This document shows, in pieces, positions 1 through 64,000 of a stretch of DNA of 64,000 nucleotides (its first letter is position 1; every line of letters starts with the position of its first letter). The DNA lies in the IMG/VR virus record IMGVR_UViG_3300043120_000039, positions 32,001 to 96,000 of that record. The stretch is one strand, 5' to 3'. The position numbers and the translations under genes were made by a program. Below the pieces are notes generated by a model. It did no database searches, had not been told where the DNA came from, and was given only the letters and a program-made list of their open reading frames with translations. Origin of the DNA: a virus (taxonomy: Duplodnaviria > Caudoviricetes).

Positions 1-155
1 TCATTCATAATTCAACTTGGAATTGCATTCTATGTTGCTTATAATGGAAACTCTTGGAAGATGGATAATCTTGAAAGTCGTGGATTTGACAAAGTAGGTG
101 ATTCTATTGCTGCTAAAAATAAAGAACATGCAATTAGTAAAGTGGAGGGTTAAAA

Positions 156-362
156 ATGAATAAACCAACTTGGATGCAAGGGTTGCTTGAAGCAGAAAAA
201 CTTCATAAAGGTTATGGATTTTGTATTAAGGATCTGTATAATTACCTAAATCAAGAATCTAATCTTGTGTCAGATGATTATAAGTGGAATGAATGGCTTA
301 ATGGTTTCCATGATTACATTTGCCATTTGAATAATTGTAAGAAGAAAGGAGTTGAATCATGA
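156..362 (+). CDS. hypothetical protein
   Basis: ORF with GGAGG SD; no recognisable motif. Confidence 0.6.
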   Translation: MNKPTWMQGLLEAEKLHKGYGFCIKDLYNYLNQESNLVSDDYKWNEWLNGFHDYICHLNNCKKKGVES

Positions 363-580
363 TCGAATATATTCAAACACATTTTGGAGAAGGATTTGCT
401 TCTGCAATGATTATGGGTGCAGTAGTATGCATCATGTTTGCAATCATTGAAACCCTTGTCAAAACTTTGATTCTTGGACAAAACATTCAATCTATTATGG
501 ATCGTGCTGATAAGAATTGCTTCAAAGAGTTTTGGGTAAGCATTGTGGTGAGTACGGTTGTTGTGATGTTGATGGTTTAA
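359..580 (+). CDS. small membrane protein
   Basis: two hydrophobic segments; ATGA overlap with previous ORF. Confidence 0.6.
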   Translation: MIEYIQTHFGEGFASAMIMGAVVCIMFAIIETLVKTLILGQNIQSIMDRADKNCFKEFWVSIVVSTVVVMLMV

Positions 581-617
581 GAAACTTGATAGATATTAAG
601 TTATAGAGTATACACTC

Positions 618-647
618 TTGACAAGTGTTCTTGTTTTCAGATACAAT
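618..647 (+). promoter_or_regulatory. sigma70-type promoter
   Basis: TTGACA-18-TACAAT. Confidence 0.7.
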
Positions 648-663
648 ATATTAAGAGGTAGAT

Positions 664-867
664 ATGATTAGAGAGAAACTTTGTTCTACTTTTAAGAACT
701 ATAAGATTGAAAATAAATTGTCTTACTCTACTTTGCAACAGGTAACGGGTTTGGCAAGAAGTCAATTATTTCAGATCATGAATCACAATGGAGATGGGGT
801 TAAAGTGGAGAGGATTGAGCAAGCAATCCATACATTAGGTCTTAACATTTATATGGAGATTAGTTAA
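664..867 (+). CDS. XRE/Cro-like helix-turn-helix protein
   Basis: LSYSTLQQVTGLARSQLFQIMN...VKVERIEQAIHTLG pattern. Confidence 0.7.
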   Translation: MIREKLCSTFKNYKIENKLSYSTLQQVTGLARSQLFQIMNHNGDGVKVERIEQAIHTLGLNIYMEIS

Positions 868-978
868 TGCGAGTAAATCTTAAACAAGATTCTATGGATA
901 TTGTTATGCATATTGTAAGGAAGCATAAGCTTAAATTAGAGGATAGTTTTGAATTTATAGTCAATAATCCAGAAGAAA

Positions 979-2643
979 TTGAAATCACGAGAGGTGAATT
1001 ATATGGTAAAAAAGGTACAAAAATCTTCAAAGAAAAAGGTTAGTAATTTACCTTTTTATAAGACACCTTATAGTAGATTACCTAAGAAAACCAAAGACTT
1101 ACAAGATGTTGATGAGAAACTTTTATCTTGTTCAATAAGCTCTCTTACAAGGACACACTACATAGAGTCTTTAGATAGTGATATTTCTATTGTAGAGTAT
1201 AGTGATTGTATAGATAGTTTATATAGTTTGATTGATGGTTCATCTAGATGGGATCTTATGAGTAAATTCTTATTGGATATTGCTCAATTTAAGAAGTGTA
1301 TATGTTATATCTCTGTAAGAAAGGATTCTTTGAAGAGTGTTAGTATTATAGATACTGCTTTGTATCTGTCGTCTATGTTAAGGTTCTATTACAAGAATGT
1401 AGTTAACAAGGCGCGTATACATAGCAAACCGTTAGAAGACACTTGTTTATTCTTTGCTAAACACTTACATAGGATGATAAAGAATTCCAATATGGGTCTT
1501 ATGTATTATAGGTGGAAAGGTGTATATACAAAAGCCATTAAAGATGATAGAGATATTAAAGAATCTATGGTGCATCCTAATTTTAACTACCTAATGGACT
1601 TGGTTGATATGCTAGAGTATAACCGCATGGGTGTATCCTTTATTGGATTTAAGTATAAAGATAAAAGTTCTGAGTCTTCACTTTTCATACCTAAAGGAGA
1701 ACTACTTGCTCACCTGATTAGTGTTTGCAGAGATGAGCCTTATATCAAAGAAAATAATAAACCAAGGAATACCATTATAGTCAGAGATTCAGATAAGAAT
1801 ATCGTATCTATAGATTGTTTTGATAATTTAGAGGAGTTCATTGAAGTGAATGAAAATATTATGAATAAATTAAATGATACTATCAGTGAACATACTATAG
1901 ACATTGATGGTGTTGTTTTGGATGGGATATCTTTCTCTCGTATATTTATTGATTCAAGTTTCGACTTATGCGGTAGGCTATTTGATAGAGGTGAATGGAC
2001 TACACTACCAAAACCAAAGAGAAAATTGCTTAAAATTGATGGTGAGAAGACCTTGACCGCTGATATTAAAGCACTTCATCCTAGCTTATTATACAGGGAA
2101 GAGGGTATTATACTACCTGATGATTTTGATCCGTATCCAAAACTTAATATCACTATCGACACTAAGGATATAAATAAGTATTGTAAATACTATAATATTG
2201 AGAAATACAATCCTCTAAGGTCTGTAGCTAAAATTGCATTACTTGTTATGTTGAATTCTAAATCTAAACAAGACGCTATCAAAGCTCTTAGATACAAAAT
2301 GATTCAAGATTATCAAAAAGCAGGTACAAGCAAAGAAGACAGTATGGACTATGTTGGAGTACCTATGGCAGATGTTGAAGAAATCATAAACCAAGTTGAA
2401 TCCCATAACAAACCTATATCCCATCATTTCTATACAGGTGTTTCAAAAAGACTTATGAGAATTGACAGTGATATTATTGTAGAGACAGCTAGGTTGTTGT
2501 TAGATGATAATATTGTTTTGCTCCCATTGCATGATAGTATTACTGTTGCTGAAAGTAAAATCCACAAAGCTGTAGACTACTTTAGAAAAGGATATATTAA
2601 AGTTCTTGGTGATGATGTTAATTTTAGAGTTGAAGTAGAATAA
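979..2643 (+). CDS. PolA/T7-RNAP-superfamily palm-domain protein (paralog 1); start probably ATG 1003
   Basis: GRLF, motif A-like ADIKALHP, motif B-like RSVAKIALLVMLN, motif C-like LPLHDS. Confidence 0.65.
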   Translation: MKSREVNYMVKKVQKSSKKKVSNLPFYKTPYSRLPKKTKDLQDVDEKLLSCSISSLTRTHYIESLDSDISIVEYSDCIDSLYSLIDGSSRWDLMSKFLLDIAQFKKCICYISVRKDSLKSVSIIDTALYLSSMLRFYYKNVVNKARIHSKPLEDTCLFFAKHLHRMIKNSNMGLMYYRWKGVYTKAIKDDRDIKESMVHPNFNYLMDLVDMLEYNRMGVSFIGFKYKDKSSESSLFIPKGELLAHLISVCRDEPYIKENNKPRNTIIVRDSDKNIVSIDCFDNLEEFIEVNENIMNKLNDTISEHTIDIDGVVLDGISFSRIFIDSSFDLCGRLFDRGEWTTLPKPKRKLLKIDGEKTLTADIKALHPSLLYREEGIILPDDFDPYPKLNITIDTKDINKYCKYYNIEKYNPLRSVAKIALLVMLNSKSKQDAIKALRYKMIQDYQKAGTSKEDSMDYVGVPMADVEEIINQVESHNKPISHHFYTGVSKRLMRIDSDIIVETARLLLDDNIVLLPLHDSITVAESKIHKAVDYFRKGYIKVLGDDVNFRVEVE

Positions 2644-2646
2644 CCC

Positions 2647-2675
2647 TTGACACACAACCCTGTTTGAGCTAAGAT
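2647..2675 (+). promoter_or_regulatory. sigma70-type promoter overlapping a terminator-like stem (AACCCTGTTT...AAGCAGGGTT-T tract, 2655-2718)
   Basis: TTGACA-17-TAAGAT. Confidence 0.65.
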
Positions 2676-2734
2676 TCTTATCAACAAAGATTGCTTATGT
2701 TAAGCAGGGTTTTATTTTTATAGGAGGAATAATT

Positions 2735-2977
2735 ATGATATACTTAATTTTAATTTTAGGTTTTATCTTATTTGCAGTAAGTTTAGCTTACATTGATAGG
2801 TATAATATTGCATTCTTCGGAGTACTTATTGCTACAATAGTTATAGCCTTAATAGGTAGCACTATACAGGCTCAATTAGAAAAAGAGTTTAGTGATAATT
2901 GTGTTGCCTCGAAAGGTTTGGTAATTGAAACAAGGCTTGGGGATTTAAGTTGCGTTGGCAAAGGATTAAAACATTAG
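2735..2977 (+). CDS. small membrane protein
   Basis: AGGAGG SD, two TM segments. Confidence 0.65.
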   Translation: MIYLILILGFILFAVSLAYIDRYNIAFFGVLIATIVIALIGSTIQAQLEKEFSDNCVASKGLVIETRLGDLSCVGKGLKH

Positions 2978-3007
2978 GGTTGATAAGCAGAATAGCTCAA
3001 ATTAAAA

Positions 3008-3091
3008 CTGAGACGCATTCTAAGACGTTTTAATCTGTAAGATGATGAATCGTATTAGGTGATGTTTAAGAGCTGTTAGGATTGATTACAG
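3008..3091. repeat. dispersed ~83-bp quasi-palindromic element, copy 1
   Basis: aligns with 28034-28116, 32353-32435 and 5878-5960 (ACGTTTTAA at offset 17, TAAGATGAT, right arm ending TTACAG). Confidence 0.55.
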
Positions 3092-3115
3092 GTAGTATTT
3101 CAACTATTACCACAT

Positions 3116-3140
3116 AAACCTCTTCGGAGGTTTTTCTTTT
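3116..3140 (+). terminator. rho-independent terminator
   Basis: AAACCTC-TTCG-GAGGTTT followed by T tract. Confidence 0.85.
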
Positions 3141-3171
3141 GCAAAATTACTCTCATGTAACATGGTTACAT

Positions 3172-3213
3172 TTGATATAGATCAAGATTGATCATCTGAA
3201 ACCCTGCGATAAT
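3172..3213 (+). promoter_or_regulatory. FNR box with class II promoter for nrdDG
   Basis: perfect TTGAT-ATAG-ATCAA (3172-3185); TGn-GATAAT -10 at 3208-3213 places the box at about -41.5. Confidence 0.8.
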
Positions 3214-3242
3214 AGTTATACACACTAAATAAGGAGTATATT

Positions 3243-5330
3243 TTGAAAGTAATTAAACGTGATGGTATCGAACAAGATTTCAATACCAATAAAATCTTCA
3301 ATGCTGTGAAGAAAGCGTGTTCTAGTGTTGGGTATTCTGATTATGATTCACACAATATTGCAGATCAAATTACAACAAAGGTAGTATTTAAACTTACACA
3401 CGAACACAACTTAACTGTAGAACGTATACAAGATGTTGTAGAAAATACGTTAATGGTAAGTAAGCACAAAGATATTGCAAAACATTATATTAGATATCGT
3501 GCTGAACGAGATCGTATCAGGGAAGGTAAGCATAAAGTATTTTATGATATTGAGGAATTCCTCAATGGTAGTAATGAAGATGTCTCTAGAGAGAACTCTA
3601 ATAAAGATTCTAATCAAACTGTAACTCACAGAGACCTTATTGCTGGTATTGTTAGCAAACACTTAGCAAAAACATCTTACCCACAACATCTTATCGAACT
3701 TGAAGATAAGGGTGCAATTCATATACATGATAAAGATTACTTTATTAGTAAAGGGATTCATAATTGTGGAGTTTATGATTTTGAGTATATGTTGGCAAAT
3801 GGTGTAAAACTAGGAGATGTTGAGATTGAACAACCAAACTCAATTGGAACCGCAGCTAATGTTGCCTGTCAAATATTTAGTAAGATTTCAGGATCTTCCT
3901 ATGGTGGACAATCAATGCATGAATTTGACAAAGTGTTGCAACCTTATGCTGAGAAAAGTCTTAAGAAGATTAAACAAACACAAGAGAAATACGGACTACC
4001 TGACAGTTACGTAGAGGAATCTTTACGTAAAGAAATTTATGATGCTTGTCAGACATTTATATACCAAATTCAAACGGTTACGTCGTCTAATGGTCAGTCT
4101 GCATTTACAACAATAAGTTTATCTTTATCACAAGACACTCTTTGTAAGATGATCAAAGAGGAATATTTGAAATGTCATATAAATGGTATCGGTAAAGAAC
4201 ATAGAAGCCCTATTTTTCCTAAAGTTCTCTACTTTGTAGAGGAAGGTGTTAATCTTAATAAAGAAGACCCAAATCACGAAGAATTTATTCTAGCTTTAGA
4301 ATGTTCCGCAAAACATATGTACCCTGATTTTGTCATGGCGCCCAATAATAGAAAAATGACAGGAAATTCAGAGAACGTAATTACAGCGATGGGCTGCAGA
4401 AGTTTTGTTGGTAAATATACAGAAGATGGTAAAGAGAAAGTGTCAGGAAGATTTAACCTTGGAGTAACCACTGTCTCATTACCTTATGCTGCCTTAAAAG
4501 CTGATGGTGATAAGGATAAGTTCTTTGATGAATTGTCATTTTTATGTGACAAAGCTTTTGAAGCAAATATGTTTCGTATAGAGAGAATGAAAGGAACTAA
4601 AGCTAAAGTAAGTCCTATCTTATGGCAATATGGAGCATTAGCTACTCTTAAAGCAGAAGATACTATTGACCACTTATTCTATAATGGTAATGCAACTTGT
4701 AGTATTGGCTATGGTGGTTTATATGAAGCACAAGAGATCCTTAATGATATGACGAAACATTTTGGCATGAAGGTGATTGAGTTTTTAAAAGATAAAACAA
4801 AAGAATATACTAAAAAGACAAATATTGCTTTTAGTCTGTATGGTAGCCCTTTAGAGAACGGTTGTTATACTATTGCAAACAAGCTTAAATCTGAGTTCCC
4901 TGAGTGGAAATTTGACAGAGATTTTATTACCAACTCTTTTCACCAACCTGTGTTTAAAAATTTAAATATTGTTGACAAGTTTGATGAAGAAAGTGACTAT
5001 TATTTATTAGCATCAGGTGGCAATGTGAATAATATTGAGTTGCCTAGTATGATAAATAATATCGAAGGATTTGAGTCTGTAGTTAAAGCAGCATATGATA
5101 AAGTCAACTATCTCATCTGTAATCAACCTGTAGATAAATGCTTTGAATGTGGTTATCGTGGAGAGTTTGATGCAAACGAGGATGGATATTTCTGTCCAGA
5201 GTGTGGTAATAATAACCCAGAAACTGCTGAATGTATAAAGCGCATCTCTGGGTATACCCACTCAGCTTTAGCACGTCCAGCTAATAAGGGTAAGTTTGAT
5301 GAACAGAAGTGTCGAGTTAAGAATGTATGA
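3243..5330 (+). CDS. nrdD: anaerobic (class III) ribonucleoside-triphosphate reductase
   Basis: N-terminal ATP cone (VIKRDG), IHIHD, MGCRS, CxxC..CxxC, glycyl-radical RISGY. Confidence 0.97.
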   Translation: MKVIKRDGIEQDFNTNKIFNAVKKACSSVGYSDYDSHNIADQITTKVVFKLTHEHNLTVERIQDVVENTLMVSKHKDIAKHYIRYRAERDRIREGKHKVFYDIEEFLNGSNEDVSRENSNKDSNQTVTHRDLIAGIVSKHLAKTSYPQHLIELEDKGAIHIHDKDYFISKGIHNCGVYDFEYMLANGVKLGDVEIEQPNSIGTAANVACQIFSKISGSSYGGQSMHEFDKVLQPYAEKSLKKIKQTQEKYGLPDSYVEESLRKEIYDACQTFIYQIQTVTSSNGQSAFTTISLSLSQDTLCKMIKEEYLKCHINGIGKEHRSPIFPKVLYFVEEGVNLNKEDPNHEEFILALECSAKHMYPDFVMAPNNRKMTGNSENVITAMGCRSFVGKYTEDGKEKVSGRFNLGVTTVSLPYAALKADGDKDKFFDELSFLCDKAFEANMFRIERMKGTKAKVSPILWQYGALATLKAEDTIDHLFYNGNATCSIGYGGLYEAQEILNDMTKHFGMKVIEFLKDKTKEYTKKTNIAFSLYGSPLENGCYTIANKLKSEFPEWKFDRDFITNSFHQPVFKNLNIVDKFDEESDYYLLASGGNVNNIELPSMINNIEGFESVVKAAYDKVNYLICNQPVDKCFECGYRGEFDANEDGYFCPECGNNNPETAECIKRISGYTHSALARPANKGKFDEQKCRVKNV

Positions 5331-5818
5331 AATATATAGATTACTCAAAATTTGATACACAGAATGGTACTGGTGCTAGATGTGTCATTTGGGTGTCAAG
5401 GTGTTCACACGGATGTGAAGGTTGTTTTAATAAAAACTCATGGGGTAATGTTGGTAATATAATTACACGAGAATTCAAAGATCAAATATTACAAGACTTA
5501 TCTCAACCTTATATAAAAGGATTAACTTGGTCAGGTGGAGACCCTTTACATAAAAGTAATTTAGAAGAAGTATTAATTTTCTCTAGAGAAGTTAAAACTC
5601 TTTTACCAAATAAAGATATTTGGCTATGGACAGGCTATACTCTTGAAGAAATTCAAAATGATTTATTACGTAGTCAAATTTTGGATGTGATAGATGTGTT
5701 GGTTGATGGGAAATATATTCAATCACTAAGAGATACATCTTTAAAATGGAGAGGTTCTAGTAATCAACACATATGGAAAAATATAAAAGGAGATTGGGTA
5801 GTTCATGAGGACAACTGA
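5327..5818 (+). CDS. nrdG: anaerobic RNR activating radical-SAM protein
   Basis: CSHGCEGCFN, SGGDP, WRGSSNQ. Confidence 0.96.
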   Translation: MKYIDYSKFDTQNGTGARCVIWVSRCSHGCEGCFNKNSWGNVGNIITREFKDQILQDLSQPYIKGLTWSGGDPLHKSNLEEVLIFSREVKTLLPNKDIWLWTGYTLEEIQNDLLRSQILDVIDVLVDGKYIQSLRDTSLKWRGSSNQHIWKNIKGDWVVHEDN

Positions 5819-5877
5819 CAAATTCATCGTAAAAGTCAACATCTCTGGTCAGATTATGTATTGGACCTTAAATGGCT

Positions 5878-5960
5878 CTGTAACGAGCAGAGAGAAGGCT
5901 TACATTTTTGATGAACAATCTATGCCTGAGATGTTTAAATCTTCTCTGAGAGCTTCCTAC
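5878..5960. repeat. dispersed ~83-bp element, copy 2 (inside a small ORF ~5805-5980)
   Basis: CTGTAAC left arm, AAATCTTCTCTGAGAGCTT right arm, same spacing as other copies. Confidence 0.45.
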
Positions 5961-5989
5961 GTTGAAATAGAGTATATTTAGATAAGAAG

Positions 5990-6015
5990 AAGCCCACTCA
6001 AATGAGTGGGCTTTA
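5990..6015. terminator. bidirectional terminator between convergent operons
   Basis: AAGCCCACTCA-AA-TGAGTGGGCTT. Confidence 0.85.
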
Positions 6016-6017
6016 GT

Positions 6018-6911
6018 TTATACGATCAATCCACCACCATTGCGGTCTATATCGCCTTCGTACCATTCTAATCGAGCACTAATTTCTTGTGCACTACGAG
6101 AATAAAATACAAGAAGATATGAAGTATTCGGTGCTAGTATACGATTTGATGCAAAAGATTGAGTTGTTGAACCAGAGGTTTGATTATTAACAGGTCCAAT
6201 TGCATAAATAGGAGCACCGAAAGGAGTTCCCCATGCAGCAGGAGCATTGGTTCCATTATTGGTTGGAATTTGTGTAGGGTTGGTGATAGTTATCCCTGTC
6301 AAAAGCTGTATACCTGATGCAACAGGGTTGATATCGGTCATATTATATACAGTGTCTGGAGTACCACCTGTATAAGTTGGGTTCTTGTAAATATAACCAA
6401 TCAAACCTAAATCTGTATATGCAAACTCTCGACGTTTTAAATCAACGGGTTTATCTCCAGTAACAATAACAGAATAATAATATGTTGCGTTTGTTGCATT
6501 AACTAAACGAGAAGCTTCCCACTGCACACCAGCCTTCTTATTGCTTTCATCATAAGATTGCACTGTTAAAGCTGCACCACCAGATTGGACTCGTGGGTCA
6601 GTTTCGCCAAAATCGGTAAATGGGTAAGTTGTTTGTACATATAATCTTCCTTTTACATTAGAGGAAGATTTTACCCATATTTCTTTTGCAGTAGCTAATA
6701 CCACTGTACGAGACAAACATTCATCTCCAGAATCCTGAAGAACTTTACCTAAATTTAAAGACGCATCTGGTTTTGTGTCAGATTCTTGTAACAAAAGAGG
6801 GGTACTTCCTTGGTTTATTAAGGTAAACTTTTCACCAATGGTAACACCACTTATGCTATTTACACTAACCCAATCATTATTGGATATTGATTCCATAATA
6901 TATAACATCAT
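6018..6911 (-). CDS. probable virion structural protein
   Basis: beta-rich T/G/S/N composition; last gene of the head operon. Confidence 0.55.
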   Translation of the reverse strand: MMLYIMESISNNDWVSVNSISGVTIGEKFTLINQGSTPLLLQESDTKPDASLNLGKVLQDSGDECLSRTVVLATAKEIWVKSSSNVKGRLYVQTTYPFTDFGETDPRVQSGGAALTVQSYDESNKKAGVQWEASRLVNATNATYYYSVIVTGDKPVDLKRREFAYTDLGLIGYIYKNPTYTGGTPDTVYNMTDINPVASGIQLLTGITITNPTQIPTNNGTNAPAAWGTPFGAPIYAIGPVNNQTSGSTTQSFASNRILAPNTSYLLVFYSRSAQEISARLEWYEGDIDRNGGGLIV

Positions 6912-7002
6912 TTTCCTCTATATAAAATAAAACCCAACTTCCTTGATAAAGAAAATTTGGTGTATTGTTAGAACCATTATCCAGATAATAATTCATATCA
7001 AA

Positions 7003-7078
7003 TTGTAGCCAGAAAAGGCGAGGAAGACACTCTGGAATGTCGTTCAAGGCGGTAGCTACTCCAACCTCTATCCTCTAA
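7003..7078 (-). ncRNA. candidate small structured RNA/cis-element
   Basis: GC-rich intergenic; GUAGCUA/UGGCUAC stem enclosing a GACA/UGUC hairpin. Confidence 0.35.
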
Positions 7079-7081
7079 ATC

Positions 7082-7591
7082 CTAACAATCTTCATCAACA
7101 GAGTTGATATTAGTCAAACTTCTATAACGTTTACGTCTAGGGCTGTATGGAGACCTCTCAGAATATTGACTAAATCTGTTAGTATCTCGTCTTACACGAG
7201 AAACTTCATCCTTACGTACACCACCAAGAATAATAGGTGAAACAGAACTCTTAGTGAATTCAACACGACATTGAGGTAATGATTCCCAAGGATTCTTTAC
7301 AAATTCATCCCTAGCACTTTCCCAATCTGAACTCTTGTCAACTTTATCGTGTTCAATTTCTACAGAACCTTCTCTTTCACGAATCTTACCTCCACCCGTA
7401 TTATCCGCAGCAGAAGATTTAATCAACCAAGAATAAAGAGATAAAATTGTATTATACATCACTTGACAATCATTGTCTGGATATGTATCCTGCCACAATA
7501 GAATGTAAGCTTCTACAGTTGTTTGTGGGAGAGTTTCTGATGTCAACCCCATAGCAAGATAAATAGCAGAAACCAGCTCTTCTAGTGTCAT
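7082..7591 (-). CDS. head-tail adaptor/head completion protein
   Basis: follows capsid gene; helical N-terminus, IREREGSVEIE motif. Confidence 0.65.
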   Translation of the reverse strand: MTLEELVSAIYLAMGLTSETLPQTTVEAYILLWQDTYPDNDCQVMYNTILSLYSWLIKSSAADNTGGGKIREREGSVEIEHDKVDKSSDWESARDEFVKNPWESLPQCRVEFTKSSVSPIILGGVRKDEVSRVRRDTNRFSQYSERSPYSPRRKRYRSLTNINSVDEDC

Positions 7592-7611
7592 TTTCTACCT
7601 CCAAAAACAAA

Positions 7612-7640
7612 AGAACCTCCTCCAAATAGGAGGAGGCTTC
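7612..7640 (-). terminator. terminator after major capsid gene
   Basis: CCTCCTCC-loop-GGAGGAGG stem with T-rich tail on minus strand. Confidence 0.75.
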
Positions 7641-7658
7641 ATATTATTCAACTAATTA

Positions 7659-8708
7659 TTAAGTTAGTTGGATGATTGCTTCTGGTTTAGTAGCGAAGTA
7701 CAGTTTCTTAGATTGAATTTCAAGAGTATGAGATTCATCATCTTGAGAAGTACGTTCAAATGCAAACATTTCTTGACCACCTTGGTTAGCCAGAGACAGT
7801 TTGTTTGCAGGACCGAAGTAACCACGAAGAAGGTCACGACCAGCACGTGGAACAGCAATACCTTGACCTGTACCAAGAACAGTAACTTCTGAACCGTCTG
7901 CTTCTAGGAAAGTTGGGTTGTAAGCAATGAAGCGTACACCACGATGTTCGAAGAAGTCAGTCACACCCCAAGAGTAGTATGCACTCAGGTCATCACGAAG
8001 AAGTTGTTTACCAGAGTTTTGGTACATGTTGTAAACTTCACGGAATTTAGGGTTAGCGATAATCTCATCAAACAGAGCGTAATCTAGGTAGAAGTCAATA
8101 CCTTGTACTGGAGTACCAGCCTTGATACCACTTGCAATTTTACGCTTAACTTCTGCAATCTTACCATCTAGGTCAACAGAAGTATTACCAGTATCTAGGT
8201 CAACAGTAAAGTCAGCAGCCTTATTCAGACCGTATACACCGTACATGTCAGTTTGACCAGCAACAGCACCAGTAGGAAGGTCACCCTTCATTGCTTTATA
8301 ACGTAGGTACTCATCACGTTGGTCATGTGCAAGACGTAGATCTTCAAGTTTGGTAGCACGAACGTTAGCAAGAGTTTCTGACATATCAGGAGAACCCGGC
8401 ATACGTTGAGATTGAATATCATATACATCGATATAATCCATCTCTTTGTAGAATTTCAGAAGCATTGCAATTTGCTCAACTTCACGGTCTTTACCAACAC
8501 CATGAGTTTTAGCTTGAGCAGAACCTTCTGACATCATGTTGATGCTGTTCTTAACACGGTCAAAGATGATAGAATCTTGAGAAGTTGCTTGAGTAGCAAA
8601 CATACCACCCATTGAGCGAATGAAACCAAACTGGTTGTCAATTACTCGTACTTCGTTGGTCCAATCAATAATACCATTGATGTTGCTTGGATCATGTGTA
8701 ATAGCCAT
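7659..8708 (-). CDS. major capsid protein (phage capsid E/HK97 fold)
   Basis: 349 aa, strongly biased high-expression codons, position after decoration and scaffold genes. Confidence 0.9.
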   Translation of the reverse strand: MAITHDPSNINGIIDWTNEVRVIDNQFGFIRSMGGMFATQATSQDSIIFDRVKNSINMMSEGSAQAKTHGVGKDREVEQIAMLLKFYKEMDYIDVYDIQSQRMPGSPDMSETLANVRATKLEDLRLAHDQRDEYLRYKAMKGDLPTGAVAGQTDMYGVYGLNKAADFTVDLDTGNTSVDLDGKIAEVKRKIASGIKAGTPVQGIDFYLDYALFDEIIANPKFREVYNMYQNSGKQLLRDDLSAYYSWGVTDFFEHRGVRFIAYNPTFLEADGSEVTVLGTGQGIAVPRAGRDLLRGYFGPANKLSLANQGGQEMFAFERTSQDDESHTLEIQSKKLYFATKPEAIIQLT

Positions 8709-8729
8709 TTTAAATTATCTCCTCAAAGA

Positions 8730-9113
8730 TTACAGTACTTGAATGCCAAGAGCTTCTAGAGCTGCAATAGCGGTTGATGGGTTAGCAACATCAGCATTGT
8801 AAGATAGAGAGTCACCACGAACTTGAGCTGGTCCTTTAACCAGAACAGCAAGAGTAAAATCACCACCAACAGTTGTGTCATCATTAACACGAGTATCAAT
8901 GAGAACTGCATCTGCATCTGCTTGCGTTAGATTAGCAACAAGAGTGTACTTACCAGAAACAGAAGTAGATTCTAGTACTGCACCAATTTCCAAACCACCT
9001 GCTGGAACTGTAACAGTAACTTCACGACGGCAGTAACCAGTTGATGGAACATATTCATGTTTAAGAACTTCACCTACTTTAGTAGGACGAGTATCAATAA
9101 CACCAGTAGCCAT
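8730..9113 (-). CDS. head decoration protein
   Basis: 127 aa, lambda gpD-like (GAVL...AVL...KGPA...ALEALGI), just upstream of MCP. Confidence 0.8.
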   Translation of the reverse strand: MATGVIDTRPTKVGEVLKHEYVPSTGYCRREVTVTVPAGGLEIGAVLESTSVSGKYTLVANLTQADADAVLIDTRVNDDTTVGGDFTLAVLVKGPAQVRGDSLSYNADVANPSTAIAALEALGIQVL

Positions 9114-9131
9114 TATTTAATTCCTCTTAAA

Positions 9132-10268
9132 TTATTTAGATTGTTTGTTACGACGATTTTTTAGAATTTCAGCAACAGCATCTTTGGCTTTACTGATGTC
9201 AGAGGTCACTTCAACTTGACCATCCAGACCATGTTCTGCTTCACCAACAGCTTTCTTAATTTCTTCTACACGAGCATTCATGGCTTCCATAGCTTTAATA
9301 AGAACATCTGATGCTTCAGCTTTAAACAATGCTTCTACAACTTCTTCTGTATTTTCTACAGATTCCCAACCTTTAACTACTTCAGAAAGGTCAGCTTTAG
9401 CTTGTTCAATACGTTCAACTTCAGCAGCTTTCTCAATTTCAAGTGCTTTAGCTTCAGCAGCTTCACGAGCTTTCTGTTCAGCTTTCAAAAGTTCTTGCAT
9501 GTCAGCCAGAGACTTATTGAGGGCTTCTACATCCAACTCTGGAGTTTTGACTTCTTCGGTCATAGTATCCTCTTTATTTTTGGTGATACCCGTATCAGGG
9601 TGTTCTACGTTAACGTTCGATTCTAATACGGGATCAGAATCTGTTTCCTCAGAAGACTTATTAACACCTTCTTGAGAGGAAATTTCTGAAAAACCTTCAA
9701 CCAATGATTTCAAAACACCTAAGTCTTCGGTGTTCTCACCAGCTTCAAAAGCTTTTTCCATAATTACCAGCAAGCCTTCTTCAATTTGATCTTCAGCTTC
9801 TTCTGATAATTTCATCTTACCTGATTGAATGGTAAACATATTAAGGTGGATAGCTTTTTCAGCTAGTTTATCTAGCATTACTTCACCTGTAGTTACATCA
9901 TACTCATAACCTACAGCATATACACCTTTGCAGTTTGAGAAATAAATTGTTGTATCATTAAAATCAACAATCCAAATCCATTCGTCATCATCACTAAACT
10001 GCTTACGTACAGCATGTTCAATAAACCGACGTTTATTCTCAATCAGACCAAAATCTTTATTTACTTCTTCAAGTCCAAGTTCTTTAATTGCTTTCAAAAC
10101 TTCTTCACCTACTTCTTCTGCTTTGAAGAGGAAACTTGTGTTATGACCTGATGCAGCACCACCTTGGATAGGAAGTGTATACGCAATATGAGGACCACAT
10201 TTGGTTGCTTCTTTGTCGAAGTCAAATGTGACATCCTTAATTAATTTCTTAGGCTGCTTCACTTTCAC
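9132..10268 (-). CDS. capsid scaffolding protein
   Basis: acidic coiled-coil C-terminal half; lies between protease and decoration genes. Confidence 0.7.
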   Translation of the reverse strand: MKVKQPKKLIKDVTFDFDKEATKCGPHIAYTLPIQGGAASGHNTSFLFKAEEVGEEVLKAIKELGLEEVNKDFGLIENKRRFIEHAVRKQFSDDDEWIWIVDFNDTTIYFSNCKGVYAVGYEYDVTTGEVMLDKLAEKAIHLNMFTIQSGKMKLSEEAEDQIEEGLLVIMEKAFEAGENTEDLGVLKSLVEGFSEISSQEGVNKSSEETDSDPVLESNVNVEHPDTGITKNKEDTMTEEVKTPELDVEALNKSLADMQELLKAEQKAREAAEAKALEIEKAAEVERIEQAKADLSEVVKGWESVENTEEVVEALFKAEASDVLIKAMEAMNARVEEIKKAVGEAEHGLDGQVEVTSDISKAKDAVAEILKNRRNKQSK

Positions 10269-10911
10269 TTTCCTCTTCTTTATAATCTGGGTTATCTACA
10301 ACAGCACCAAGAGCACCAATGCTAAGACCTGTTAATTTACCAGACTTACGTAATTCCCAAAGCTTGTCATCTACAAATTGTACTTTGATAATAGGCATAC
10401 CTTCTGGTACAATCTCATCACCTATAATACAATCACATTCATTAACCCAAGCTTTTACGAAATAGAAACCGTCTGTATTAATAGCATGACCAATATTTCC
10501 AGAAATCTTATCAATGTTAGAATTAATGTTATCTACCATTTTACGAATTTCTTCTTCAGTCATACCCTCTTCATGAAGGTCAGCTTCCATCGGTTTACAA
10601 TAGAGAGGTTCGATAGCAATCATTTGCTCTTCATTAAATTTAACAATTTGTTGAAGATTATTTGCAGCACCGAAATGTTTTGTGATAAGTTTAGCTAAAC
10701 CCTCTACAAAAGAATTATTCATTGAAGAGTTTTCCTTAGCTTCTTTATTAACTTGACTCAATGCTAAAGGGATAGCCTTCTTCTCAGCCATCCCATCTTT
10801 AATAAGTGCATTGAATACTTTGATAAATTTCTTTACTTTAGAATCAGAAAGATTCTTTAGACTTGGGATATCTTTTCTTGCTTGAGATACAGCATTTGTT
10901 CTATAAGGCAT
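10249..10911 (-). CDS. prohead serine protease (XkdF-like) with ChaB-like N-terminus
   Basis: ADLHEE, NIGH, LWELRKSGKLTGLSIG. Confidence 0.75.
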   Translation of the reverse strand: MPYRTNAVSQARKDIPSLKNLSDSKVKKFIKVFNALIKDGMAEKKAIPLALSQVNKEAKENSSMNNSFVEGLAKLITKHFGAANNLQQIVKFNEEQMIAIEPLYCKPMEADLHEEGMTEEEIRKMVDNINSNIDKISGNIGHAINTDGFYFVKAWVNECDCIIGDEIVPEGMPIIKVQFVDDKLWELRKSGKLTGLSIGALGAVVDNPDYKEEESESEAA

Positions 10912-10968
10912 ATCTAATCCGTATCTTATAATTTAATTATATCATGTATAACATTGTTAAGCAAGGGT

Positions 10969-12648
10969 TTATTTAAAAATATCAAAACCTTCTTGCAATT
11001 CTTCTGGTAAATCTGATAAATTTATATATTCTCGTTCACCATTATCATGCATTTTATAAATTCCTTTGGCATCTACACGTAGATTATTAAAGGATTTATT
11101 CTCCATGTTAAGGCTACCACCTTGTGCCATTTGAGAATCACCAGTACCACTTGAACCTTGGCTCTCACCTGCTCGTGAGGCACCTTTGCTACCAATCTCC
11201 ATAAGATTAAAGATTTCTTCCTGAGATAAATATTCCATATCTTCTGTATCAAAACCCATCATCTCATGCATCTTAATCATATTTTCTTTAGTAAGAGCAA
11301 TACCATTTACAGATTTAGCACGTTGAATAAGTTTACCTGCTTCGTCATAACTGATCTTATCAATCTCACCAGCTACAATTCGTGGCATATCTTTGTAAGA
11401 TAATCCCATTTCGTTATATACATTCAATAACTCTGGAATAAGGTCGTTGTTTAAACCATCTTCAATAATCTTAATATCACGTTTGATATAGTACATATGC
11501 GTTGCAGATTTAACTTCTGCAGAGTTGTAACTTACACTACCCTCACCAGTTAGAGCATGACCAGCACCAAATACATCAAAGATAGCCTTACGACGTTTCT
11601 GAATAAGTTCTGATGTATTAAACTGACGACCTGCACCGTCGATACCCAGTAGCTTCAGACTATACTCAGCAACACTTGTACTTCTTTCCTGCACATCACT
11701 TGGACGAATAAAGTAAGGTTGTTCGCCAGCATGTACATTTGCAGCATCCAACATCATTTGGTCAAGCATTTGTGCCTCTGGTGATGCAGGGTCATTGGCA
11801 GCTTTCTCAAGAATATCCGCAGGAACAGCCAGTTCAATAATACCAGCTAAATCTTTAGAAGCACCATTGACTTCTAAGTCTTCAAGCAATACTTTTTCTT
11901 TCCAAGCTTTATAACAAGCACGAAGAATAGGTTGACCATAAGGTGTACTATCTGTAGCACTCTCACCAAATAAGATAAACTTCTTACGTGGAATACGTTT
12001 ATATCCAGCGCCAGTAATATCTGCCGAATTGATAAACAAATTATTGTTGAATTTATTCTGGAAGTATTGTGTATTCTGACGGATAGCAAGAATATCCCGT
12101 CCACCTGCAGCAATTTCAAAAGGTGTTGATTCATCTAGACTTAATTGAGGACGATTAGCTAATTTGCGAACCTTCCACATACCAGCATGTTCACCATCAC
12201 CCATTAATTGATAAACTTTCTCTACAATAGAAAAACCTTTCTCTTTGAAAGTCTCAATATTTTTTACAACTTGTAAAAGTGTTTGACCATCTAGATTATT
12301 TAAGTTCCATTCTAGAAATTCTGCAGCACGTTTACTTTTAGCTGATTTCTTGTTGTATTTAATCTTCCAGTTTGTAAAAGCATTCTCCACAAGAATATAA
12401 TGAAGATTAAGTACTGTTGCAATAGCATCATCATTCTTCATTATCTCAAATGTCTTCATTGAATAAGGCCAACGAAGCTCAAAAGGTTGTAATCTATTGA
12501 TGATGTCTTGATAATAAGCAATACCAGATGTACCTGTACGATAACGTCGTATATTCTGTGTGCTTGGTACACCATTAACTTTAGACACCTCAGAGACATT
12601 TGTCTGAGAAGTCTGTTTTGTATTCTTCCGATTTCTACGACGTGACAT
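10969..12648 (-). CDS. portal protein
   Basis: 559 aa; GFSIVEKVY and PYGQPILRACY motifs of DUF935/Mu gp29-like portals; downstream of terL. Confidence 0.88.
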   Translation of the reverse strand: MSRRRNRKNTKQTSQTNVSEVSKVNGVPSTQNIRRYRTGTSGIAYYQDIINRLQPFELRWPYSMKTFEIMKNDDAIATVLNLHYILVENAFTNWKIKYNKKSAKSKRAAEFLEWNLNNLDGQTLLQVVKNIETFKEKGFSIVEKVYQLMGDGEHAGMWKVRKLANRPQLSLDESTPFEIAAGGRDILAIRQNTQYFQNKFNNNLFINSADITGAGYKRIPRKKFILFGESATDSTPYGQPILRACYKAWKEKVLLEDLEVNGASKDLAGIIELAVPADILEKAANDPASPEAQMLDQMMLDAANVHAGEQPYFIRPSDVQERSTSVAEYSLKLLGIDGAGRQFNTSELIQKRRKAIFDVFGAGHALTGEGSVSYNSAEVKSATHMYYIKRDIKIIEDGLNNDLIPELLNVYNEMGLSYKDMPRIVAGEIDKISYDEAGKLIQRAKSVNGIALTKENMIKMHEMMGFDTEDMEYLSQEEIFNLMEIGSKGASRAGESQGSSGTGDSQMAQGGSLNMENKSFNNLRVDAKGIYKMHDNGEREYINLSDLPEELQEGFDIFK

Positions 12649-12665
12649 TTACATCTCCATAAAGA

Positions 12666-13235
12666 TTACTTATCTTCAAAATAACCACGCAACTCAACAA
12701 TCATCTTATCAAAAGGTTGATTCTTACGTAGATTGATATTATAATGTTTGATACAGTAACGTTCTAAAGCATCTTTACTTTTTGCTTTAGCAGAATCATC
12801 ATACATTGCCATAAGGAACTCATAATCAGGAACATTAGAAACTCCTTCAACAGCTTCGTCTGCAATAGTTTCTTCTGTATCATCAACACCCAAAGAAATA
12901 AGCGGGGCGATAGATTCTTCTACAGTTTCTTGGACAACATTTTTGAAAGGGTTCTCATTAAAATAGAGATAGTGTGCAGAAAGATTCTTGAAAGATTTCT
13001 TAAGATCAATGTCAATGCCGAAATCTTCTTTCATTGCAGCAAACATATTGTACCAAGCAAAGTAGTTCTTGTGGTCACCATCCACAAAGAAGATATTATA
13101 TGGAGTAGTAAAACCACAACGATTGACATCGATATCCTTATCTGTAAGAATATTGATGGTTTTCAAAAAGTCATTGTATGTATGACAAGAAACTTTATTA
13201 AGCTCCTCATCGAAAAAATATGGTAACTGTGACAT
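12666..13235 (-). CDS. hypothetical protein
   Basis: ORF with GAGG SD between terL and portal. Confidence 0.65.
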   Translation of the reverse strand: MSQLPYFFDEELNKVSCHTYNDFLKTINILTDKDIDVNRCGFTTPYNIFFVDGDHKNYFAWYNMFAAMKEDFGIDIDLKKSFKNLSAHYLYFNENPFKNVVQETVEESIAPLISLGVDDTEETIADEAVEGVSNVPDYEFLMAMYDDSAKAKSKDALERYCIKHYNINLRKNQPFDKMIVELRGYFEDK

Positions 13236-13399
13236 AAAATCCTCTTAAATTATTATGATATAACCTATTTTAACATAAATGATAATTATTTGCAAAAGAA
13301 ACCCTCTTCCGCACAAAATTAATTGGACAAAAGAGGGTTAATGTGTTGCGATAATGTGGTAATTTTCAGAGAGAACACAAAGAAACACTCTGAAGAGTA

Positions 13400-14773
13400 T
13401 TATCGCATAGATTGTTTCATGTCATGATACTTTGTGCGGACAGATGTTGTTGGGATAGGGACTGGTCTGTGCACTTTGTTTATTTTTATTTGATGGAATG
13501 CATCAGCAGTGGCGTCACAGATATCGTCGTGGACACCAGATATACGCACACTTGGGTCAAATATTTCCAACTCTTCATGGAAAGTTTCATTCCAATCTGC
13601 CTTAACCACACTAACCATCCTATTTTCTGCAATTACTGCAAAAGGTTCAAATGCTTTTAGTTTACGGTTTTTAGTGTTTGATGTCTTCATACGCTTAACT
13701 AAAACACCTGCTGCTGATATATCTCCAATCATCTGGTCACAAGCTGCTTTTCCGCTCGACGATGGATCTTCTGGGATATAGGTTGTAACATTACCCCACT
13801 CTTCTTGATCACGCAACCCAGTTTGTATAATTTCATCCACCACACCGGCATACCTTTTCCTGAACCTAACCACATCAAGGATGTATATATGATGATCCTT
13901 ACCTTGACCCATAAGAACACCAACAGTATAATCAGGGTCTGGGTATTTTTCAGAAGGAATACTCCCAGCCAAGTCATAAGCACGTACTATTTTAACAAGG
14001 TCAGGTACATCATGAAGCATTACTGTTTCAGTCCACTCCCTCTTATATAAACCTGCTGCTGTTTCCTGTACAAGCCATGCACCGTTAAGTAGCCTCATCC
14101 TTTCAATACGAGGTAAGGATTTAAGACGTGAGACGTACAATGGATCATGCTCCAAAAGAATTGGATTGTCTTCACAAGTTGCTGAAATAAAACGAAAACT
14201 CATAGGCCCAGAATCTTCGCCATATTGTGAAACAAGTTCTTCTCTTGAATCACCCCAGATCATGTCATTACCTTGCCGGATAAACCACTTTTCTACACCA
14301 TCCATCTCTGGTTTAGGTATTCCATAGTTCTTTTCATCGAGATAACCTGCCGCCTGCAGCCATTTTCTTAGGTAGCAATTAAATTCTGGGTTGCACGTAA
14401 TCTTCATAACAGGCTTCATATTTGCCATAGTACGCATACGTGATATAAAATAAACCACCTGAGATTCAAGCATCTGCTGACCCTCATCAATGAGGAACGC
14501 TGCTACCTGCCAGCCTTGAAAATTGTGCTTATCGCTTTCTTTCTCGCAGTGACACATCTTAATTTCGGCACCGCTAGGAAATTTAAACTCCATTGTAGAA
14601 GGTTTGACATGTACAGAAGGACAAGCTTCTTTATACATATTCTGTGCCGTATCTAAAAGACCACCCACACCTTTAATCATCGGGGTTGTTCTTCGAACCA
14701 TTACCCCCCTAAATTCTGGCATATGAACATATTGAAGCATATCCATAATACCAAGATAGGATTTACCTGAACC
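13400..14773 (-). CDS. terL: terminase large subunit, exon 2
   Basis: begins GSGKS (completes Walker A); Walker B FLIDE, TCNP, nuclease AYDLA and HDDICDA. Confidence 0.93.
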   Translation of the reverse strand, partial: GSGKSYLGIMDMLQYVHMPEFRGVMVRRTTPMIKGVGGLLDTAQNMYKEACPSVHVKPSTMEFKFPSGAEIKMCHCEKESDKHNFQGWQVAAFLIDEGQQMLESQVVYFISRMRTMANMKPVMKITCNPEFNCYLRKWLQAAGYLDEKNYGIPKPEMDGVEKWFIRQGNDMIWGDSREELVSQYGEDSGPMSFRFISATCEDNPILLEHDPLYVSRLKSLPRIERMRLLNGAWLVQETAAGLYKREWTETVMLHDVPDLVKIVRAYDLAGSIPSEKYPDPDYTVGVLMGQGKDHHIYILDVVRFRKRYAGVVDEIIQTGLRDQEEWGNVTTYIPEDPSSSGKAACDQMIGDISAAGVLVKRMKTSNTKNRKLKAFEPFAVIAENRMVSVVKADWNETFHEELEIFDPSVRISGVHDDICDATADAFHQIKINKVHRPVPIPTTSVRTKYHDMKQSMR

Positions 14774-15032
14774 CTTTTATCTTACAGTCGCTACACTGTT
14801 TCTAATGTTTCCACTAGGATCGGACTATATCTTCCGTCTTATAGACAGCCTCCTGTTTCGAAATCGCTTGATTCCTACTCTACTCCATTATATACTTTGT
14901 ATATTGTTTCGATAGTCTCTGAACGTTGAATCACTTAATGTGAAACCTTCGCTGCTGATTGCCCTCGGCTTAACGTTAGGGTTCCCAGACAATTAAAGAG
15001 GTATATTAAAGCGCAACCAGTTTGGTAAATTT
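14774..15032 (-). mobile_element. ORF-less group I intron (259 nt) in the terL Walker A
   Basis: P AAUUGUCUGGGAA, Q AAUCAGCAGC, R GUUCAGAGACUA, S AAGAUAUAGUCC; exon ends in U, intron ends in G; splicing restores GGAA|GSGKS. Confidence 0.93.
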
Positions 15033-15119
15033 AGCAGCGCCACCAAAAACTGTAATATCAGATTTTGATTGTAAGAACATAGCCTGCTTCTGAGAAGCAG
15101 GACCAAGTTTTTTAGTCAT
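15033..15119 (-). CDS. terL: terminase large subunit, exon 1 (29 codons)
   Basis: MTKKLGPASQKQAMFLQSKSDITVFGGAA; GAGG SD upstream; missing from ORF track. Confidence 0.9.
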
Positions 15120-15969
15120 AAATTATTTCCTCTGGCAATTCGTGCTCACATATCTCGAAATTGTTATTCTTTGCAATATTCTCTTTTAAATCCATTAACT
15201 GTAGGTTATATTCACAGTGTAATCCACAAACTAAAGGGTGTGTTAATGGTATGATGTGGTCTATGGATTGATTGAAATATTGAGCTTCAGTATAGAAAGA
15301 TTTTATGATATCTTGGTCAGCCCAACAAGGTGTTGCATTTTTAATGGAAGCTCTCCTCTTGGAAGCATAATAGGCTATTTTATCTTTATTTTTAGCTCTC
15401 CATAATTTAGCTTTCTCTGCAATCAACTCTTTATTAGCATGATAATATCTATTTGCTCTTTCCCTAGTAAGTTCTGGGTATCTTTCTCTGTACCTTTTAC
15501 AAGATTCTTTAACCTTATCAGGGTTCTTTCTACGATACTCTCTATCTATTTCACGGTAATGTTCAGGATTCTCCCAGTAACGCTCCCTTTTTCTTCTTGA
15601 TACATCTTCTCGATGTTCTTTCTGATAATTACTAGTTCTCTCTATCACTTTCTCACTATTTTGCTCATAATAATCCCTATTTGAAGAATTATAACAATCT
15701 TTACACCTATCCCTCAAACCAGTTGGTGTATCTGACCTCTTATGAAATTCTGAATTATGTTTTTCAGTGTTACAGTCAGAACATATTTTATACTCTGGAA
15801 TATTCTTCTCTGAATCAATATACTCTTGACGTTTAGCTTTCTCCCTTCTTTTTGTACAACCTTTACACGGCTGTCTTACTCGACCTGTAGTACTTTTATT
15901 ATTTTTATAGAAATCTTCTCTTGGTTTATTTTCCTTACAGGAATTACAGGTAAACATATCTTCTTCCAA
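15112..15969 (-). CDS. free-standing HNH endonuclease with zinc fingers
   Basis: CxxC repeats; IDHIIPL...CGLHCEYNLQ...N..KNN. Confidence 0.88.
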   Translation of the reverse strand: MEEDMFTCNSCKENKPREDFYKNNKSTTGRVRQPCKGCTKRREKAKRQEYIDSEKNIPEYKICSDCNTEKHNSEFHKRSDTPTGLRDRCKDCYNSSNRDYYEQNSEKVIERTSNYQKEHREDVSRRKRERYWENPEHYREIDREYRRKNPDKVKESCKRYRERYPELTRERANRYYHANKELIAEKAKLWRAKNKDKIAYYASKRRASIKNATPCWADQDIIKSFYTEAQYFNQSIDHIIPLTHPLVCGLHCEYNLQLMDLKENIAKNNNFEICEHELPEEIIYD

Positions 15970-16040
15970 AACTTTACTTCCTCAAATACAGAAAGGCTGC
16001 ACTAAGGCAACCTTTTCTCAAACAATCTTAACCTTATATA

Positions 16041-16343
16041 TTAACACTCTCGTGCCATACATCCTACACAGATATAATAATCACCATCTTCTTCCATAAT
16101 CATATTCTGCTTTTGAGCATAACCTACGATTTGTTCAAAGTAATCATTCTCTGCTAAGCAGCAAGGACAAATCTTATCACGAATATCTTCTGCCATTGAC
16201 AAAAGGTTATCTTTGTTAAAAGGCTTACCTTTCACCAGTTTCTTGCATCCATTGAAATAATCTTTTGCTTTAATGTTAGACATTTCTTTAAATGTTAAAA
16301 TTCCATCGCCATCTTGGATGAAAACTGCGTAATCTAGTTTCAC
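16041..16343 (-). CDS. hypothetical zinc-binding protein
   Basis: CPCC and CVGC motifs. Confidence 0.55.
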   Translation of the reverse strand: MKLDYAVFIQDGDGILTFKEMSNIKAKDYFNGCKKLVKGKPFNKDNLLSMAEDIRDKICPCCLAENDYFEQIVGYAQKQNMIMEEDGDYYICVGCMAREC

Positions 16344-16418
16344 TCTACTTCTCCTCTTATGTTAAGTGTATACACCATTCTAACCCAAATATCAATTTCT
16401 TGCAAGTTATTGCAAATC

Positions 16419-16625
16419 TTACTCACCTCCAAACATATCTATTTGTTCTTCTTCTGTACCAAGCACACTTTTCTTAGAAGGTTTGGTTTTCTCAAAAGTT
16501 TTAATCTTCTTCAAAAGTTTCTCATATTCTGAAAAGAGGACAAACTTACCAGAAGTAGACTTCTCCATGCATAGACCAAACTCACCTCTACGATCTGATA
16601 CTGTACAATTATAGCGTTTTGTCAT
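16419..16625 (-). CDS. hypothetical protein
   Basis: ORF in minus-strand operon. Confidence 0.55.
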   Translation of the reverse strand: MTKRYNCTVSDRRGEFGLCMEKSTSGKFVLFSEYEKLLKKIKTFEKTKPSKKSVLGTEEEQIDMFGGE

Positions 16626-16635
16626 ATTAAATTCC

Positions 16636-17031
16636 TTATAGTGGAAACACTAACTCATCACCGTCACGATCTTCTTGATAGGACTTGAGTGCTTCTTCCA
16701 TCTTATCAATATCTTTAACCGATGACCAATCAATACGGTTATGCATATCCTTAACTGGTACAAAATAACTGGCATCTTGAAAAGTCGGCTTGTTATTTGA
16801 TAATCCAAATTTAAGGTCATATGGGCGAATATAATCGCTACCCCCACTGCATTCTTCTAGATAAATGTACTCACATTCATCTTCATGGAAAGATACCTTA
16901 TTTTCTCCAACAAAGTCTTTTAAGTCTTGATAACCACTATCAAATGGTTCAAACACCAGACCACTTTCATCTACTTCACTATAACTCTCAAGTTTCTTAG
17001 CTTTAAATATATAGTTATAATAACTCATCAT
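16636..17031 (-). CDS. hypothetical protein
   Basis: ORF overlapping upstream stop. Confidence 0.6.
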   Translation of the reverse strand: MMSYYNYIFKAKKLESYSEVDESGLVFEPFDSGYQDLKDFVGENKVSFHEDECEYIYLEECSGGSDYIRPYDLKFGLSNNKPTFQDASYFVPVKDMHNRIDWSSVKDIDKMEEALKSYQEDRDGDELVFPL

Positions 17032-17507
17032 TCTTCTCCTAAAATTTCAATTGCTTGTTCAGTGTACTCTTTCGTCAAACCTTCCTCACCTTGAATATGA
17101 ACAAAGTTGTTTCGTTGACTGTACAACATATCTGAGTCATCGTCAAGAATTACATAATCATAAAAGTCATAATGGTGACATCCAAGTAAGTTTTGATTAT
17201 CTTGAATCCATTTTAAGATTTCATTACCTCTGACGACAAACTTATCTGTGTAAGAGTCTGTCTTACCAATAACTTCACCTTTAACACCCATATGTGTTAG
17301 AAGGTATTGAAGTCTTTCTACTGATTCACCTAACCTCCAAGTAGAAGACACTACAATCTTAACACCTGTGCGTTTAAGAATCCTATTCAAATTCCCAACA
17401 AGATGTGGTTGATATGGGTAATATTCTCCGTCAATTTCAGGGATATATTCACTTAAAATAGAATCGCTATTAAAAACACCATCAATGTCAAGGAAGATTA
17501 TTTTCAT
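17028..17507 (-). CDS. HAD-family phosphatase (Swiss-army-knife RNA-repair-like HAD)
   Basis: FLDIDGV, VVSSTWR, RGNEI, YVILDD. Confidence 0.85.
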   Translation of the reverse strand: MKIIFLDIDGVFNSDSILSEYIPEIDGEYYPYQPHLVGNLNRILKRTGVKIVVSSTWRLGESVERLQYLLTHMGVKGEVIGKTDSYTDKFVVRGNEILKWIQDNQNLLGCHHYDFYDYVILDDDSDMLYSQRNNFVHIQGEEGLTKEYTEQAIEILGEE

Positions 17508-17526
17508 TTACGCTGCCTCATATTCA

Positions 17527-17715
17527 TCAAAACAACTCCTTATCAAACCAACCATTCTTAATCAACCAACTTGTCACCAAAGCATACCCACCTGCACAAA
17601 GGGAGAATATTGTTAAATTAACTAGATTACCTACAAAAGGTACACTTGCAAGAAGTACAACTCCTGCAAAGATGTACAGACACATTACGATAAATATTAC
17701 TACAGTTTTAAACAT
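17527..17715 (-). CDS. small membrane protein (start probably MFKTVV)
   Basis: two hydrophobic helices; GGAGG SD. Confidence 0.55.
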   Translation of the reverse strand: MFKTVVIFIVMCLYIFAGVVLLASVPFVGNLVNLTIFSLCAGGYALVTSWLIKNGWFDKELF

Positions 17716-17944
17716 CTTTATTATCCTCCCAACGAGATTTAAATTCTTCACCCACAATATCTTCCCAATCTGAACTATCCTCTTCATGAGTTTCTTTGTC
17801 ACTACTCATGAAATCACCAATATTCACAAAAGGTTTGGTCTTCAACTCAGCAAGACACTCCCAACAAATATATCCATGTTCGTGTGAATAGTTATCACAC
17901 ATAATGTTTTCACAACCTCTACGGTCACAAGCTAATACTCCCAT
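17708..17944 (-). CDS. hypothetical zinc-binding protein
   Basis: CDRRGC..C..CWEC. Confidence 0.6.
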   Translation of the reverse strand: MGVLACDRRGCENIMCDNYSHEHGYICWECLAELKTKPFVNIGDFMSSDKETHEEDSSDWEDIVGEEFKSRWEDNKDV

Positions 17945-18028
17945 TTAAAATCTCCTCTCTATAAAAACTCCCCTTACTTTACCAACACGAATACTCTTTG
18001 TAAACAATAAATTTTCAAATAAATTCTC

Positions 18029-18056
18029 TTGACAGAAAGTTTTCATATGTTAAGAT
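18029..18056 (+). promoter_or_regulatory. sigma70-type promoter of the RNA-repair operon
   Basis: TTGACA...TGT-TAAGAT. Confidence 0.65.
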
Positions 18057-18087
18057 GAGTTGTAATTTGAACAGAAGGAGAGGGATT

Positions 18088-18426
18088 ATGAAATTTTATC
18101 ACGGCACATCAAGTCTAGCACCTATCAAGGATAAAATTCTTCCACCAGACAATCATAATTTTGGTATTAATGAGTCTGGCAGGACTAAACATGTACAAAA
18201 GGTGTTTTTCACAACAGTTAAAGGTTATGCCGAGAAGTATGCCCGTACAGCTTGTAAGCGCGTTGGAGGAGAGCCAGTAGTCTATGAAGTGCTCCCTTTA
18301 AGACCGAAGCTAATGGTCAGGGTAAAAGGATGTGATATCTACTATGACAATGAGGCAATTGTCTATGAGAAACTAAAAGTAGGAATTTTTGATAACATTG
18401 TCTCACAGAGAAAATATAAAAGGTGA
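18088..18426 (+). CDS. ADP-ribosyltransferase-fold protein (Arr/Tpt1-like)
   Basis: FYHGT, VFFTT..A..YA, PVVYEV; start after AAGGAG. Confidence 0.65.
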   Translation: MKFYHGTSSLAPIKDKILPPDNHNFGINESGRTKHVQKVFFTTVKGYAEKYARTACKRVGGEPVVYEVLPLRPKLMVRVKGCDIYYDNEAIVYEKLKVGIFDNIVSQRKYKR

Positions 18427-18430
18427 ATCC

Positions 18431-18628
18431 ATGCAAGGATTAACAAAACAACAAATTATTAAAGAGTTATGTACACTTTCTACAGAAGTAAATGAGAAAG
18501 TGTTTGAATATTCTGTATCAACAGATTGTTTTTGCACAAAAGATGCGTCTTCTGATTATAGATTCAATCAAGAAGTATTAGAGTTTATCAAAGCTGCTGT
18601 TGTAGAGAAGATTAAGAAAGGAGAATAA
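18431..18628 (+). CDS. hypothetical protein
   Basis: ORF within operon. Confidence 0.55.
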   Translation: MQGLTKQQIIKELCTLSTEVNEKVFEYSVSTDCFCTKDASSDYRFNQEVLEFIKAAVVEKIKKGE

Positions 18629-18630
18629 TT

Positions 18631-19113
18631 GTGAATTATACATTGGATAAATTAAGAGCTTTTGAATCTAAGATGAGCAGTCTTATTGTTGTAGCGCATC
18701 ATGAACAAAAGTATGGTGACAAACCCTACACTTACCATCTACGTATGGTTGCTGAGAAAGCACATGAATTGTTTGGTGAAGGTAAGATACATAACCCTAC
18801 AATCGGAGATGTAAAGTTAGCTACAGCTTCCCTTGGGCACGATTTGTATGAAGATACTTATGTTACTAAGGAATCTTTACTTGAAGCTGGTTATGACTCC
18901 GAGATTGTACAAGCAATTGATCTTGTCACCAAGAAAGAAGGATTATCTTACAAAGATTATCTACGTAATCTATCAAAAGATGAACTTGCTTGGAAAGTTA
19001 AAGTTGCAGATACTTATTCTAATCTTACAGAAAGTATTAAGGTTTCAGATGTGAAACGTGTACGGAAGTATTCTACACAATTGGAATTGTTGTATAAATT
19101 TAAAGATTTTTAA
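18631..19113 (+). CDS. HD-domain hydrolase of RelA/SpoT (Mesh1/small alarmone hydrolase) type
   Basis: AHHEQKYGDKPYTYHL, GHDLYEDT, VKVADTYSN. Confidence 0.85.
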   Translation: MNYTLDKLRAFESKMSSLIVVAHHEQKYGDKPYTYHLRMVAEKAHELFGEGKIHNPTIGDVKLATASLGHDLYEDTYVTKESLLEAGYDSEIVQAIDLVTKKEGLSYKDYLRNLSKDELAWKVKVADTYSNLTESIKVSDVKRVRKYSTQLELLYKFKDF

Positions 19114-19123
19114 GAGGTAAATA

Positions 19124-19696
19124 ATGTTTGGAAGAAAATTTAACACAGAAGAACAAGATATTTGGGTAACAAGTGATTTACATTTTGACCATGGTAATAT
19201 TTTACACTTCTGTCCAAAAACACGTAATTTCAAGAATACTAATTCCATGAATGAGGCTTTGATTACCGAATGGAATACTAAGGTTAAACCAGAAGATTAC
19301 ATTATCCATCTTGGAGATTTCTGCTTTAAAGGTGTGGAGGTAACAAGTAGCTTCTTACAACGCTTGAATGGTAAGAAAATTATGATCCATGGAAATCATG
19401 ACAAATCACTACGTAATGGTATTGCTGATGGTAAGTTTGGTATTGTCTGGAAAGGTGATTATCTTGAGATACAGATTGATAAACAAAAAGTAGTTCTATG
19501 CCACTACCCCCTCACCACTTGGAATAATGCTGGGCGGGGAAGTTTACAATTGTTCGGCCACTGTCACGGGTCTCTTCCTGAACCTAAAGGTAGACAAATT
19601 GATGTTGGGTATGATAATCTTGGTGAAATTAAGAACATTAAAGAAATTATGAAGATTCTTAACAAGAAAGAAATTTATTCACCTGACCAACACTAG
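19124..19696 (+). CDS. calcineurin-like metallophosphoesterase
   Basis: SDLHF, HLGDF, GNHD, HYP, GHCH. Confidence 0.92.
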   Translation: MFGRKFNTEEQDIWVTSDLHFDHGNILHFCPKTRNFKNTNSMNEALITEWNTKVKPEDYIIHLGDFCFKGVEVTSSFLQRLNGKKIMIHGNHDKSLRNGIADGKFGIVWKGDYLEIQIDKQKVVLCHYPLTTWNNAGRGSLQLFGHCHGSLPEPKGRQIDVGYDNLGEIKNIKEIMKILNKKEIYSPDQH

Positions 19697-19706
19697 GAGA
19701 ACTAAT

Positions 19707-20600
19707 ATGAAATTAGATGTATCTGACCTTATCGAAAAGGGTCTAGTTATTAAGAAAACTTACACCGAAGGTAAATATAAAGGTTTGTCAGTCCTTAAAT
19801 ATCATCGAAAGGTTTTCTACAATAATCTGTGGCATATTGACGAGCGACTGCTTGAATGCCGAGGAACTGTTGTAGATGAAGCTTGGAATGTTATTGTACT
19901 GCCTTTCCGTAAGGTGTTTAATTTTGGTGAGAATGGAACAACTGTTGACCCTGAGCAAGTGGTGATCTGTCCTCGTAAAGTAAACGGTTATATGCTTTCT
20001 GTAACTTATAATAAAGCTTATGGTTATATTGTATCTACAACAGGAAGTCTTGATTCTGAGTATGTTAAACTTGGTGAAGAGTGGCTAGAAACAATTAACA
20101 AGGATGCTCTATATGAAGAAGGTGTTACCCATATATTTGAAGTTTGCGATAAACGTGACCCTCACATTGTAGAGGAAAATGAAGGTATTTATCTAATAGG
20201 ACGTAGGTATCATGACACAGGTAAAATGTCATCAGAATATTTTCTAAATGGGCTATCCAAGGCTGCTGAATGTAGGCGTGGTGAGTTGTGGGTAGGTAAA
20301 TTTAAAGATCTACCTACTGACGTTAATCATGAGGGGTATATGGTTAAGGATTACTTCACAGAAGAGGTTCTTTGTAAATTAAAATCACCACACTACCTCT
20401 CTAAGAAAGCAATTATGCGTCTTGGTAAAGCTAAAGTGGACATTTTGTTTGATAAACCAGACTTGTTTAAACAACGAATTGATGAAGAATTTTATGAGTT
20501 CGTAGACTATCTTGCAGAAAATGTTGACAAGGAAGTATGGCGTTCTTATAATGATCAACAACGACGAGAATTTATTGAGAGGTATTATTATGGAGAATAA
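19707..20600 (+). CDS. RNA ligase 1 (T4 Rnl1-like)
   Basis: ECRG, KVFNFGE, KVNG, FE, EGY, KLKS. Confidence 0.88.
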   Translation: MKLDVSDLIEKGLVIKKTYTEGKYKGLSVLKYHRKVFYNNLWHIDERLLECRGTVVDEAWNVIVLPFRKVFNFGENGTTVDPEQVVICPRKVNGYMLSVTYNKAYGYIVSTTGSLDSEYVKLGEEWLETINKDALYEEGVTHIFEVCDKRDPHIVEENEGIYLIGRRYHDTGKMSSEYFLNGLSKAAECRRGELWVGKFKDLPTDVNHEGYMVKDYFTEEVLCKLKSPHYLSKKAIMRLGKAKVDILFDKPDLFKQRIDEEFYEFVDYLAENVDKEVWRSYNDQQRREFIERYYYGE

Positions 20601-20601
20601 A

Positions 20602-21018
20602 ATGACTAAGAAAACTTTATATATTCTAAGAGGACTACCATCTAGCGGAAAGACAACTTTAGCTAAAACCTTGGAAATTTCCTTACAGGATTGTATTGCA
20701 TATGCAGCAGATGATTTTCATTATGATGACCAAGGGAATTATAATTGGAAACCAGAAAATGTTCATTTAGCTCATAAGTGGTGTCAAGACAGTGTTATGG
20801 TTTGTATGGATGCTGGTGTAGCTAATATTGTGGTTCATAATACATCGACATCTGAAAAAGAACTAAAACCATATACATCTATGGCTAATGCTTATGGATA
20901 TAAAGTTGTAAGTCTGATTATAGAAAAACGTCACAGTAATAAGAACAATCACAATGTTCCAGAAGATGTTGTTAATAAAATGGAAGAACGTTTACAGCAT
21001 AGTTTAAAATTACGTTGA
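20602..21018 (+). CDS. polynucleotide kinase-like P-loop protein
   Basis: LRGLPSSGKTT, ADD, HNVP. Confidence 0.85.
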   Translation: MTKKTLYILRGLPSSGKTTLAKTLEISLQDCIAYAADDFHYDDQGNYNWKPENVHLAHKWCQDSVMVCMDAGVANIVVHNTSTSEKELKPYTSMANAYGYKVVSLIIEKRHSNKNNHNVPEDVVNKMEERLQHSLKLR

Positions 21019-21025
21019 TATAATA

Positions 21026-21062
21026 AAAGAAACCCCTTCCAAAACGGAAGGGGTTGTGTTTG
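21026..21062. terminator. bidirectional terminator
   Basis: AACCCCTTCC-AAAAC-GGAAGGGGTT flanked by A and T tracts. Confidence 0.85.
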
Positions 21063-21210
21063 AGAGGAGAATAATTATCACATAGAGTGACTATTCTTTT
21101 ATGACACTTATATTCTTGTGTATAAGATGTTGAGGAGGAGTCAGTTTTATAGAAAGGTTATTGTTGCTATAAACTATTCTTGCACAAATATTATTACTTG
21201 TCAATAAGAA

Positions 21211-21600
21211 TTAATCTTCAGAATTGAAATCTAAGCAAATTAAACCATTTGTACCATTTGCTTTAGATTCTACCTTTTCAGAAGTTTCACCACTTTCAGA
21301 AGATTCTTCATCTTCAGTTTCATAGTAATCATTAAGGAACTTATCTGCCATATCAAGATGAAACTTAATTGCCATTACACGATCCTTGATACCTGCTTTA
21401 GCAAAGTCACCTTTACCTTTTGCAAGTTCTTCCATCATCAAGTAATAGGCTTCCAAATCCTTAGCTGTTTGAGCATGAACCTTATCTTGAACATGTTGAA
21501 TAGCATTCAAAACACTTTTGAAATTGCCTGCTGCTGGACGTGGTTGACGACCTCGTTCCTTTTCCTGATTACGTGCTTCTACTTGCTTCTTAGTAGCCAT
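21211..21600 (-). CDS. hypothetical protein, possibly terminase small subunit
   Basis: basic N-terminus RGRQPR, helical core, acidic tail; function is inference only. Confidence 0.4.
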   Translation of the reverse strand: MATKKQVEARNQEKERGRQPRPAAGNFKSVLNAIQHVQDKVHAQTAKDLEAYYLMMEELAKGKGDFAKAGIKDRVMAIKFHLDMADKFLNDYYETEDEESSESGETSEKVESKANGTNGLICLDFNSED

Positions 21601-21642
21601 AATTTACCTCTTATATCTTATCTTACATCTGTAAGAATAATT

Positions 21643-21828
21643 TTAATAATCATCCCGTTCACCAACATAGAATTGCTCTGTCAAATGTGAATGTTCATAA
21701 TCACGACTTGTGTATGCATAATCATATTCACTTGGGCGACGACAACTTGGGCAAAATTGATAGTGTTCATCTGGAGCATTATCTGATGCTGGGAAAGCAA
21801 AGAATTTAAAACATGAGCCGCATTGCAT
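21643..21828 (-). CDS. small zinc-ribbon protein
   Basis: CGSC...CPSC; GGAGG SD. Confidence 0.6.
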   Translation of the reverse strand: MQCGSCFKFFAFPASDNAPDEHYQFCPSCRRPSEYDYAYTSRDYEHSHLTEQFYVGERDDY

Positions 21829-21846
21829 ACGACCTCCTAATATTTG

Positions 21847-22389
21847 TTATTGGTTCTTTGATTTTCTCAAAAGTTCAGCAGTGATTTCATTTTTATCTTT
21901 GCTACCTTTTGAAGAACCAAAAAAGAATTGAATAATACCGCTTATAATAGTCGCGAGAAGAAAACCTAGCGTGGTATCAGCGAACCTTACAGCGCTTTCT
22001 GGTACAGTGAAAAATGTAATACCTACCAGATAAATCATTGCGAAAATAGACCAAGCAGAAGCAAAATAGTAGATAAACCTTTTACTGAAAATATCCTCTT
22101 GACGTAAAGCTTCCTTCTGCATATCACGAGCATCTTTTTTATCTGCTAGATACATTTCGTCAAGACGGTGTTTGTCAGCAAGAACAGCTTCTTGAAATTT
22201 CAATGCTACATTTGGGTCTGTACTGATTGCTTCTAATGCTTTATTCTTATCAGAGATACCAGTAACGCTTGATGCAATGTCTAATACTTCTGATGTCATT
22301 TGTTCTGCTTTGTCACCACCAAACCATCCAGCAACATCTGGTAATAGTTTAACTAGTGAGGGGATTGCCATTGCTAATAATGGTGCCAT
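21847..22389 (-). CDS. putative holin (3TM/GTA-holin-like)
   Basis: D..DAR..Q motif, two C-terminal TM helices, FFFGSSKGS. Confidence 0.7.
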   Translation of the reverse strand: MAPLLAMAIPSLVKLLPDVAGWFGGDKAEQMTSEVLDIASSVTGISDKNKALEAISTDPNVALKFQEAVLADKHRLDEMYLADKKDARDMQKEALRQEDIFSKRFIYYFASAWSIFAMIYLVGITFFTVPESAVRFADTTLGFLLATIISGIIQFFFGSSKGSKDKNEITAELLRKSKNQ

Positions 22390-22469
22390 TTTAAAATAAT
22401 CCTGTTTTATTATTGATAGTCTATTGTAGCATGAATAAGCACTATTATCAATTAGATTATTTTAGATAA

Positions 22470-22500
22470 AATAAAACCCCACGCAAAGGTGAGGTTGTTT
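22470..22500 (-). terminator. terminator after Hsp20 gene
   Basis: AACCTCACC-loop-GTGGGGTT followed by T tract on minus strand. Confidence 0.7.
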
Positions 22501-22513
22501 ATTAAATCAACTT

Positions 22514-22930
22514 TTATTCAATACTAATAGTTTTTGGAAGTTCTTCTTCTGGGATAATCTTGTTAAGATAAATCTTAAGTAACCCATCTTCAAGTTTACT
22601 TGAACAAACTTCAACGCCTTTTTGAAGAGTAAAACTTCGAGTGAATTTACTACGTTTGATTGTAGATTCAAGAGTTGATTCATAACCGTCTTCAACTTGA
22701 TCAGAAGGTTTACCTTTTACAGTAAGAATATTCTTCTCAAGCTTAATTTCAATATCTCCTCTCTTATATCCTGCAAGTGCAAGTTCAATAACATATTTAT
22801 CTGATTTGAACTTTTTGATTGAATAAGGTGGGAAGATGGAATTGTTTGTGAATCTTAAAGTATCATTTGCATGATTACCAAAAGAAAAATCAAACAGTGT
22901 GAATAGGTCACGTTCAAAAGTAGAAAGCAT
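22514..22930 (-). CDS. small heat-shock protein (Hsp20/IbpA-like)
   Basis: FPPYSI, IELALAGY, FTRSFTL, LEDGLLKI. Confidence 0.92.
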   Translation of the reverse strand: MLSTFERDLFTLFDFSFGNHANDTLRFTNNSIFPPYSIKKFKSDKYVIELALAGYKRGDIEIKLEKNILTVKGKPSDQVEDGYESTLESTIKRSKFTRSFTLQKGVEVCSSKLEDGLLKIYLNKIIPEEELPKTISIE

Positions 22931-22996
22931 AATAAGTCTCCTTATTTATGTTAATGTTTATGAGCAATATCTCTATTGTCCCAGGTTAAGTGAAAG

Positions 22997-23629
22997 AAAC
23001 CCTCTTACAAAACCATGTAGCTCACAATCTTGATAAGAGGGTTTGGTTAAAATCGGCACGTCTACCTAGACATTCACAGTGTCTTACCTCTGGCTCCGAA
23101 GAGTCTCAAACTTGCCTTGCGGCTAACATTACCACTAAACCTTATAACGTAGTCCGTGGTCAAGACTCCGGTTTTACTCTCAACGAATCCAATATCATGC
23201 AAAAATATCGGAGGAGAAAGTACCATACTTCAAAGTGTTGCCTCACCTTCTCATAACGGCTATGGTTAACCTGATTTCTAAGACCAATCGTGAAATATTG
23301 AAGTCACAGTTTACTCTGCCAAGTCGTGATTGATGTCTATTTAAACTCGCTTCATCTACTTGGAGCAACCCGAGTTGTCAGCCTTCAATAAGACAAGGTT
23401 AGTGACTGACACGCTTCCTTGAATAAAGTAACACCTTAAACCAAAATCTCTTGTGAACAACGATGGTAGTCGTGAGAATTGTCCAGATCTTGTGTGAAAA
23501 GTGTTAAAATTAAAAGCTCTATTGATACAATCATCCGGTAGCGACACATTCCGATTATATCCATGAGTTGAGCCACTTCTCATGCGCCTTGCTATAACAA
23601 CTTCGGTCCCAAGGTCGAATCTTTTCTAT
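22997..23629 (-). ncRNA. large (~600 nt) highly structured non-coding RNA, ROOL/GOLLD-class candidate
   Basis: own promoter and terminator, elevated GC, more than 12 helices, GCAA and UUCG tetraloops, no credible ORF. Confidence 0.75.
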
Positions 23630-23635
23630 ACTTTA

Positions 23636-23665
23636 ATCTTAGCAGTTATTGTTTACTTTTGTCAA
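23636..23665 (-). promoter_or_regulatory. sigma70-type promoter of the large ncRNA
   Basis: TTGACA-18-TAAGAT with extended -10 TG. Confidence 0.75.
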
Positions 23666-23837
23666 GCAGAGTCTTAACGAAATCTACCAAGCTACAGACG
23701 ATCATAAATGCTACGAAAAAGAAATCAAAAGTATCGTCCTTCGTATTGAAATGGAAGTCTCCTGTAAACATACCAACTAATAGTAGTACTGCTGCAATCG
23801 AACCTAAAATATTAATAGTTTTTGAAATCATAATCAA
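23646..23837 (-). CDS. small membrane protein
   Basis: two TM segments. Confidence 0.6.
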   Translation of the reverse strand: MIMISKTINILGSIAAVLLLVGMFTGDFHFNTKDDTFDFFFVAFMIVCSLVDFVKTLLDKSKQ

Positions 23838-24788
23838 TTCTCCTCTAAAATTTTAATTTTATTAAAATACACACTTTTCACATCATCAATGAAATCTTTG
23901 AAAGTAGTTCCCATTCCAACATAGTGTAGTGGTACACATTCAATATAAGCATCAATTAACATTTTAAGCTTATCATCATCTTGTGTAGAATTCAACTCTT
24001 GTCGCCAAATAATTTCTGTTACACGAGAATGTTTGATTATATCAAGTTTAGTTAGTGGTTTATTCAAAATCAAGTACCTCTTTCAAATCGTCTAACATTT
24101 TCAAGATAACTTTATCACTTTCTTCTACATCGCGCAAGTATTTATTAATAGTAAATGAATGCGATGAATAAAGTTCCTCTTCCACAAACCATTTCTCATC
24201 TTTGATGAAAGCCTCTTGTGGAAGGTTAATTTTCTGATAAAGTTTATGTTTTGTCAACAAGTAAATATCCTTTTCATCAAGATTTTGTTTTGCTTGATGA
24301 AGAAGTTCCAACTTTGTGACAGAAACTGTGACTTCTTGAGAATGTGTTGCTTTAAGTTTTATTGTCATAACCCTAACACCCTGTCACCAATATCCATTTC
24401 TAACATAATGTTGCACACTTCTTCAAAAGCTTTGAACTGATCTTCTGGAATATAATAATCAATTTCTCTAAGAGTAACATTTGTTTGCTCATATTTAAAA
24501 CCAGCAAACACATAATGTACTAACAATTTATAAGCTTCTTTAGTTTGTGATGGATTTACAAAATTAATAATTTTCATCAATCAACACCTTTAATTTAATC
24601 AGACAATCTTCTCCTGCTGAACATTTCACTACAAACTCTGGATTCTGCACAGCATGTTTATAAGCTATACCTTCATACAAGTCCATAGCGAGCTGTTCTA
24701 CAGCAAGATAATAACCTTCATACCTTTCAAAACAATAAATTTCCATTTCATTTATCATAAGCTCACTCCTCAAACCAACCAATTGCAC
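23834..24788 (-). CDS. run of four small overlapping hypothetical ORFs (23834-24073, 24060-24368, 24365-24580, 24564-24788)
   Basis: co-oriented ORFs with overlapping start/stop codons. Confidence 0.55.
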
Positions 24789-25041
24789 ACTCTGTGTTAG
24801 GTTCTACTTCTGTAAAACCTCTGTCAACATGAATATGATATAACGCGTCCTTGTTGTCAAGACAATATTGTTTATATTCTTCAAACTTCTTATCGCTTGC
24901 TGTAAGGACAACTACAACATCATCCCAAGCATCTGTGTCACCACAAACTTTACCAAGCTCTTTACCGATATGTGTACACACAGCAGCAAGTTTTTGTGGT
25001 GAGAGTTTAAGGCTCTTTCGGTAATAGATTTTAATTTTCAT
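24763..25041 (-). CDS. peptidyl-tRNA hydrolase type 2 (PTH2-like)
   Basis: RKSLKLSPQKLAAVCTH, VVL, DRGFTEVEPNT..AIG. Confidence 0.8.
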   Translation of the reverse strand: MKIKIYYRKSLKLSPQKLAAVCTHIGKELGKVCGDTDAWDDVVVVLTASDKKFEEYKQYCLDNKDALYHIHVDRGFTEVEPNTECAIGWFEE

Positions 25042-25485
25042 GAAATCTCCTCTCTGATTTTCATAAGTAATTTACCAAGATTGTTTTCACCTTCATTAGT
25101 TTTAAGACTTACACCCCAAAAGATATCATTCCACCAATTCATTTCTACAAGTTCTACATCTCTAGTCTCGATGAGTTTTTGACGTAGAATTGGGTTATGT
25201 TCAGAGAACTTATATCTTAAACTATATTCCATAACATTGATTTTAACTTCATCCCAATCCGATCTCCATTCATGTTTGAGAGAATTGACATATTTCTTCA
25301 AACCTTTGCTTGGGTGATTAGATATCTCTTTCCTATGTACACTACCTTTATCAAATTTCATTGCTTGGTAAAAGTGTTCATTTGTGGTAAAGGTTAGTCC
25401 AAAGTAAAACATTGGTTTTTTCGAAATATGTAAAGTTTGATAAGAATGAGAATTCTTCTCTGAAACCTTTTTCTGTTTGGTTCAT
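25038..25485 (-). pseudogene. NADAR (YbiA-like) ADP-ribosylhydrolase, frameshifted at an A6 tract
   Basis: GFREEFSFLSNF in frame from ATG 25485; EHFYQAMKF, W..W..VK, KF, D.FWG, GENNLGKLLMKIR in another frame; removing one A at 25416-25421 joins them (148 aa). Confidence 0.8.
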
Positions 25486-26126
25486 AAATCTTTAGTCTCC
25501 AGTCCATATTTAATGTCGTGTTCTAACTTTAATTTTATCCTATTCAACCCGAATAGAACTCTATCTTCTGTTGTATCATCTATAAACTCTATAACCCTAT
25601 CCAATTTAGCTTTTTGCCATTGCAAATGTGCTTCCTCTGGAGTGCTAAAGTATCCTAAACTTTTAGACTTACCTTTATAACAAATACCCGCCCTGAAAGA
25701 ATTATTCCACCTGTAATAGTTCACACCTATAGGATAATTACCTCTAGTCTTATCACTAAGGGTTAGGAATGTATTTAAATCTCTGCTTATAAAGATACAA
25801 GTATCCGGTGAATACTCTTTATTATTCTCTATAAGTAAATCTTTATCAAGCACTTTATTCTCCCAATCTTGTAATTCCATCCATGCCTTAAAGTTTGAGA
25901 ATAATTTCCATTCATCACATATGTAACAATCCCTGTAAGTTTCCTTAAGTTTATGATAGGCTGGAGAGTAACATCTTTGTAAGATGTTGTGCCATTTTAA
26001 ATGGTAAGGACATTGCCATAAAAGTTTAGATTTATTAATACCGTCTTCAGTTTTCCATCTAATCCTTTCCTCCTGTTTATAATCAGCATTGTTTATGCCT
26101 ACCCCAAAAACTAATCTTTTACTCAT
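25482..26126 (-). CDS. free-standing HNH-type homing endonuclease
   Basis: W.NILQRCY, W..FSNF..W, LDKDLL...NK.YSP.TC. Confidence 0.85.
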   Translation of the reverse strand: MSKRLVFGVGINNADYKQEERIRWKTEDGINKSKLLWQCPYHLKWHNILQRCYSPAYHKLKETYRDCYICDEWKLFSNFKAWMELQDWENKVLDKDLLIENNKEYSPDTCIFISRDLNTFLTLSDKTRGNYPIGVNYYRWNNSFRAGICYKGKSKSLGYFSTPEEAHLQWQKAKLDRVIEFIDDTTEDRVLFGLNRIKLKLEHDIKYGLETKDL

Positions 26127-27532
26127 ATCAAACTCTTCTCCTTACAATATTTCCAAAATTTAATTGATTCCTCAGATACTTTCACATGAAAAGGTTTAAC
26201 TTGCTGTTTAAGGTGAATTTTGTTAATGTCAACACCTCTACTTAATCCAAGATACAAAAAGTTTGTCGCAAAGTCTCCCATCTTTTTCCAAGTGTATAAG
26301 TAATCTTCTCCAAGGTCAATAATATAATCTGTGCTAATTGTAAGCCCTTGTGACTTCATAATGGAAATACTTGAACTAGGTAGTACAGGCAGACACACCA
26401 TAGAACCAAGAATTTTCTCTTTAACTTTGGTTGTGATTTCACCAGATTCTTTATCAACAACATCTTCTGTGTAGACTTCTTTGTTTTGCCATTCGTTTAA
26501 AGTTACATATTCTTCTTTTCCTGAGTGGTCAAACTTAATATAACAACCTTCACTATCCGCAAGAGTTACAATTCCTGTGCTACCATTACTCCATCTACCA
26601 TATTCTTCATTGGTGATTGTCATAACTTTCAAACCTTTACAAATAGTCACCCCATTTTCTCTTACCAAAGTGTCTTTGATATTGAAATCGCCTTGTATTA
26701 AAGCAGGAAAATGAAACTTTTCATTTGGGTTATTGTTTAACACACTTTCGTTAATACTATCAACTTGTTTATTGGTAGCTGCAAGATAAATCCACTCAGG
26801 GTTATATTGATTGCTTTGACGTTTATTTAACCACTTGAAGCATTTATCAAAACGTTCTTTCTGGTTGTATCTGATCACATCAAGGCAAGCTTTGAAAACT
26901 TTATCTTCTTGGCGCTCGACTTTATCTAGAACATAGTACTCAAAATTAAATCTACCCCATACAGACGATTCAAACATCAAATGTGAACCCCATCGAGATT
27001 TTAGTTCAGCCTTCAAATCATCATCTGCAATAGTTACAGATTGTCCTGTATCACCTACCAAGACTAAACGAATATTACGCTTCTTACGTTTACGGTATTT
27101 TCGATTAAACCTTTCCAATCTCCTCCAAATAACATCTAGATTATCAGAGTTCAATAAGAAAGCTTCATCTATCAAAATAATCTTAATCTTATCTGAACCA
27201 CCTAATAAACCTGAAGATTTGGAAGAAACTTTCTTGTAGTCATACTCTGTAGCAGGTTTAATTGGTAGTGAAAGATAAGCGTGTGCTGTCCCATATGAGC
27301 AAGATAAGTTTTGGGAAGCTACCCCTGTACTACAGAAAACAGCTAACTCTTCACCATACCACTTTTTGAGAAGTTTAATCATCTCCCCTTTTCCAACACC
27401 AGCAAGACCTTGGAGAATTCCATGCCTGTTGCTTGAAATGAATTTGTGTAAAAACATTTGTTGTTTTTCATTCAAAGGTACTGATGCTGAAGCAATTAAA
27501 TCATTAACACTCTGCAACTTTTCATCAATCAC
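26123..27532 (-). CDS. SF1B helicase (Pif1/RecD/Dda-like); probable GTG start at 27532
   Basis: GLAGVGKG, STGVA, IDEA, GDTGQ, RQ, NGSTG, KSQGLT, YLGLSR. Confidence 0.88.
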   Translation of the reverse strand: MIDEKLQSVNDLIASASVPLNEKQQMFLHKFISSNRHGILQGLAGVGKGEMIKLLKKWYGEELAVFCSTGVASQNLSCSYGTAHAYLSLPIKPATEYDYKKVSSKSSGLLGGSDKIKIILIDEAFLLNSDNLDVIWRRLERFNRKYRKRKKRNIRLVLVGDTGQSVTIADDDLKAELKSRWGSHLMFESSVWGRFNFEYYVLDKVERQEDKVFKACLDVIRYNQKERFDKCFKWLNKRQSNQYNPEWIYLAATNKQVDSINESVLNNNPNEKFHFPALIQGDFNIKDTLVRENGVTICKGLKVMTITNEEYGRWSNGSTGIVTLADSEGCYIKFDHSGKEEYVTLNEWQNKEVYTEDVVDKESGEITTKVKEKILGSMVCLPVLPSSSISIMKSQGLTISTDYIIDLGEDYLYTWKKMGDFATNFLYLGLSRGVDINKIHLKQQVKPFHVKVSEESIKFWKYCKEKSLI

Positions 27533-28015
27533 AATTCTCCTCCAAAGTATGATCAAGCGCCCCAAAAGCACCTTCTTCACGAATCAACTTTTCTGGATAA
27601 AGCCCTACCTCTATCAAAATTCCATTTTCTTCAAGAAGATTAATCCCGATAGTATTCACTTGCACAAAATTATCTACATCATCAAAATGTGTATGCAAAT
27701 GTACAATAGGTACATCTTCCAGTGCAAGTAATTGTCTTGCTAGTTCATGTGTTGTCATTTAAGTTTATCCTCTCTGATCACTCTTTCTGCCTCACGCCAT
27801 GTACAGAGACTGTTTTCCTTACAATAAATATCCCACATACTAAGGCAATATCTTTTAACAGGTAGAGTTTTGTAAAAGTTTAAGAAGAACCTTTTCTTAG
27901 GTATGTACAAATTTTCATGGTGTTCGTGTTTAATAATTTTGTACTTTTGTAGTAATAATATGCAGAATATATCTACAACTACGAGTAATGTCAATACAAT
28001 TAAAATTATATCCAT
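27525..28015 (-). CDS. two small hypothetical ORFs (27525-27758; 27755-28015, membrane-anchored)
   Basis: ATGA overlap, SD. Confidence 0.55.
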
Positions 28016-28033
28016 AATACCTCCTATTTCTAA

Positions 28034-28116
28034 CTGAGAGCCTTTCTCAGACGTTTTAACCTTTAAAATGGATAATCACCTTAGTAAATATCAAATCTTC
28101 TCTAAGAGCTTGTGAG
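28034..28116. repeat. dispersed ~83-bp element, copy 3
   Basis: CTGAGAG..ACGTTTTAACCT..CCTTAGT..TCTTCTCTAAGAGCTT. Confidence 0.6.
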
Positions 28117-28279
28117 AAGTTAATCCATCAATGCCATATAAATCATACTATCTGCTTCTTCAAGACGTTCCTTTGCATCAACTAAATATTCTGTATACTC
28201 AGGATGTTCTTTTATAGCATAATTAATCTTTGCTTGCAAGTATTCTAAGTCTTGCATGAGTTCTTGTAGTAAAGTCATT

Positions 28280-29420
28280 CTATTCTCCCCTAATCTTCAA
28301 AGGTTTTGGTGGTGGAGGTGGTGCTTTAGCACGGGTATGTTCCTCTTTAAACTCACACTTTTCACAACCATTGAATTCTTTGCAACAACGTGATCCAATA
28401 CCAAAGAAGCTTTTAGGTACATTCTCATTTTTACACCAAGCACCTTTATCATTGTAAATACAATTTATGTTGATATTCATTCCCACTCCTTAATCTCATC
28501 TTCAATTTGTGCAGGAATCCATGTTGAATCCGATTCATCTCCTGCAAATCTCCACAAACCTTTATCGACACGATAGAATACAAACCTATCACCATTCCAG
28601 AAACGGAGTTTACGTTCTCCAAGTAATTGTGCCATATCACTGCCTCCAAGTCAAAGCTTCATTGTACATTTGCATTGCTTCAGTATCACCTTTGTTGGAG
28701 AGATATGTTACTAATGAACAAAATGCAATCATCCCTAACATTTTCAACATTTGGTAAAATACAAACATATTTACAAAAATAATCGTGAATAATATTACCA
28801 CACCTTTCCAATATTCTTCTGCAGGACTAACATGAATGCTATCACAAAAGTGATAAGTTACGGTAGTTAAGGTTGCAAGAAACAAATTTAAAATCAAACT
28901 TTCTCGATCATTCTTCCAACTCCATTGACGTTTAAACAATTCCCAAAAACTAAACTTTTCCATAATATTTCTCCTAATAAAATTAAACCAGACATGCTAA
29001 GATTAACACATCTGGATATATTGTCAACTAGTTTTCAATAATTTCAAATACTAAGTATTGTAGCATCTCAATGTCGCCATGAAGAATGTCATATTGTTCC
29101 AAAGTTAAACCTTCTGAGTAACGTGTCATTGTGTCCTTCAAATCAGCAAGCTTTTCTGAAACTTCTTTTAATTTAGTAAGTTTCATGTTTTCTCTGTCCG
29201 AATAAACTTCCACAACTTCATATACATCTTGGTCATCGAATTTCAAAGGTACATGCGTTGGTGCCATAATATACTTCTTAAATTGTAATTCGATAGGTAC
29301 ATTAAAACGACTACGTTTCCAAGCTGATTTTGCATCACTAGCTTTGTTCCAACTACTTTTACCTGAATCAGCTACCCACTGTTGCAAAGTGTCTTTGTTA
29401 CGAATTATGAATGTGCTCAT
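28280..29420 (-). CDS. small hypothetical ORFs (28280-28486 Cys/Pro-rich; 28637-28963 membrane; 29028-29420)
   Basis: co-oriented ORFs with SD. Confidence 0.55.
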
Positions 29421-29422
29421 AT

Positions 29423-30703
29423 TTACTTCTCCTTTCTAATAGTACAATTGTTTGATGAACCAAGAACCATTTCAAATCCCTGCTTCATTACTTCTCGCAA
29501 CTTATCCTCTATAACATAAGGTGCTATAAACTCATCGAATACTTGTACAACTAAATAATCAGTATTCTGTAAGAAGTAGTTCATAACATAGTCATTAATC
29601 AACCCTCCTGCATATTGTAATTCGTAACCAAAATTACAATAGAAACAGTCACGTATTTGATAGTGAACTTCTTCTAACTTATCTAGTATTACTTTCGTTG
29701 GAAATACAGGGCAGTAGAGTTTACCGGATTCGTAGAGTGCTTCTGCATCATAAGTTTTACGTAATGCTGATATAAGAGCTTTATCTGCTTGTTCATAAGA
29801 TTCAGTGTTGAACATGATAAGCAGTGCTTTCTTGGCAACATCTCTCATAATACTTTTATCTATACCAAAAATTTCTATATCATAAGGGTCTTCCATAGGT
29901 TTGGTTAGGTGTAACATTTGGTAAGCAATAGACGGTTCAAAACCTTTGTAATCCAACCTAACCACATTGTATTCATCTATAATCAGCTTACTACGGTCTT
30001 CTTTAGACAACTGTTGAATACTTCCACCCTGCATATATGTTCTTCCACCTTTTGTTAAGGTTTCATTGTAAACTTTATAACTTTGTACATCAAATTGAAT
30101 ATCATCTAAAGATATGGTATGGGATAGAGACCTTGTATTGTAATCTTGTAAATACCCACGAACCTCTTGTTTATGTGTGTTCATCTTAAAAGTCTTCTCC
30201 TTACCATCTTTATCTCTAAGAAATAATACATTCATCATAGGATCTTGTCCAAAAGTATTTTCATAGTTCATATAGAGTTCAATTAGTTTTGTTTCAGCAA
30301 CAGCGTACGAAGGATGTGTATCAACAGGTCTCCATTTACCATCTACATAACCCCAACCCTCATAGCCACCTTTAACTACATCAATATAGCTTTCATGATA
30401 TAAGAAGTCAAATAATTTCATGGTGTATGTATAGCTAATCTTTCTCTTGGTGTCACGACCATTAACAATAACATGTTTACTATAGTGATTCTGGTTTAAG
30501 GTTAGAGGTATCTTACTCCTACCTTTTCTTATCGGATAGAATGAATTCAAGACCCAACACTTAACGACATTAGTTATCTTTTCTTCTCGACTACTGGTGA
30601 TATTTAGCATCTCATGATCAACAAGGTATTCAGTGAACTCCTGTACTAATACTTCAACAAGTCTATTAAACCCTTTATTAATATTATAATCTAATTGATA
30701 CAT
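29423..30703 (-). CDS. PolA/T7-RNAP-superfamily palm-domain protein (paralog 2)
   Basis: GGRTY, RLDYKGFEP, RDVAKKALLIMFN, VQVFDEF; collinear with 979-2643. Confidence 0.65.
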   Translation of the reverse strand: MYQLDYNINKGFNRLVEVLVQEFTEYLVDHEMLNITSSREEKITNVVKCWVLNSFYPIRKGRSKIPLTLNQNHYSKHVIVNGRDTKRKISYTYTMKLFDFLYHESYIDVVKGGYEGWGYVDGKWRPVDTHPSYAVAETKLIELYMNYENTFGQDPMMNVLFLRDKDGKEKTFKMNTHKQEVRGYLQDYNTRSLSHTISLDDIQFDVQSYKVYNETLTKGGRTYMQGGSIQQLSKEDRSKLIIDEYNVVRLDYKGFEPSIAYQMLHLTKPMEDPYDIEIFGIDKSIMRDVAKKALLIMFNTESYEQADKALISALRKTYDAEALYESGKLYCPVFPTKVILDKLEEVHYQIRDCFYCNFGYELQYAGGLINDYVMNYFLQNTDYLVVQVFDEFIAPYVIEDKLREVMKQGFEMVLGSSNNCTIRKEK

Positions 30704-31424
30704 TATACTCCTCTTTTAAGTGTATCATGGGGAACACCCTACTGTTAGTATTGAAAATTTATAAAATAATACATAAAATCTCCTATAACTCTATGAATCA
30801 TAAGAGAAATTTTGTATGTTATAGGAGGAAACAGCGTGTACCACAGGTGTTATTTTGTTAATTCACGTTCCCCTCTAACCAGACATAAGCAATAGTATTC
30901 TTCTTCATCACCACGCTTTTTAGCCCTGTACATACGCTTAGTAATATTACTTTGTGATAACTCCAATGAACGTAAGAAATTTAAACGTTCGTGATTAATT
31001 TCAATGTTATTCATAAACCCTCTCGAATACTTTGACCTATACCTAATTATACACTATTTACATCCTACATGTCAATTATCATGGACAGATAGTCAATAAT
31101 TAAAACCAAAATAACCTACTCACAAATCCACACAAATAAACTCCAATCAAGATTAATAACTTATAATCAAAAGGTTTACTCTCACTAGAAGGAACATCAT
31201 CTTTGACATAGCGCACACCAATTGGTGGTGCAGGAGGTTTTGATTTTAATTGATTTTTCATTTAGAACCTCTGAACAGTCTTTCTGGCCTTTTAACAATA
31301 GTGTCATTATCTTCTACAGTAACCCACCACCAATCACTAAAATCATTAACCCTCCGAATTAAGGTGTACTTCTCTTTTGTATGAATGTCATAGACTACTT
31401 GGTCTTGTATATAGGAATTACTGC

Positions 31425-32314
31425 TCATAAGTTCATCTCCTCTAAAGTATAAACATAGTCAACAATATCCTGCACAGAAATATTACTGTCTTTCCAAGAC
31501 TTACAACGGCTACCTTCACCTGAATCCGCAAGGTTTTGATTAGTTTGATTATGTTTATTCTCAAAATTCTTCAACATTTTAACAATCTGATACGTCTCAG
31601 GAAATTTATCCATCATCTTCTGAACATCAGGATGTGGTGGAGCTGGATAAGGTGTTTTCATAATTATACTCCCTTAGTTAATCTTAGTTTACCAATAAAA
31701 CCTTTAGCAATATTAAAGAAGCTGTGAGTTTTCTTATTCTTGCTATGTTCTTTCTCTAAGGTAAGCATACATGACTTAATAGCATAATCCCAACCTTTCT
31801 GGAATTGTTTATACCGTTCTTCGGCGCGCTGGATACCTTCTTTTGTCATAGGTAACATATGTGCCTCTGATCTACGCCATGCATGATAACATGCACTCTC
31901 GCCTTCTTCTTTATCAAAATTATCCATTACTTTCCTCCATATCTTCAATCTCAAAACAATCAATAAATGCAAACTTTCCATCATCTGCAAGAAACTCTTT
32001 CAAGTAAGTAATAATGTCACCATCATAATACTTCTGCAGAGATTCCTCATCAATAAAGAAGCCTTTGCTGTAAGATAATTTTAGGTTAATGTAATCTTTG
32101 CTCACTTAATCATCCTCCAAATAATAGTATCTACAATTTCAACAATTTCTTCATCTTCCAGAATGTCTGGCATACTAGTATCATACTCTGAAAGGTACAA
32201 CCCACTTTCTGTCCAAACTTCTTCATCCAAAAGGTATTCTCCATAGAAGTGTGCTGTTGTGTCATCTTCATAGAAATTACCTTGCCATAAATGTTCATAT
32301 TTAGATTTACTCAT
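31425..32314 (-). CDS. four small hypothetical ORFs (31425-31661, 31664-~31927, 31920-32105, 32102-32314)
   Basis: overlapping co-oriented ORFs with SD. Confidence 0.55.
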
Positions 32315-32352
32315 ACATACCTCCAGTGTAAGTATAATACTTCTCAGACAAC

Positions 32353-32435
32353 GTGTAAAGCTTGTGGTAAGGTTTTAACCTCTAAGATGATAAACTACCT
32401 TAGTTAATATTAATTCTTCACCACAGAGCTTACAG
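32353..32435. repeat. dispersed ~83-bp element, copy 4
   Basis: arms TGTAAAGCTTGTGGTAAG / CTTCACCACAGAGCTTACA form an imperfect inverted repeat; core AGGTTTTAACCTCTAAGATGATAA..CCTTAGT. Confidence 0.6.
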
Positions 32436-32470
32436 ATACTATCTAAAGCTACATACTATGTCCTTACGGA

Positions 32471-32635
32471 TTAATCTTCAAGATTATACTGCACCCAACA
32501 AATTTCCTCTTGCTCAGAAGGACTCAGAATTGTGAAAGGTACTTTCTTAAAGTGATAAGGTTGGTCTTGTTCTTTGATGAACCAACCAATATGATGCTCA
32601 CGACCTTTATCATTTTTATTCCAGACTTCAAATAA
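32471..32635 (-). pseudogene. start-less 3' gene fragment abutting the TnpB right end
   Basis: 54 open codons LFEVWNK...ILSPSEQEEICWVQYNLED preceded by an in-frame TAG; C-terminus resembles 33932-34144. Confidence 0.5.
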
Positions 32636-32716
32636 CTAAATGTGCAACAAGTGCAACATATTCACACCAAGGTGTGCATTTTATAGTGACGCTGTTATCT
32701 GTCGCCACTGAAAACA
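32636..32716 (-). ncRNA. predicted TnpB omega/reRNA scaffold (3' part)
   Basis: three consecutive hairpins directly after the tnpB stop (AGUGGCG/CGUCACU, CACAC/GUGUG, UGCA/UGCA). Confidence 0.6.
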
Positions 32717-33829
32717 TTATAGTTGTTTCAAACATTCTGTCAAGATATTTCTTGCAGCATTCAAATCTCTATCTATACTAGAACCACAATCACAACTGTA
32801 TGTTCTATCTGACAGTTTTAAGTCTTCCTTGATGTTACCACAAACACTACACAGTTTGCTTGAAGGGAAGTATTGGTCAACAAACAATACTTTACATCCT
32901 CTTAAGAAGGATTTATACTCCAATTGTCTACATAACTCGTACATACCAACATCAGAGATCATACGTGATAAATTCTTGTTACCATTCTCAAGCATACCTT
33001 TGACATCTAAGTCTTCCATGCAAATTATTTCATATTCTGATGTCAAGTAGTCACTTACTGAATGTAACAATGATTTACGTTGTTGTGCAACATAGAAATG
33101 TAGTTTACTAATATTTTGCTTGGTTTTCGCTCTACGATTACTACCTTTCTTTTGCTTTGCAAGTCTTTGTTGCAATTTAGCTAGTTTACTTAATTGTTTA
33201 GAAAGTCTATTAGATTTTCCAATACATACACCTTCAGACGTGGTAACTAATGCCTTGATACCCAAATCTATACCAACATGTTTATTGCTTGTAGGTTGTT
33301 TAAGATTATACCCAGACTCTACTTCTACCAACACAGATGCAAACCATTTACCACCTGTTTTACTAATTGTCAATTGTTTAGGTTTACCTGTAAATCGAAG
33401 TTTTTCTCGTAAAGATATAGGAGGTAGACTCTTAACTTTATTGAATTTCTCTATACGAAGTTCTCTGCCGACAACAGAGAATTTAGGTGATTGAGAGATT
33501 CTAAAGGAATCTTTGATGCCCTTCTTCTTAAACTTAGGAAACCCTTTCTTATTTTTAAAGAAACCTTTAAAAGCATTTTCAAGATTGTCAATAGTAGATT
33601 GGAAGATCTCTGTACTTAACTCGTTGTACCAAGTAAACTCATTACGACTACTGTAATAAAACTCTCTCGCAGATTTCTTCGAAAACTTATTCTCTTTATT
33701 CGAGAAATGTGCAACCATGTTATTCCATAAATGACGGGAACTACCACAAGCACTTTCAAAGAATTGTTCTTGCTCAAGTGTTGGACGTATCTCTATCTTG
33801 TGTGCTAACAACATTATAAAATTCCCCAT
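32717..33829 (-). mobile_element. tnpB: TnpB RNA-guided nuclease (IS200/605/IS607 family), no adjacent transposase
   Basis: HTH N-terminus, GFPKFKKK, RuvC GIDLG / MEDL / DRDLNAA intact, CxxC..CxC zinc ribbon. Confidence 0.95.
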
Positions 33830-33879
33830 TTAAATATAATTGCAAATCCGCTTCCGTATAATACCTTCTATTGGTTGGT

Positions 33880-33931
33880 GTCCTACGAGCTTTAAATATA
33901 CTAACTCTTCTCTAAAGCGATTACAGAAGCT
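33880..33931. repeat. half copy (right arm) of the 83-bp element
   Basis: AATATACTAACTCTTCTCTAAAGCGATTACAG. Confidence 0.45.
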
Positions 33932-34678
33932 TTAATAGTATTCTCTCAATAGCCAGCAAAGTTGTTCCTCTTCTTCTGTAGAGAGTCGGATTGGTAAACG
34001 CACAAATCCAACCTGTTGCTTCTCACGTTCAAACTTTGCAAGACCTTCTGAGTTTACAACAATCTTACCTAATTTACGATGTGTAAAACTATCTAAGTCT
34101 ATAATATTCAATTCTTTATCAACTTTTAATGTAGTCATAATCAATCTCCTTAGTGTATAGTTTTACATGCATCGTAAAGATAATAGTTTCCATTTGAAGC
34201 AATTCCAGCTTCAAGTTCCATTTTAAGATGTTCCAAGCACATGTCAAGATCAAAGTTGCTTAAATATTCTTCATTAAGATTAATGTTGACTTCAATAGGG
34301 TAATCAAACAATTCAGAATAGAGTACCAGATCTAGACTTTCAAAAATACCAGAAGCATCTTCGTATTCACCAAGCTTGATTTCAACACTAAAACATTGTA
34401 TCTCATTCTTGATACGACCAAGTAGTAAGTAAATTTGTTGCATTTCTTTCATAGGTTAATCCTTATAATTTGGTTAGTTTAGAGTAATTCGGAAAACTTC
34501 TCCAAGTACACCATTGCTCATCTGGGTAATCTTCATCAGCATACCAATCGAGTGTATCGTAACTTCCAAAACTATTGTCAACATTGCGATAGAATACCAC
34601 ATGGCTTTTAAACTTTCGGTAATGTGTTGCACCTTGTGGTGGATTGTTAATCATCTTAATAAAAGTTTCTTTCTTCAT
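33932..34678 (-). CDS. three small hypothetical ORFs (33932-34144, 34150-34452, 34463-34678)
   Basis: co-oriented ORFs with SD. Confidence 0.6.
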
Positions 34679-34706
34679 AACTATCTCCTTTTCAAAATTT
34701 ACCTTA

Positions 34707-34797
34707 ATCTTAGCAAACAGAATCTTGTTGTCAATAAGTATTTTGTAGAAAATTTATCATAGGTAAAGGTTGACTTTGGTGAGAGAGGTGGTATGAT
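34707..34797. promoter_or_regulatory. divergent sigma70 promoters at the strand switch
   Basis: minus TTGACA..TGC-TAAGAT (34707-34734); plus TTGACT..TGG-TATGAT (34770-34797). Confidence 0.7.
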
Positions 34798-34806
34798 TGA
34801 GGAAAT

Positions 34807-36557
34807 TTGTATATGGAGGGTTTTATGAAGAGGAATAACAAGAGGTTGAAAGCTGCTAAGAGAATTATTCATGAAGAATACATTGATAAGTATGCTGAAA
34901 GAGGTATGTCTAAAAGCAGAATCTACAAAGAAATAAGTTTTAGATTAGGTTATGAATTCCACTGCGCAGATATGACACATGATACAGATTTTGACTATGT
35001 AGTTAGTGTTGTAAAAAGTGTAATAGAAGATTTACATGTAGAATATATGAGGAATTATTAAGGATAAGATCATGTTGGATGAAAAACAAGCTATTAAATT
35101 TTGGAATAATATTGCAAGAGGTGAGGTTATTGGTTACATTCCAGATTCACAACAGTATCAAGGTGATTATCTAACAAAACCTACATACTTAAGCACTATC
35201 TGTGATCAATTTGAATTACCTACACTTATTGTGCCTTACACAAGTCACTTTGGTGCTGGATACGGGTGTGCACCAACAAGTCATAAACCTAATAAAGATG
35301 AATGTTACAGAGTTGCTAATTTCTTGAGAAACTTAGCTGACAGTATTGAAAGTGCTGGAGAGTAGTTTATGACCTCAGAAAGATATGATAAGCGTCACAA
35401 AGAATTGTGGAAACTTATGTGCACTTATGATGATGAAGATAACAATAATCATCAAGTAATATCCTACTTCTGCAAGAGAAATCGTGGTGATGCAGAAGAT
35501 GTTGGTAAAATAGTCCTAGAGGCTCCTGTGATTGAATATAAGCACCTTTTCAAGACAAGTGAAGCAAGACTACTGCTTAAGAATAAATACTCTCAGAAAC
35601 GCTTCTGGGAAGGAAATACACATACTTGCAATGTCATTGCTAATTTAGAACATTATCTAAGGCAGGCAGAAGATGAATGCTGTGGCAAAATATTATTGAC
35701 AAGCGAAGAAATTGCGTCTATTCTTGGAAAGAAATCTAAACGTTGAGGAGAAAACTTAATATGATTAAAACTTATATTACACTTGACAAGGCTATTGCAA
35801 ATGTAGAATACTTTACAACACCAAACAAGAAGGGTAAGACAAAATTAGATACTTGTGAAACAGGATTTACTTGTTATGCAAACAGTTTGCATGTTGTAAA
35901 AGACTATGCTTGTAATGGTAAACTGTCTGTTCCAACACAAGCAGAGAAAGCACAAAAAGTTTTGGATAAATTAGGGGGTAAGTAATGAAGAAGTATGAAA
36001 ATTGTATTGGTTACGTAGAAGGTGTAAATCCTTCACCTACAAACAAAGTAACTTTTAGTATTATTGAACTATTTGGAGAAACACCTGTACATCCAGATAA
36101 GTTTGAAAAGTTGGATCCACGATTAAAGTGGTTCGGCATTTGTAAAGAAAGTAAAAGTTTTTGTGTAGGTTGTGGTACACTTACGCCACATATTCCTTAT
36201 GAACATCACACAGAATGTGGACATTATCTATCAAAAGAATATTGTCAAGAAATGGAAGTTTATAAAATTAAATGTATGGGCACTGAAAAGCAACGTTCCC
36301 AGCCACTTAAGGTTGAATTAAAGAGTGGTAAACTTTTGATTTCAATTGGTATTGACAACCTTGCATATGCCGTAAGTCATTCTGATAATTGGAACGAAGA
36401 AGATAAGATTGTTGATACATATGAGTTTGCAAGAGATATTAAGACTACAATTTCAGATGATGGAGGTGAAGGAACAATTTACCATCTGTTTGATATGGCA
36501 GCAATTGAAGCAGCAGAACATGGAAGTCTTGGTGTAGAATTTGGAGAGGATAAATAA
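34807..36557 (+). CDS. five hypothetical ORFs (34807-35061, 35072-35365, 35369-35746, 35743-35985, 35985-36557)
   Basis: tightly packed co-oriented ORFs. Confidence 0.6.
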
Positions 36558-36880
36558 TGCCGGCTATTAAATCTGATGGAGGAAGTTCTTCATATTACGA
36601 TATTGAGATTCCAGAGTGGCTATTGGAAAAACTTAATGCACGTAACATGGATGGTAAATGTTTTATCAAAACAGAAGAGATTAATGAAATTTTAGGTAAT
36701 GATTTCAATTATTCTACCATTTTCAAGAGTATGGTTCGAGCTATCTCTATTGAGAATGGTATTGGTAAGGCAGGGAATACACATAGTTATGAGTGCAACA
36801 AGGTTCGATATTATATTGACCGTGTAGAAGATAAATTTAACCGAGGTAAATCTAATGCAGAAGAAAAAGATTGCAGTTGA
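36557..36880 (+). CDS. DUF3310/T7 gp1.7-like protein
   Basis: SDGGSSSYY, F....IFK...R...GK.G....Y..NK..YY. Confidence 0.55.
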   Translation: MPAIKSDGGSSSYYDIEIPEWLLEKLNARNMDGKCFIKTEEINEILGNDFNYSTIFKSMVRAISIENGIGKAGNTHSYECNKVRYYIDRVEDKFNRGKSNAEEKDCS

Positions 36881-37457
36881 CATCGACTTAGTTTGCACAG
36901 AAGATTTGGGGAATCGATGGTGGGATTATTTGGTGATGCTTTGGAAAGATCATCTGACAGATGATAATTATTACCAATTCGTCAAGGATTATGAAAATGG
37001 TTGTGCAGAATATAATCTGACAAAATACTTCAATCTACCAGATTATGCAGACCCTATGCTGTTCTGGAAACAAGATAACCTTTATGATGAAGAACCTCTT
37101 GCAGAAGGTTGTTATGAAGTCGTCAAGAATTTATGGCAAGCAGGTTTTGAGATTTACTTTATTAGTGTAACAGAACCAGCACATATGCAAAGCAAGAAAG
37201 ATTACCTTGCACGAAGTTTTGATTTTATGGATAATATCAATTTTGTTGCAACAGATGCTAAGGATTGTATGGATGGTTGTTTTGCAATAGTAGATGACCG
37301 TCTAGATAATCTTAACGGATTTGAGAATAATGATACTCTTCGAATTTTATTTGACACACCATATAAACAGGATGTAGAATCAACACAAGATTACAAACTT
37401 GCTAAGAATTGGCAGGATGTAGAAGATTTTATTTGCCAGAGAATGGAGGCACTATGA
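36855..37457 (+). CDS. 5'(3')-deoxyribonucleotidase (NT5C, HAD family)
   Basis: IAVDIDLV, K..YL...F, IVDDR, LFDTPY. Confidence 0.8.
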   Translation: MQKKKIAVDIDLVCTEDLGNRWWDYLVMLWKDHLTDDNYYQFVKDYENGCAEYNLTKYFNLPDYADPMLFWKQDNLYDEEPLAEGCYEVVKNLWQAGFEIYFISVTEPAHMQSKKDYLARSFDFMDNINFVATDAKDCMDGCFAIVDDRLDNLNGFENNDTLRILFDTPYKQDVESTQDYKLAKNWQDVEDFICQRMEAL

Positions 37458-37623
37458 AACGAGTAATGATTACAGATCCTGTGTATGAAGGTATGACTGG
37501 AGAAGTGGTATCAGTTTGCACAGATGGACAACATCCTATGGCAAAAATTAAACTTGATGCAGATGGAAGCTTTTTGTTTCTATTTCTAGATGAATTTGTT
37601 GATATTAAAGAGGAGAATATTTA

Positions 37624-38742
37624 ATGAAAGCACGTACTATTGAGAAAACAATTAAAGAGAAAGTTCTAGATTGGATGAATTCACTTCCTGTAGAACTACA
37701 AGAATATGTTGGTAGCAAAGTTGTTGTAACAGGTGGGAGTATTGCATCTATGTTCCTAAAAGAACCTGTGAATGACTATGACATCTATTTTAAGAATATT
37801 AAAGCAGCTATGATGGTAACACGTCATTACTGTCAAGAATGGATTACCAAAAACAATGAAGCTTCCAAAGCAGGCCATGTTAGTAAATCAATTGTACCTA
37901 AATTACGTCTAACCTTTTCAGAAGATCTAGGTGCGGATAAGAAAGGTAATATTGCAGCAATTTTTACACACAAAGAGTCAAACACTCATTACCCTAATGG
38001 TAAGATGGTAATTCACCCAGAAGATGACGGCCTGAACACACTATTTGATTCTGCAAATTACTGGTCAGAAGTAGAACGTGTTGAAATCTTTATTCAGAGT
38101 GCTGGTATGGTGGGTGAAAACCCCGACGAAGAGTATGACTATTTTGAAAGTTGTGAACCGCAAGCTGCAGAAGATTACATTGATAAAACTATTATGTCAG
38201 AAGATGCGTTGGAATCTAAATGTGATAAGTACCGCATTGTGTTTATGTCAAGTAATGCTATTACTCTGAGTGACCGTGTTCAACTCGTAATTCGATTCTT
38301 TGGTGAACCAAGTAAAATTCATGATACATATGACTTTATCCATGCGACAAACTATTGGACAATGAAAGAAGGTCTTGTTACAAACACTAAAGCTCTTGAA
38401 GCTATTCTAGCTAAAGAATTAGTTTACAGTGGAAGTAAATACCCTCTTGCAAGCATCTTCCGTACACGTAAATTCTTGAAACGTGAATGGACTTGTCATG
38501 TAGGTAACTATGTCAAAATGGCAATGCAGTTGAATGATATGGATTTGTGTGACCCAGAAGTTCTTGAAGAACAGTTGACAGGTGTAGATGCTGCATACCT
38601 ACATCAGATTATCCGAGCAGTTAAAGATAAGAAGAAAGATGATCCAACCTTCGAATTTAATTCAACTTACATTTGCACACTAGTAGACCGTATGATGGGT
38701 GTAACTGGTCAACAACCAGAAGATATTGAGGGTGTTCTATGA
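37624..38742 (+). CDS. Pol-beta-superfamily nucleotidyltransferase
   Basis: VTGGSIAS...NDYDIYF, NAITL, QLV, YDFIH. Confidence 0.8.
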   Translation: MKARTIEKTIKEKVLDWMNSLPVELQEYVGSKVVVTGGSIASMFLKEPVNDYDIYFKNIKAAMMVTRHYCQEWITKNNEASKAGHVSKSIVPKLRLTFSEDLGADKKGNIAAIFTHKESNTHYPNGKMVIHPEDDGLNTLFDSANYWSEVERVEIFIQSAGMVGENPDEEYDYFESCEPQAAEDYIDKTIMSEDALESKCDKYRIVFMSSNAITLSDRVQLVIRFFGEPSKIHDTYDFIHATNYWTMKEGLVTNTKALEAILAKELVYSGSKYPLASIFRTRKFLKREWTCHVGNYVKMAMQLNDMDLCDPEVLEEQLTGVDAAYLHQIIRAVKDKKKDDPTFEFNSTYICTLVDRMMGVTGQQPEDIEGVL

Positions 38743-38987
38743 TAACAAAAGAGTTAATCAACAAACTATTTGATGTTTGTGAAAAGTTAGATTTAGATTT
38801 CACAATATTTAATATAGGTCTGCACGAAGATAGTTTAGAAATTTATACTGCCGAGGAACATGATGAGTACCTTTATCATGGGTCTATGGGTGTTGAAGCT
38901 AAGTGTGAATCTGACATAACAGATTTTCTAAGATCAGTACGTGCCCAGAATAAATATTACAAGAATAAGGAGAACAACATTGACTAA
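38739..38987 (+). CDS. hypothetical protein
   Basis: ORF in operon. Confidence 0.55.
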   Translation: MITKELINKLFDVCEKLDLDFTIFNIGLHEDSLEIYTAEEHDEYLYHGSMGVEAKCESDITDFLRSVRAQNKYYKNKENNID

Positions 38988-39666
38988 AAAAGAACTAACA
39001 TTGGCAGACATTCTAGCCTTTCAAACAAAAGTTATTGATTGGAATCAGATTTTTGGTATTAATCCTGATTCAAAAGAGTATACAGGACTTTATCAACAAT
39101 TGACTTTTGAAGAATGTTTCAAGGAAAACGAGTTAGTAGAATCTATTGAGAAAGGTGATATGGTTGGAGTAGCAGATGCTTTGGCAGACAATCTATTCAC
39201 CTGTCTGCAGTGGGCTGTGCTTGATGGTAAGCCTCTAACGCTTGATGACAAGCAATGGTTTGACAGAGTTGTCAAAGGTAATGACATGAAAACTATTGCT
39301 CTTGAACAATACAAGGATGCTGTTGTCAATGGTGATTCATATAAAGCACAAACATCACTTTTGCACCTATTAGAAAGCTATTCAGATGTAATTGATATTA
39401 TTGGTGCATTCAATCGTGTGCACGAAAGTAACCTTTCTAAAGCTGTACATGAATCAAAAGATATTGACATTTCTGCAGAGATTGCTAATATTGAATCACA
39501 AGGTCGATATGGAGATGTAACTTGTGTGAAAAGTGGAGAATATTGGGTATTCAAAGCTGGACAAGATGTGAGAGATGCTGTAGTATTTGATAAACCAAAA
39601 GTGGTGAAAAGTAGTCACTTCCAAGATGTGAATAATCTTGGTGGATTAGGTCAATTCGTATATTAA
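38980..39666 (+). CDS. MazG-like NTP pyrophosphohydrolase
   Basis: EE....EL...D...VADALAD, RVHESNLSK, KVVKS. Confidence 0.78.
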   Translation: MTKKELTLADILAFQTKVIDWNQIFGINPDSKEYTGLYQQLTFEECFKENELVESIEKGDMVGVADALADNLFTCLQWAVLDGKPLTLDDKQWFDRVVKGNDMKTIALEQYKDAVVNGDSYKAQTSLLHLLESYSDVIDIIGAFNRVHESNLSKAVHESKDIDISAEIANIESQGRYGDVTCVKSGEYWVFKAGQDVRDAVVFDKPKVVKSSHFQDVNNLGGLGQFVY

Positions 39667-39750
39667 ATCTTGAGGATAATATATAAAATTACCTATGATA
39701 TACAACATAATTTAGAAACACAATATTTTATAAACTAAAGGAGAACAAAT

Positions 39751-40068
39751 ATGACAGAACAAAATAACACACAAGTATCAATCATTCCAAAATCAGATGA
39801 AGCTCGTGAAAAGTTTTATGCACGTTGCAATGAATGGATTGGATTGCAATATCAGATTGAATCAGCACAGGAGGCTCAGAAAGAGTTGATGAATCTTATT
39901 GCAGATGATTTTGTAGAAGCTAATCCTGATGTTAAAAAGGGTGATGTTAAGAAACGTACAGGTTTGATGATTAAAGAGTTTCTCGAAGGTAAGGCTACAG
40001 CAGAAGCACAACTTTGTGACGATGTTCTTGGTGACTATTCAATTGCACAGAAATTCTTGAAAGGGTAA
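39751..40068 (+). CDS. small helical DNA-binding-like protein (DsbA/GapR-like)
   Basis: helical pattern Q.ESAQEAQKEL; strong SD; assignment tentative. Confidence 0.4.
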   Translation: MTEQNNTQVSIIPKSDEAREKFYARCNEWIGLQYQIESAQEAQKELMNLIADDFVEANPDVKKGDVKKRTGLMIKEFLEGKATAEAQLCDDVLGDYSIAQKFLKG

Positions 40069-40073
40069 TATTT

Positions 40074-40298
40074 ATGACACTAAATGAACTAATGGATGAA
40101 CTACAAGATTTGAAAGATTCAGGTGTAAGTGGTGGAACTGAAGTACGAGTTTATGCAGATCATGGACAAATGAGTATGACTTGTGGTGGAGCTGGAATCT
40201 CTTATATTGAAGAGGAAGGTTACAGTGTGGAGAGTATTCACCCTGATGACTTAGAGGACTATCCTGATGCAATTAAAGTTGTAGAGGTTTGGGGATAA
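40074..40298 (+). CDS. hypothetical protein
   Basis: MTLNELMDELQ-type small phage ORF. Confidence 0.6.
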   Translation: MTLNELMDELQDLKDSGVSGGTEVRVYADHGQMSMTCGGAGISYIEEEGYSVESIHPDDLEDYPDAIKVVEVWG

Positions 40299-40596
40299 TT
40301 TTATAGGATTATATTCCTAATAATGTGATATTGTTGGGAATATAATCCATGTTTTGGTGGAGATTAAGTTCTCCCATTTTGGTAATAACTTATTCCAAAA
40401 GGTTATTTCACAAAACAATGATTTCCTGAGAAAATAGAATATTACCTTTGATAAAGGAGAATAACTTTGACAGAAGAAGTAATAATTCTCAGGATAGATG
40501 AAATTATGGAGAAGATTGTCTCTGACCAAACAGGGACTTTCCTGCACATAGAGAAAACTATTCTGAGGGAGTGGATTGAGGATGTATTGATGGAGA

Positions 40597-41361
40597 TTGT
40601 GGATGGATGATGTAGAAGTATTATACGATGGAGATTTAATAACACGTAAGGAAGCCTTTAATAGTAATGGGGTATATTATTTTACAGGGAAGCCTTGCAA
40701 GTACAACCATATAGATAGAAGAGAGGTATGCTCTGGGCAATGTGTTAGATGTAAGCGGTTGAGAACTAGTCGGTATAGGAATGAAGGTTCCGTCGATAAG
40801 CCCATAAAACCAACACCCTCTGTAGAGAGGCTTATCTACCTCTTTAATTTTGATTTGGATAAAGGTATTATTTATTACAAAGAACGTCCAAAAACCTACT
40901 TTAAAGATCTACGAGCATATAAAGCTTACAATACAAGATTTCTTGGAAAGCAAGCCGGAAGTTTGCAGAAGTCTGTAGGTTATAGGGAAATACGTATTGA
41001 CGGAGAGTTGTTCAGGGAACACAGAGTTTTGTGGAAAGTTGCTTATGGGAAAGATGCTGATAGTCTTATAGATCATATAAACGGAATAAAAGAAGATAAT
41101 CGCCTCACAAATCTCAGAGAAGGCACTAACCAAGAGAATAGTGCCAACAAAACCCCCAGTAGGAATCATACAAGTTACAAAGGTGTTACGTATCGTAAAG
41201 GTAAGTGGGATGTAACTATATCCAAAGATAACGGAGAAACGATTGCTCGTAAGTCTTTTAATTCTGAAATAGAAGCTGCAAAATATTATAACAAAAAGGC
41301 TAGAGAATTCTTTGGTGATTTTGCAAAACTTAACATTATAGAGGAAAATGATGACAAATAA
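40597..41361 (+). CDS. HNH homing endonuclease with AP2-like C-terminus
   Basis: YFTGKPC, HRVLW, IDHING...DNRL.NLR...N, YKGV, EAAKYYN. Confidence 0.9.
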   Translation: MWMDDVEVLYDGDLITRKEAFNSNGVYYFTGKPCKYNHIDRREVCSGQCVRCKRLRTSRYRNEGSVDKPIKPTPSVERLIYLFNFDLDKGIIYYKERPKTYFKDLRAYKAYNTRFLGKQAGSLQKSVGYREIRIDGELFREHRVLWKVAYGKDADSLIDHINGIKEDNRLTNLREGTNQENSANKTPSRNHTSYKGVTYRKGKWDVTISKDNGETIARKSFNSEIEAAKYYNKKAREFFGDFAKLNIIEENDDK

Positions 41362-42880
41362 ATTTTCAATGAGTTTCAAACCTTCGGGACAGGTTGTTGA
41401 TAGTGGTGAATTAGACCAGAAGAAAGAGTTTATTCGTGATGAAAGTGATAATAAGTTATTTTCAAATATTCAGGTTGATGATATAAAGTCCGTCACCGAT
41501 GAGAACACAGAATGGTATCTTGATGGAGACGGGATCGTCTGGAAGTCATGTTCTTCTGTAGAAAGCCTATACCTTGAAGTGACAAACCTTGTAACAAAAG
41601 AGACCTTTGAGATTGAAAATATAACAAAATTTAAAGGTTCAACAAAAGAGATTTCCGAAAACTCATGGTTAGGTACTGAGAATGTTAAAAGATTAGCTAA
41701 AGGTTTAGAACCATATACTGTGGACGATTTTGAAATCAAGCAGAAATCAAGATTGAATTATAGTTCCGAGGATAAAGCTTTTGAACAAGTTCAGATCATG
41801 ATTAGAACTAAACTTAAAAACCTAAGACAACAGTTCCTGATTGATAATATTAGATTCTGTATTGGGGAAGGTAAATGTTTCAGGAATGATGTACCTACTG
41901 TAGAACCTTATAAGGGTCAACGCTCCGAACTCAGACCAATCTTACTAAAGAGGACAAGAGATTGGGTTATTAAAGATTTAAATGGCTTATTAGCACCACA
42001 AGGTTACGAAAATGATGACTTCGTAGAGTGGCATGGGGCTGAGGGGTTTAAGAATTTTAAGAAGACTAATATCTTCACAAAAGGGGTCATAGCTGAAGAT
42101 AAGGACGCACTATCAAACGCAAAGTTGTTGATATCGTTCGGGGTACATACTGGAGAAGACAACCCTAATAAAGGTAAATTTAAATTCCCAAAACCTTGGT
42201 TGATTGGTGACACGTCAATGTCTGTTGGGGAAATAGATCTAGTAGTGAAAGGGGTTAAAAATCCTAAAAAGGAATGTAAAGCCACAGGACTTAAGTGGTT
42301 GATTTTACAGGCATTTTTCTTAGGTGATACCTCAGATCATTATAAACCATTACAACATTTACGAGAATATAAGACCAATTATGGTGATGTTCAGGCATAT
42401 AATGATTTTGTAAGTCTAAAAACACCACAGGAAGTCTTACAAAAAGCGGTAGACCTATATGCAGAAATGTTCCCATATGGTATTACATACACTGACCACA
42501 AAGGGGTGCTTCATGACGTACCAACTATTGAATATATGAACACGTATTTTAAAGTTGCTTATATGACTAGATCTCCTTCTGATCCGACAGATTTTTATGT
42601 GTTATGTAAAGCTTTCAATGTTGATACAAGTAAAATCACCAACAACAATCTTTACTATCCACCACAAAAAGTATATGTTGGCAATGAAGAACATTCTCAA
42701 GAAGTTATGTCTCTTGTAGAAAGCATTCTCAAAGATGACCTCAAAGGTTTCAAAACTTTGAAAAAGGCTGATGCTGCAGAACGGATTGATATTATCAAAG
42801 CGAAGCTTGAATCAATTAATTTTGATAGTCATTATGAAATGCAGCAAAAACGCAAGGAACATTTGGAGGTAAGTGAATGA
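41348..42880 (+). CDS. 5'-3' exonuclease (FEN/T7 gp6-like)
   Basis: LDGDG, YKGQR, ENDD, DKD, GDTSD. Confidence 0.8.
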   Translation: MMTNKFSMSFKPSGQVVDSGELDQKKEFIRDESDNKLFSNIQVDDIKSVTDENTEWYLDGDGIVWKSCSSVESLYLEVTNLVTKETFEIENITKFKGSTKEISENSWLGTENVKRLAKGLEPYTVDDFEIKQKSRLNYSSEDKAFEQVQIMIRTKLKNLRQQFLIDNIRFCIGEGKCFRNDVPTVEPYKGQRSELRPILLKRTRDWVIKDLNGLLAPQGYENDDFVEWHGAEGFKNFKKTNIFTKGVIAEDKDALSNAKLLISFGVHTGEDNPNKGKFKFPKPWLIGDTSMSVGEIDLVVKGVKNPKKECKATGLKWLILQAFFLGDTSDHYKPLQHLREYKTNYGDVQAYNDFVSLKTPQEVLQKAVDLYAEMFPYGITYTDHKGVLHDVPTIEYMNTYFKVAYMTRSPSDPTDFYVLCKAFNVDTSKITNNNLYYPPQKVYVGNEEHSQEVMSLVESILKDDLKGFKTLKKADAAERIDIIKAKLESINFDSHYEMQQKRKEHLEVSE

Positions 42881-42978
42881 CCAAAATACTGGGTATTGAC
42901 CAATCATTATCTAAATGTGCTTTTGTTCAGATGGTTGATGGCCTTATACGGAGGTATTATGAGGAAATTCCCCAATAG
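42877..42978 (+). pseudogene. remnant N-terminus of a RuvC-like gene
   Basis: MTKILGIDQSLSKCAFVQMVDG with GGAGG SD and ATGA overlap, truncated by the HNH gene. Confidence 0.7.
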
Positions 42979-43906
42979 AAAGGCAAGAGATCTTTATTTT
43001 AGAAACCGAAACCATGTTTTAGGTAAACTGTTCCCAACTAAAGGAGGGCATGTCTTTGTAGTTAGTGAATATATAACTAATAGTGTAATACATGGAAATT
43101 TCTTAGGGTCTACAGTAAAAGTAACAACAACATTACGTAATCTTAATAATGGATTGATAAAACATCCTTGCGAAAAACAAATGGTATTAGAAGGTACTAT
43201 TAATTGTAGCAAGAAATATGGGGAGATGTATCTTGAAAATTATGTCACCAGTTCTATTGTGTTTGTAAGATTTTTAAATACAGGTAGTACTACAAAAACT
43301 ACGTTTAAAGCGTTTAGATCTGGTAATGTCAAGGATTATGAAGCTCCAACTGTTTATGGAAAAGGTATTTTAGGTTCAGGGGAATTCAAATTATCAAAAG
43401 ACCCATCTGATATTGTAAATATCGCATACAAAAAGTGGAGTGCCATGTTAAGAAGAGTATATGTTTCTGACCATATACACAAAGACCCTACATACAAAGA
43501 TTGTGTGGTAGATGCGATATGGTTGAATTTTCAGAACTTTGCAAAATGGTATACAGATTCTTGTGTAGATACTACTTATGAACTTGATAAAGATTTATTA
43601 TTTAAAGGTAATAAATTATACTCACCCTACACATGTACACTCTTACCAAAAGAGATAAATACTACCTTAACCAAGAATGATAAAAACAGAAGTGATTATG
43701 GTATCGGTGTAGGCTTAAGAGAAAATGGTACATATAGATCTAATAGTAAACTTAGTAACTACTATAAAAGTAGAGATCAAGCATTTTTGGAATACAAGCT
43801 ATGTAAGGAAGGTAGATTACAGAAGTTGGCAGAAAAATATAAAGACACTTTAAGTAAAGATGCTTATATAGCTTTATATGATTATAAAGTACTAATGGGG
43901 GATTAA
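42959..43906 (+). CDS. free-standing HNH-type homing endonuclease
   Basis: W.AMLRRVY, W.NFQNF..W, LDKDLL..GNK.YSP.TC; ATG 42959 after GGAGG. Confidence 0.85.
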   Translation: MRKFPNRKARDLYFRNRNHVLGKLFPTKGGHVFVVSEYITNSVIHGNFLGSTVKVTTTLRNLNNGLIKHPCEKQMVLEGTINCSKKYGEMYLENYVTSSIVFVRFLNTGSTTKTTFKAFRSGNVKDYEAPTVYGKGILGSGEFKLSKDPSDIVNIAYKKWSAMLRRVYVSDHIHKDPTYKDCVVDAIWLNFQNFAKWYTDSCVDTTYELDKDLLFKGNKLYSPYTCTLLPKEINTTLTKNDKNRSDYGIGVGLRENGTYRSNSKLSNYYKSRDQAFLEYKLCKEGRLQKLAEKYKDTLSKDAYIALYDYKVLMGD

Positions 43907-43913
43907 ATTTTTA

Positions 43914-44534
43914 ATGATTATATTTGCAAATGACCAATCCTATAGTAATTTTGCGGTTGTTGTCTTCAAAGATGGTATTCCTATTGACAGAGAAGTCTTC
44001 CATACAGGTGGTGTCAACAAGAGTAATGAAGATAAAGTGTTTGGTGAATACTTCCCTACTATGCAACAACAGTTGATGTACCTTATGCACCAATATGAAG
44101 AATTCTTCATGAAACATAAACCAGAGAAACTTGTCTTTGAAGGACTTGCCTTTGGTGCAAAAGGTGATAGAGTTTTTCAACTTGGTGGATTGTTTTACCA
44201 CATTACAACAACTCTTTGTGAGAAAGGTTTGATTTTACCAGAAGATATTATCACTGTTACACCAACAGAAGTTAAATCTATTGCACGAGAAGATTTGATT
44301 GGTGATGAACAGTATGCTTCTGACAAGAACGGTATTATTTACCTCAAGAGTAAGAAACCTAAGCTCAATCCGATGAAAGAGAAAAAGTGGGTGAAGAAAG
44401 CTCTGTGTAATACTCAAGATGCTTGGTTGGTAGATGGTTATACAACTTCATCAAAGAGTAAACCAACTGGTGCACATGATATCCCTGATGCATATTATAT
44501 TGGTAAAGCTTATCTAAGGAAGGTTAATGCCTAA
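43914..44534 (+). CDS. RuvC-like Holliday junction resolvase
   Basis: ANDQS, VFEG.AF, P.EVK, DIPDAY. Confidence 0.82.
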   Translation: MIIFANDQSYSNFAVVVFKDGIPIDREVFHTGGVNKSNEDKVFGEYFPTMQQQLMYLMHQYEEFFMKHKPEKLVFEGLAFGAKGDRVFQLGGLFYHITTTLCEKGLILPEDIITVTPTEVKSIAREDLIGDEQYASDKNGIIYLKSKKPKLNPMKEKKWVKKALCNTQDAWLVDGYTTSSKSKPTGAHDIPDAYYIGKAYLRKVNA

Positions 44535-45078
44535 ACGTAGAAAGAGACGCTCGAAGTCAATAATTCTTGATGATAGAATGTGGGTTAAATCTACGGATGT
44601 GAAGGATGTCAGAGAAGAGAAACTTCGTGAGCAAGGGGGTAACTGTGCTATACACGGTAATCCTCCTGAGAAGCCTGTTCTCGACCATTCTCATATGTTC
44701 TATGAAGATAATTGTGATATTAATCCTTATAATGAACCGGGTCGCTGCAGAGGTGTGCTGGAATCAGCGGTCAACATGTTAGAAGGCCGATATCTGAAAC
44801 TTTATCAAAAAGCACGTATTCAAGAAAAGTATGGAATTTCTTTTCCAGATATGTTGATTAATATGGGAGAATATCTTAAACTGGACAACTCCCAAGAAAA
44901 GTTTCATTATATGTATGTCACTGAGATGCGCAAGAAAGTTAAATATTGGAGGAAAGATTACTTGCTTTTGAGACTCAAAGAAGATTATAATCTTGCGCCA
45001 GATAGTAAAACTTTAATGGAAGATCTTGTTCAAATGTACATGCAATCTTGGGTTTATGACGTGGAGAAAATGTTTTGA
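44527..45078 (+). CDS. endonuclease VII-like protein
   Basis: QGGNCAI, VLDHSH, CRGVL...N..EG. Confidence 0.8.
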   Translation: MPKRRKRRSKSIILDDRMWVKSTDVKDVREEKLREQGGNCAIHGNPPEKPVLDHSHMFYEDNCDINPYNEPGRCRGVLESAVNMLEGRYLKLYQKARIQEKYGISFPDMLINMGEYLKLDNSQEKFHYMYVTEMRKKVKYWRKDYLLLRLKEDYNLAPDSKTLMEDLVQMYMQSWVYDVEKMF

Positions 45079-45471
45079 CAAAAGTTAATAAATATCAAGC
45101 AGTAAAACTTCTGAGTGCTCAGAAAATCTATGATGCTATGCCAGATGAAGACCTTTATCTTGGTAATGGTAAGTATTTGACAATCTATGATATTCTGGCA
45201 GGATTAGATGTTACCAAAGAGGATATTGAATATACAAATAATCTTACTTTTAAAGAACTAGGTTTATTGGATTAAAACAGTTGACAATAATTGTTTCTGT
45301 GTTATTATCAATATTCCTATGACACCAAAAGGAGAACTTTATGTACTGGCTAAAACGTTTATGGAAAAGATTGTTGTGTAGTCATTCAAATACACACTAT
45401 ACAGAAACAGAATGCTTTCATGTAACTACTTGTCAAGATTGTGGTCATCAACACCTTGAACGGAAGATTAG

Positions 45472-46029
45472 ATGATGCGTAAATTAAAGAATAAACTCAA
45501 GCAGAGACTTGTGCCACACTTCGATAAAGCATTAGACTTTTCAATGCCAATGTTGCTTGGAACACTTGTTGCTTCTGCAATCTTGGTAAGTTGTGATGCA
45601 AAGAGTAGTGAGGTTGAGAATGTTCACGATATCATGAAAGCTGATGTTGGTGACAGAACTTGCCTTGTGATGAATCTTTACCATGAAAGTCGCAGTGACT
45701 CTGATATGGCAAACATTATGGTTCTCAATAGTGTGTTCAATCGTGTTAAATCTAAGAACTTTCCAAATACACCTTGTGAGGTAATTAAACAGAAATTTCA
45801 GTATTCGTGGTCATCGGATGGTCGTGATGATTTAATGAAAGATAAACATCAAATTAAGAGATTAACTAAACTTGTAGATAAGTACATTCTTAATAAAGAG
45901 TTGTTTCTTTCGTTGTCACAAGGGGTGGATCACTATCATCATGTGAACATCACTCCAGAGTGGAGCACTTCATCAAGGATGAAGAAGGTTACTACAATTG
46001 ATAACCACACATTTTATAAGAGGAAATAG
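45472..46029 (+). CDS. cell wall hydrolase (SleB/Hydrolase_2)
   Basis: CL..NLYHESR, NRV....FPNT.C.V..Q..QYSW, IDNH.FY. Confidence 0.88.
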   Translation: MMRKLKNKLKQRLVPHFDKALDFSMPMLLGTLVASAILVSCDAKSSEVENVHDIMKADVGDRTCLVMNLYHESRSDSDMANIMVLNSVFNRVKSKNFPNTPCEVIKQKFQYSWSSDGRDDLMKDKHQIKRLTKLVDKYILNKELFLSLSQGVDHYHHVNITPEWSTSSRMKKVTTIDNHTFYKRK

Positions 46030-46035
46030 AGTTTT

Positions 46036-46658
46036 ATGTTAGAGATTGAAGATGTAAAGATGATTGATTCTTTTGATTTGGATAAGCTAGTGGTTGCCAC
46101 GTATGGTAGACCATATTGCTTTCAACAACAAGACGATTGTAAACCAAGAGGTATCCATCGAGTAAGTGTTCCTCCAAAATATGTACACGATTACCCAAAC
46201 GATACCTTACCAGAGATTGTAAATCACCATAAAATGGTGGTTTCTTTTAAGGCTTGGTTGGAACGTAACCCTAACCAACCACTAAAGTCTGAATTGGATG
46301 AGAGAGATGATAAATTTGGTATTGAATTATGGTGGCAGCGAAACTTCTACCCTAGCTCCTCCATGATTTTACAGGATCTTCATAGCAAGGGATTAATCCC
46401 AGAAGGTAAATATATTATTAATATTGATTGGTAAGGAGAACTTTCTTGAACAACCCTAAAGATTATTGGTTCCATCCCACACCTCGTATCAATGGATTCA
46501 TTTACATTAAAGATGGAGAAGGTCGATTTGTCACAATCAACCATAAATTGAAGAAATTTAAAACTGTAACCAAAGCTGCACAGTTTATTTATAAACTTGA
46601 ATATGCGCGAAATGTTAAGCTTCGTGAAGAGAAGAAGTTACTTGAGAAAGGAGAGTAG
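46036..46658 (+). CDS. two hypothetical ORFs (46036-46434, 46428-46658)
   Basis: ORFs in operon. Confidence 0.55.
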
Positions 46659-46659
46659 T

Positions 46660-47634
46660 TTGTCAAAATATACACAAGAGCAAGTTGATAAAATCATTGA
46701 ACTTCATTTACAGGGAGTTTCATCTCGTAAGATTTGTCGTGAATTAGGGATTTCTGAGAAGAAGAAATCTAGTGTAAATTATATCCTTTCTGATTGGCGG
46801 GAAGGTAAGGTGAAGTATAGTAAGAGTGATACAACTTTAAAAACTCTACATCCTAAAGTGCTTCTGATCGATCTGGAAACTGCCCCATGTACTTTATATG
46901 GGTGGTCTTTATGGAATCAGAACTTTGGACTTAATCAAATTGAGAGTGAATGGTATATTCTTAGCTACTCAGCGAAATGGCTTGGTTCCGACGATGTGAT
47001 GTATAAAGACTTAAAAGGTAAGGTAAATACCGAAGATGATTCAGAGTTACTACATGACCTTTGGTGCCTTATGGATGAAGCAGAGGTGGTTGTCGGTCAA
47101 AACCATCGACGATTTGACATCAAGAAACTTAATGCTCGTCTGATTATGAATGGATACAAACCATACTCTCCTGTTAAAACAGAAGATACTCTTGATATTG
47201 CTAAACGTAAGTTTGGGTTCACGTCTAATAAGCTTGAATGGATGACTGATAAGCTTTGTGTTGAATTTAAGAAACAGACACATGGGAGTTTCGCTGGTTT
47301 TGAACTTTGGAAGCAATGTATGCTTGAGAATGAAGAAGCTTGGGAAGAAATGAGAGTTTATAACATCTATGATGTATTATCTTTAGAGGAATTGTGGTTA
47401 AAACTACGTGCTTGGGATGATCGTTCTGTAAACTATGCACTCTACTTGGATGATACACACACACGTTGCACATGTGGCTCTACACATCTTGTTGAAGATG
47501 GTTATGCTTATACATCACTGAGTAAATTCCAACAGTATCGTTGTCAAGATTGTGGGAGTTTTGTTCGGGGACGTGTTAATTTGTTTTCTAAAGATAAACG
47601 TGCAAGTTTACTTATGAATGTAACTAATCGGTGA
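46660..47634 (+). CDS. DnaQ/RNase H-like 3'-5' exonuclease with N-terminal HTH and C-terminal zinc ribbon
   Basis: IDLET, N...FD, SNKL, YN..DV, CTCG..CQDCG. Confidence 0.85.
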   Translation: MSKYTQEQVDKIIELHLQGVSSRKICRELGISEKKKSSVNYILSDWREGKVKYSKSDTTLKTLHPKVLLIDLETAPCTLYGWSLWNQNFGLNQIESEWYILSYSAKWLGSDDVMYKDLKGKVNTEDDSELLHDLWCLMDEAEVVVGQNHRRFDIKKLNARLIMNGYKPYSPVKTEDTLDIAKRKFGFTSNKLEWMTDKLCVEFKKQTHGSFAGFELWKQCMLENEEAWEEMRVYNIYDVLSLEELWLKLRAWDDRSVNYALYLDDTHTRCTCGSTHLVEDGYAYTSLSKFQQYRCQDCGSFVRGRVNLFSKDKRASLLMNVTNR

Positions 47635-48141
47635 TTTAACATGAAAGAAACCAAAGCCTTAATTGAGCATCTTTTCACACAACAAGGATTACCTATTCCA
47701 CAAAGTGAAGAAGATATTTATCAACCTAAACTTGTCCCACATCTTATGTGCATTTTAGCAGATTTGTGTGAAGCAAGTGGTGTTTATCAGAAAGAGGATA
47801 AGCCTCTAGAGTAAGTATGGTTGAATTATTAATACTCTACATCATAATCACAATTGTTATTGGAAAATTCTTGCATTATTTGACAACTAAACCATTGACA
47901 AAATGTGATTATGTGGTAATATTGACTGTAGCTAATGGAATAGCTATTTTAATAACAGGGTTGTTTTGGTTGAGTAAGATTATAATTTAGAAAGGAGAAT
48001 GATAATGGCAAAGAATAAACAGCGTAAAAGTGTTAAAGAAATGTCGCTTGAAGCATTGCGTTCCGAATTGAAGAATGCATCTGGTTCACGAAAGTCTCAA
48101 ATTGTGAATGAAATTAATCGTCGTGTGAAGTGAGGTGATTC

Positions 48142-48981
48142 TTGCTTAAATACGAAGAAGATTACCTAAAACTTTGTCATCGGGTGCTTGATGAAGGTGA
48201 ATGGCTTTATAACGAACGCACAGGTAAAAAGTGTCTTACAGTAATTAATCACGATTTTGTTTACGATGTAGCTAAAGGTGAAGTCCCACTTCTTACTACA
48301 AAGCAATGTTTCACAGTGTCAGCTATTGCAGAAATCATTGGTTACCTTCGCAAATATACAAATGCACAAGACTTTGCGAATATTGGCTCTCCAACATGGT
48401 TCTCAAATGCCAACAAAAATACGAGCTGGAATAATAACCCACACCGTAAAGGAGAGAATGATTTAGGTTTAGTGTATGGAGCTGTTACAGGTGATACTCT
48501 TGAGAAGATATACAACAACCTAAGCAAAGGTATTGATGATCGCGGTGAAATCTATCAGATGTGGAAGCCAGAAATTTTTGAATATGGTTGTTTACGTCCA
48601 TGTGCATTTGAACATATCTGGAGTCTTGTGAAGGGTAAACTAAGTTTAACTGTTACTCAACGCAGCGGAGATTTACCATTGGGCGTACCGTTTAATAGTC
48701 TAAGTTTTATGTTCCTACTAAAACTCATGGCTAAGATTACAGGTAATATCCCTGATAAGGTTTATCATAAAATTATCAATTGCCATATTTATGAAGACCA
48801 GATTGAACCTTTAAAAGAACAGTTGTCACGCACACCATTAGATATTCATCCAGAACTTAAGATTAATGGCTGGGTAGAACACCTAGAGGATGTTACCAAA
48901 AGTAATTGTCATGCAAGAGAATACTTTACTTTGACAGGATATGAACACTTAGGTAAGATTGTGTTTCCTTTTAGTGAGTAG
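48142..48981 (+). CDS. thyA: thymidylate synthase
   Basis: RTG, PLLTTK, LRPC, QRSGD.PLGVPFN, HIY. Confidence 0.95.
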   Translation: MLKYEEDYLKLCHRVLDEGEWLYNERTGKKCLTVINHDFVYDVAKGEVPLLTTKQCFTVSAIAEIIGYLRKYTNAQDFANIGSPTWFSNANKNTSWNNNPHRKGENDLGLVYGAVTGDTLEKIYNNLSKGIDDRGEIYQMWKPEIFEYGCLRPCAFEHIWSLVKGKLSLTVTQRSGDLPLGVPFNSLSFMFLLKLMAKITGNIPDKVYHKIINCHIYEDQIEPLKEQLSRTPLDIHPELKINGWVEHLEDVTKSNCHAREYFTLTGYEHLGKIVFPFSE

Positions 48982-48989
48982 GAGTTTCC

Positions 48990-49478
48990 ATGATTAAAAT
49001 GATTTTGGCAACAGATATCAATGGAGGGTTAGGTTATGAAAACTCATTACCTTGGCACATTCCAGAAGATTTAAAATACTTTAGAGATATCACACAAGGT
49101 AAAACTGTTGTCATGGGGCGTAAGACTTTTGAAAGTTTACCCTTTAAGAATGGGTTACCTAACAGATTAAACTGGATTATCTCTCATAATAAAAAGGCAG
49201 CAGGTATTGGGAATATTGTCACAGATGTGTCAGCATGGGAATCCCATTCGGAATACTTAAATCGTGTTAGAGGTAATATTTGGATTATTGGTGGAAAATC
49301 AATCTATGAACAACTCTTCCCATTTGTAGAGGAAGTTCATCACACTAAGATCAATGCTTCTTATGGATGTGATACTTTTATTGATACAAACCTTTGGGAA
49401 AATAATCCTGATTTTAAGGTTGTAGAAACTGTACCACTATGTGATAATGTCGGTGTTAATATTTGGAGGAAAGTATAG
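48990..49478 (+). CDS. folA: dihydrofolate reductase
   Basis: LPWHIPEDL, VMGRKTFESL, LPNR, IIGG, CDTF. Confidence 0.95.
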   Translation: MIKMILATDINGGLGYENSLPWHIPEDLKYFRDITQGKTVVMGRKTFESLPFKNGLPNRLNWIISHNKKAAGIGNIVTDVSAWESHSEYLNRVRGNIWIIGGKSIYEQLFPFVEEVHHTKINASYGCDTFIDTNLWENNPDFKVVETVPLCDNVGVNIWRKV

Positions 49479-50084
49479 TTGAATAAAGATTTAATGTTTT
49501 CATCACAAAATCAACAATGGGGCACTCGATGGAAGACGTTTTATAGTATCCAAGAACAGTTAGGACGTAAATATAATCTCGACCCTTGCGCATTGCCTGA
49601 AACAGCAAAATGTAATATGTACATCACACCAGAAATGGACATGTTCTCTTACGAAACTTTAGAAGGTTTCCAAACAGCACTCGGTGAACCTATTCAAATG
49701 TTTGTTAACCCTGAGTATGGTCGTAATCAAAAGAAATTTATCGAGAAAGTTGTTGATTGGTGTGAATATGATGGTGTTATTGCGGATGTATTGATCCCAT
49801 CTAGGACAGATACAGAACTATACCACGACATTATATTAAACAAAGCCACATCTATCCGATTCGTAAAAGGTCGTATTACTTTCGGTATGGATGAGTATTG
49901 GGAGTGGCTTTGGGAACAAGAGATTGTTTACGGTAAGAAGAACAGTCTGTATGGTAAACACGGTAAGCTTAATCCAGCACCTTTTCCCTCAATGATTGTA
50001 AGTTTTGGAGAGACTAAACCTTTTGAATATGGTTCTATTGTTCTACCAAAGGAGAAGTATAAGGAGAATAAATGTCAGATGTAA
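49479..50084 (+). CDS. phage N6-adenine DNA methyltransferase (Dam-like phage family)
   Basis: MFSS....W.T, LDPCA, NPEY, PSRTDT, KGRI.F, APFPS. Confidence 0.85.
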   Translation: MNKDLMFSSQNQQWGTRWKTFYSIQEQLGRKYNLDPCALPETAKCNMYITPEMDMFSYETLEGFQTALGEPIQMFVNPEYGRNQKKFIEKVVDWCEYDGVIADVLIPSRTDTELYHDIILNKATSIRFVKGRITFGMDEYWEWLWEQEIVYGKKNSLYGKHGKLNPAPFPSMIVSFGETKPFEYGSIVLPKEKYKENKCQM

Positions 50085-51036
50085 AACAACAATATTTTGC
50101 TAATCTAGAAAAGCAAATGATGAAGAATCTCCAAATTGGGATGTATAACTATCTTGGTTTAGATGAAGAAGCTATCTCAGAAATGGATGAACTTTTAAAA
50201 GAGCATGATTTTGTTAAAGAAGTATTTGCTAATTCATACAAAGTTACTTTTGAAGACAGTATGCTAGACCAATTGATGGAGGAATCTGTTAAATTCGAAA
50301 CCCTCATGAAGAAGTGCTATGAAGATTGTAACATTACCCCAGAAATCTTGGAACAACGGGTTTCTGATGCGATGCAACGCTTCCTCGATGATTTTCATGA
50401 ACCTATTTATAAAATCGTTGAATCCTCTGCAAACCGTCAAGGCTTTATTCAGGAGTAGTATATGCAATTAGCAGCAATTTCACTGGAAACACTTAATCAA
50501 TGGATGGAACGGTATACTACTCTGAAAGGTGAAGAACTTACCCAAAAGCAAGCACTTTTTCTGATAGGGTTTGATATTACAAAGAAGATTGAAACTCGGA
50601 TGCAATTGTTCCGTTGTCAAAAAACACCTAGTAAAGTTAAAGAAGGTTTGGTCATAAAGGGCTATCTTCGAAACAGAGTAAAATCTCTTGACGAAAAAGG
50701 TAAGATTGTTTATACTAATATTCCACATCCACTATCTAAACTTTATGAAGAATGTGCTGTTGTGACAGGTAATGCACATCTTACAAATTTGATTGATATT
50801 CTGGAAGTGGGTGATTATGACCCAAACAATCCTAAATCTAGAAAGGTGATTTAATGAAAGAAGAAATTAATACAGAAGATTTGACTCGCCTTGGATTGAC
50901 AGATGTAGATTATACTAAGAAATCTGATGCAGAGTTATTTGGATATAAAAATATTGAATGGGAAGGTTATCTTGATTTTCAACGTTGGAAGAATGATGAA
51001 GAATATGATAACTTTTGCGAATCAGTACGAGATTAA
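50072..51036 (+). CDS. three hypothetical ORFs (50072-50458, 50462-50854, 50854-51036)
   Basis: packed co-oriented ORFs. Confidence 0.55.
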
Positions 51037-51048
51037 CAGGGGGTTATT

Positions 51049-51456
51049 GTGAAATGTGTTATTAACTTAGAAAACTACTTTAAAGATTATACCTCTAAAA
51101 TACTTTGGAAGAAGACTTCCGCATTAGCACAAGTGATCCCGTATATTTTAAGTGACTATTTTCCAGAATTATCCGTGCTGCACTTAGACAAAAAGAATTT
51201 GGTGTGTCTTGAGGATTTTCAAGGTAATCGTTGGAAGGTTTGGTGTTCTAGGGATAATACTTTTGACATATCTCCATCATTAACTAAGGGTTTTGGACGT
51301 AGTAAAGATGGTACAGATATATTGAGTGATGCTAAGGAGAATTATTCTGGTTGTATTTTTATCAACTTGAAAGATGTTTATAGTGTTAAACTTTGGTTTA
51401 AAGATTGGAGATCCTTGGAAGTGTCTGAGAAAGGTAAGGTGTTTTTAGATGAGTAA
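51049..51456 (+). CDS. small protein with possible restriction-endonuclease-like fold, coupled to MTase
   Basis: LEDFQGNRWKV...SPS..KG.GR; overlaps MTase start. Confidence 0.4.
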   Translation: MKCVINLENYFKDYTSKILWKKTSALAQVIPYILSDYFPELSVLHLDKKNLVCLEDFQGNRWKVWCSRDNTFDISPSLTKGFGRSKDGTDILSDAKENYSGCIFINLKDVYSVKLWFKDWRSLEVSEKGKVFLDE

Positions 51457-52204
51457 AAAGAATTCTCTCGATCAATACTATACGCGCCCAGAGGTTGCTC
51501 AATATTGCTTATCACTACTAACAAATTATCTAGGTAAGACAGATTATACTTTCGTAGAACCCAGTGCAGGGTGTGGAGCGTTCTTGGATAATAGCCTGAC
51601 ATGGGAAGCTTACGATCTTGAACCTAAACACGAAAGCGTAGTAAAATCTGATTTTTTTGATATATATGATCTTGAGAACAAAATTGTAGTAGGAAATCCA
51701 CCTTTTGGTTTTGCAAGTTCTTTAGCTCTAAAATTTATTAACCACTCGGAAAAATATGGGGCTACTGTTATTGCGTTTATCTTACCAAAAACTTTTAAGA
51801 AGGTATTGTTCCAAGAGAAAGTTTCCCATAATTTATCTGTTGCTTTAGAGGTGGATTTACCTGATAATAGCTTCATTCTTAATGGAGTGGTTTACAATGT
51901 CCCTTGTGTATTTCAAATATGGGTTCGTAAACCTAGAGAAGTTTTAAAGTTTAATAAATATCTTGAAAAAGGTAATCCAGAGGATTATGATTTCACAATT
52001 AGACGTGTTGGTGGAAGGGCAGGTAAAGTCATTAGTTTAGATGAGTTTACTGCATCAAGTAGTCTTTACGTGAAAGGAGATTTAAACCTTATAGAAAAAT
52101 ACCAAGATTTAATATGCAAAGAGGCTTCTTACACAGCAGGTGTTATGAGTATAACTCTAGATGAAATCAATTATATTATAACAAATAAGGAGAAAGTAAG
52201 TTGA
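51449..52204 (+). CDS. amino (N6A/N4C) DNA methyltransferase
   Basis: DQYYT, EPSAGCGAF, GNPPFG. Confidence 0.88.
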   Translation: MSKKNSLDQYYTRPEVAQYCLSLLTNYLGKTDYTFVEPSAGCGAFLDNSLTWEAYDLEPKHESVVKSDFFDIYDLENKIVVGNPPFGFASSLALKFINHSEKYGATVIAFILPKTFKKVLFQEKVSHNLSVALEVDLPDNSFILNGVVYNVPCVFQIWVRKPREVLKFNKYLEKGNPEDYDFTIRRVGGRAGKVISLDEFTASSSLYVKGDLNLIEKYQDLICKEASYTAGVMSITLDEINYIITNKEKVS

Positions 52205-53079
52205 CAATCAATATCACAAAACGTGATGGTAGCCTAGAACCTATCAATCTAGAGAAAATCCATAAAATGATCACTGGTTGTGCAGAAGGTCTGGATGTTT
52301 CAGTATCCCAAGTGGAACTTAAATCTCAAATTCAGTTCTATGATGGTATTAAGAGTGAAGATATTCAAAAGGTCATTATTAAGACAGCAGCAGATTTGAT
52401 TTCAGTGCAAAACCCAGATTATCAATATCTCGCCGCAAGACTAGCAATCTCTGATATTCGTAAACGTGTATACGGTCAATTTGAACCTTGTAGTTTATAC
52501 GATCTAGTTACTAAAAATATTCAACTAGGTGTTTATGATGAACATATTCTTAAAGATTATACCAAAGAAGATATTGATGAGTTGGACGCTTGTATCCAAC
52601 ATGATCGAGATAAGAACTTAGCTTATGCTGCGGTAAAGCAGATGGAGGGTAAGTATCTGGTACAAAATCGTGTCACAGGACAGTTGTACGAATCACCTCA
52701 GATATTATATATGTTAGTAGGTATGTGCTTATTTTCTAAAGAGTCTGATAACCAGGTACGGATGCAAAAGGTCAGAAAGTGGTATGATGCTACATCTACT
52801 TTTTCAATCTCACTACCCACCCCAATCATGGGGGGTGTACGTACACCAACAAGACAGTTTTCATCTTGTACTTTGATTGAGAGTGGGGATAGTTTAGATT
52901 CAATTAATGCAACGTCAGCAGCAATTGTAAAATATGTATCTCAACGGGCTGGTATTGGTATTAATGCTGGAGCTATCCGAGCAGAAGGATCTTCTATTCG
53001 TAATGGTTCTGCCGTACACACAGGTTGTATCCCGTTTTATAAGCATTTTCAGTCAGCAGTAAAAAGTTGTTCACAAGGT
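52201..53079 (+). CDS. nrdA: class Ia ribonucleotide reductase alpha subunit, exon 1
   Basis: ATP cone ITKRDG, PTPIM, QFSSC, ends KSCSQG. Confidence 0.95.
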
Positions 53080-54115
53080 TATTAATAGCCGTGTGGTGTG
53101 GAAACATACCATATTATGAGTTCCTAAATTGCTGGGAAGCCATAAAGCTTAAGTGCTACAACATGACCTGTAAAGGTGAGTGTGAATGCTTAAAAAACTT
53201 AAGATATTACAATTGGTAATCAGCAGCTAAGACCCTATAATCTTCTTTAAAAATAGGAGGTTATATTGGAGAATTGGAAAACTATACCTTTTGAGGAAAA
53301 TTACGAAGTCTCTGATTTAGGGAATATTCGGAATAGAACTACTAAGGTATTAAAAAGCTTAAGGTATGATAGGTCAGGTTACCTTAGAGTAACACTATAC
53401 CCGTCGGGGAAAACTTATTCTATTCATAGGTTAGTCGGTAGAGTGTGGTTGTCAGACACTTTCGAAGAATCCCTACAAATAGACCATTTGAATGCAGTAA
53501 GAGATGACAATCGTGTATGTAATCTTGAGTGGGTGACACAAAAAGAAAATGCAAGAAGGATTAAAAACAGACACGATGTATCTGGAGAGAATAATCCAAT
53601 GTCAACAATAACGGAAGATGTAGCTTTTATGGTAAAATATAGTTTTGATAAAACTATAAAGGAAATTGCCAAAGAGTTTATTGTGTCACGGGGTCTAGTT
53701 GAACACATCCGTAGAAGAGAGTGTTGGAAACACGTAGTTGACTCTGAAAAGGAATCAAAATTTCTTTCAGGAGAGTTGGATTACCCAAGAGAAAAGACCG
53801 CAAATCTTCGTAAGTCTGTTAGAGAAGCTTTGATATTAGATATTATCGAAGGTAGACTCTCTAACAAGGAGTTACAGAAGAAGTATGGTATATCTAGGTC
53901 ATCAGTATGTAGAACAAAGAAGTTATACTTAAGTAAAGTTTGAAGATTATAGGGTAAAGTTCAACGACTATCCCAAAGGGGAGTAGGGGTAAGCACTCCG
54001 AAACAGGAACCTCCGTAGTAAAATTACCGGAGAAGATATAGTCTAGTCTGCATGGAGACATGTAGCAGTTCATAAGAGAACGGGATGATACTAGCGCAAT
54101 CATTCGAATATAACG
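53080..54115 (+). mobile_element. group I intron (1036 nt) in nrdA carrying an HNH ORF
   Basis: P AAAUUGCUGGGAA, Q AAUCAGCAGC, R GUUCAACGACUA, S AAGAUAUAGUCU; P1 GGU/GCC; terminal G; splice gives CSQG|ALRGGSATLFYPMW. Confidence 0.93.
53266..53943 (+). CDS. intron-encoded NUMOD4-HNH homing endonuclease
   Basis: WKTIP...YEVSDLG, HRLV, IDH.N..RDDN...NLEW. Confidence 0.92.
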   Translation: MENWKTIPFEENYEVSDLGNIRNRTTKVLKSLRYDRSGYLRVTLYPSGKTYSIHRLVGRVWLSDTFEESLQIDHLNAVRDDNRVCNLEWVTQKENARRIKNRHDVSGENNPMSTITEDVAFMVKYSFDKTIKEIAKEFIVSRGLVEHIRRRECWKHVVDSEKESKFLSGELDYPREKTANLRKSVREALILDIIEGRLSNKELQKKYGISRSSVCRTKKLYLSKV

Positions 54116-55513
54116 GCATTAAGAGGTGGGTCTGCGACCCTATTTTATCCAATGTGGCACCTAGAGTTTGAAAGTTTAGTTGTACTCAAAAACAATCGTG
54201 GTGTTGATGAAAACCGTGTACGTCATATGGATTATGGTGTACAAATTAATAAGCTTATGTACCAACGCTTGGTAGAGGGAGGGGAAATCACATTTTTCTC
54301 ACCATCTGATGTAGAAGGTTTGTACGATGCTTTCTTCCAAGATCAAGCCTTGTTTGAAAAATTGTATATTGAAGCGGAAAGTAACCCTAGTATCCGTAAG
54401 AAAAAAGTAAAAGCTGTAGAAGCATTCTCTTGGTTAATGAATGAACGAGCCTCTACAGGACGAATTTATATCCAGAATGTAGACCATTGTAATATTAATA
54501 GTCCATTTGATGAGAACGTAAGTCCTTGTAAACAAAGCAATTTATGTTTAGAAATCATACTACCTACAAAACCTTTAATGAATGTTAATGATGAAGATGG
54601 TGAAGTTGCACTTTGTACACTTGCGGCTTTCAATCTTGGTAAGATTGAATCTTTAGATGATTTCGAGGAACTTGCTGAACTTATTGTGGAAGCATTAGAT
54701 AATCTTCTTGATTACCAAAGTTATCCACTTCCAGCGGCTTATCGGTCAACCATGGATAGACGTACGTTAGGTGTTGGTGTGATTGATTTTGCTCATTATC
54801 TGGCTAAGAATGGGGTTAAGTATTCGGATGGTAGTGCTAACAATCTTGTGCACCGTACGTTTGAAGCTATGCAATATTACCTGATTAAAGCCTCTGTTAA
54901 ACTGGCAAAAGAGAAAGGCAAATGTCCTAAGTTTGATGAAACAAAATGGGCAAAAGGTATCATGCCTATTGACAGACACAAAGCTGCTGTAGATACTTTA
55001 CATAATGAGACTCTACATTATGACTGGGATAATCTTCGTAAAGATGTTGTTAAATATGGAATGCGTAACTCAACGCTTTCAGCTTTGATGCCTGCAGAAA
55101 CATCTGCCCAGATTTCTAACTCAACTAACGGTATTGAACCACCTCGTGGTTATGTATCTGTTAAAGCTTCTAAGGATGGAATCCTTAAACAAGTTGTGCC
55201 TGAGTTTGAAAAACTAAAAGATAATTATGAGTTGCTGTGGGAAATCCCATCAAACAAAGGTTATCTTGAGCTAGTAAGTATTATGCAAAAGTTTGTATGT
55301 CAATCCATTTCGGCCAACACCAACTACGACCCAAGTCGTTATGAAAGTGGTAAAGTACCAATGAAACAATTACTGCAAGATTTGTTGACAGCATATAAAC
55401 TTGGTGTTAAAACTCTCTATTATCATAACACTCGTGATGGTGCTTCTGATACACAAGATGAAGTTATTATCCAAGAAGATGATTCATGTGATAGTGGTGC
55501 TTGTAAGATTTAA
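54116..55513 (+). CDS. nrdA: class Ia ribonucleotide reductase alpha subunit, exon 2
   Basis: SNLCLE, CTL, MPAETS, KTLYY, C-terminal CDSGAC. Confidence 0.95.
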   Translation, partial: ALRGGSATLFYPMWHLEFESLVVLKNNRGVDENRVRHMDYGVQINKLMYQRLVEGGEITFFSPSDVEGLYDAFFQDQALFEKLYIEAESNPSIRKKKVKAVEAFSWLMNERASTGRIYIQNVDHCNINSPFDENVSPCKQSNLCLEIILPTKPLMNVNDEDGEVALCTLAAFNLGKIESLDDFEELAELIVEALDNLLDYQSYPLPAAYRSTMDRRTLGVGVIDFAHYLAKNGVKYSDGSANNLVHRTFEAMQYYLIKASVKLAKEKGKCPKFDETKWAKGIMPIDRHKAAVDTLHNETLHYDWDNLRKDVVKYGMRNSTLSALMPAETSAQISNSTNGIEPPRGYVSVKASKDGILKQVVPEFEKLKDNYELLWEIPSNKGYLELVSIMQKFVCQSISANTNYDPSRYESGKVPMKQLLQDLLTAYKLGVKTLYYHNTRDGASDTQDEVIIQEDDSCDSGACKI

Positions 55514-55519
55514 ATATTG

Positions 55520-55544
55520 TGAGGGTTGGAATACACCCTCTTTT
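55520..55544 (+). terminator. terminator-like hairpin between nrdA and nrdB
   Basis: GAGGGT-loop-ACCCTC-TTTT. Confidence 0.5.
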
Positions 55545-55557
55545 AAAAGGAGAATAA

Positions 55558-56658
55558 ATGACATACTCAGTTTTTAATCAGAATAAAAATGACCAACTTA
55601 AAGAACCTATGTTCTTCGGACAATCTGTTAATGTATCTCGTTATGATCAACAAAAACACACTATTTTTGAAAAACTTATTGAAAAGCAGTTGTCCTTCTT
55701 TTGGAGACCAGAGGAGATTGATGTATCTAAAGACCGTATCGACTACCAAAAACTGCCTGAACATGAACGACACATCTTTACATCTAATTTGAAGTATCAG
55801 ACATTGCTAGACTCTATTCAAGGCCGTAGTCCTAATGTAGCTCTACTGCCGATTGTATCTCTACCTGAACTAGAGACTTGGATTGAAACATGGTCATTCT
55901 CGGAAACAATTCACTCACGTTCGTATACACATATTATTCGTAATATTGTAACAGACCCTTCTGTCATCTTTGATGATATAGTGACTAACGAGGAGATTAT
56001 TAAACGAGCATCTAGTGTAAGTAAGTATTATGATGAACTAATTGAACTGTCCCAATTGTGGCAGCGAGGGGAGTTTTATGATCTGAATGATATTAAAAAG
56101 AAACTATACCTGTGCTTGATGTCTATTAATATTCTTGAAGCGATTCGCTTCTATGTAAGCTTCGCTTGCTCGTTTGCTTTCGCAGAACGTGAGTTGATGG
56201 AAGGTAATGCGAAAATTATCAAGCTAATTGCTCGTGATGAAGCACTCCACCTTGCCGGAACTCAACAAATGATTAATATTCTACGAAATGGTCAGGATGA
56301 TCTATCTTTCATGCAGATTGGTTTTGAACTAGAACAAGAATGTTATAACATGTTTGTTGAAGCGGCTGAACAAGAGAAAGAATGGGCAGAATATCTGTTC
56401 AAAGACGGTTCAATGATCGGTTTGAATAAAGATATCCTGTGCCAGTACGTGGAGTACATCACTAACATCCGTATGAAAGCTGTAGGATTAAAACCAGCCT
56501 TTGATGGTGTAACAAAGAATCCAATTCCATGGATTAATTCTTGGCTGACCTCGGACAACGTGCAAGTTGCACCACAGGAAACTGAAATCAACTCTTACTT
56601 GGTGGGGCAAATTGATAGTGTAGTACATGAAGAAGACTTTAAAGATTTTGAACTATAA
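55558..56658 (+). CDS. nrdB: ribonucleotide reductase beta subunit
   Basis: [33 protein letters not shown]. Confidence 0.97.
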
Positions 56659-56725
56659 CTCTTGACACCAACCATACCTTAACCTATGATGAAAAGGAAT
56701 TCATCGTTCAACCAAAGGAGATTTT

Positions 56726-57220
56726 ATGAAAAAGTATGTTACTTTCAATAAATATAACGATATTCTTGATGTATGGGCTGGAGTTCTTGAACACGATAAA
56801 GATTATCTATTAATTGGATATATTAATAAAAATAGTCAAGAACTTTCTTTAACCACTTATACTGTTCGTGTTGGTAATAAGGATGTTGATATCAATTCAT
56901 CTTTCTTCTACCCAGAACCCTCTCGTGAAGAGTTACTTCCACCAAAAGCATATGTTGAGGAAGAAGAATCCAGTTTTGACAATCTGGTGCGTTCGGATTA
57001 TGTAATCCAAGAAGGTGATTACTTTGTTCTTAACAAGCTATCAGAAGAACAGAAAAAGTTTTTGTCGAAAGAGTTGCCTGTTTACGGTGAAGGATTCTTT
57101 TCTGCACATTATAATCATTGTTATTATGACTATGAACAAGAATTTGTAGCTTGTAGTGGATTTGGTATCGAAGGTAAAGAACTTTCATTCAACCTACTAT
57201 TTGTAGAAAAATCCTCATGA
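56726..57220 (+). CDS. hypothetical protein
   Basis: own promoter (TTGACA 56662...TATGAT) and AAGGAG SD. Confidence 0.6.
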   Translation: MKKYVTFNKYNDILDVWAGVLEHDKDYLLIGYINKNSQELSLTTYTVRVGNKDVDINSSFFYPEPSREELLPPKAYVEEEESSFDNLVRSDYVIQEGDYFVLNKLSEEQKKFLSKELPVYGEGFFSAHYNHCYYDYEQEFVACSGFGIEGKELSFNLLFVEKSS

Positions 57221-57397
57221 AACTTCGTTTCAACAAAGGAGACACTCTTGTAGCAACAAACCTTTCTACACAAGAGCAAGTATCTTTTATCTGCCCAGCA
57301 GATGGAATGTGCAAGCAAATGTTAACAAGGTATGTTGTTATGAGATTGAATTTACCGAAAGGTGATTATTTGTTTACTAAGCAATGAGAGGTAGTAA

Positions 57398-57919
57398 ATG
57401 GCTAAATTTGAGCCAAAGTATTTTTCTAAAACTTTAGAAGGCTTTGCTAAAGAAGTTCTTCCACCAAAAGTATTTGCTAAGGATGGGATTCAAGGTCTAC
57501 GACGATTCGACCAACGCATCCTGGAGTTCCTAGATGAGTTTCGACATGATTGTGATGTACCTCTTACAGTTAATACCCCTTGGAATGGTACATTTACACA
57601 AAGCGGTTTGCGTGATGATGAATTCTATGGAAGTTATGAAAAACACTTCTGGTCATTATCAGACCATTCTCGTGGAGCTGCTGTAGATGTGAAATGTGAT
57701 AAAGGTGGTGTATGGTTACGTAAGAAGTTTATTGAGAGGGAACAATACTACTACGATAAATATAGTGTTTGTTTCGTAGAGACTGGACCACTTAAAAACG
57801 GAAGCCAAATGTCTTGGGCACACTTTTCAATCAGAACTGACCTATTTGGAGAGGTAAAATACTGGTCACCAAAACTAGGTTACATTTCAAAAGAAAAAGT
57901 TCTTAAAGATAATCTATAA
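57398..57919 (+). CDS. peptidase M15-type endolysin
   Basis: SGLR, SDHSRGAAVD, WAH. Confidence 0.75.
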   Translation: MAKFEPKYFSKTLEGFAKEVLPPKVFAKDGIQGLRRFDQRILEFLDEFRHDCDVPLTVNTPWNGTFTQSGLRDDEFYGSYEKHFWSLSDHSRGAAVDVKCDKGGVWLRKKFIEREQYYYDKYSVCFVETGPLKNGSQMSWAHFSIRTDLFGEVKYWSPKLGYISKEKVLKDNL

Positions 57920-57932
57920 CACCAAGGGAGGT

Positions 57933-58721
57933 GTGTACATGGCTAAACAAAATCGTCGTGCAGTTCAAGATCGTCGTGATGCTAAGAAAGAAGGACGTAC
58001 CCGACAAGAAGTTCAACCACAGAAGTTTCAGGAAGAACGTAAAGCAAGTGTAATTCCTTTGACGGCTAAGAATGAGAACCAGAAAAAAGCTTTACAACTT
58101 ATGGCGACTAAACAGTGTACCGTACTATTAGGAAGTGCAGGCTCAGGCAAAAGTGAATTGATGGGGTGGCACGCATCTAAGCGTTGGTTGGAAGGTGATG
58201 TAGAGAATATTATGATTACTCGCCCAAACAAAGTCCTTGGTAATGAGGCTGGTCATATCCCCGGTAATGATTTTATGAAGATGCTTCCTTTCTGTATGAG
58301 TGTTCTCTTGAAACTTAAAAAATATCTTGGTGCGGGTATTCTGAAGAATAATCTTCGCACAGAAGATGTGGATGTCCTTTTCAATGAACAAGCTGGAATT
58401 CAAATTGTAAGCCTAGAGAAATTACAAGGTATCAGTGTCTCACCAACATCAATCCTAATTGCTGAGGAGATTCAGAATGCCACTGTTGCACAAGTAAAGT
58501 CCCTGCTTACCCGCATGGAAGAAGGTGCACAAATTATTATTACTGGTGATGTTACACAGTCCGCATTAACTGGGGAGAATGGCCTAAGTTACCTATTGCG
58601 TAAGATTAAGACTCACCCACATGACGAGGTAGGTTTCGTAGAATTTACACCCGATGATTGTTGTCGTCTAGGAGTCTCTGCACACTTCACCAAAGTATTT
58701 GAACAAGATGGTCAGTGGTAA
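57933..58721 (+). CDS. phoH: PhoH-family ATPase
   Basis: GSAGSGKS, ITRP, G..PG, EEIQN, LLTR, GD.TQ. Confidence 0.9.
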   Translation: MYMAKQNRRAVQDRRDAKKEGRTRQEVQPQKFQEERKASVIPLTAKNENQKKALQLMATKQCTVLLGSAGSGKSELMGWHASKRWLEGDVENIMITRPNKVLGNEAGHIPGNDFMKMLPFCMSVLLKLKKYLGAGILKNNLRTEDVDVLFNEQAGIQIVSLEKLQGISVSPTSILIAEEIQNATVAQVKSLLTRMEEGAQIIITGDVTQSALTGENGLSYLLRKIKTHPHDEVGFVEFTPDDCCRLGVSAHFTKVFEQDGQW

Positions 58722-58793
58722 TCAAATAACCTCTTGACAACACTTCCAGATGCTATATACTCAAAACTGAATCAACCAAAGAGGAGTAATATT

Positions 58794-59255
58794 ATGGCAT
58801 CTGGTCTTGTTAAAACTTGGAAAATTAAGAATCTACTTGATAACAATTATCCACACCCTGATGATTTGGAACCTAAACTTAATCAGAAAGTAGCTGAATT
58901 TGCAAAGCAATATGAGAATAACCTTCTCAAAGAGAATGACTCTTTTGTAACACGAATCTTTCATAAACGTGAATTAACCTTTTCAGAATCAGAAGCTATT
59001 TCTTGCACAAGTGCGAAAGATGTAATGAACTTACCAGATTGGGTGGATTTTCCTTGCAAGAAACAAATTGTTGATGTTTTCAAAGATATTCAAGATTTGC
59101 GAAAGATTCTAAACATCAAAGCAGTAGGTTCACGTTCTGAAGATTTTCATGTTATGGCAGAATTGTGGGAACTTCTTGCAATTGACAGAGTTTTAGATAA
59201 CAAAGAGTATTATATGGAAATGGATTTTGTTATTGATGAAATTGAGTATGAATAA
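58794..59255 (+). CDS. hypothetical protein (ATG 58794; the TTG at 58734 is a -35 box)
   Basis: GAGGAG SD; TTGACA-17-TATACT promoter upstream. Confidence 0.6.
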   Translation: MASGLVKTWKIKNLLDNNYPHPDDLEPKLNQKVAEFAKQYENNLLKENDSFVTRIFHKRELTFSESEAISCTSAKDVMNLPDWVDFPCKKQIVDVFKDIQDLRKILNIKAVGSRSEDFHVMAELWELLAIDRVLDNKEYYMEMDFVIDEIEYE

Positions 59256-59264
59256 ATAGAGGAG

Positions 59265-60146
59265 ATGTTTATGACTTGTATTGTAGGTGTAATTAAAGAA
59301 GGTCATGTTTGGATGGCAGGTGACTTGATGGGGTCGAATGGATTTACTCATAAGGTATACCCTGATACTAAAGTGTTCCAAAACGGTGAATTCATTTTTG
59401 GATATTGTGGATCTTTCCGTGTAGGTCAAATTCTCCAATATAACTGGGAGCAACCACCACGTATGGAAGGTATGACTGATCGAGAGTACCTTCAACTGGA
59501 TGTCATTGAAAGTTTCCGAACAACACTAGCTAACTATGGGGTTGGGGAATTCCGAGAAGGTGAGCACCAAGGTGGTAACTTCTTAATTGGTTATCGTGGA
59601 GGTCTATATGAAATGCAACCTAATTTCAGTATTTTGAAGAATGAAGATTTTGCTTCAATTGGTAGTGGCTCTTACCATGCAGACGCAGCACTTAAAGTTC
59701 TTACTGAAGATAATGATTTTGACCCTGCTTATGTTCTTCAGAAGGCTATCCAAACAGCTAGTTACTTTACAAACAGTGTTAGTGAAGAATGTACTATTGT
59801 AACTACTGATGTTGAAGCTATCGAACGTATGGAAGAAGATGAGAAAAATCTTGAACAAGAACTTGAAGCTATGTTCGCAGAATCTCTCCCCAAAGACAAA
59901 TTGGAAACTCTAGATAAATCTACCTTGATTCGTCTAATTACAGGTGAAATGGAAGATGAAGAATTTGATTCAATCTTTGGTGACTATAATGAACTACCTG
60001 TAGATTTGGAAGTTATCAAAACCACACAAGACATGTCTATGTTGAAATCTCTTGCTGATACTTTATCAGTTAAATATTCACATAATATCGGAATTGAAAA
60101 ACTTCGCTCTCGTATCCTAGATACACTTGACACTGTAGAAGATTAA
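59265..60146 (+). CDS. HslV/proteasome-like Ntn protease with acidic C-terminal extension
   Basis: MTCIVG, GD, KVF, GYCGS, SIGSGS. Confidence 0.8.
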   Translation: MFMTCIVGVIKEGHVWMAGDLMGSNGFTHKVYPDTKVFQNGEFIFGYCGSFRVGQILQYNWEQPPRMEGMTDREYLQLDVIESFRTTLANYGVGEFREGEHQGGNFLIGYRGGLYEMQPNFSILKNEDFASIGSGSYHADAALKVLTEDNDFDPAYVLQKAIQTASYFTNSVSEECTIVTTDVEAIERMEEDEKNLEQELEAMFAESLPKDKLETLDKSTLIRLITGEMEDEEFDSIFGDYNELPVDLEVIKTTQDMSMLKSLADTLSVKYSHNIGIEKLRSRILDTLDTVED

Positions 60147-60154
60147 TGCACAAT

Positions 60155-60188
60155 AGCTCTATCTGTAAAAAGATAGGGCTTTTATTTT
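60155..60188 (+). terminator. rho-independent terminator
   Basis: AGCTCTATCT-loop-AGATAGGGCT-TTTATTTT. Confidence 0.75.
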
Positions 60189-60202
60189 AATAGGAGAACA
60201 CA

Positions 60203-60721
60203 ATGCTTAATACAACAACACTTTGTCACCTATATTGTGACTTCTGTAAACAAGGTACTTTGCCAACAAAAGGTTCAGCTCAAGGATTTATTAATCTTGT
60301 AACAAATAGTTTCTTTTTGCCAGTATTCCTTGCTTTTATTGTCAAGGAGAATTATTCTGTTCAGCAGTTTGAAGATTGGGAGAATGAAACTTTTATGGAC
60401 GGAAGTCCTGATACTTTCTTTGAAGATGTTGAACATGCTTTTAAAATGATGGATAATTGAATGAAACAATCTAAGCTTATTGGCAAAACTATCGAAGATT
60501 TCATCCATGACGTTATATTTGAGTATATCACAGAGATTAACTTCAGAGATGGTGAACAGCTTGAATATATGCTGTCTGACTTTGAAGAAAGAGTACGTTC
60601 CAATGCTATTTACGAACTCGAGGAGAAGTGTACAATACTTGAGGATGACTTACAATCTGCAGAAAGTCGTATTGATTATTTAGAAGATTTATTACAGGAG
60701 AATGAAATTGAGTATGAATAA
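60203..60721 (+). CDS. two hypothetical ORFs (60203-60460; 60461-60721 coiled coil)
   Basis: co-oriented ORFs. Confidence 0.55.
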
Positions 60722-60732
60722 AGGAGATAACT

Positions 60733-61545
60733 TTGCCTAAGAATCCTATTAAAAAGAAGTCAAAAGATGATAAATTTTACACTAAACCTGCTGTTGCTAA
60801 AGAATGTATAGATTTCCTAAAGTGTTTTATTAAAGATGACATCCTTTGGGTAGAACCGTCTGCTGGCAATGGTAGTTTCTCTTTACAAGTAGATTGTATA
60901 GCTTATGATATAAAGCCTGAGAGTGAAAACATTATACAACAAGATTGGTTGTCATATAAACATACTTCTTCAGGTGAATGGGTAATGTTTGGTAATCCAC
61001 CCTTTGGTAGTAGGAACATGTTGACTAAAAAGTTCATCTTAAAAGGTATTGAGCAGGGGTGTACCTATATTGGTTTTGTACTCCCTTCTGTATTTGAGAA
61101 ATATACCAGTCAGAAAGTATTCCCTGATAATTGGAAACTGTTAGGGGAAATGATACTCCCTGTTAATAGCTTCTTACTTGATGGGGAAGATTATCATGTA
61201 CCTTGTGTTTTTCAAGTTTGGTCATGTTCGGAAGATTTCACACAAAACTATCGTAAGGTTAAAGGTAAAGAGTTTACAGACAAGTTCTCTTTTGTGAAGA
61301 AACATGAATGTCCAGACTTATTTATGTTTGGTGCAGCCCCAACAAAACTGATATCACCAGATGAAGTTTGTAAAAATAATAGAGGATATTACTTGACAAC
61401 GCAATCACCACTTGATACATTCATATCACAAGTTAAAGCTATTAACTGGAAACAATATGGTAAATCTTCTGTCAATGGTGGCGTAAGTTGGTTTACTAAA
61501 TCAGAAATTATTGAAATTTGGGAGAAACATTATGGAAGCGAATAA
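60733..61545 (+). CDS. amino DNA methyltransferase, paralog of 51449-52204
   Basis: DKFYT, EPSAGNGSF, GNPPFG, shared NSF.L.G..Y.VPCVFQ.W. Confidence 0.88.
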   Translation: MPKNPIKKKSKDDKFYTKPAVAKECIDFLKCFIKDDILWVEPSAGNGSFSLQVDCIAYDIKPESENIIQQDWLSYKHTSSGEWVMFGNPPFGSRNMLTKKFILKGIEQGCTYIGFVLPSVFEKYTSQKVFPDNWKLLGEMILPVNSFLLDGEDYHVPCVFQVWSCSEDFTQNYRKVKGKEFTDKFSFVKKHECPDLFMFGAAPTKLISPDEVCKNNRGYYLTTQSPLDTFISQVKAINWKQYGKSSVNGGVSWFTKSEIIEIWEKHYGSE

Positions 61546-61831
61546 CATTTCACGTAAAATTGCTAAAGAGGTTGCTGTTAAAATGGGTTGGGTGCAAGAG
61601 GGTAATAGTAATTTCTTCCGCAACACTCAAGGTAAATTAATCAATATCACAGTATCAACATCCGGCACTGTAGAATCACGACAATTCCGTAAAGATTGTG
61701 ATTATCTTGTGAGCTATGATACAAAAACTAAGAAAGTTTCAATCTACCGCAATCAAGACCTTAAACTTTCAAGCGTTACTCGGATTGGGGCTGATGGTGT
61801 TGTGTACTACCAAGCACGACCAAAGTTTTAA
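61532..61831 (+). CDS. small basic protein coupled to MTase
   Basis: overlaps MTase stop; alpha/beta pattern ending CDYLVSYD. Confidence 0.5.
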   Translation: MEANNISRKIAKEVAVKMGWVQEGNSNFFRNTQGKLINITVSTSGTVESRQFRKDCDYLVSYDTKTKKVSIYRNQDLKLSSVTRIGADGVVYYQARPKF

Positions 61832-61847
61832 GTAGAAGGATTATTTT

Positions 61848-63998
61848 ATGAAAATTAAAGAAACACTTTATGGTGAACCTAAGAATGGTTCCGCAAAGCA
61901 ATGGTCTGTGTTTGTTGAAGATGATAAGGTTATTGTTGAATGGGGTCGTGTAGGTGGTAAACTTCAAACTAAAGAAACTATCTGTACACCAAAGAATGTT
62001 GGCAAAGCTAATGAGACATCACCACATGAACAAGCTATGTTAGAAGCACTTGCTAAATGGCAGAAGCAACATGATAATAAACTGTACCGCACTTCAATCA
62101 AAGAAGCAGAGTCAGTTGGTAAACTTCTTCCAATGTTAGCAATTGATGGTAGCAAGAAGCCTGAAAAGATTAAGTTCCCATGTGACATTCAACCAAAATT
62201 GGATGGGTGTTTTAAATATGATACACGTATCTGGACTGATAAGGGTTACCTGAAAATAGGATATATTGTTGAAAATAGGTTACCAGTAAAAGTATACTCT
62301 AAGAATTTAAAAACTGGAAAGTTAGAGTTGAAAAAGGTGGTGAATTATTTTAATAATGGACTTAGTGATAGTGGAGATTTTTATAAAGTATTAACCGACG
62401 AGAACCAAATTATTGCAACAGGAAATCATAAAATATACACTGATAAAGGGTGGGTCTGTGTTGATAAACTAGAAGAAACTGATTGTAAGGTTTTATCTAG
62501 TAATAATCTGAAAGATTTTCAAGCTTTTATTCTCGGATCTTTATTAGGGGATAGTTGTGCAAGTTTTGAGAAGAGGTGGGGTAATTCTTATAGAATTATT
62601 TTTTCTGTATGTGATTCTGATGAGAGTTATGGTGATAGGAAGAGTGAATATTACAGTAAGATTTGTTCTGTAAACAAGTCAAGTTATACCTCTGGTTATG
62701 GGTCTAATTGTAAGAGATACACCATTGGGAAATGTACTTCATTACCATTTGACATATCCGTATTGTATGAGACCAATAAAAACTCAGATAATTATGGTAA
62801 AAGATTGGAACACCTTGATGTAAAGGAACTTAAAGATTATTTCTCAGATATTTCTCTAGCAGTGTGGTATTTTGATGATGGAACGTACCATGAAAATAAT
62901 AGTAATCCTTTAACTCCAAGACTCAGTTTATCGGTTGCAAGATATTCAGATCAAACAATAAAAGGTTTTGTAAAACTTTTTAAAGATTTATATAATGTTA
63001 AACCTACAGTAGTGACTACAGAAAAAGATAAAACCTTATGGTTTGATACCCCATCTTCTTGTTACTTATTATTTCGTATAGCATCTGTTGCAAGCGGTTT
63101 TTGTGATAGGAAATTAAAGACTTTTGCAAATGAAAAAGTGGAAATAGGTGACGTTTCTATGGAGGTTTTTAAAAAACCAATAGTTCGTAATCTACCTAAT
63201 GTTAAGTACAGTAAGTATGATATAGAAGTAGAAGATAACCATAACTACTTTGCCGAGAATATCTTAGTACATAATTGCCGTGCCATGGTATTCTTGGATG
63301 AAGATAACCAAGTGAAAGCAATCTCTCGACAAGGTAAAATTTATGAACTACATAAACAATTGGAAGATGAGCTACATTATCTGTTAACCACCAATAATTA
63401 TGAACGTTTAGATGGTGAACTCTATTATCATGGTATGAAACTTCAGAATATTGTATCTGCTGTGCGTAATAAAGAAAACCCTAATCACAGTATTATGCAA
63501 TTCCATATCTTTGATATCCCTTCAGATGAAGTATGGTCTAAACGAAAACAGACTATGTTGATGAAGGATGGTGAGTTTGTTAAATGGGTTCCTTACACAC
63601 AATGCGACACTGAATCACAACTTCAAAAATCAGTATCTGAATTTATGGCAGAAGGTTATGAAGGTACAATTGTCCGTAATCTTAAAGGTAAGTATGAGTA
63701 CAACCATCGAAGCAATGACCTTATTAAAGTTAAAGTTATGCAAGATTCAGAAGCAAAAGTAATTGCTTGCCGTGAAGATAGGAATGGTGAAGGGGTGTTG
63801 ACTTGCTATTGGAATGGTATAGAATTTGATGTGAAGATGAAAGGTTCTCACGAAGAACGTTTATATTCAGAACAATGTACACTTATTGGTCAATGGATTA
63901 ACTTCTCATATCAAGCACTGACTGAGGATGGTAAACCTCAATTTCCATCAGGTAACTATATCCGAGAATGTGACTCAAACGGTCAACCACTAGAATAA
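61848..63998 (+). CDS. lig: ATP-dependent DNA ligase with N-terminal WGR-like domain, intein-containing
   Basis: EWGRVG, PMLA, KLDG|CR, LDGELY, FHIFD, EGTIVR, KVK. Confidence 0.92.
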   Translation: MKIKETLYGEPKNGSAKQWSVFVEDDKVIVEWGRVGGKLQTKETICTPKNVGKANETSPHEQAMLEALAKWQKQHDNKLYRTSIKEAESVGKLLPMLAIDGSKKPEKIKFPCDIQPKLDGCFKYDTRIWTDKGYLKIGYIVENRLPVKVYSKNLKTGKLELKKVVNYFNNGLSDSGDFYKVLTDENQIIATGNHKIYTDKGWVCVDKLEETDCKVLSSNNLKDFQAFILGSLLGDSCASFEKRWGNSYRIIFSVCDSDESYGDRKSEYYSKICSVNKSSYTSGYGSNCKRYTIGKCTSLPFDISVLYETNKNSDNYGKRLEHLDVKELKDYFSDISLAVWYFDDGTYHENNSNPLTPRLSLSVARYSDQTIKGFVKLFKDLYNVKPTVVTTEKDKTLWFDTPSSCYLLFRIASVASGFCDRKLKTFANEKVEIGDVSMEVFKKPIVRNLPNVKYSKYDIEVEDNHNYFAENILVHNCRAMVFLDEDNQVKAISRQGKIYELHKQLEDELHYLLTTNNYERLDGELYYHGMKLQNIVSAVRNKENPNHSIMQFHIFDIPSDEVWSKRKQTMLMKDGEFVKWVPYTQCDTESQLQKSVSEFMAEGYEGTIVRNLKGKYEYNHRSNDLIKVKVMQDSEAKVIACREDRNGEGVLTCYWNGIEFDVKMKGSHEERLYSEQCTLIGQWINFSYQALTEDGKPQFPSGNYIRECDSNGQPLE
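62208..63275 (+). mobile_element. intein with LAGLIDADG endonuclease (356 aa)
   Basis: starts CFKYDT right after KLDG; block B TGNH; GSLLGD and VWYFDDG; ends ILVHN followed by Cys. Confidence 0.93.
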
Positions 63999-64000
63999 TA

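Follow-up and report, generated by a model that had tools for sequence, protein, structure and literature searches.

Several abundant, large structured RNAs have been described in phages, including GOLLD, ROOL and the lncRNA of the Vibrio phage ICP1, none of which has an assigned function. Smaller non-coding RNAs are also found in phages, such as species 1 and 2 of the phage T4 tRNA region, which are processed, stable RNAs of about 120-140 nt. The ICP1 lncRNA is the most abundant transcript of that phage; it is ~800 nt long and lies in a 1-kb gap between gp139 and gp140 (PMC7567579). In the accessible text of PMC9040626, it is described as robustly expressed throughout infection, and related phages are described as carrying such an RNA upstream of lysis genes. 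The available part of a 2022 preprint reports a northern blot of this RNA, chimeras with many transcripts and its retention in all 67 ICP1 isolates (bioRxiv 10.1101/2022.04.08.487710). A search of the literature outside subscription journals found no paper, later than that preprint, dealing with how the ICP1 lncRNA is structured or what it does. [quoted passage not shown]

We analysed a window of 64,000 nt from a 125-kb phage genome of the lytic type, in which the original prediction had placed a large non-coding RNA. As anticipated for a gammaproteobacterial lytic phage, its relatives infect Vibrio in 92 of 94 records and Shewanella in the other two; 82 of the 94 related records are at least 99% identical. 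Comparisons of sequences support a genuine gene at this locus for a large and structured non-coding RNA, served by a predicted promoter of its own. We consider it likely that the whole description holds jointly, i.e. that this RNA is the counterpart of the ICP1 lncRNA, ~635 nt long, non-coding and built as a string of domains, its final role being left out of this estimate. The RNA is predicted to run from ~23629 to ~22993 on the minus strand and to comprise domains A, B, C1 to C4, D and E and a 3' hairpin. The features of the locus are as follows.

23636-23665, minus strand: predicted sigma-70-type promoter, TTGACA (23665-23660), 18 nt, TGn-TAAGAT (23641-23636)
23507-23629, minus strand: domain A, the 5' leader, present in 11 of 23 loci including ICP1 (5e-16)
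23429-23506, minus strand: domain B, an extended three-helix hairpin, present in 16 of 23 loci
23375-23428, minus strand: domain C1, hairpin GUCAGUC/GGCUGAC (23410-23404 with 23383-23377) with a conserved loop, in five sequences
23280-23376, minus strand: domain C2, putative structure, AACUCG/CGAGUU and CCAAGU/ACUUGG, competing or knotted
23188-23279, minus strand: domains C3 and C4, with compensatory variants
23131-23170, minus strand: domain D, hairpin and pseudoknot, in 11 sequences
23045-23128, minus strand: domain E, shared with the ICP1 lncRNA towards its 3' end (nhmmer 1e-23, 83% identity)
22992-23044, minus strand: long terminal hairpin followed by a U-rich tail, likely the terminator and the 3' end of the RNA, covarying in vB_CoeS_P1
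22514-22930, minus strand: Hsp20 gene (Pfam HSP20 1.7e-14, phrog_432)
22475-22496, minus strand: canonical intrinsic terminator, homologous to the terminator closing the ICP1 lncRNA
21847-22389, minus strand: TeaA-like holin gene (180 aa), syntenic anchor with ICP1, homologous to ICP1 ORF137

The segment between 22992 and 23665 on the minus strand contains no conserved ORF, in agreement with the expected lack of a credible ORF over ~630 nt. Open frames of 41-88 aa do exist, the longest within 22990-23665 being 88 aa on the plus strand and 75 aa on the minus strand, and in principle the locus might code for small proteins such as that of the 75-aa frame (23356-23583). However, tblastn searches against 22 related loci returned only fragments of this frame, and the other frames are likewise not conserved. 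Stop codons interrupt the 75-aa frame in four relatives (L005, L006, L002 and L024), one of which (L006) also has a 470-nt insertion that splits it, and it matches no Pfam and no PHROG family. The substitutions among homologs are paired rather than codon-like, and we thus regard a coding function as extremely improbable. The locus is also GC-richer than its surroundings, as first noticed, with a GC content of 0.40-0.42 across 23000-23599 vs. 0.29-0.33 in the flanks and 0.35 in the whole genome. ARAGORN predicted no tRNA or tmRNA genes in the window or in the entire 125-kb genome. The sole Rfam match of the window to Intron_gpI is at 14801-15058, outside the RNA locus, in keeping with the earlier statement that there is neither a tRNA cloverleaf nor a group I core.

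The RNA consists of a series of domains, each of which folds on its own. All 13 helices listed in the original prediction are found in the sequence. Comparison with relatives showed that nine of them pair through compensatory changes, namely CAUGAG/CUCAUG, GAUAUAAUC/GAUUGUAUC, UAACACUU/AAGGUGUUA, AAGAUCU/AGAUUUU, GUCAG/CUGAC, ACCAUA/UAUGGU, UCCGAUAU/AUAUUGGA, ACCAC/GUGGU (which is a pseudoknot) and GCC-GCAA-GGC. Three show no informative variation (AACUCG/CGAGUU, CUC-UUCG-GAG and AGACA/UGUCU, the last with one mismatch in ICP1), and the proposed long-range closure AAAUC.GG/CCGAUUU received no support from the relatives.

Domain A harbours helices CCUUG/CAAGG (23614-23610 with 23591-23587), CAUGAG/CUCAUG (23584-23579 with 23567-23562) and the GAUAUAAUC/GAUUGUAUC helix (23561-23553 with 23532-23524), and it terminates in a near-invariant GAGCUUUUAAUUUU segment (23519-23506). 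Its invariant GAGCUUUU tail may bear some resemblance to rrn boxA-like or put-like elements, for which a role in antitermination would be speculative. In this domain, 91.5% of cells are paired, both sides have changed in eight of 29 pairs, and the observed score was reached by none of 500 shuffles. Domain B consists of P1 (UAACACUU/AAGGUGUUA), P2 (AAGAUCU/AGAUUUU) and P3 (GGACAAU/GUUGUUC), with conserved internal loops and an apical segment CUACCAU at 23469-23463. P1 is kept in 15 of 15 sequences despite differing letters; for P2 and P3 together, 94.9% of cells are paired, with double-sided changes in nine of 13 pairs and a covariation score reached by none of 500 shuffles.

The middle domains are found in fewer relatives. 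The C1 stem reads GUCAACC/GGUUGAC in qdvp001 and R16F. C2 is common only to VnaP (87% identical) and IBT_VpB-34, and its variation is uninformative. The C3 hairpin ACCAUA/UAUGGU (23266-23261 with 23227-23222), which encloses an inner helix AAGGUG/CACUUU, is present in five loci with the variants AUCAUA/UAUGAU and GCCAG/CUGGU, and the C4 hairpin UCCGAUAU/AUAUUGGA (23212-23205 with 23195-23188) covaries in vB_CoeS_P1. Domain D comprises the stem CGGAGU/ACUACG (23170-23165 with 23153-23148) and a pseudoknot between the loop ACCAC (23160-23156) and GUGGU (23135-23131). Over 11 sequences, 95.9% of its cells are paired, eight of 11 pairs have changed on both sides, and none of 500 shuffles reached the score. 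The same fold is present in ICP1 and 1.063.O, with CUUGG/CCAAG, and ICP1 also has ACCUC/GAGGU. The elements of domain E are GCC-GCAA-GGC, CUC-UUCG-GAG, AGACA-CUGUGAA-UGUCU and GGU-AGACGU-GCC; in ICP1, GCC/GGC becomes ACC/GGU and GGU/GCC becomes GGG/CCC.

The predicted folding energy of the whole RNA is only modestly better than that of shuffled sequences (MFE z = -1.71, equalled by none of 20 shuffles), and for the opposite strand z is -0.30, eight of 20 shuffles being as good. The supported structure amounts to serial hairpins and one pseudoknot, with support for no multi-helix junction or long-range contact. Thus, the RNA may not form one integrated 'ornate' fold.

The predicted promoter overlaps the end of an upstream 63-aa ORF and scores 10/12, with a TGn element. 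Such a match is not rare by itself, as 34 promoter-like sites were found in 5 kb when 20.1 were expected. The call carries weight because the site is conserved across phages rather than by its score. ICP1 has an identical TTGACA-18-TAAGAT with TGn, located 14-15 nt before domain A in both phages, and phage 11895-B1 has TTGACA-18-TATAAT at an equal distance (15 nt). The predicted transcription start coincides with the point where cross-phage homology begins. These comparisons argue for the minus-strand TTGACA-18-(TG)TAAGAT promoter as originally proposed.

At the other end, the long stem expected at 22997-23044 is present and likely to be a terminator. It pairs AAACCCUCUUA (23044-23034) with UAAGAGGGUUU (23007-22997) and is followed by the U-rich UUUCUUUC; in vB_CoeS_P1, it is kept with changed pairs at its base. 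It departs from a textbook terminator by its long interior and interrupted U run, and it is missing from the terminator-scan list because the loop limit of the scan was 8. The neighbouring Hsp20, PTH2 and NADAR genes, which had suggested a stress or translation role, are all present, although the PTH2 match is under the Pfam cut-off. The Hsp20 gene is a cassette that separates the RNA from the ICP1-type terminator, which reappears downstream of it; the only promoter-like site preceding it is weak (9/12). This cassette is missing in ICP1 and in 19 of 22 related loci, only PWH3a-P1 and IBT_VpB-34 being positive and L025 uncalled. Farther downstream, the TeaA-like holin shares 65% identity over 147 aa with ICP1 ORF137, and its gene is common to ICP1 and two near-identical IMG/VR contigs. 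TeaA (Gp137) is described as the validated holin of ICP1 in the accessible text of PMC9040626. In other relatives, membrane-protein genes are found downstream of the RNA.

The link to the ICP1 lncRNA thus involves domain A (5e-16), domain E (1e-23) and a D-type pseudoknot with changed pairs. Each RNA is encoded on the gene strand in a gap devoid of ORFs, with a TeaA-type holin gene or the lysis cluster downstream, and the two share the promoter hexamers with their spacing, the domains just named and a homologous terminator; neither phage has tRNAs. In contrast, sequence similarity spans only ~200 of the 635 nt, about one third, and the middle parts are unrelated in sequence. Where the window has B and C1 to C4, the ICP1 middle is limited to a weak and reduced B, matched with an E value of 0.004 in a single-locus search. 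The ICP1 RNA is also longer, with ~890 nt predicted from domain A to the terminator (~722 to ~1612 of L004; published size, ~800 nt), whereas in the window an additional hairpin and the Hsp20 cassette precede the ICP1-type terminator. Furthermore, expression was measured for the ICP1 RNA, while the window RNA is predicted from its sequence; among the sequencing runs listed for that sequence, none is an RNA run. The suggestion that this might be a new large RNA class was right in that the family is not in Rfam, but the ICP1 member is published (PMC7567579) and relatives are mentioned in the available part of PMC9040626. A covariation-backed domain map with embedded tRNAs is in no paper found by the literature search. 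A replication origin at the locus was also considered and dropped, as the ICP1 origins map away from the lncRNA (theta origin near 60 kb and rolling-circle origin near the genome end, according to the accessible text of PMC7145576).

We delimited the domains across loci with iterated nhmmer profiles, since bin clustering of all-against-all BLAST results merged too much. This nhmmer search of related phages, a check suggested with the original prediction, yielded the domain A and B counts and the ICP1 matches given above. In GenBank, roughly 140 vibriophage records gave hits. The 23 loci are colinear, in the order A, then in some phages tRNA and homing-endonuclease genes, B, a variable C, D, E and the terminator. 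In nine of the 23 loci, tRNA genes are inside the locus on the same strand, and HNH or T5orf172 endonuclease genes share the locus in relatives. Segment exchange occurs at domain borders, with replacement break points at 23623, 23511/23507, 23437-23414 and 23246 in metagenome relatives. Phages P018-4 and 10AMN have domain A without the remaining domains, and an ORF begins 10 nt past it in P018-4. In three loci (L006, L013 and L026), the 3' end of the last tRNA is within ~6 nt of the start of the closing helix of domain B, so that tRNA processing would free this domain. As such processing must sever A from B to E in the tRNA-bearing relatives, function does not call for one long molecule. Among phages, the gene downstream of the RNA varies, but A, B and D are maintained.

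Scans of IMG/VR with the A, D and B motifs returned qdvp001, one near-identical contig and four chance matches; L020 to L023 were unconfirmed by the domain HMMs. When IMG/VR was searched with the holin as protein anchor, only three loci were recovered, one contig (L030) came from a scan of metagenomes with the D motif, and the D and A motifs had no match in the genomes of 185,579 species. The CTACC motif is enriched 2.6-fold in the pooled family RNAs, an enrichment that owes much to homologous copies in A and B.

Membership of the ROOL or GOLLD classes, one of the two options initially put forward, would account for the similar size and phage-borne nature of the RNA, and the tRNA genes inside the homologous locus of nine phages recall the genomic habit of GOLLD and ROOL, although this is a habit rather than a defining trait. 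However, no Rfam 15 model reached its gathering score in the RNA region, and at this score ROOL and GOLLD had no match anywhere in the window. With E values up to 10, the 1.1-kb region gave three chance matches and none to ROOL (RF03087), GOLLD (RF01998), OLE, HEARO, tmRNA or RNase P, the known classes that had been named for comparison. In 15 related loci, with E values up to 0.1, we found nothing beyond tRNAs (11 matches) and, away from the RNA locus, one match to GcvB that was below threshold. Unlike the many-junction fold of ROOL, the supported structure of the window RNA is a chain of hairpins with one pseudoknot and zero junctions, as judged from comparisons that bear on local pairs. Its domain content also varies between close relatives, and its hosts are Gammaproteobacteria. 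A divergent ROOL or GOLLD is thus highly unlikely.

How the RNA works can be viewed in several ways. It might be a precursor that, in the manner of a tRNA operon, yields several stable RNAs of small size upon cutting, such as domain A by itself, B, and D-E. Like species 1 and 2 of T4, these would be stable non-coding RNAs from a phage tRNA transcription unit with a homing-endonuclease gene nearby; the T4 RNAs are short and processed, and the likeness concerns their general description. The domains fold separately and are swapped singly, domain A stands alone in P018-4 and 10AMN, tRNA processing would release B in the three loci mentioned above, and in the window the A/B junction is an A/U-rich single strand. 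Nevertheless, the window has no tRNA to force cutting, and the coverage of the ICP1 RNA is described as that of one ~800-nt transcript, a northern blot also being mentioned in the accessible preprint text. We therefore consider such a precursor possible but somewhat doubtful. A long leader or attenuator that sets the expression of Hsp20 and the lysis genes in cis, with read-through at the 3' hairpin as the regulated step, appears rather unlikely. The location ahead of the lysis cluster in both ICP1 and its relatives (PMC9040626, accessible text), the weak 9/12 promoter-like site before hsp20 and the proximity of an ORF to domain A in P018-4 would suit it. Against it, the ICP1 RNA ends with a canonical terminator, is far above its neighbours in level and is expressed throughout infection while lysis genes are late, as described in the same text, and the downstream gene changes between phages as A, B and D persist.

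The strongly mosaic content of the locus, and the tRNA and HNH/T5orf172 endonuclease genes that it holds in relatives, could also be those of a functionless remnant of a tRNA cluster or of debris from homing-endonuclease recombination. However, compensatory changes preserve the A, B and D helices across widely diverged phages, and the RNA is retained in phages devoid of tRNAs. It is also kept in 67 of 67 ICP1 isolates, according to the available part of the preprint (bioRxiv 10.1101/2022.04.08.487710), and the 82 near-identical records point the same way; no tRNA-like match was found in the region with E values up to 10. Such a remnant is thus very improbable.

Our best guess is that of a stable, trans-acting RNA in which conserved, protective end domains enclose inner domains that can be swapped; this RNA is possibly cut into pieces. 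Host RNA polymerase would transcribe it from early infection, using the host-type promoter embedded in the last part of the gene upstream. The RNA would then accumulate because its structured ends shield it from RNases, with A capping the 5' end and D, E and the hairpin capping the 3' end, and it would act in trans. The ends (promoter, A, D, E and terminator) are common to the window and ICP1, while the middle differs. As for its final role, the binding or sequestering of proteins or RNAs, a sponge or decoy idea raised for ICP1, may tentatively be proposed.

The ICP1 RNA belongs to a family whose domains come in a fixed order and whose helices, including a pseudoknot, are backed by covariation; many members have embedded tRNA genes. 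This family, absent from Rfam, could be added to it, and the domain map offers precise targets for deletions, swaps and pull-downs. As some members, VnaP and PWH3a-P1 (both with domains A, B and C3, and VnaP also with C2), infect the harmless, fast-growing Vibrio natriegens, the function of a large phage RNA could be tested in a convenient system. More speculatively, these RNAs might form a third group of large phage RNAs associated with tRNAs, next to GOLLD and ROOL and confined to ICP1-like Vibrio phages, in which the ends stabilize a cargo and the inner domains do the work. If so, the end domains (A; D, E and the hairpin) would give any cargo abundance and nuclease resistance, and B, C1 to C4 and the tRNAs would be the working parts, e.g. 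decoys or sponges against host defence or satellite RNAs or proteins. The nearby RNA-repair, NADAR and PTH2-like genes would then take part in the same contest over the translation apparatus.

The RNA gene in this window is non-coding and built of several domains; its ends are conserved, its middle varies, and in relatives it carries tRNA cargo. The RNA comprises, from 5′ to 3′, domains A, B (helices P1 to P3), C1 to C4, D, E and a 3′ hairpin.

Features delimiting the RNA gene
23665–23636, minus strand: promoter from a motif scan, TTGACA (23665–23660), 18-nt spacer and TAAGAT (23641–23636) preceded by TGn
23044–22997, minus strand: 3′ hairpin from sequence and fold, 11-bp stem AAACCCUCUUA/UAAGAGGGUUU (23044–23034 with 23007–22997)

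A further hairpin, of 10 bp, lies inside the 11-bp stem, and UUUCUUUC comes after the stem. The longest reading frames between promoter and hairpin are 75 (minus strand) and 88 residues (plus strand). When the five longest frames were compared with 22 related loci using tblastn, only fragments were found, which track nucleotide homology and are interrupted by stops or a tRNA insertion. The GC content of the region is 0.40–0.42, versus 0.29–0.33 in both flanks and 0.35 genome-wide (124,995 bp). Compared with shuffled sequences, the RNA of the minus strand is somewhat more stably folded (z = −1.71; 0 of 20 shuffles as good), and that of the plus strand is not (z = −0.30; 8 of 20). The original prediction, which described a GC-richer region without a credible ORF, bounded by this promoter and a long terminator-like stem, was thus accurate in detail, and the RNA call stands. 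The base of the stem covaries. Promoter-like hexamers are common in AT-rich DNA here (34 in 5 kb, versus 20.1 expected), so that the promoter call requires comparative support. The identical hexamers and spacing, with TGn, are present in the cholera phage ICP1, 14–15 nt before domain A in both phages, and 11895-B1 has a perfect TTGACA-18-TATAAT at equal distance, but the promoter is a prediction only.

At the gathering score, the sole cmscan match in the whole window was a group I intron at 14801–15058. For the 1.1-kb RNA region, cmscan at E values up to 10 yielded three chance matches (DUF3800-VIII, sroD and ncr952), all far under their thresholds, and ARAGORN predicted neither tRNAs nor tmRNA, whether in the window or genome-wide. 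Thus, ROOL, GOLLD, OLE, HEARO, tmRNA and RNase P were undetected; the proposed assignment to a divergent ROOL or GOLLD fails, and these searches gave neither a tRNA nor a group I match within the RNA, in line with the original prediction. The intron itself (minus strand; 72.1 bits, E = 2.4e-16) lies between ORFs 13400–14746 and 15112–15969. The adjoining downstream ORF carries terminase large-subunit domains from profile position 70, and the 285-residue upstream ORF has no Pfam match. The terminase gene therefore looks split by the intron, which immediately precedes the ORF whose terminase match begins at that profile position.

A blastn search of 50,697 phage records with the RNA region matched 94 of them, from 92 Vibrio and two Shewanella phages. 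Among the matches listed, genomes are 120–140 kb, the matches are always partial (70–290 nt), and all but two of 40 fall in unannotated DNA. The two Shewanella phage records, both outside the matches listed, match part of the region. The closest genome is that of Vibrio phage vB_CoeS_P1 (28% of a 20-kb query aligned, at 91% identity). In this phage, qdvp001, VnaP and ICP1, the matches sit in ORF-less gaps of 0.7–1.0 kb, and the gaps reach 2 kb in other relatives. Motif scans did not find the family in bacterial genomes of 185,579 species, and found it almost nowhere in IMG/VR and JGI metagenomes.

In ICP1, the matching gap lies between ORF140 and ORF139. It is the source of the phage's most abundant transcript, a predicted non-coding RNA of ~800 nt (PMC7567579). 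A later review describes robust expression all through infection (PMC9040626). A preprint reports a northern blot, finds the RNA conserved in 67 of 67 ICP1 isolates and describes chimeras in which it is ligated to many transcripts of the phage and its satellite; a sponge role is put forward there as a hypothesis (10.1101/2022.04.08.487710). Our literature search for a structure or function of this lncRNA after the 2022 preprint returned nothing. Iterated nhmmer profiles from pieces of the window RNA, run on 22 related loci and the window, located domain A directly after ORF140 (ICP1 locus L004, 730–828; 5e-16) and domain E at 1501–1571 (1e-23). Between them is a D-type element that keeps this architecture but is built from different pairs, and a single-locus search gave a weak, reduced match to B (E = 0.004). 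The predicted ICP1 RNA (~722 to ~1612) is consistent with the published ~800 nt in a 1-kb gap.

In ICP1, E is followed by a canonical terminator. This terminator is not homologous to the window hairpin at 23044–22997; its homologue is at 22496–22475, after hsp20. Relative to ICP1, the window thus has an extra hairpin and Hsp20 cassette before the ancestral terminator. The segment 22475–23044 (minus strand), in which hsp20 and the preceding hairpin separate E from the ICP1-type terminator, has the look of an inserted cassette, and PWH3a-P1 and IBT_VpB-34 have hsp20 at the same place. Downstream of hsp20, a 180-residue protein is 65% identical to ICP1 ORF137; TeaA (Gp137) is the validated holin of ICP1 (PMC9040626). 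The two RNAs are thus alike in locus, promoter, both ends and downstream anchor. The new large RNA class envisaged originally does lack an Rfam match, but it is the already noticed, though uncharacterised, ICP1-type lncRNA.

Compensatory changes in domains A, B and D (the counts rest on few, related sequences; shuffling does not correct for that relatedness)
Domain A: 7 sequences; 91.5% of cells paired; 8 of 29 pairs changed on both sides; covariation score reached by 0 of 500 shuffles; pairing with a slid partner 24–49%
Domain B (P2, P3): 15 sequences; 94.9% paired; 9 of 13 pairs changed on both sides (36 cells); 0 of 500 shuffles; slid partner 38–59%
Domain D: 11 sequences; 95.9% paired; 8 of 11 pairs changed on both sides; 0 of 500 shuffles; slid partner 22–51%

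All three domains pass the slid-partner control, which is the safer one. P1, the closing helix of B, forms in 15 of 15 sequences with differing sequence (RNAduplex z −1.6 to −6.5). Domain D folds as a hairpin of 6 bp, and ACCAC in its loop pairs with GUGGU downstream; this pseudoknot has the variants UUGC/GCAA and GUCAC/GUGAC, and ACCUC/GAGGU in ICP1. Further compensatory changes are seen in C1 (GUCAGUC/GGCUGAC to GUCAACC/GGUUGAC), C3 (ACCAUA/UAUGGU to AUCAUA/UAUGAU and GCCAG/CUGGU), E (GCC/GGC to ACC/GGU; GGU/GCC to GGG/CCC), the C4 hairpin and the base of the 3′ hairpin.

A 5-bp stem with a 7-nt loop is the format of a tRNA anticodon stem-loop. A hairpin of E (AGACA-CUGUGAA-UGUCU, 23068–23084, minus strand) has this format, with GUG at the anticodon positions; in ICP1 the loop is identical and the stem has one mismatch. 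The likeness could be a coincidence.

Whatever elements are present, their order is constant in the 23 loci: A, tRNA genes, B, C1 to C4, D, E, terminator.

Occurrence of elements in the family
Domain A: 11 of 23 loci
Domain B: 16 of 23 loci
Domain D: 12 of 23 loci by profile; 14 of 23 counting ICP1 and 1.063.O by structure
tRNA genes on the RNA strand: 9 of 23 loci

The tRNAs (Arg-TCT, Arg-CCT, Asn, Met and Gly) are placed after A or before B, and in three loci (L006, L013 and L026) the closing helix of B starts at most ~6 nt from the 3′ end of the last tRNA. The near-identical phage contig L006 matches the window at 99% identity across the promoter and A, harbours 470 nt with tRNA-Arg and tRNA-Asn precisely where A and B meet in the window, and after B has unrelated sequence replacing C1 to E and hsp20. 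Contigs of metagenome relatives break from the window at 23623, 23511/23507, 23437–23414 and 23246, which are domain borders. One of them (in run X3) keeps the promoter and 3′ part, with 602 nt replacing 23437–23623 and 1208 nt replacing 23246–23414. HNH or T5orf172 endonuclease genes lie within the RNA/tRNA loci of R16F (L010), 11895-B1 (L015), 277E43-1 (L028) and 1.063.O (L029), and such homing-endonuclease genes may drive segment swapping at domain borders. In P018-4 (L025, 2055–2496), A stands alone and an ORF begins 10 nt later; in 10AMN (L008, 1206–2087), A is followed by one tRNA, then an ORF. These solo occurrences suggest that A is a general 5′ leader module. The motif GCUACC/CUACC occurs five times in the ICP1 RNA (L004, 725–1612) and once each in the apical regions of window domains A and B; it is 2.6-fold enriched in the pooled family RNAs, partly via homology. 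The domain map, covariation-supported pseudoknot, embedded tRNAs and module exchange were not found in the literature searched.

Upstream on the same strand are small ORFs, a PTH2-like gene and a NADAR gene. Of the neighbours originally named, NADAR and hsp20 are present, and the PTH2-like gene scores only 20.2 bits, under the Pfam cut-off of 23. On the other strand, downstream past the lysis genes, are genes for a metallophosphoesterase, a T4 Rnl1-type RNA ligase and a P-loop kinase, with a HAD domain of RNA-repair proteins further on. By these annotations, the RNA's neighbours act on tRNA, ADP-ribosylation or the ends of RNA, a setting consistent with, but not proof of, a contest over the translation apparatus. 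The RNA-repair-type set lies 2–6 kb from the RNA gene.

RNA-repair-type set
17028–17507, minus strand; 19124–19696, 19707–20600 and 20512–21018, plus strand: HAD domain of ‘Swiss Army Knife’ RNA repair proteins, metallophosphoesterase, T4 Rnl1-type RNA ligase and P-loop (AAA_33) kinase

Extreme abundance throughout infection is known from ICP1 only. In ICP1, termination of the RNA is efficient and its expression follows another schedule than that of the lysis genes, which makes an exclusively cis effect on hsp20 or the lysis genes less likely. We propose that the RNA product acts in trans. It may stay whole or be cut at the A/U-rich junctions; the transcript of tRNA-bearing relatives must be cut. 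The conserved ends (A at one end; D, E and the hairpin at the other) would protect the transcript and perhaps also help the polymerase through it, and the inner domains and tRNAs would be the working cargo.
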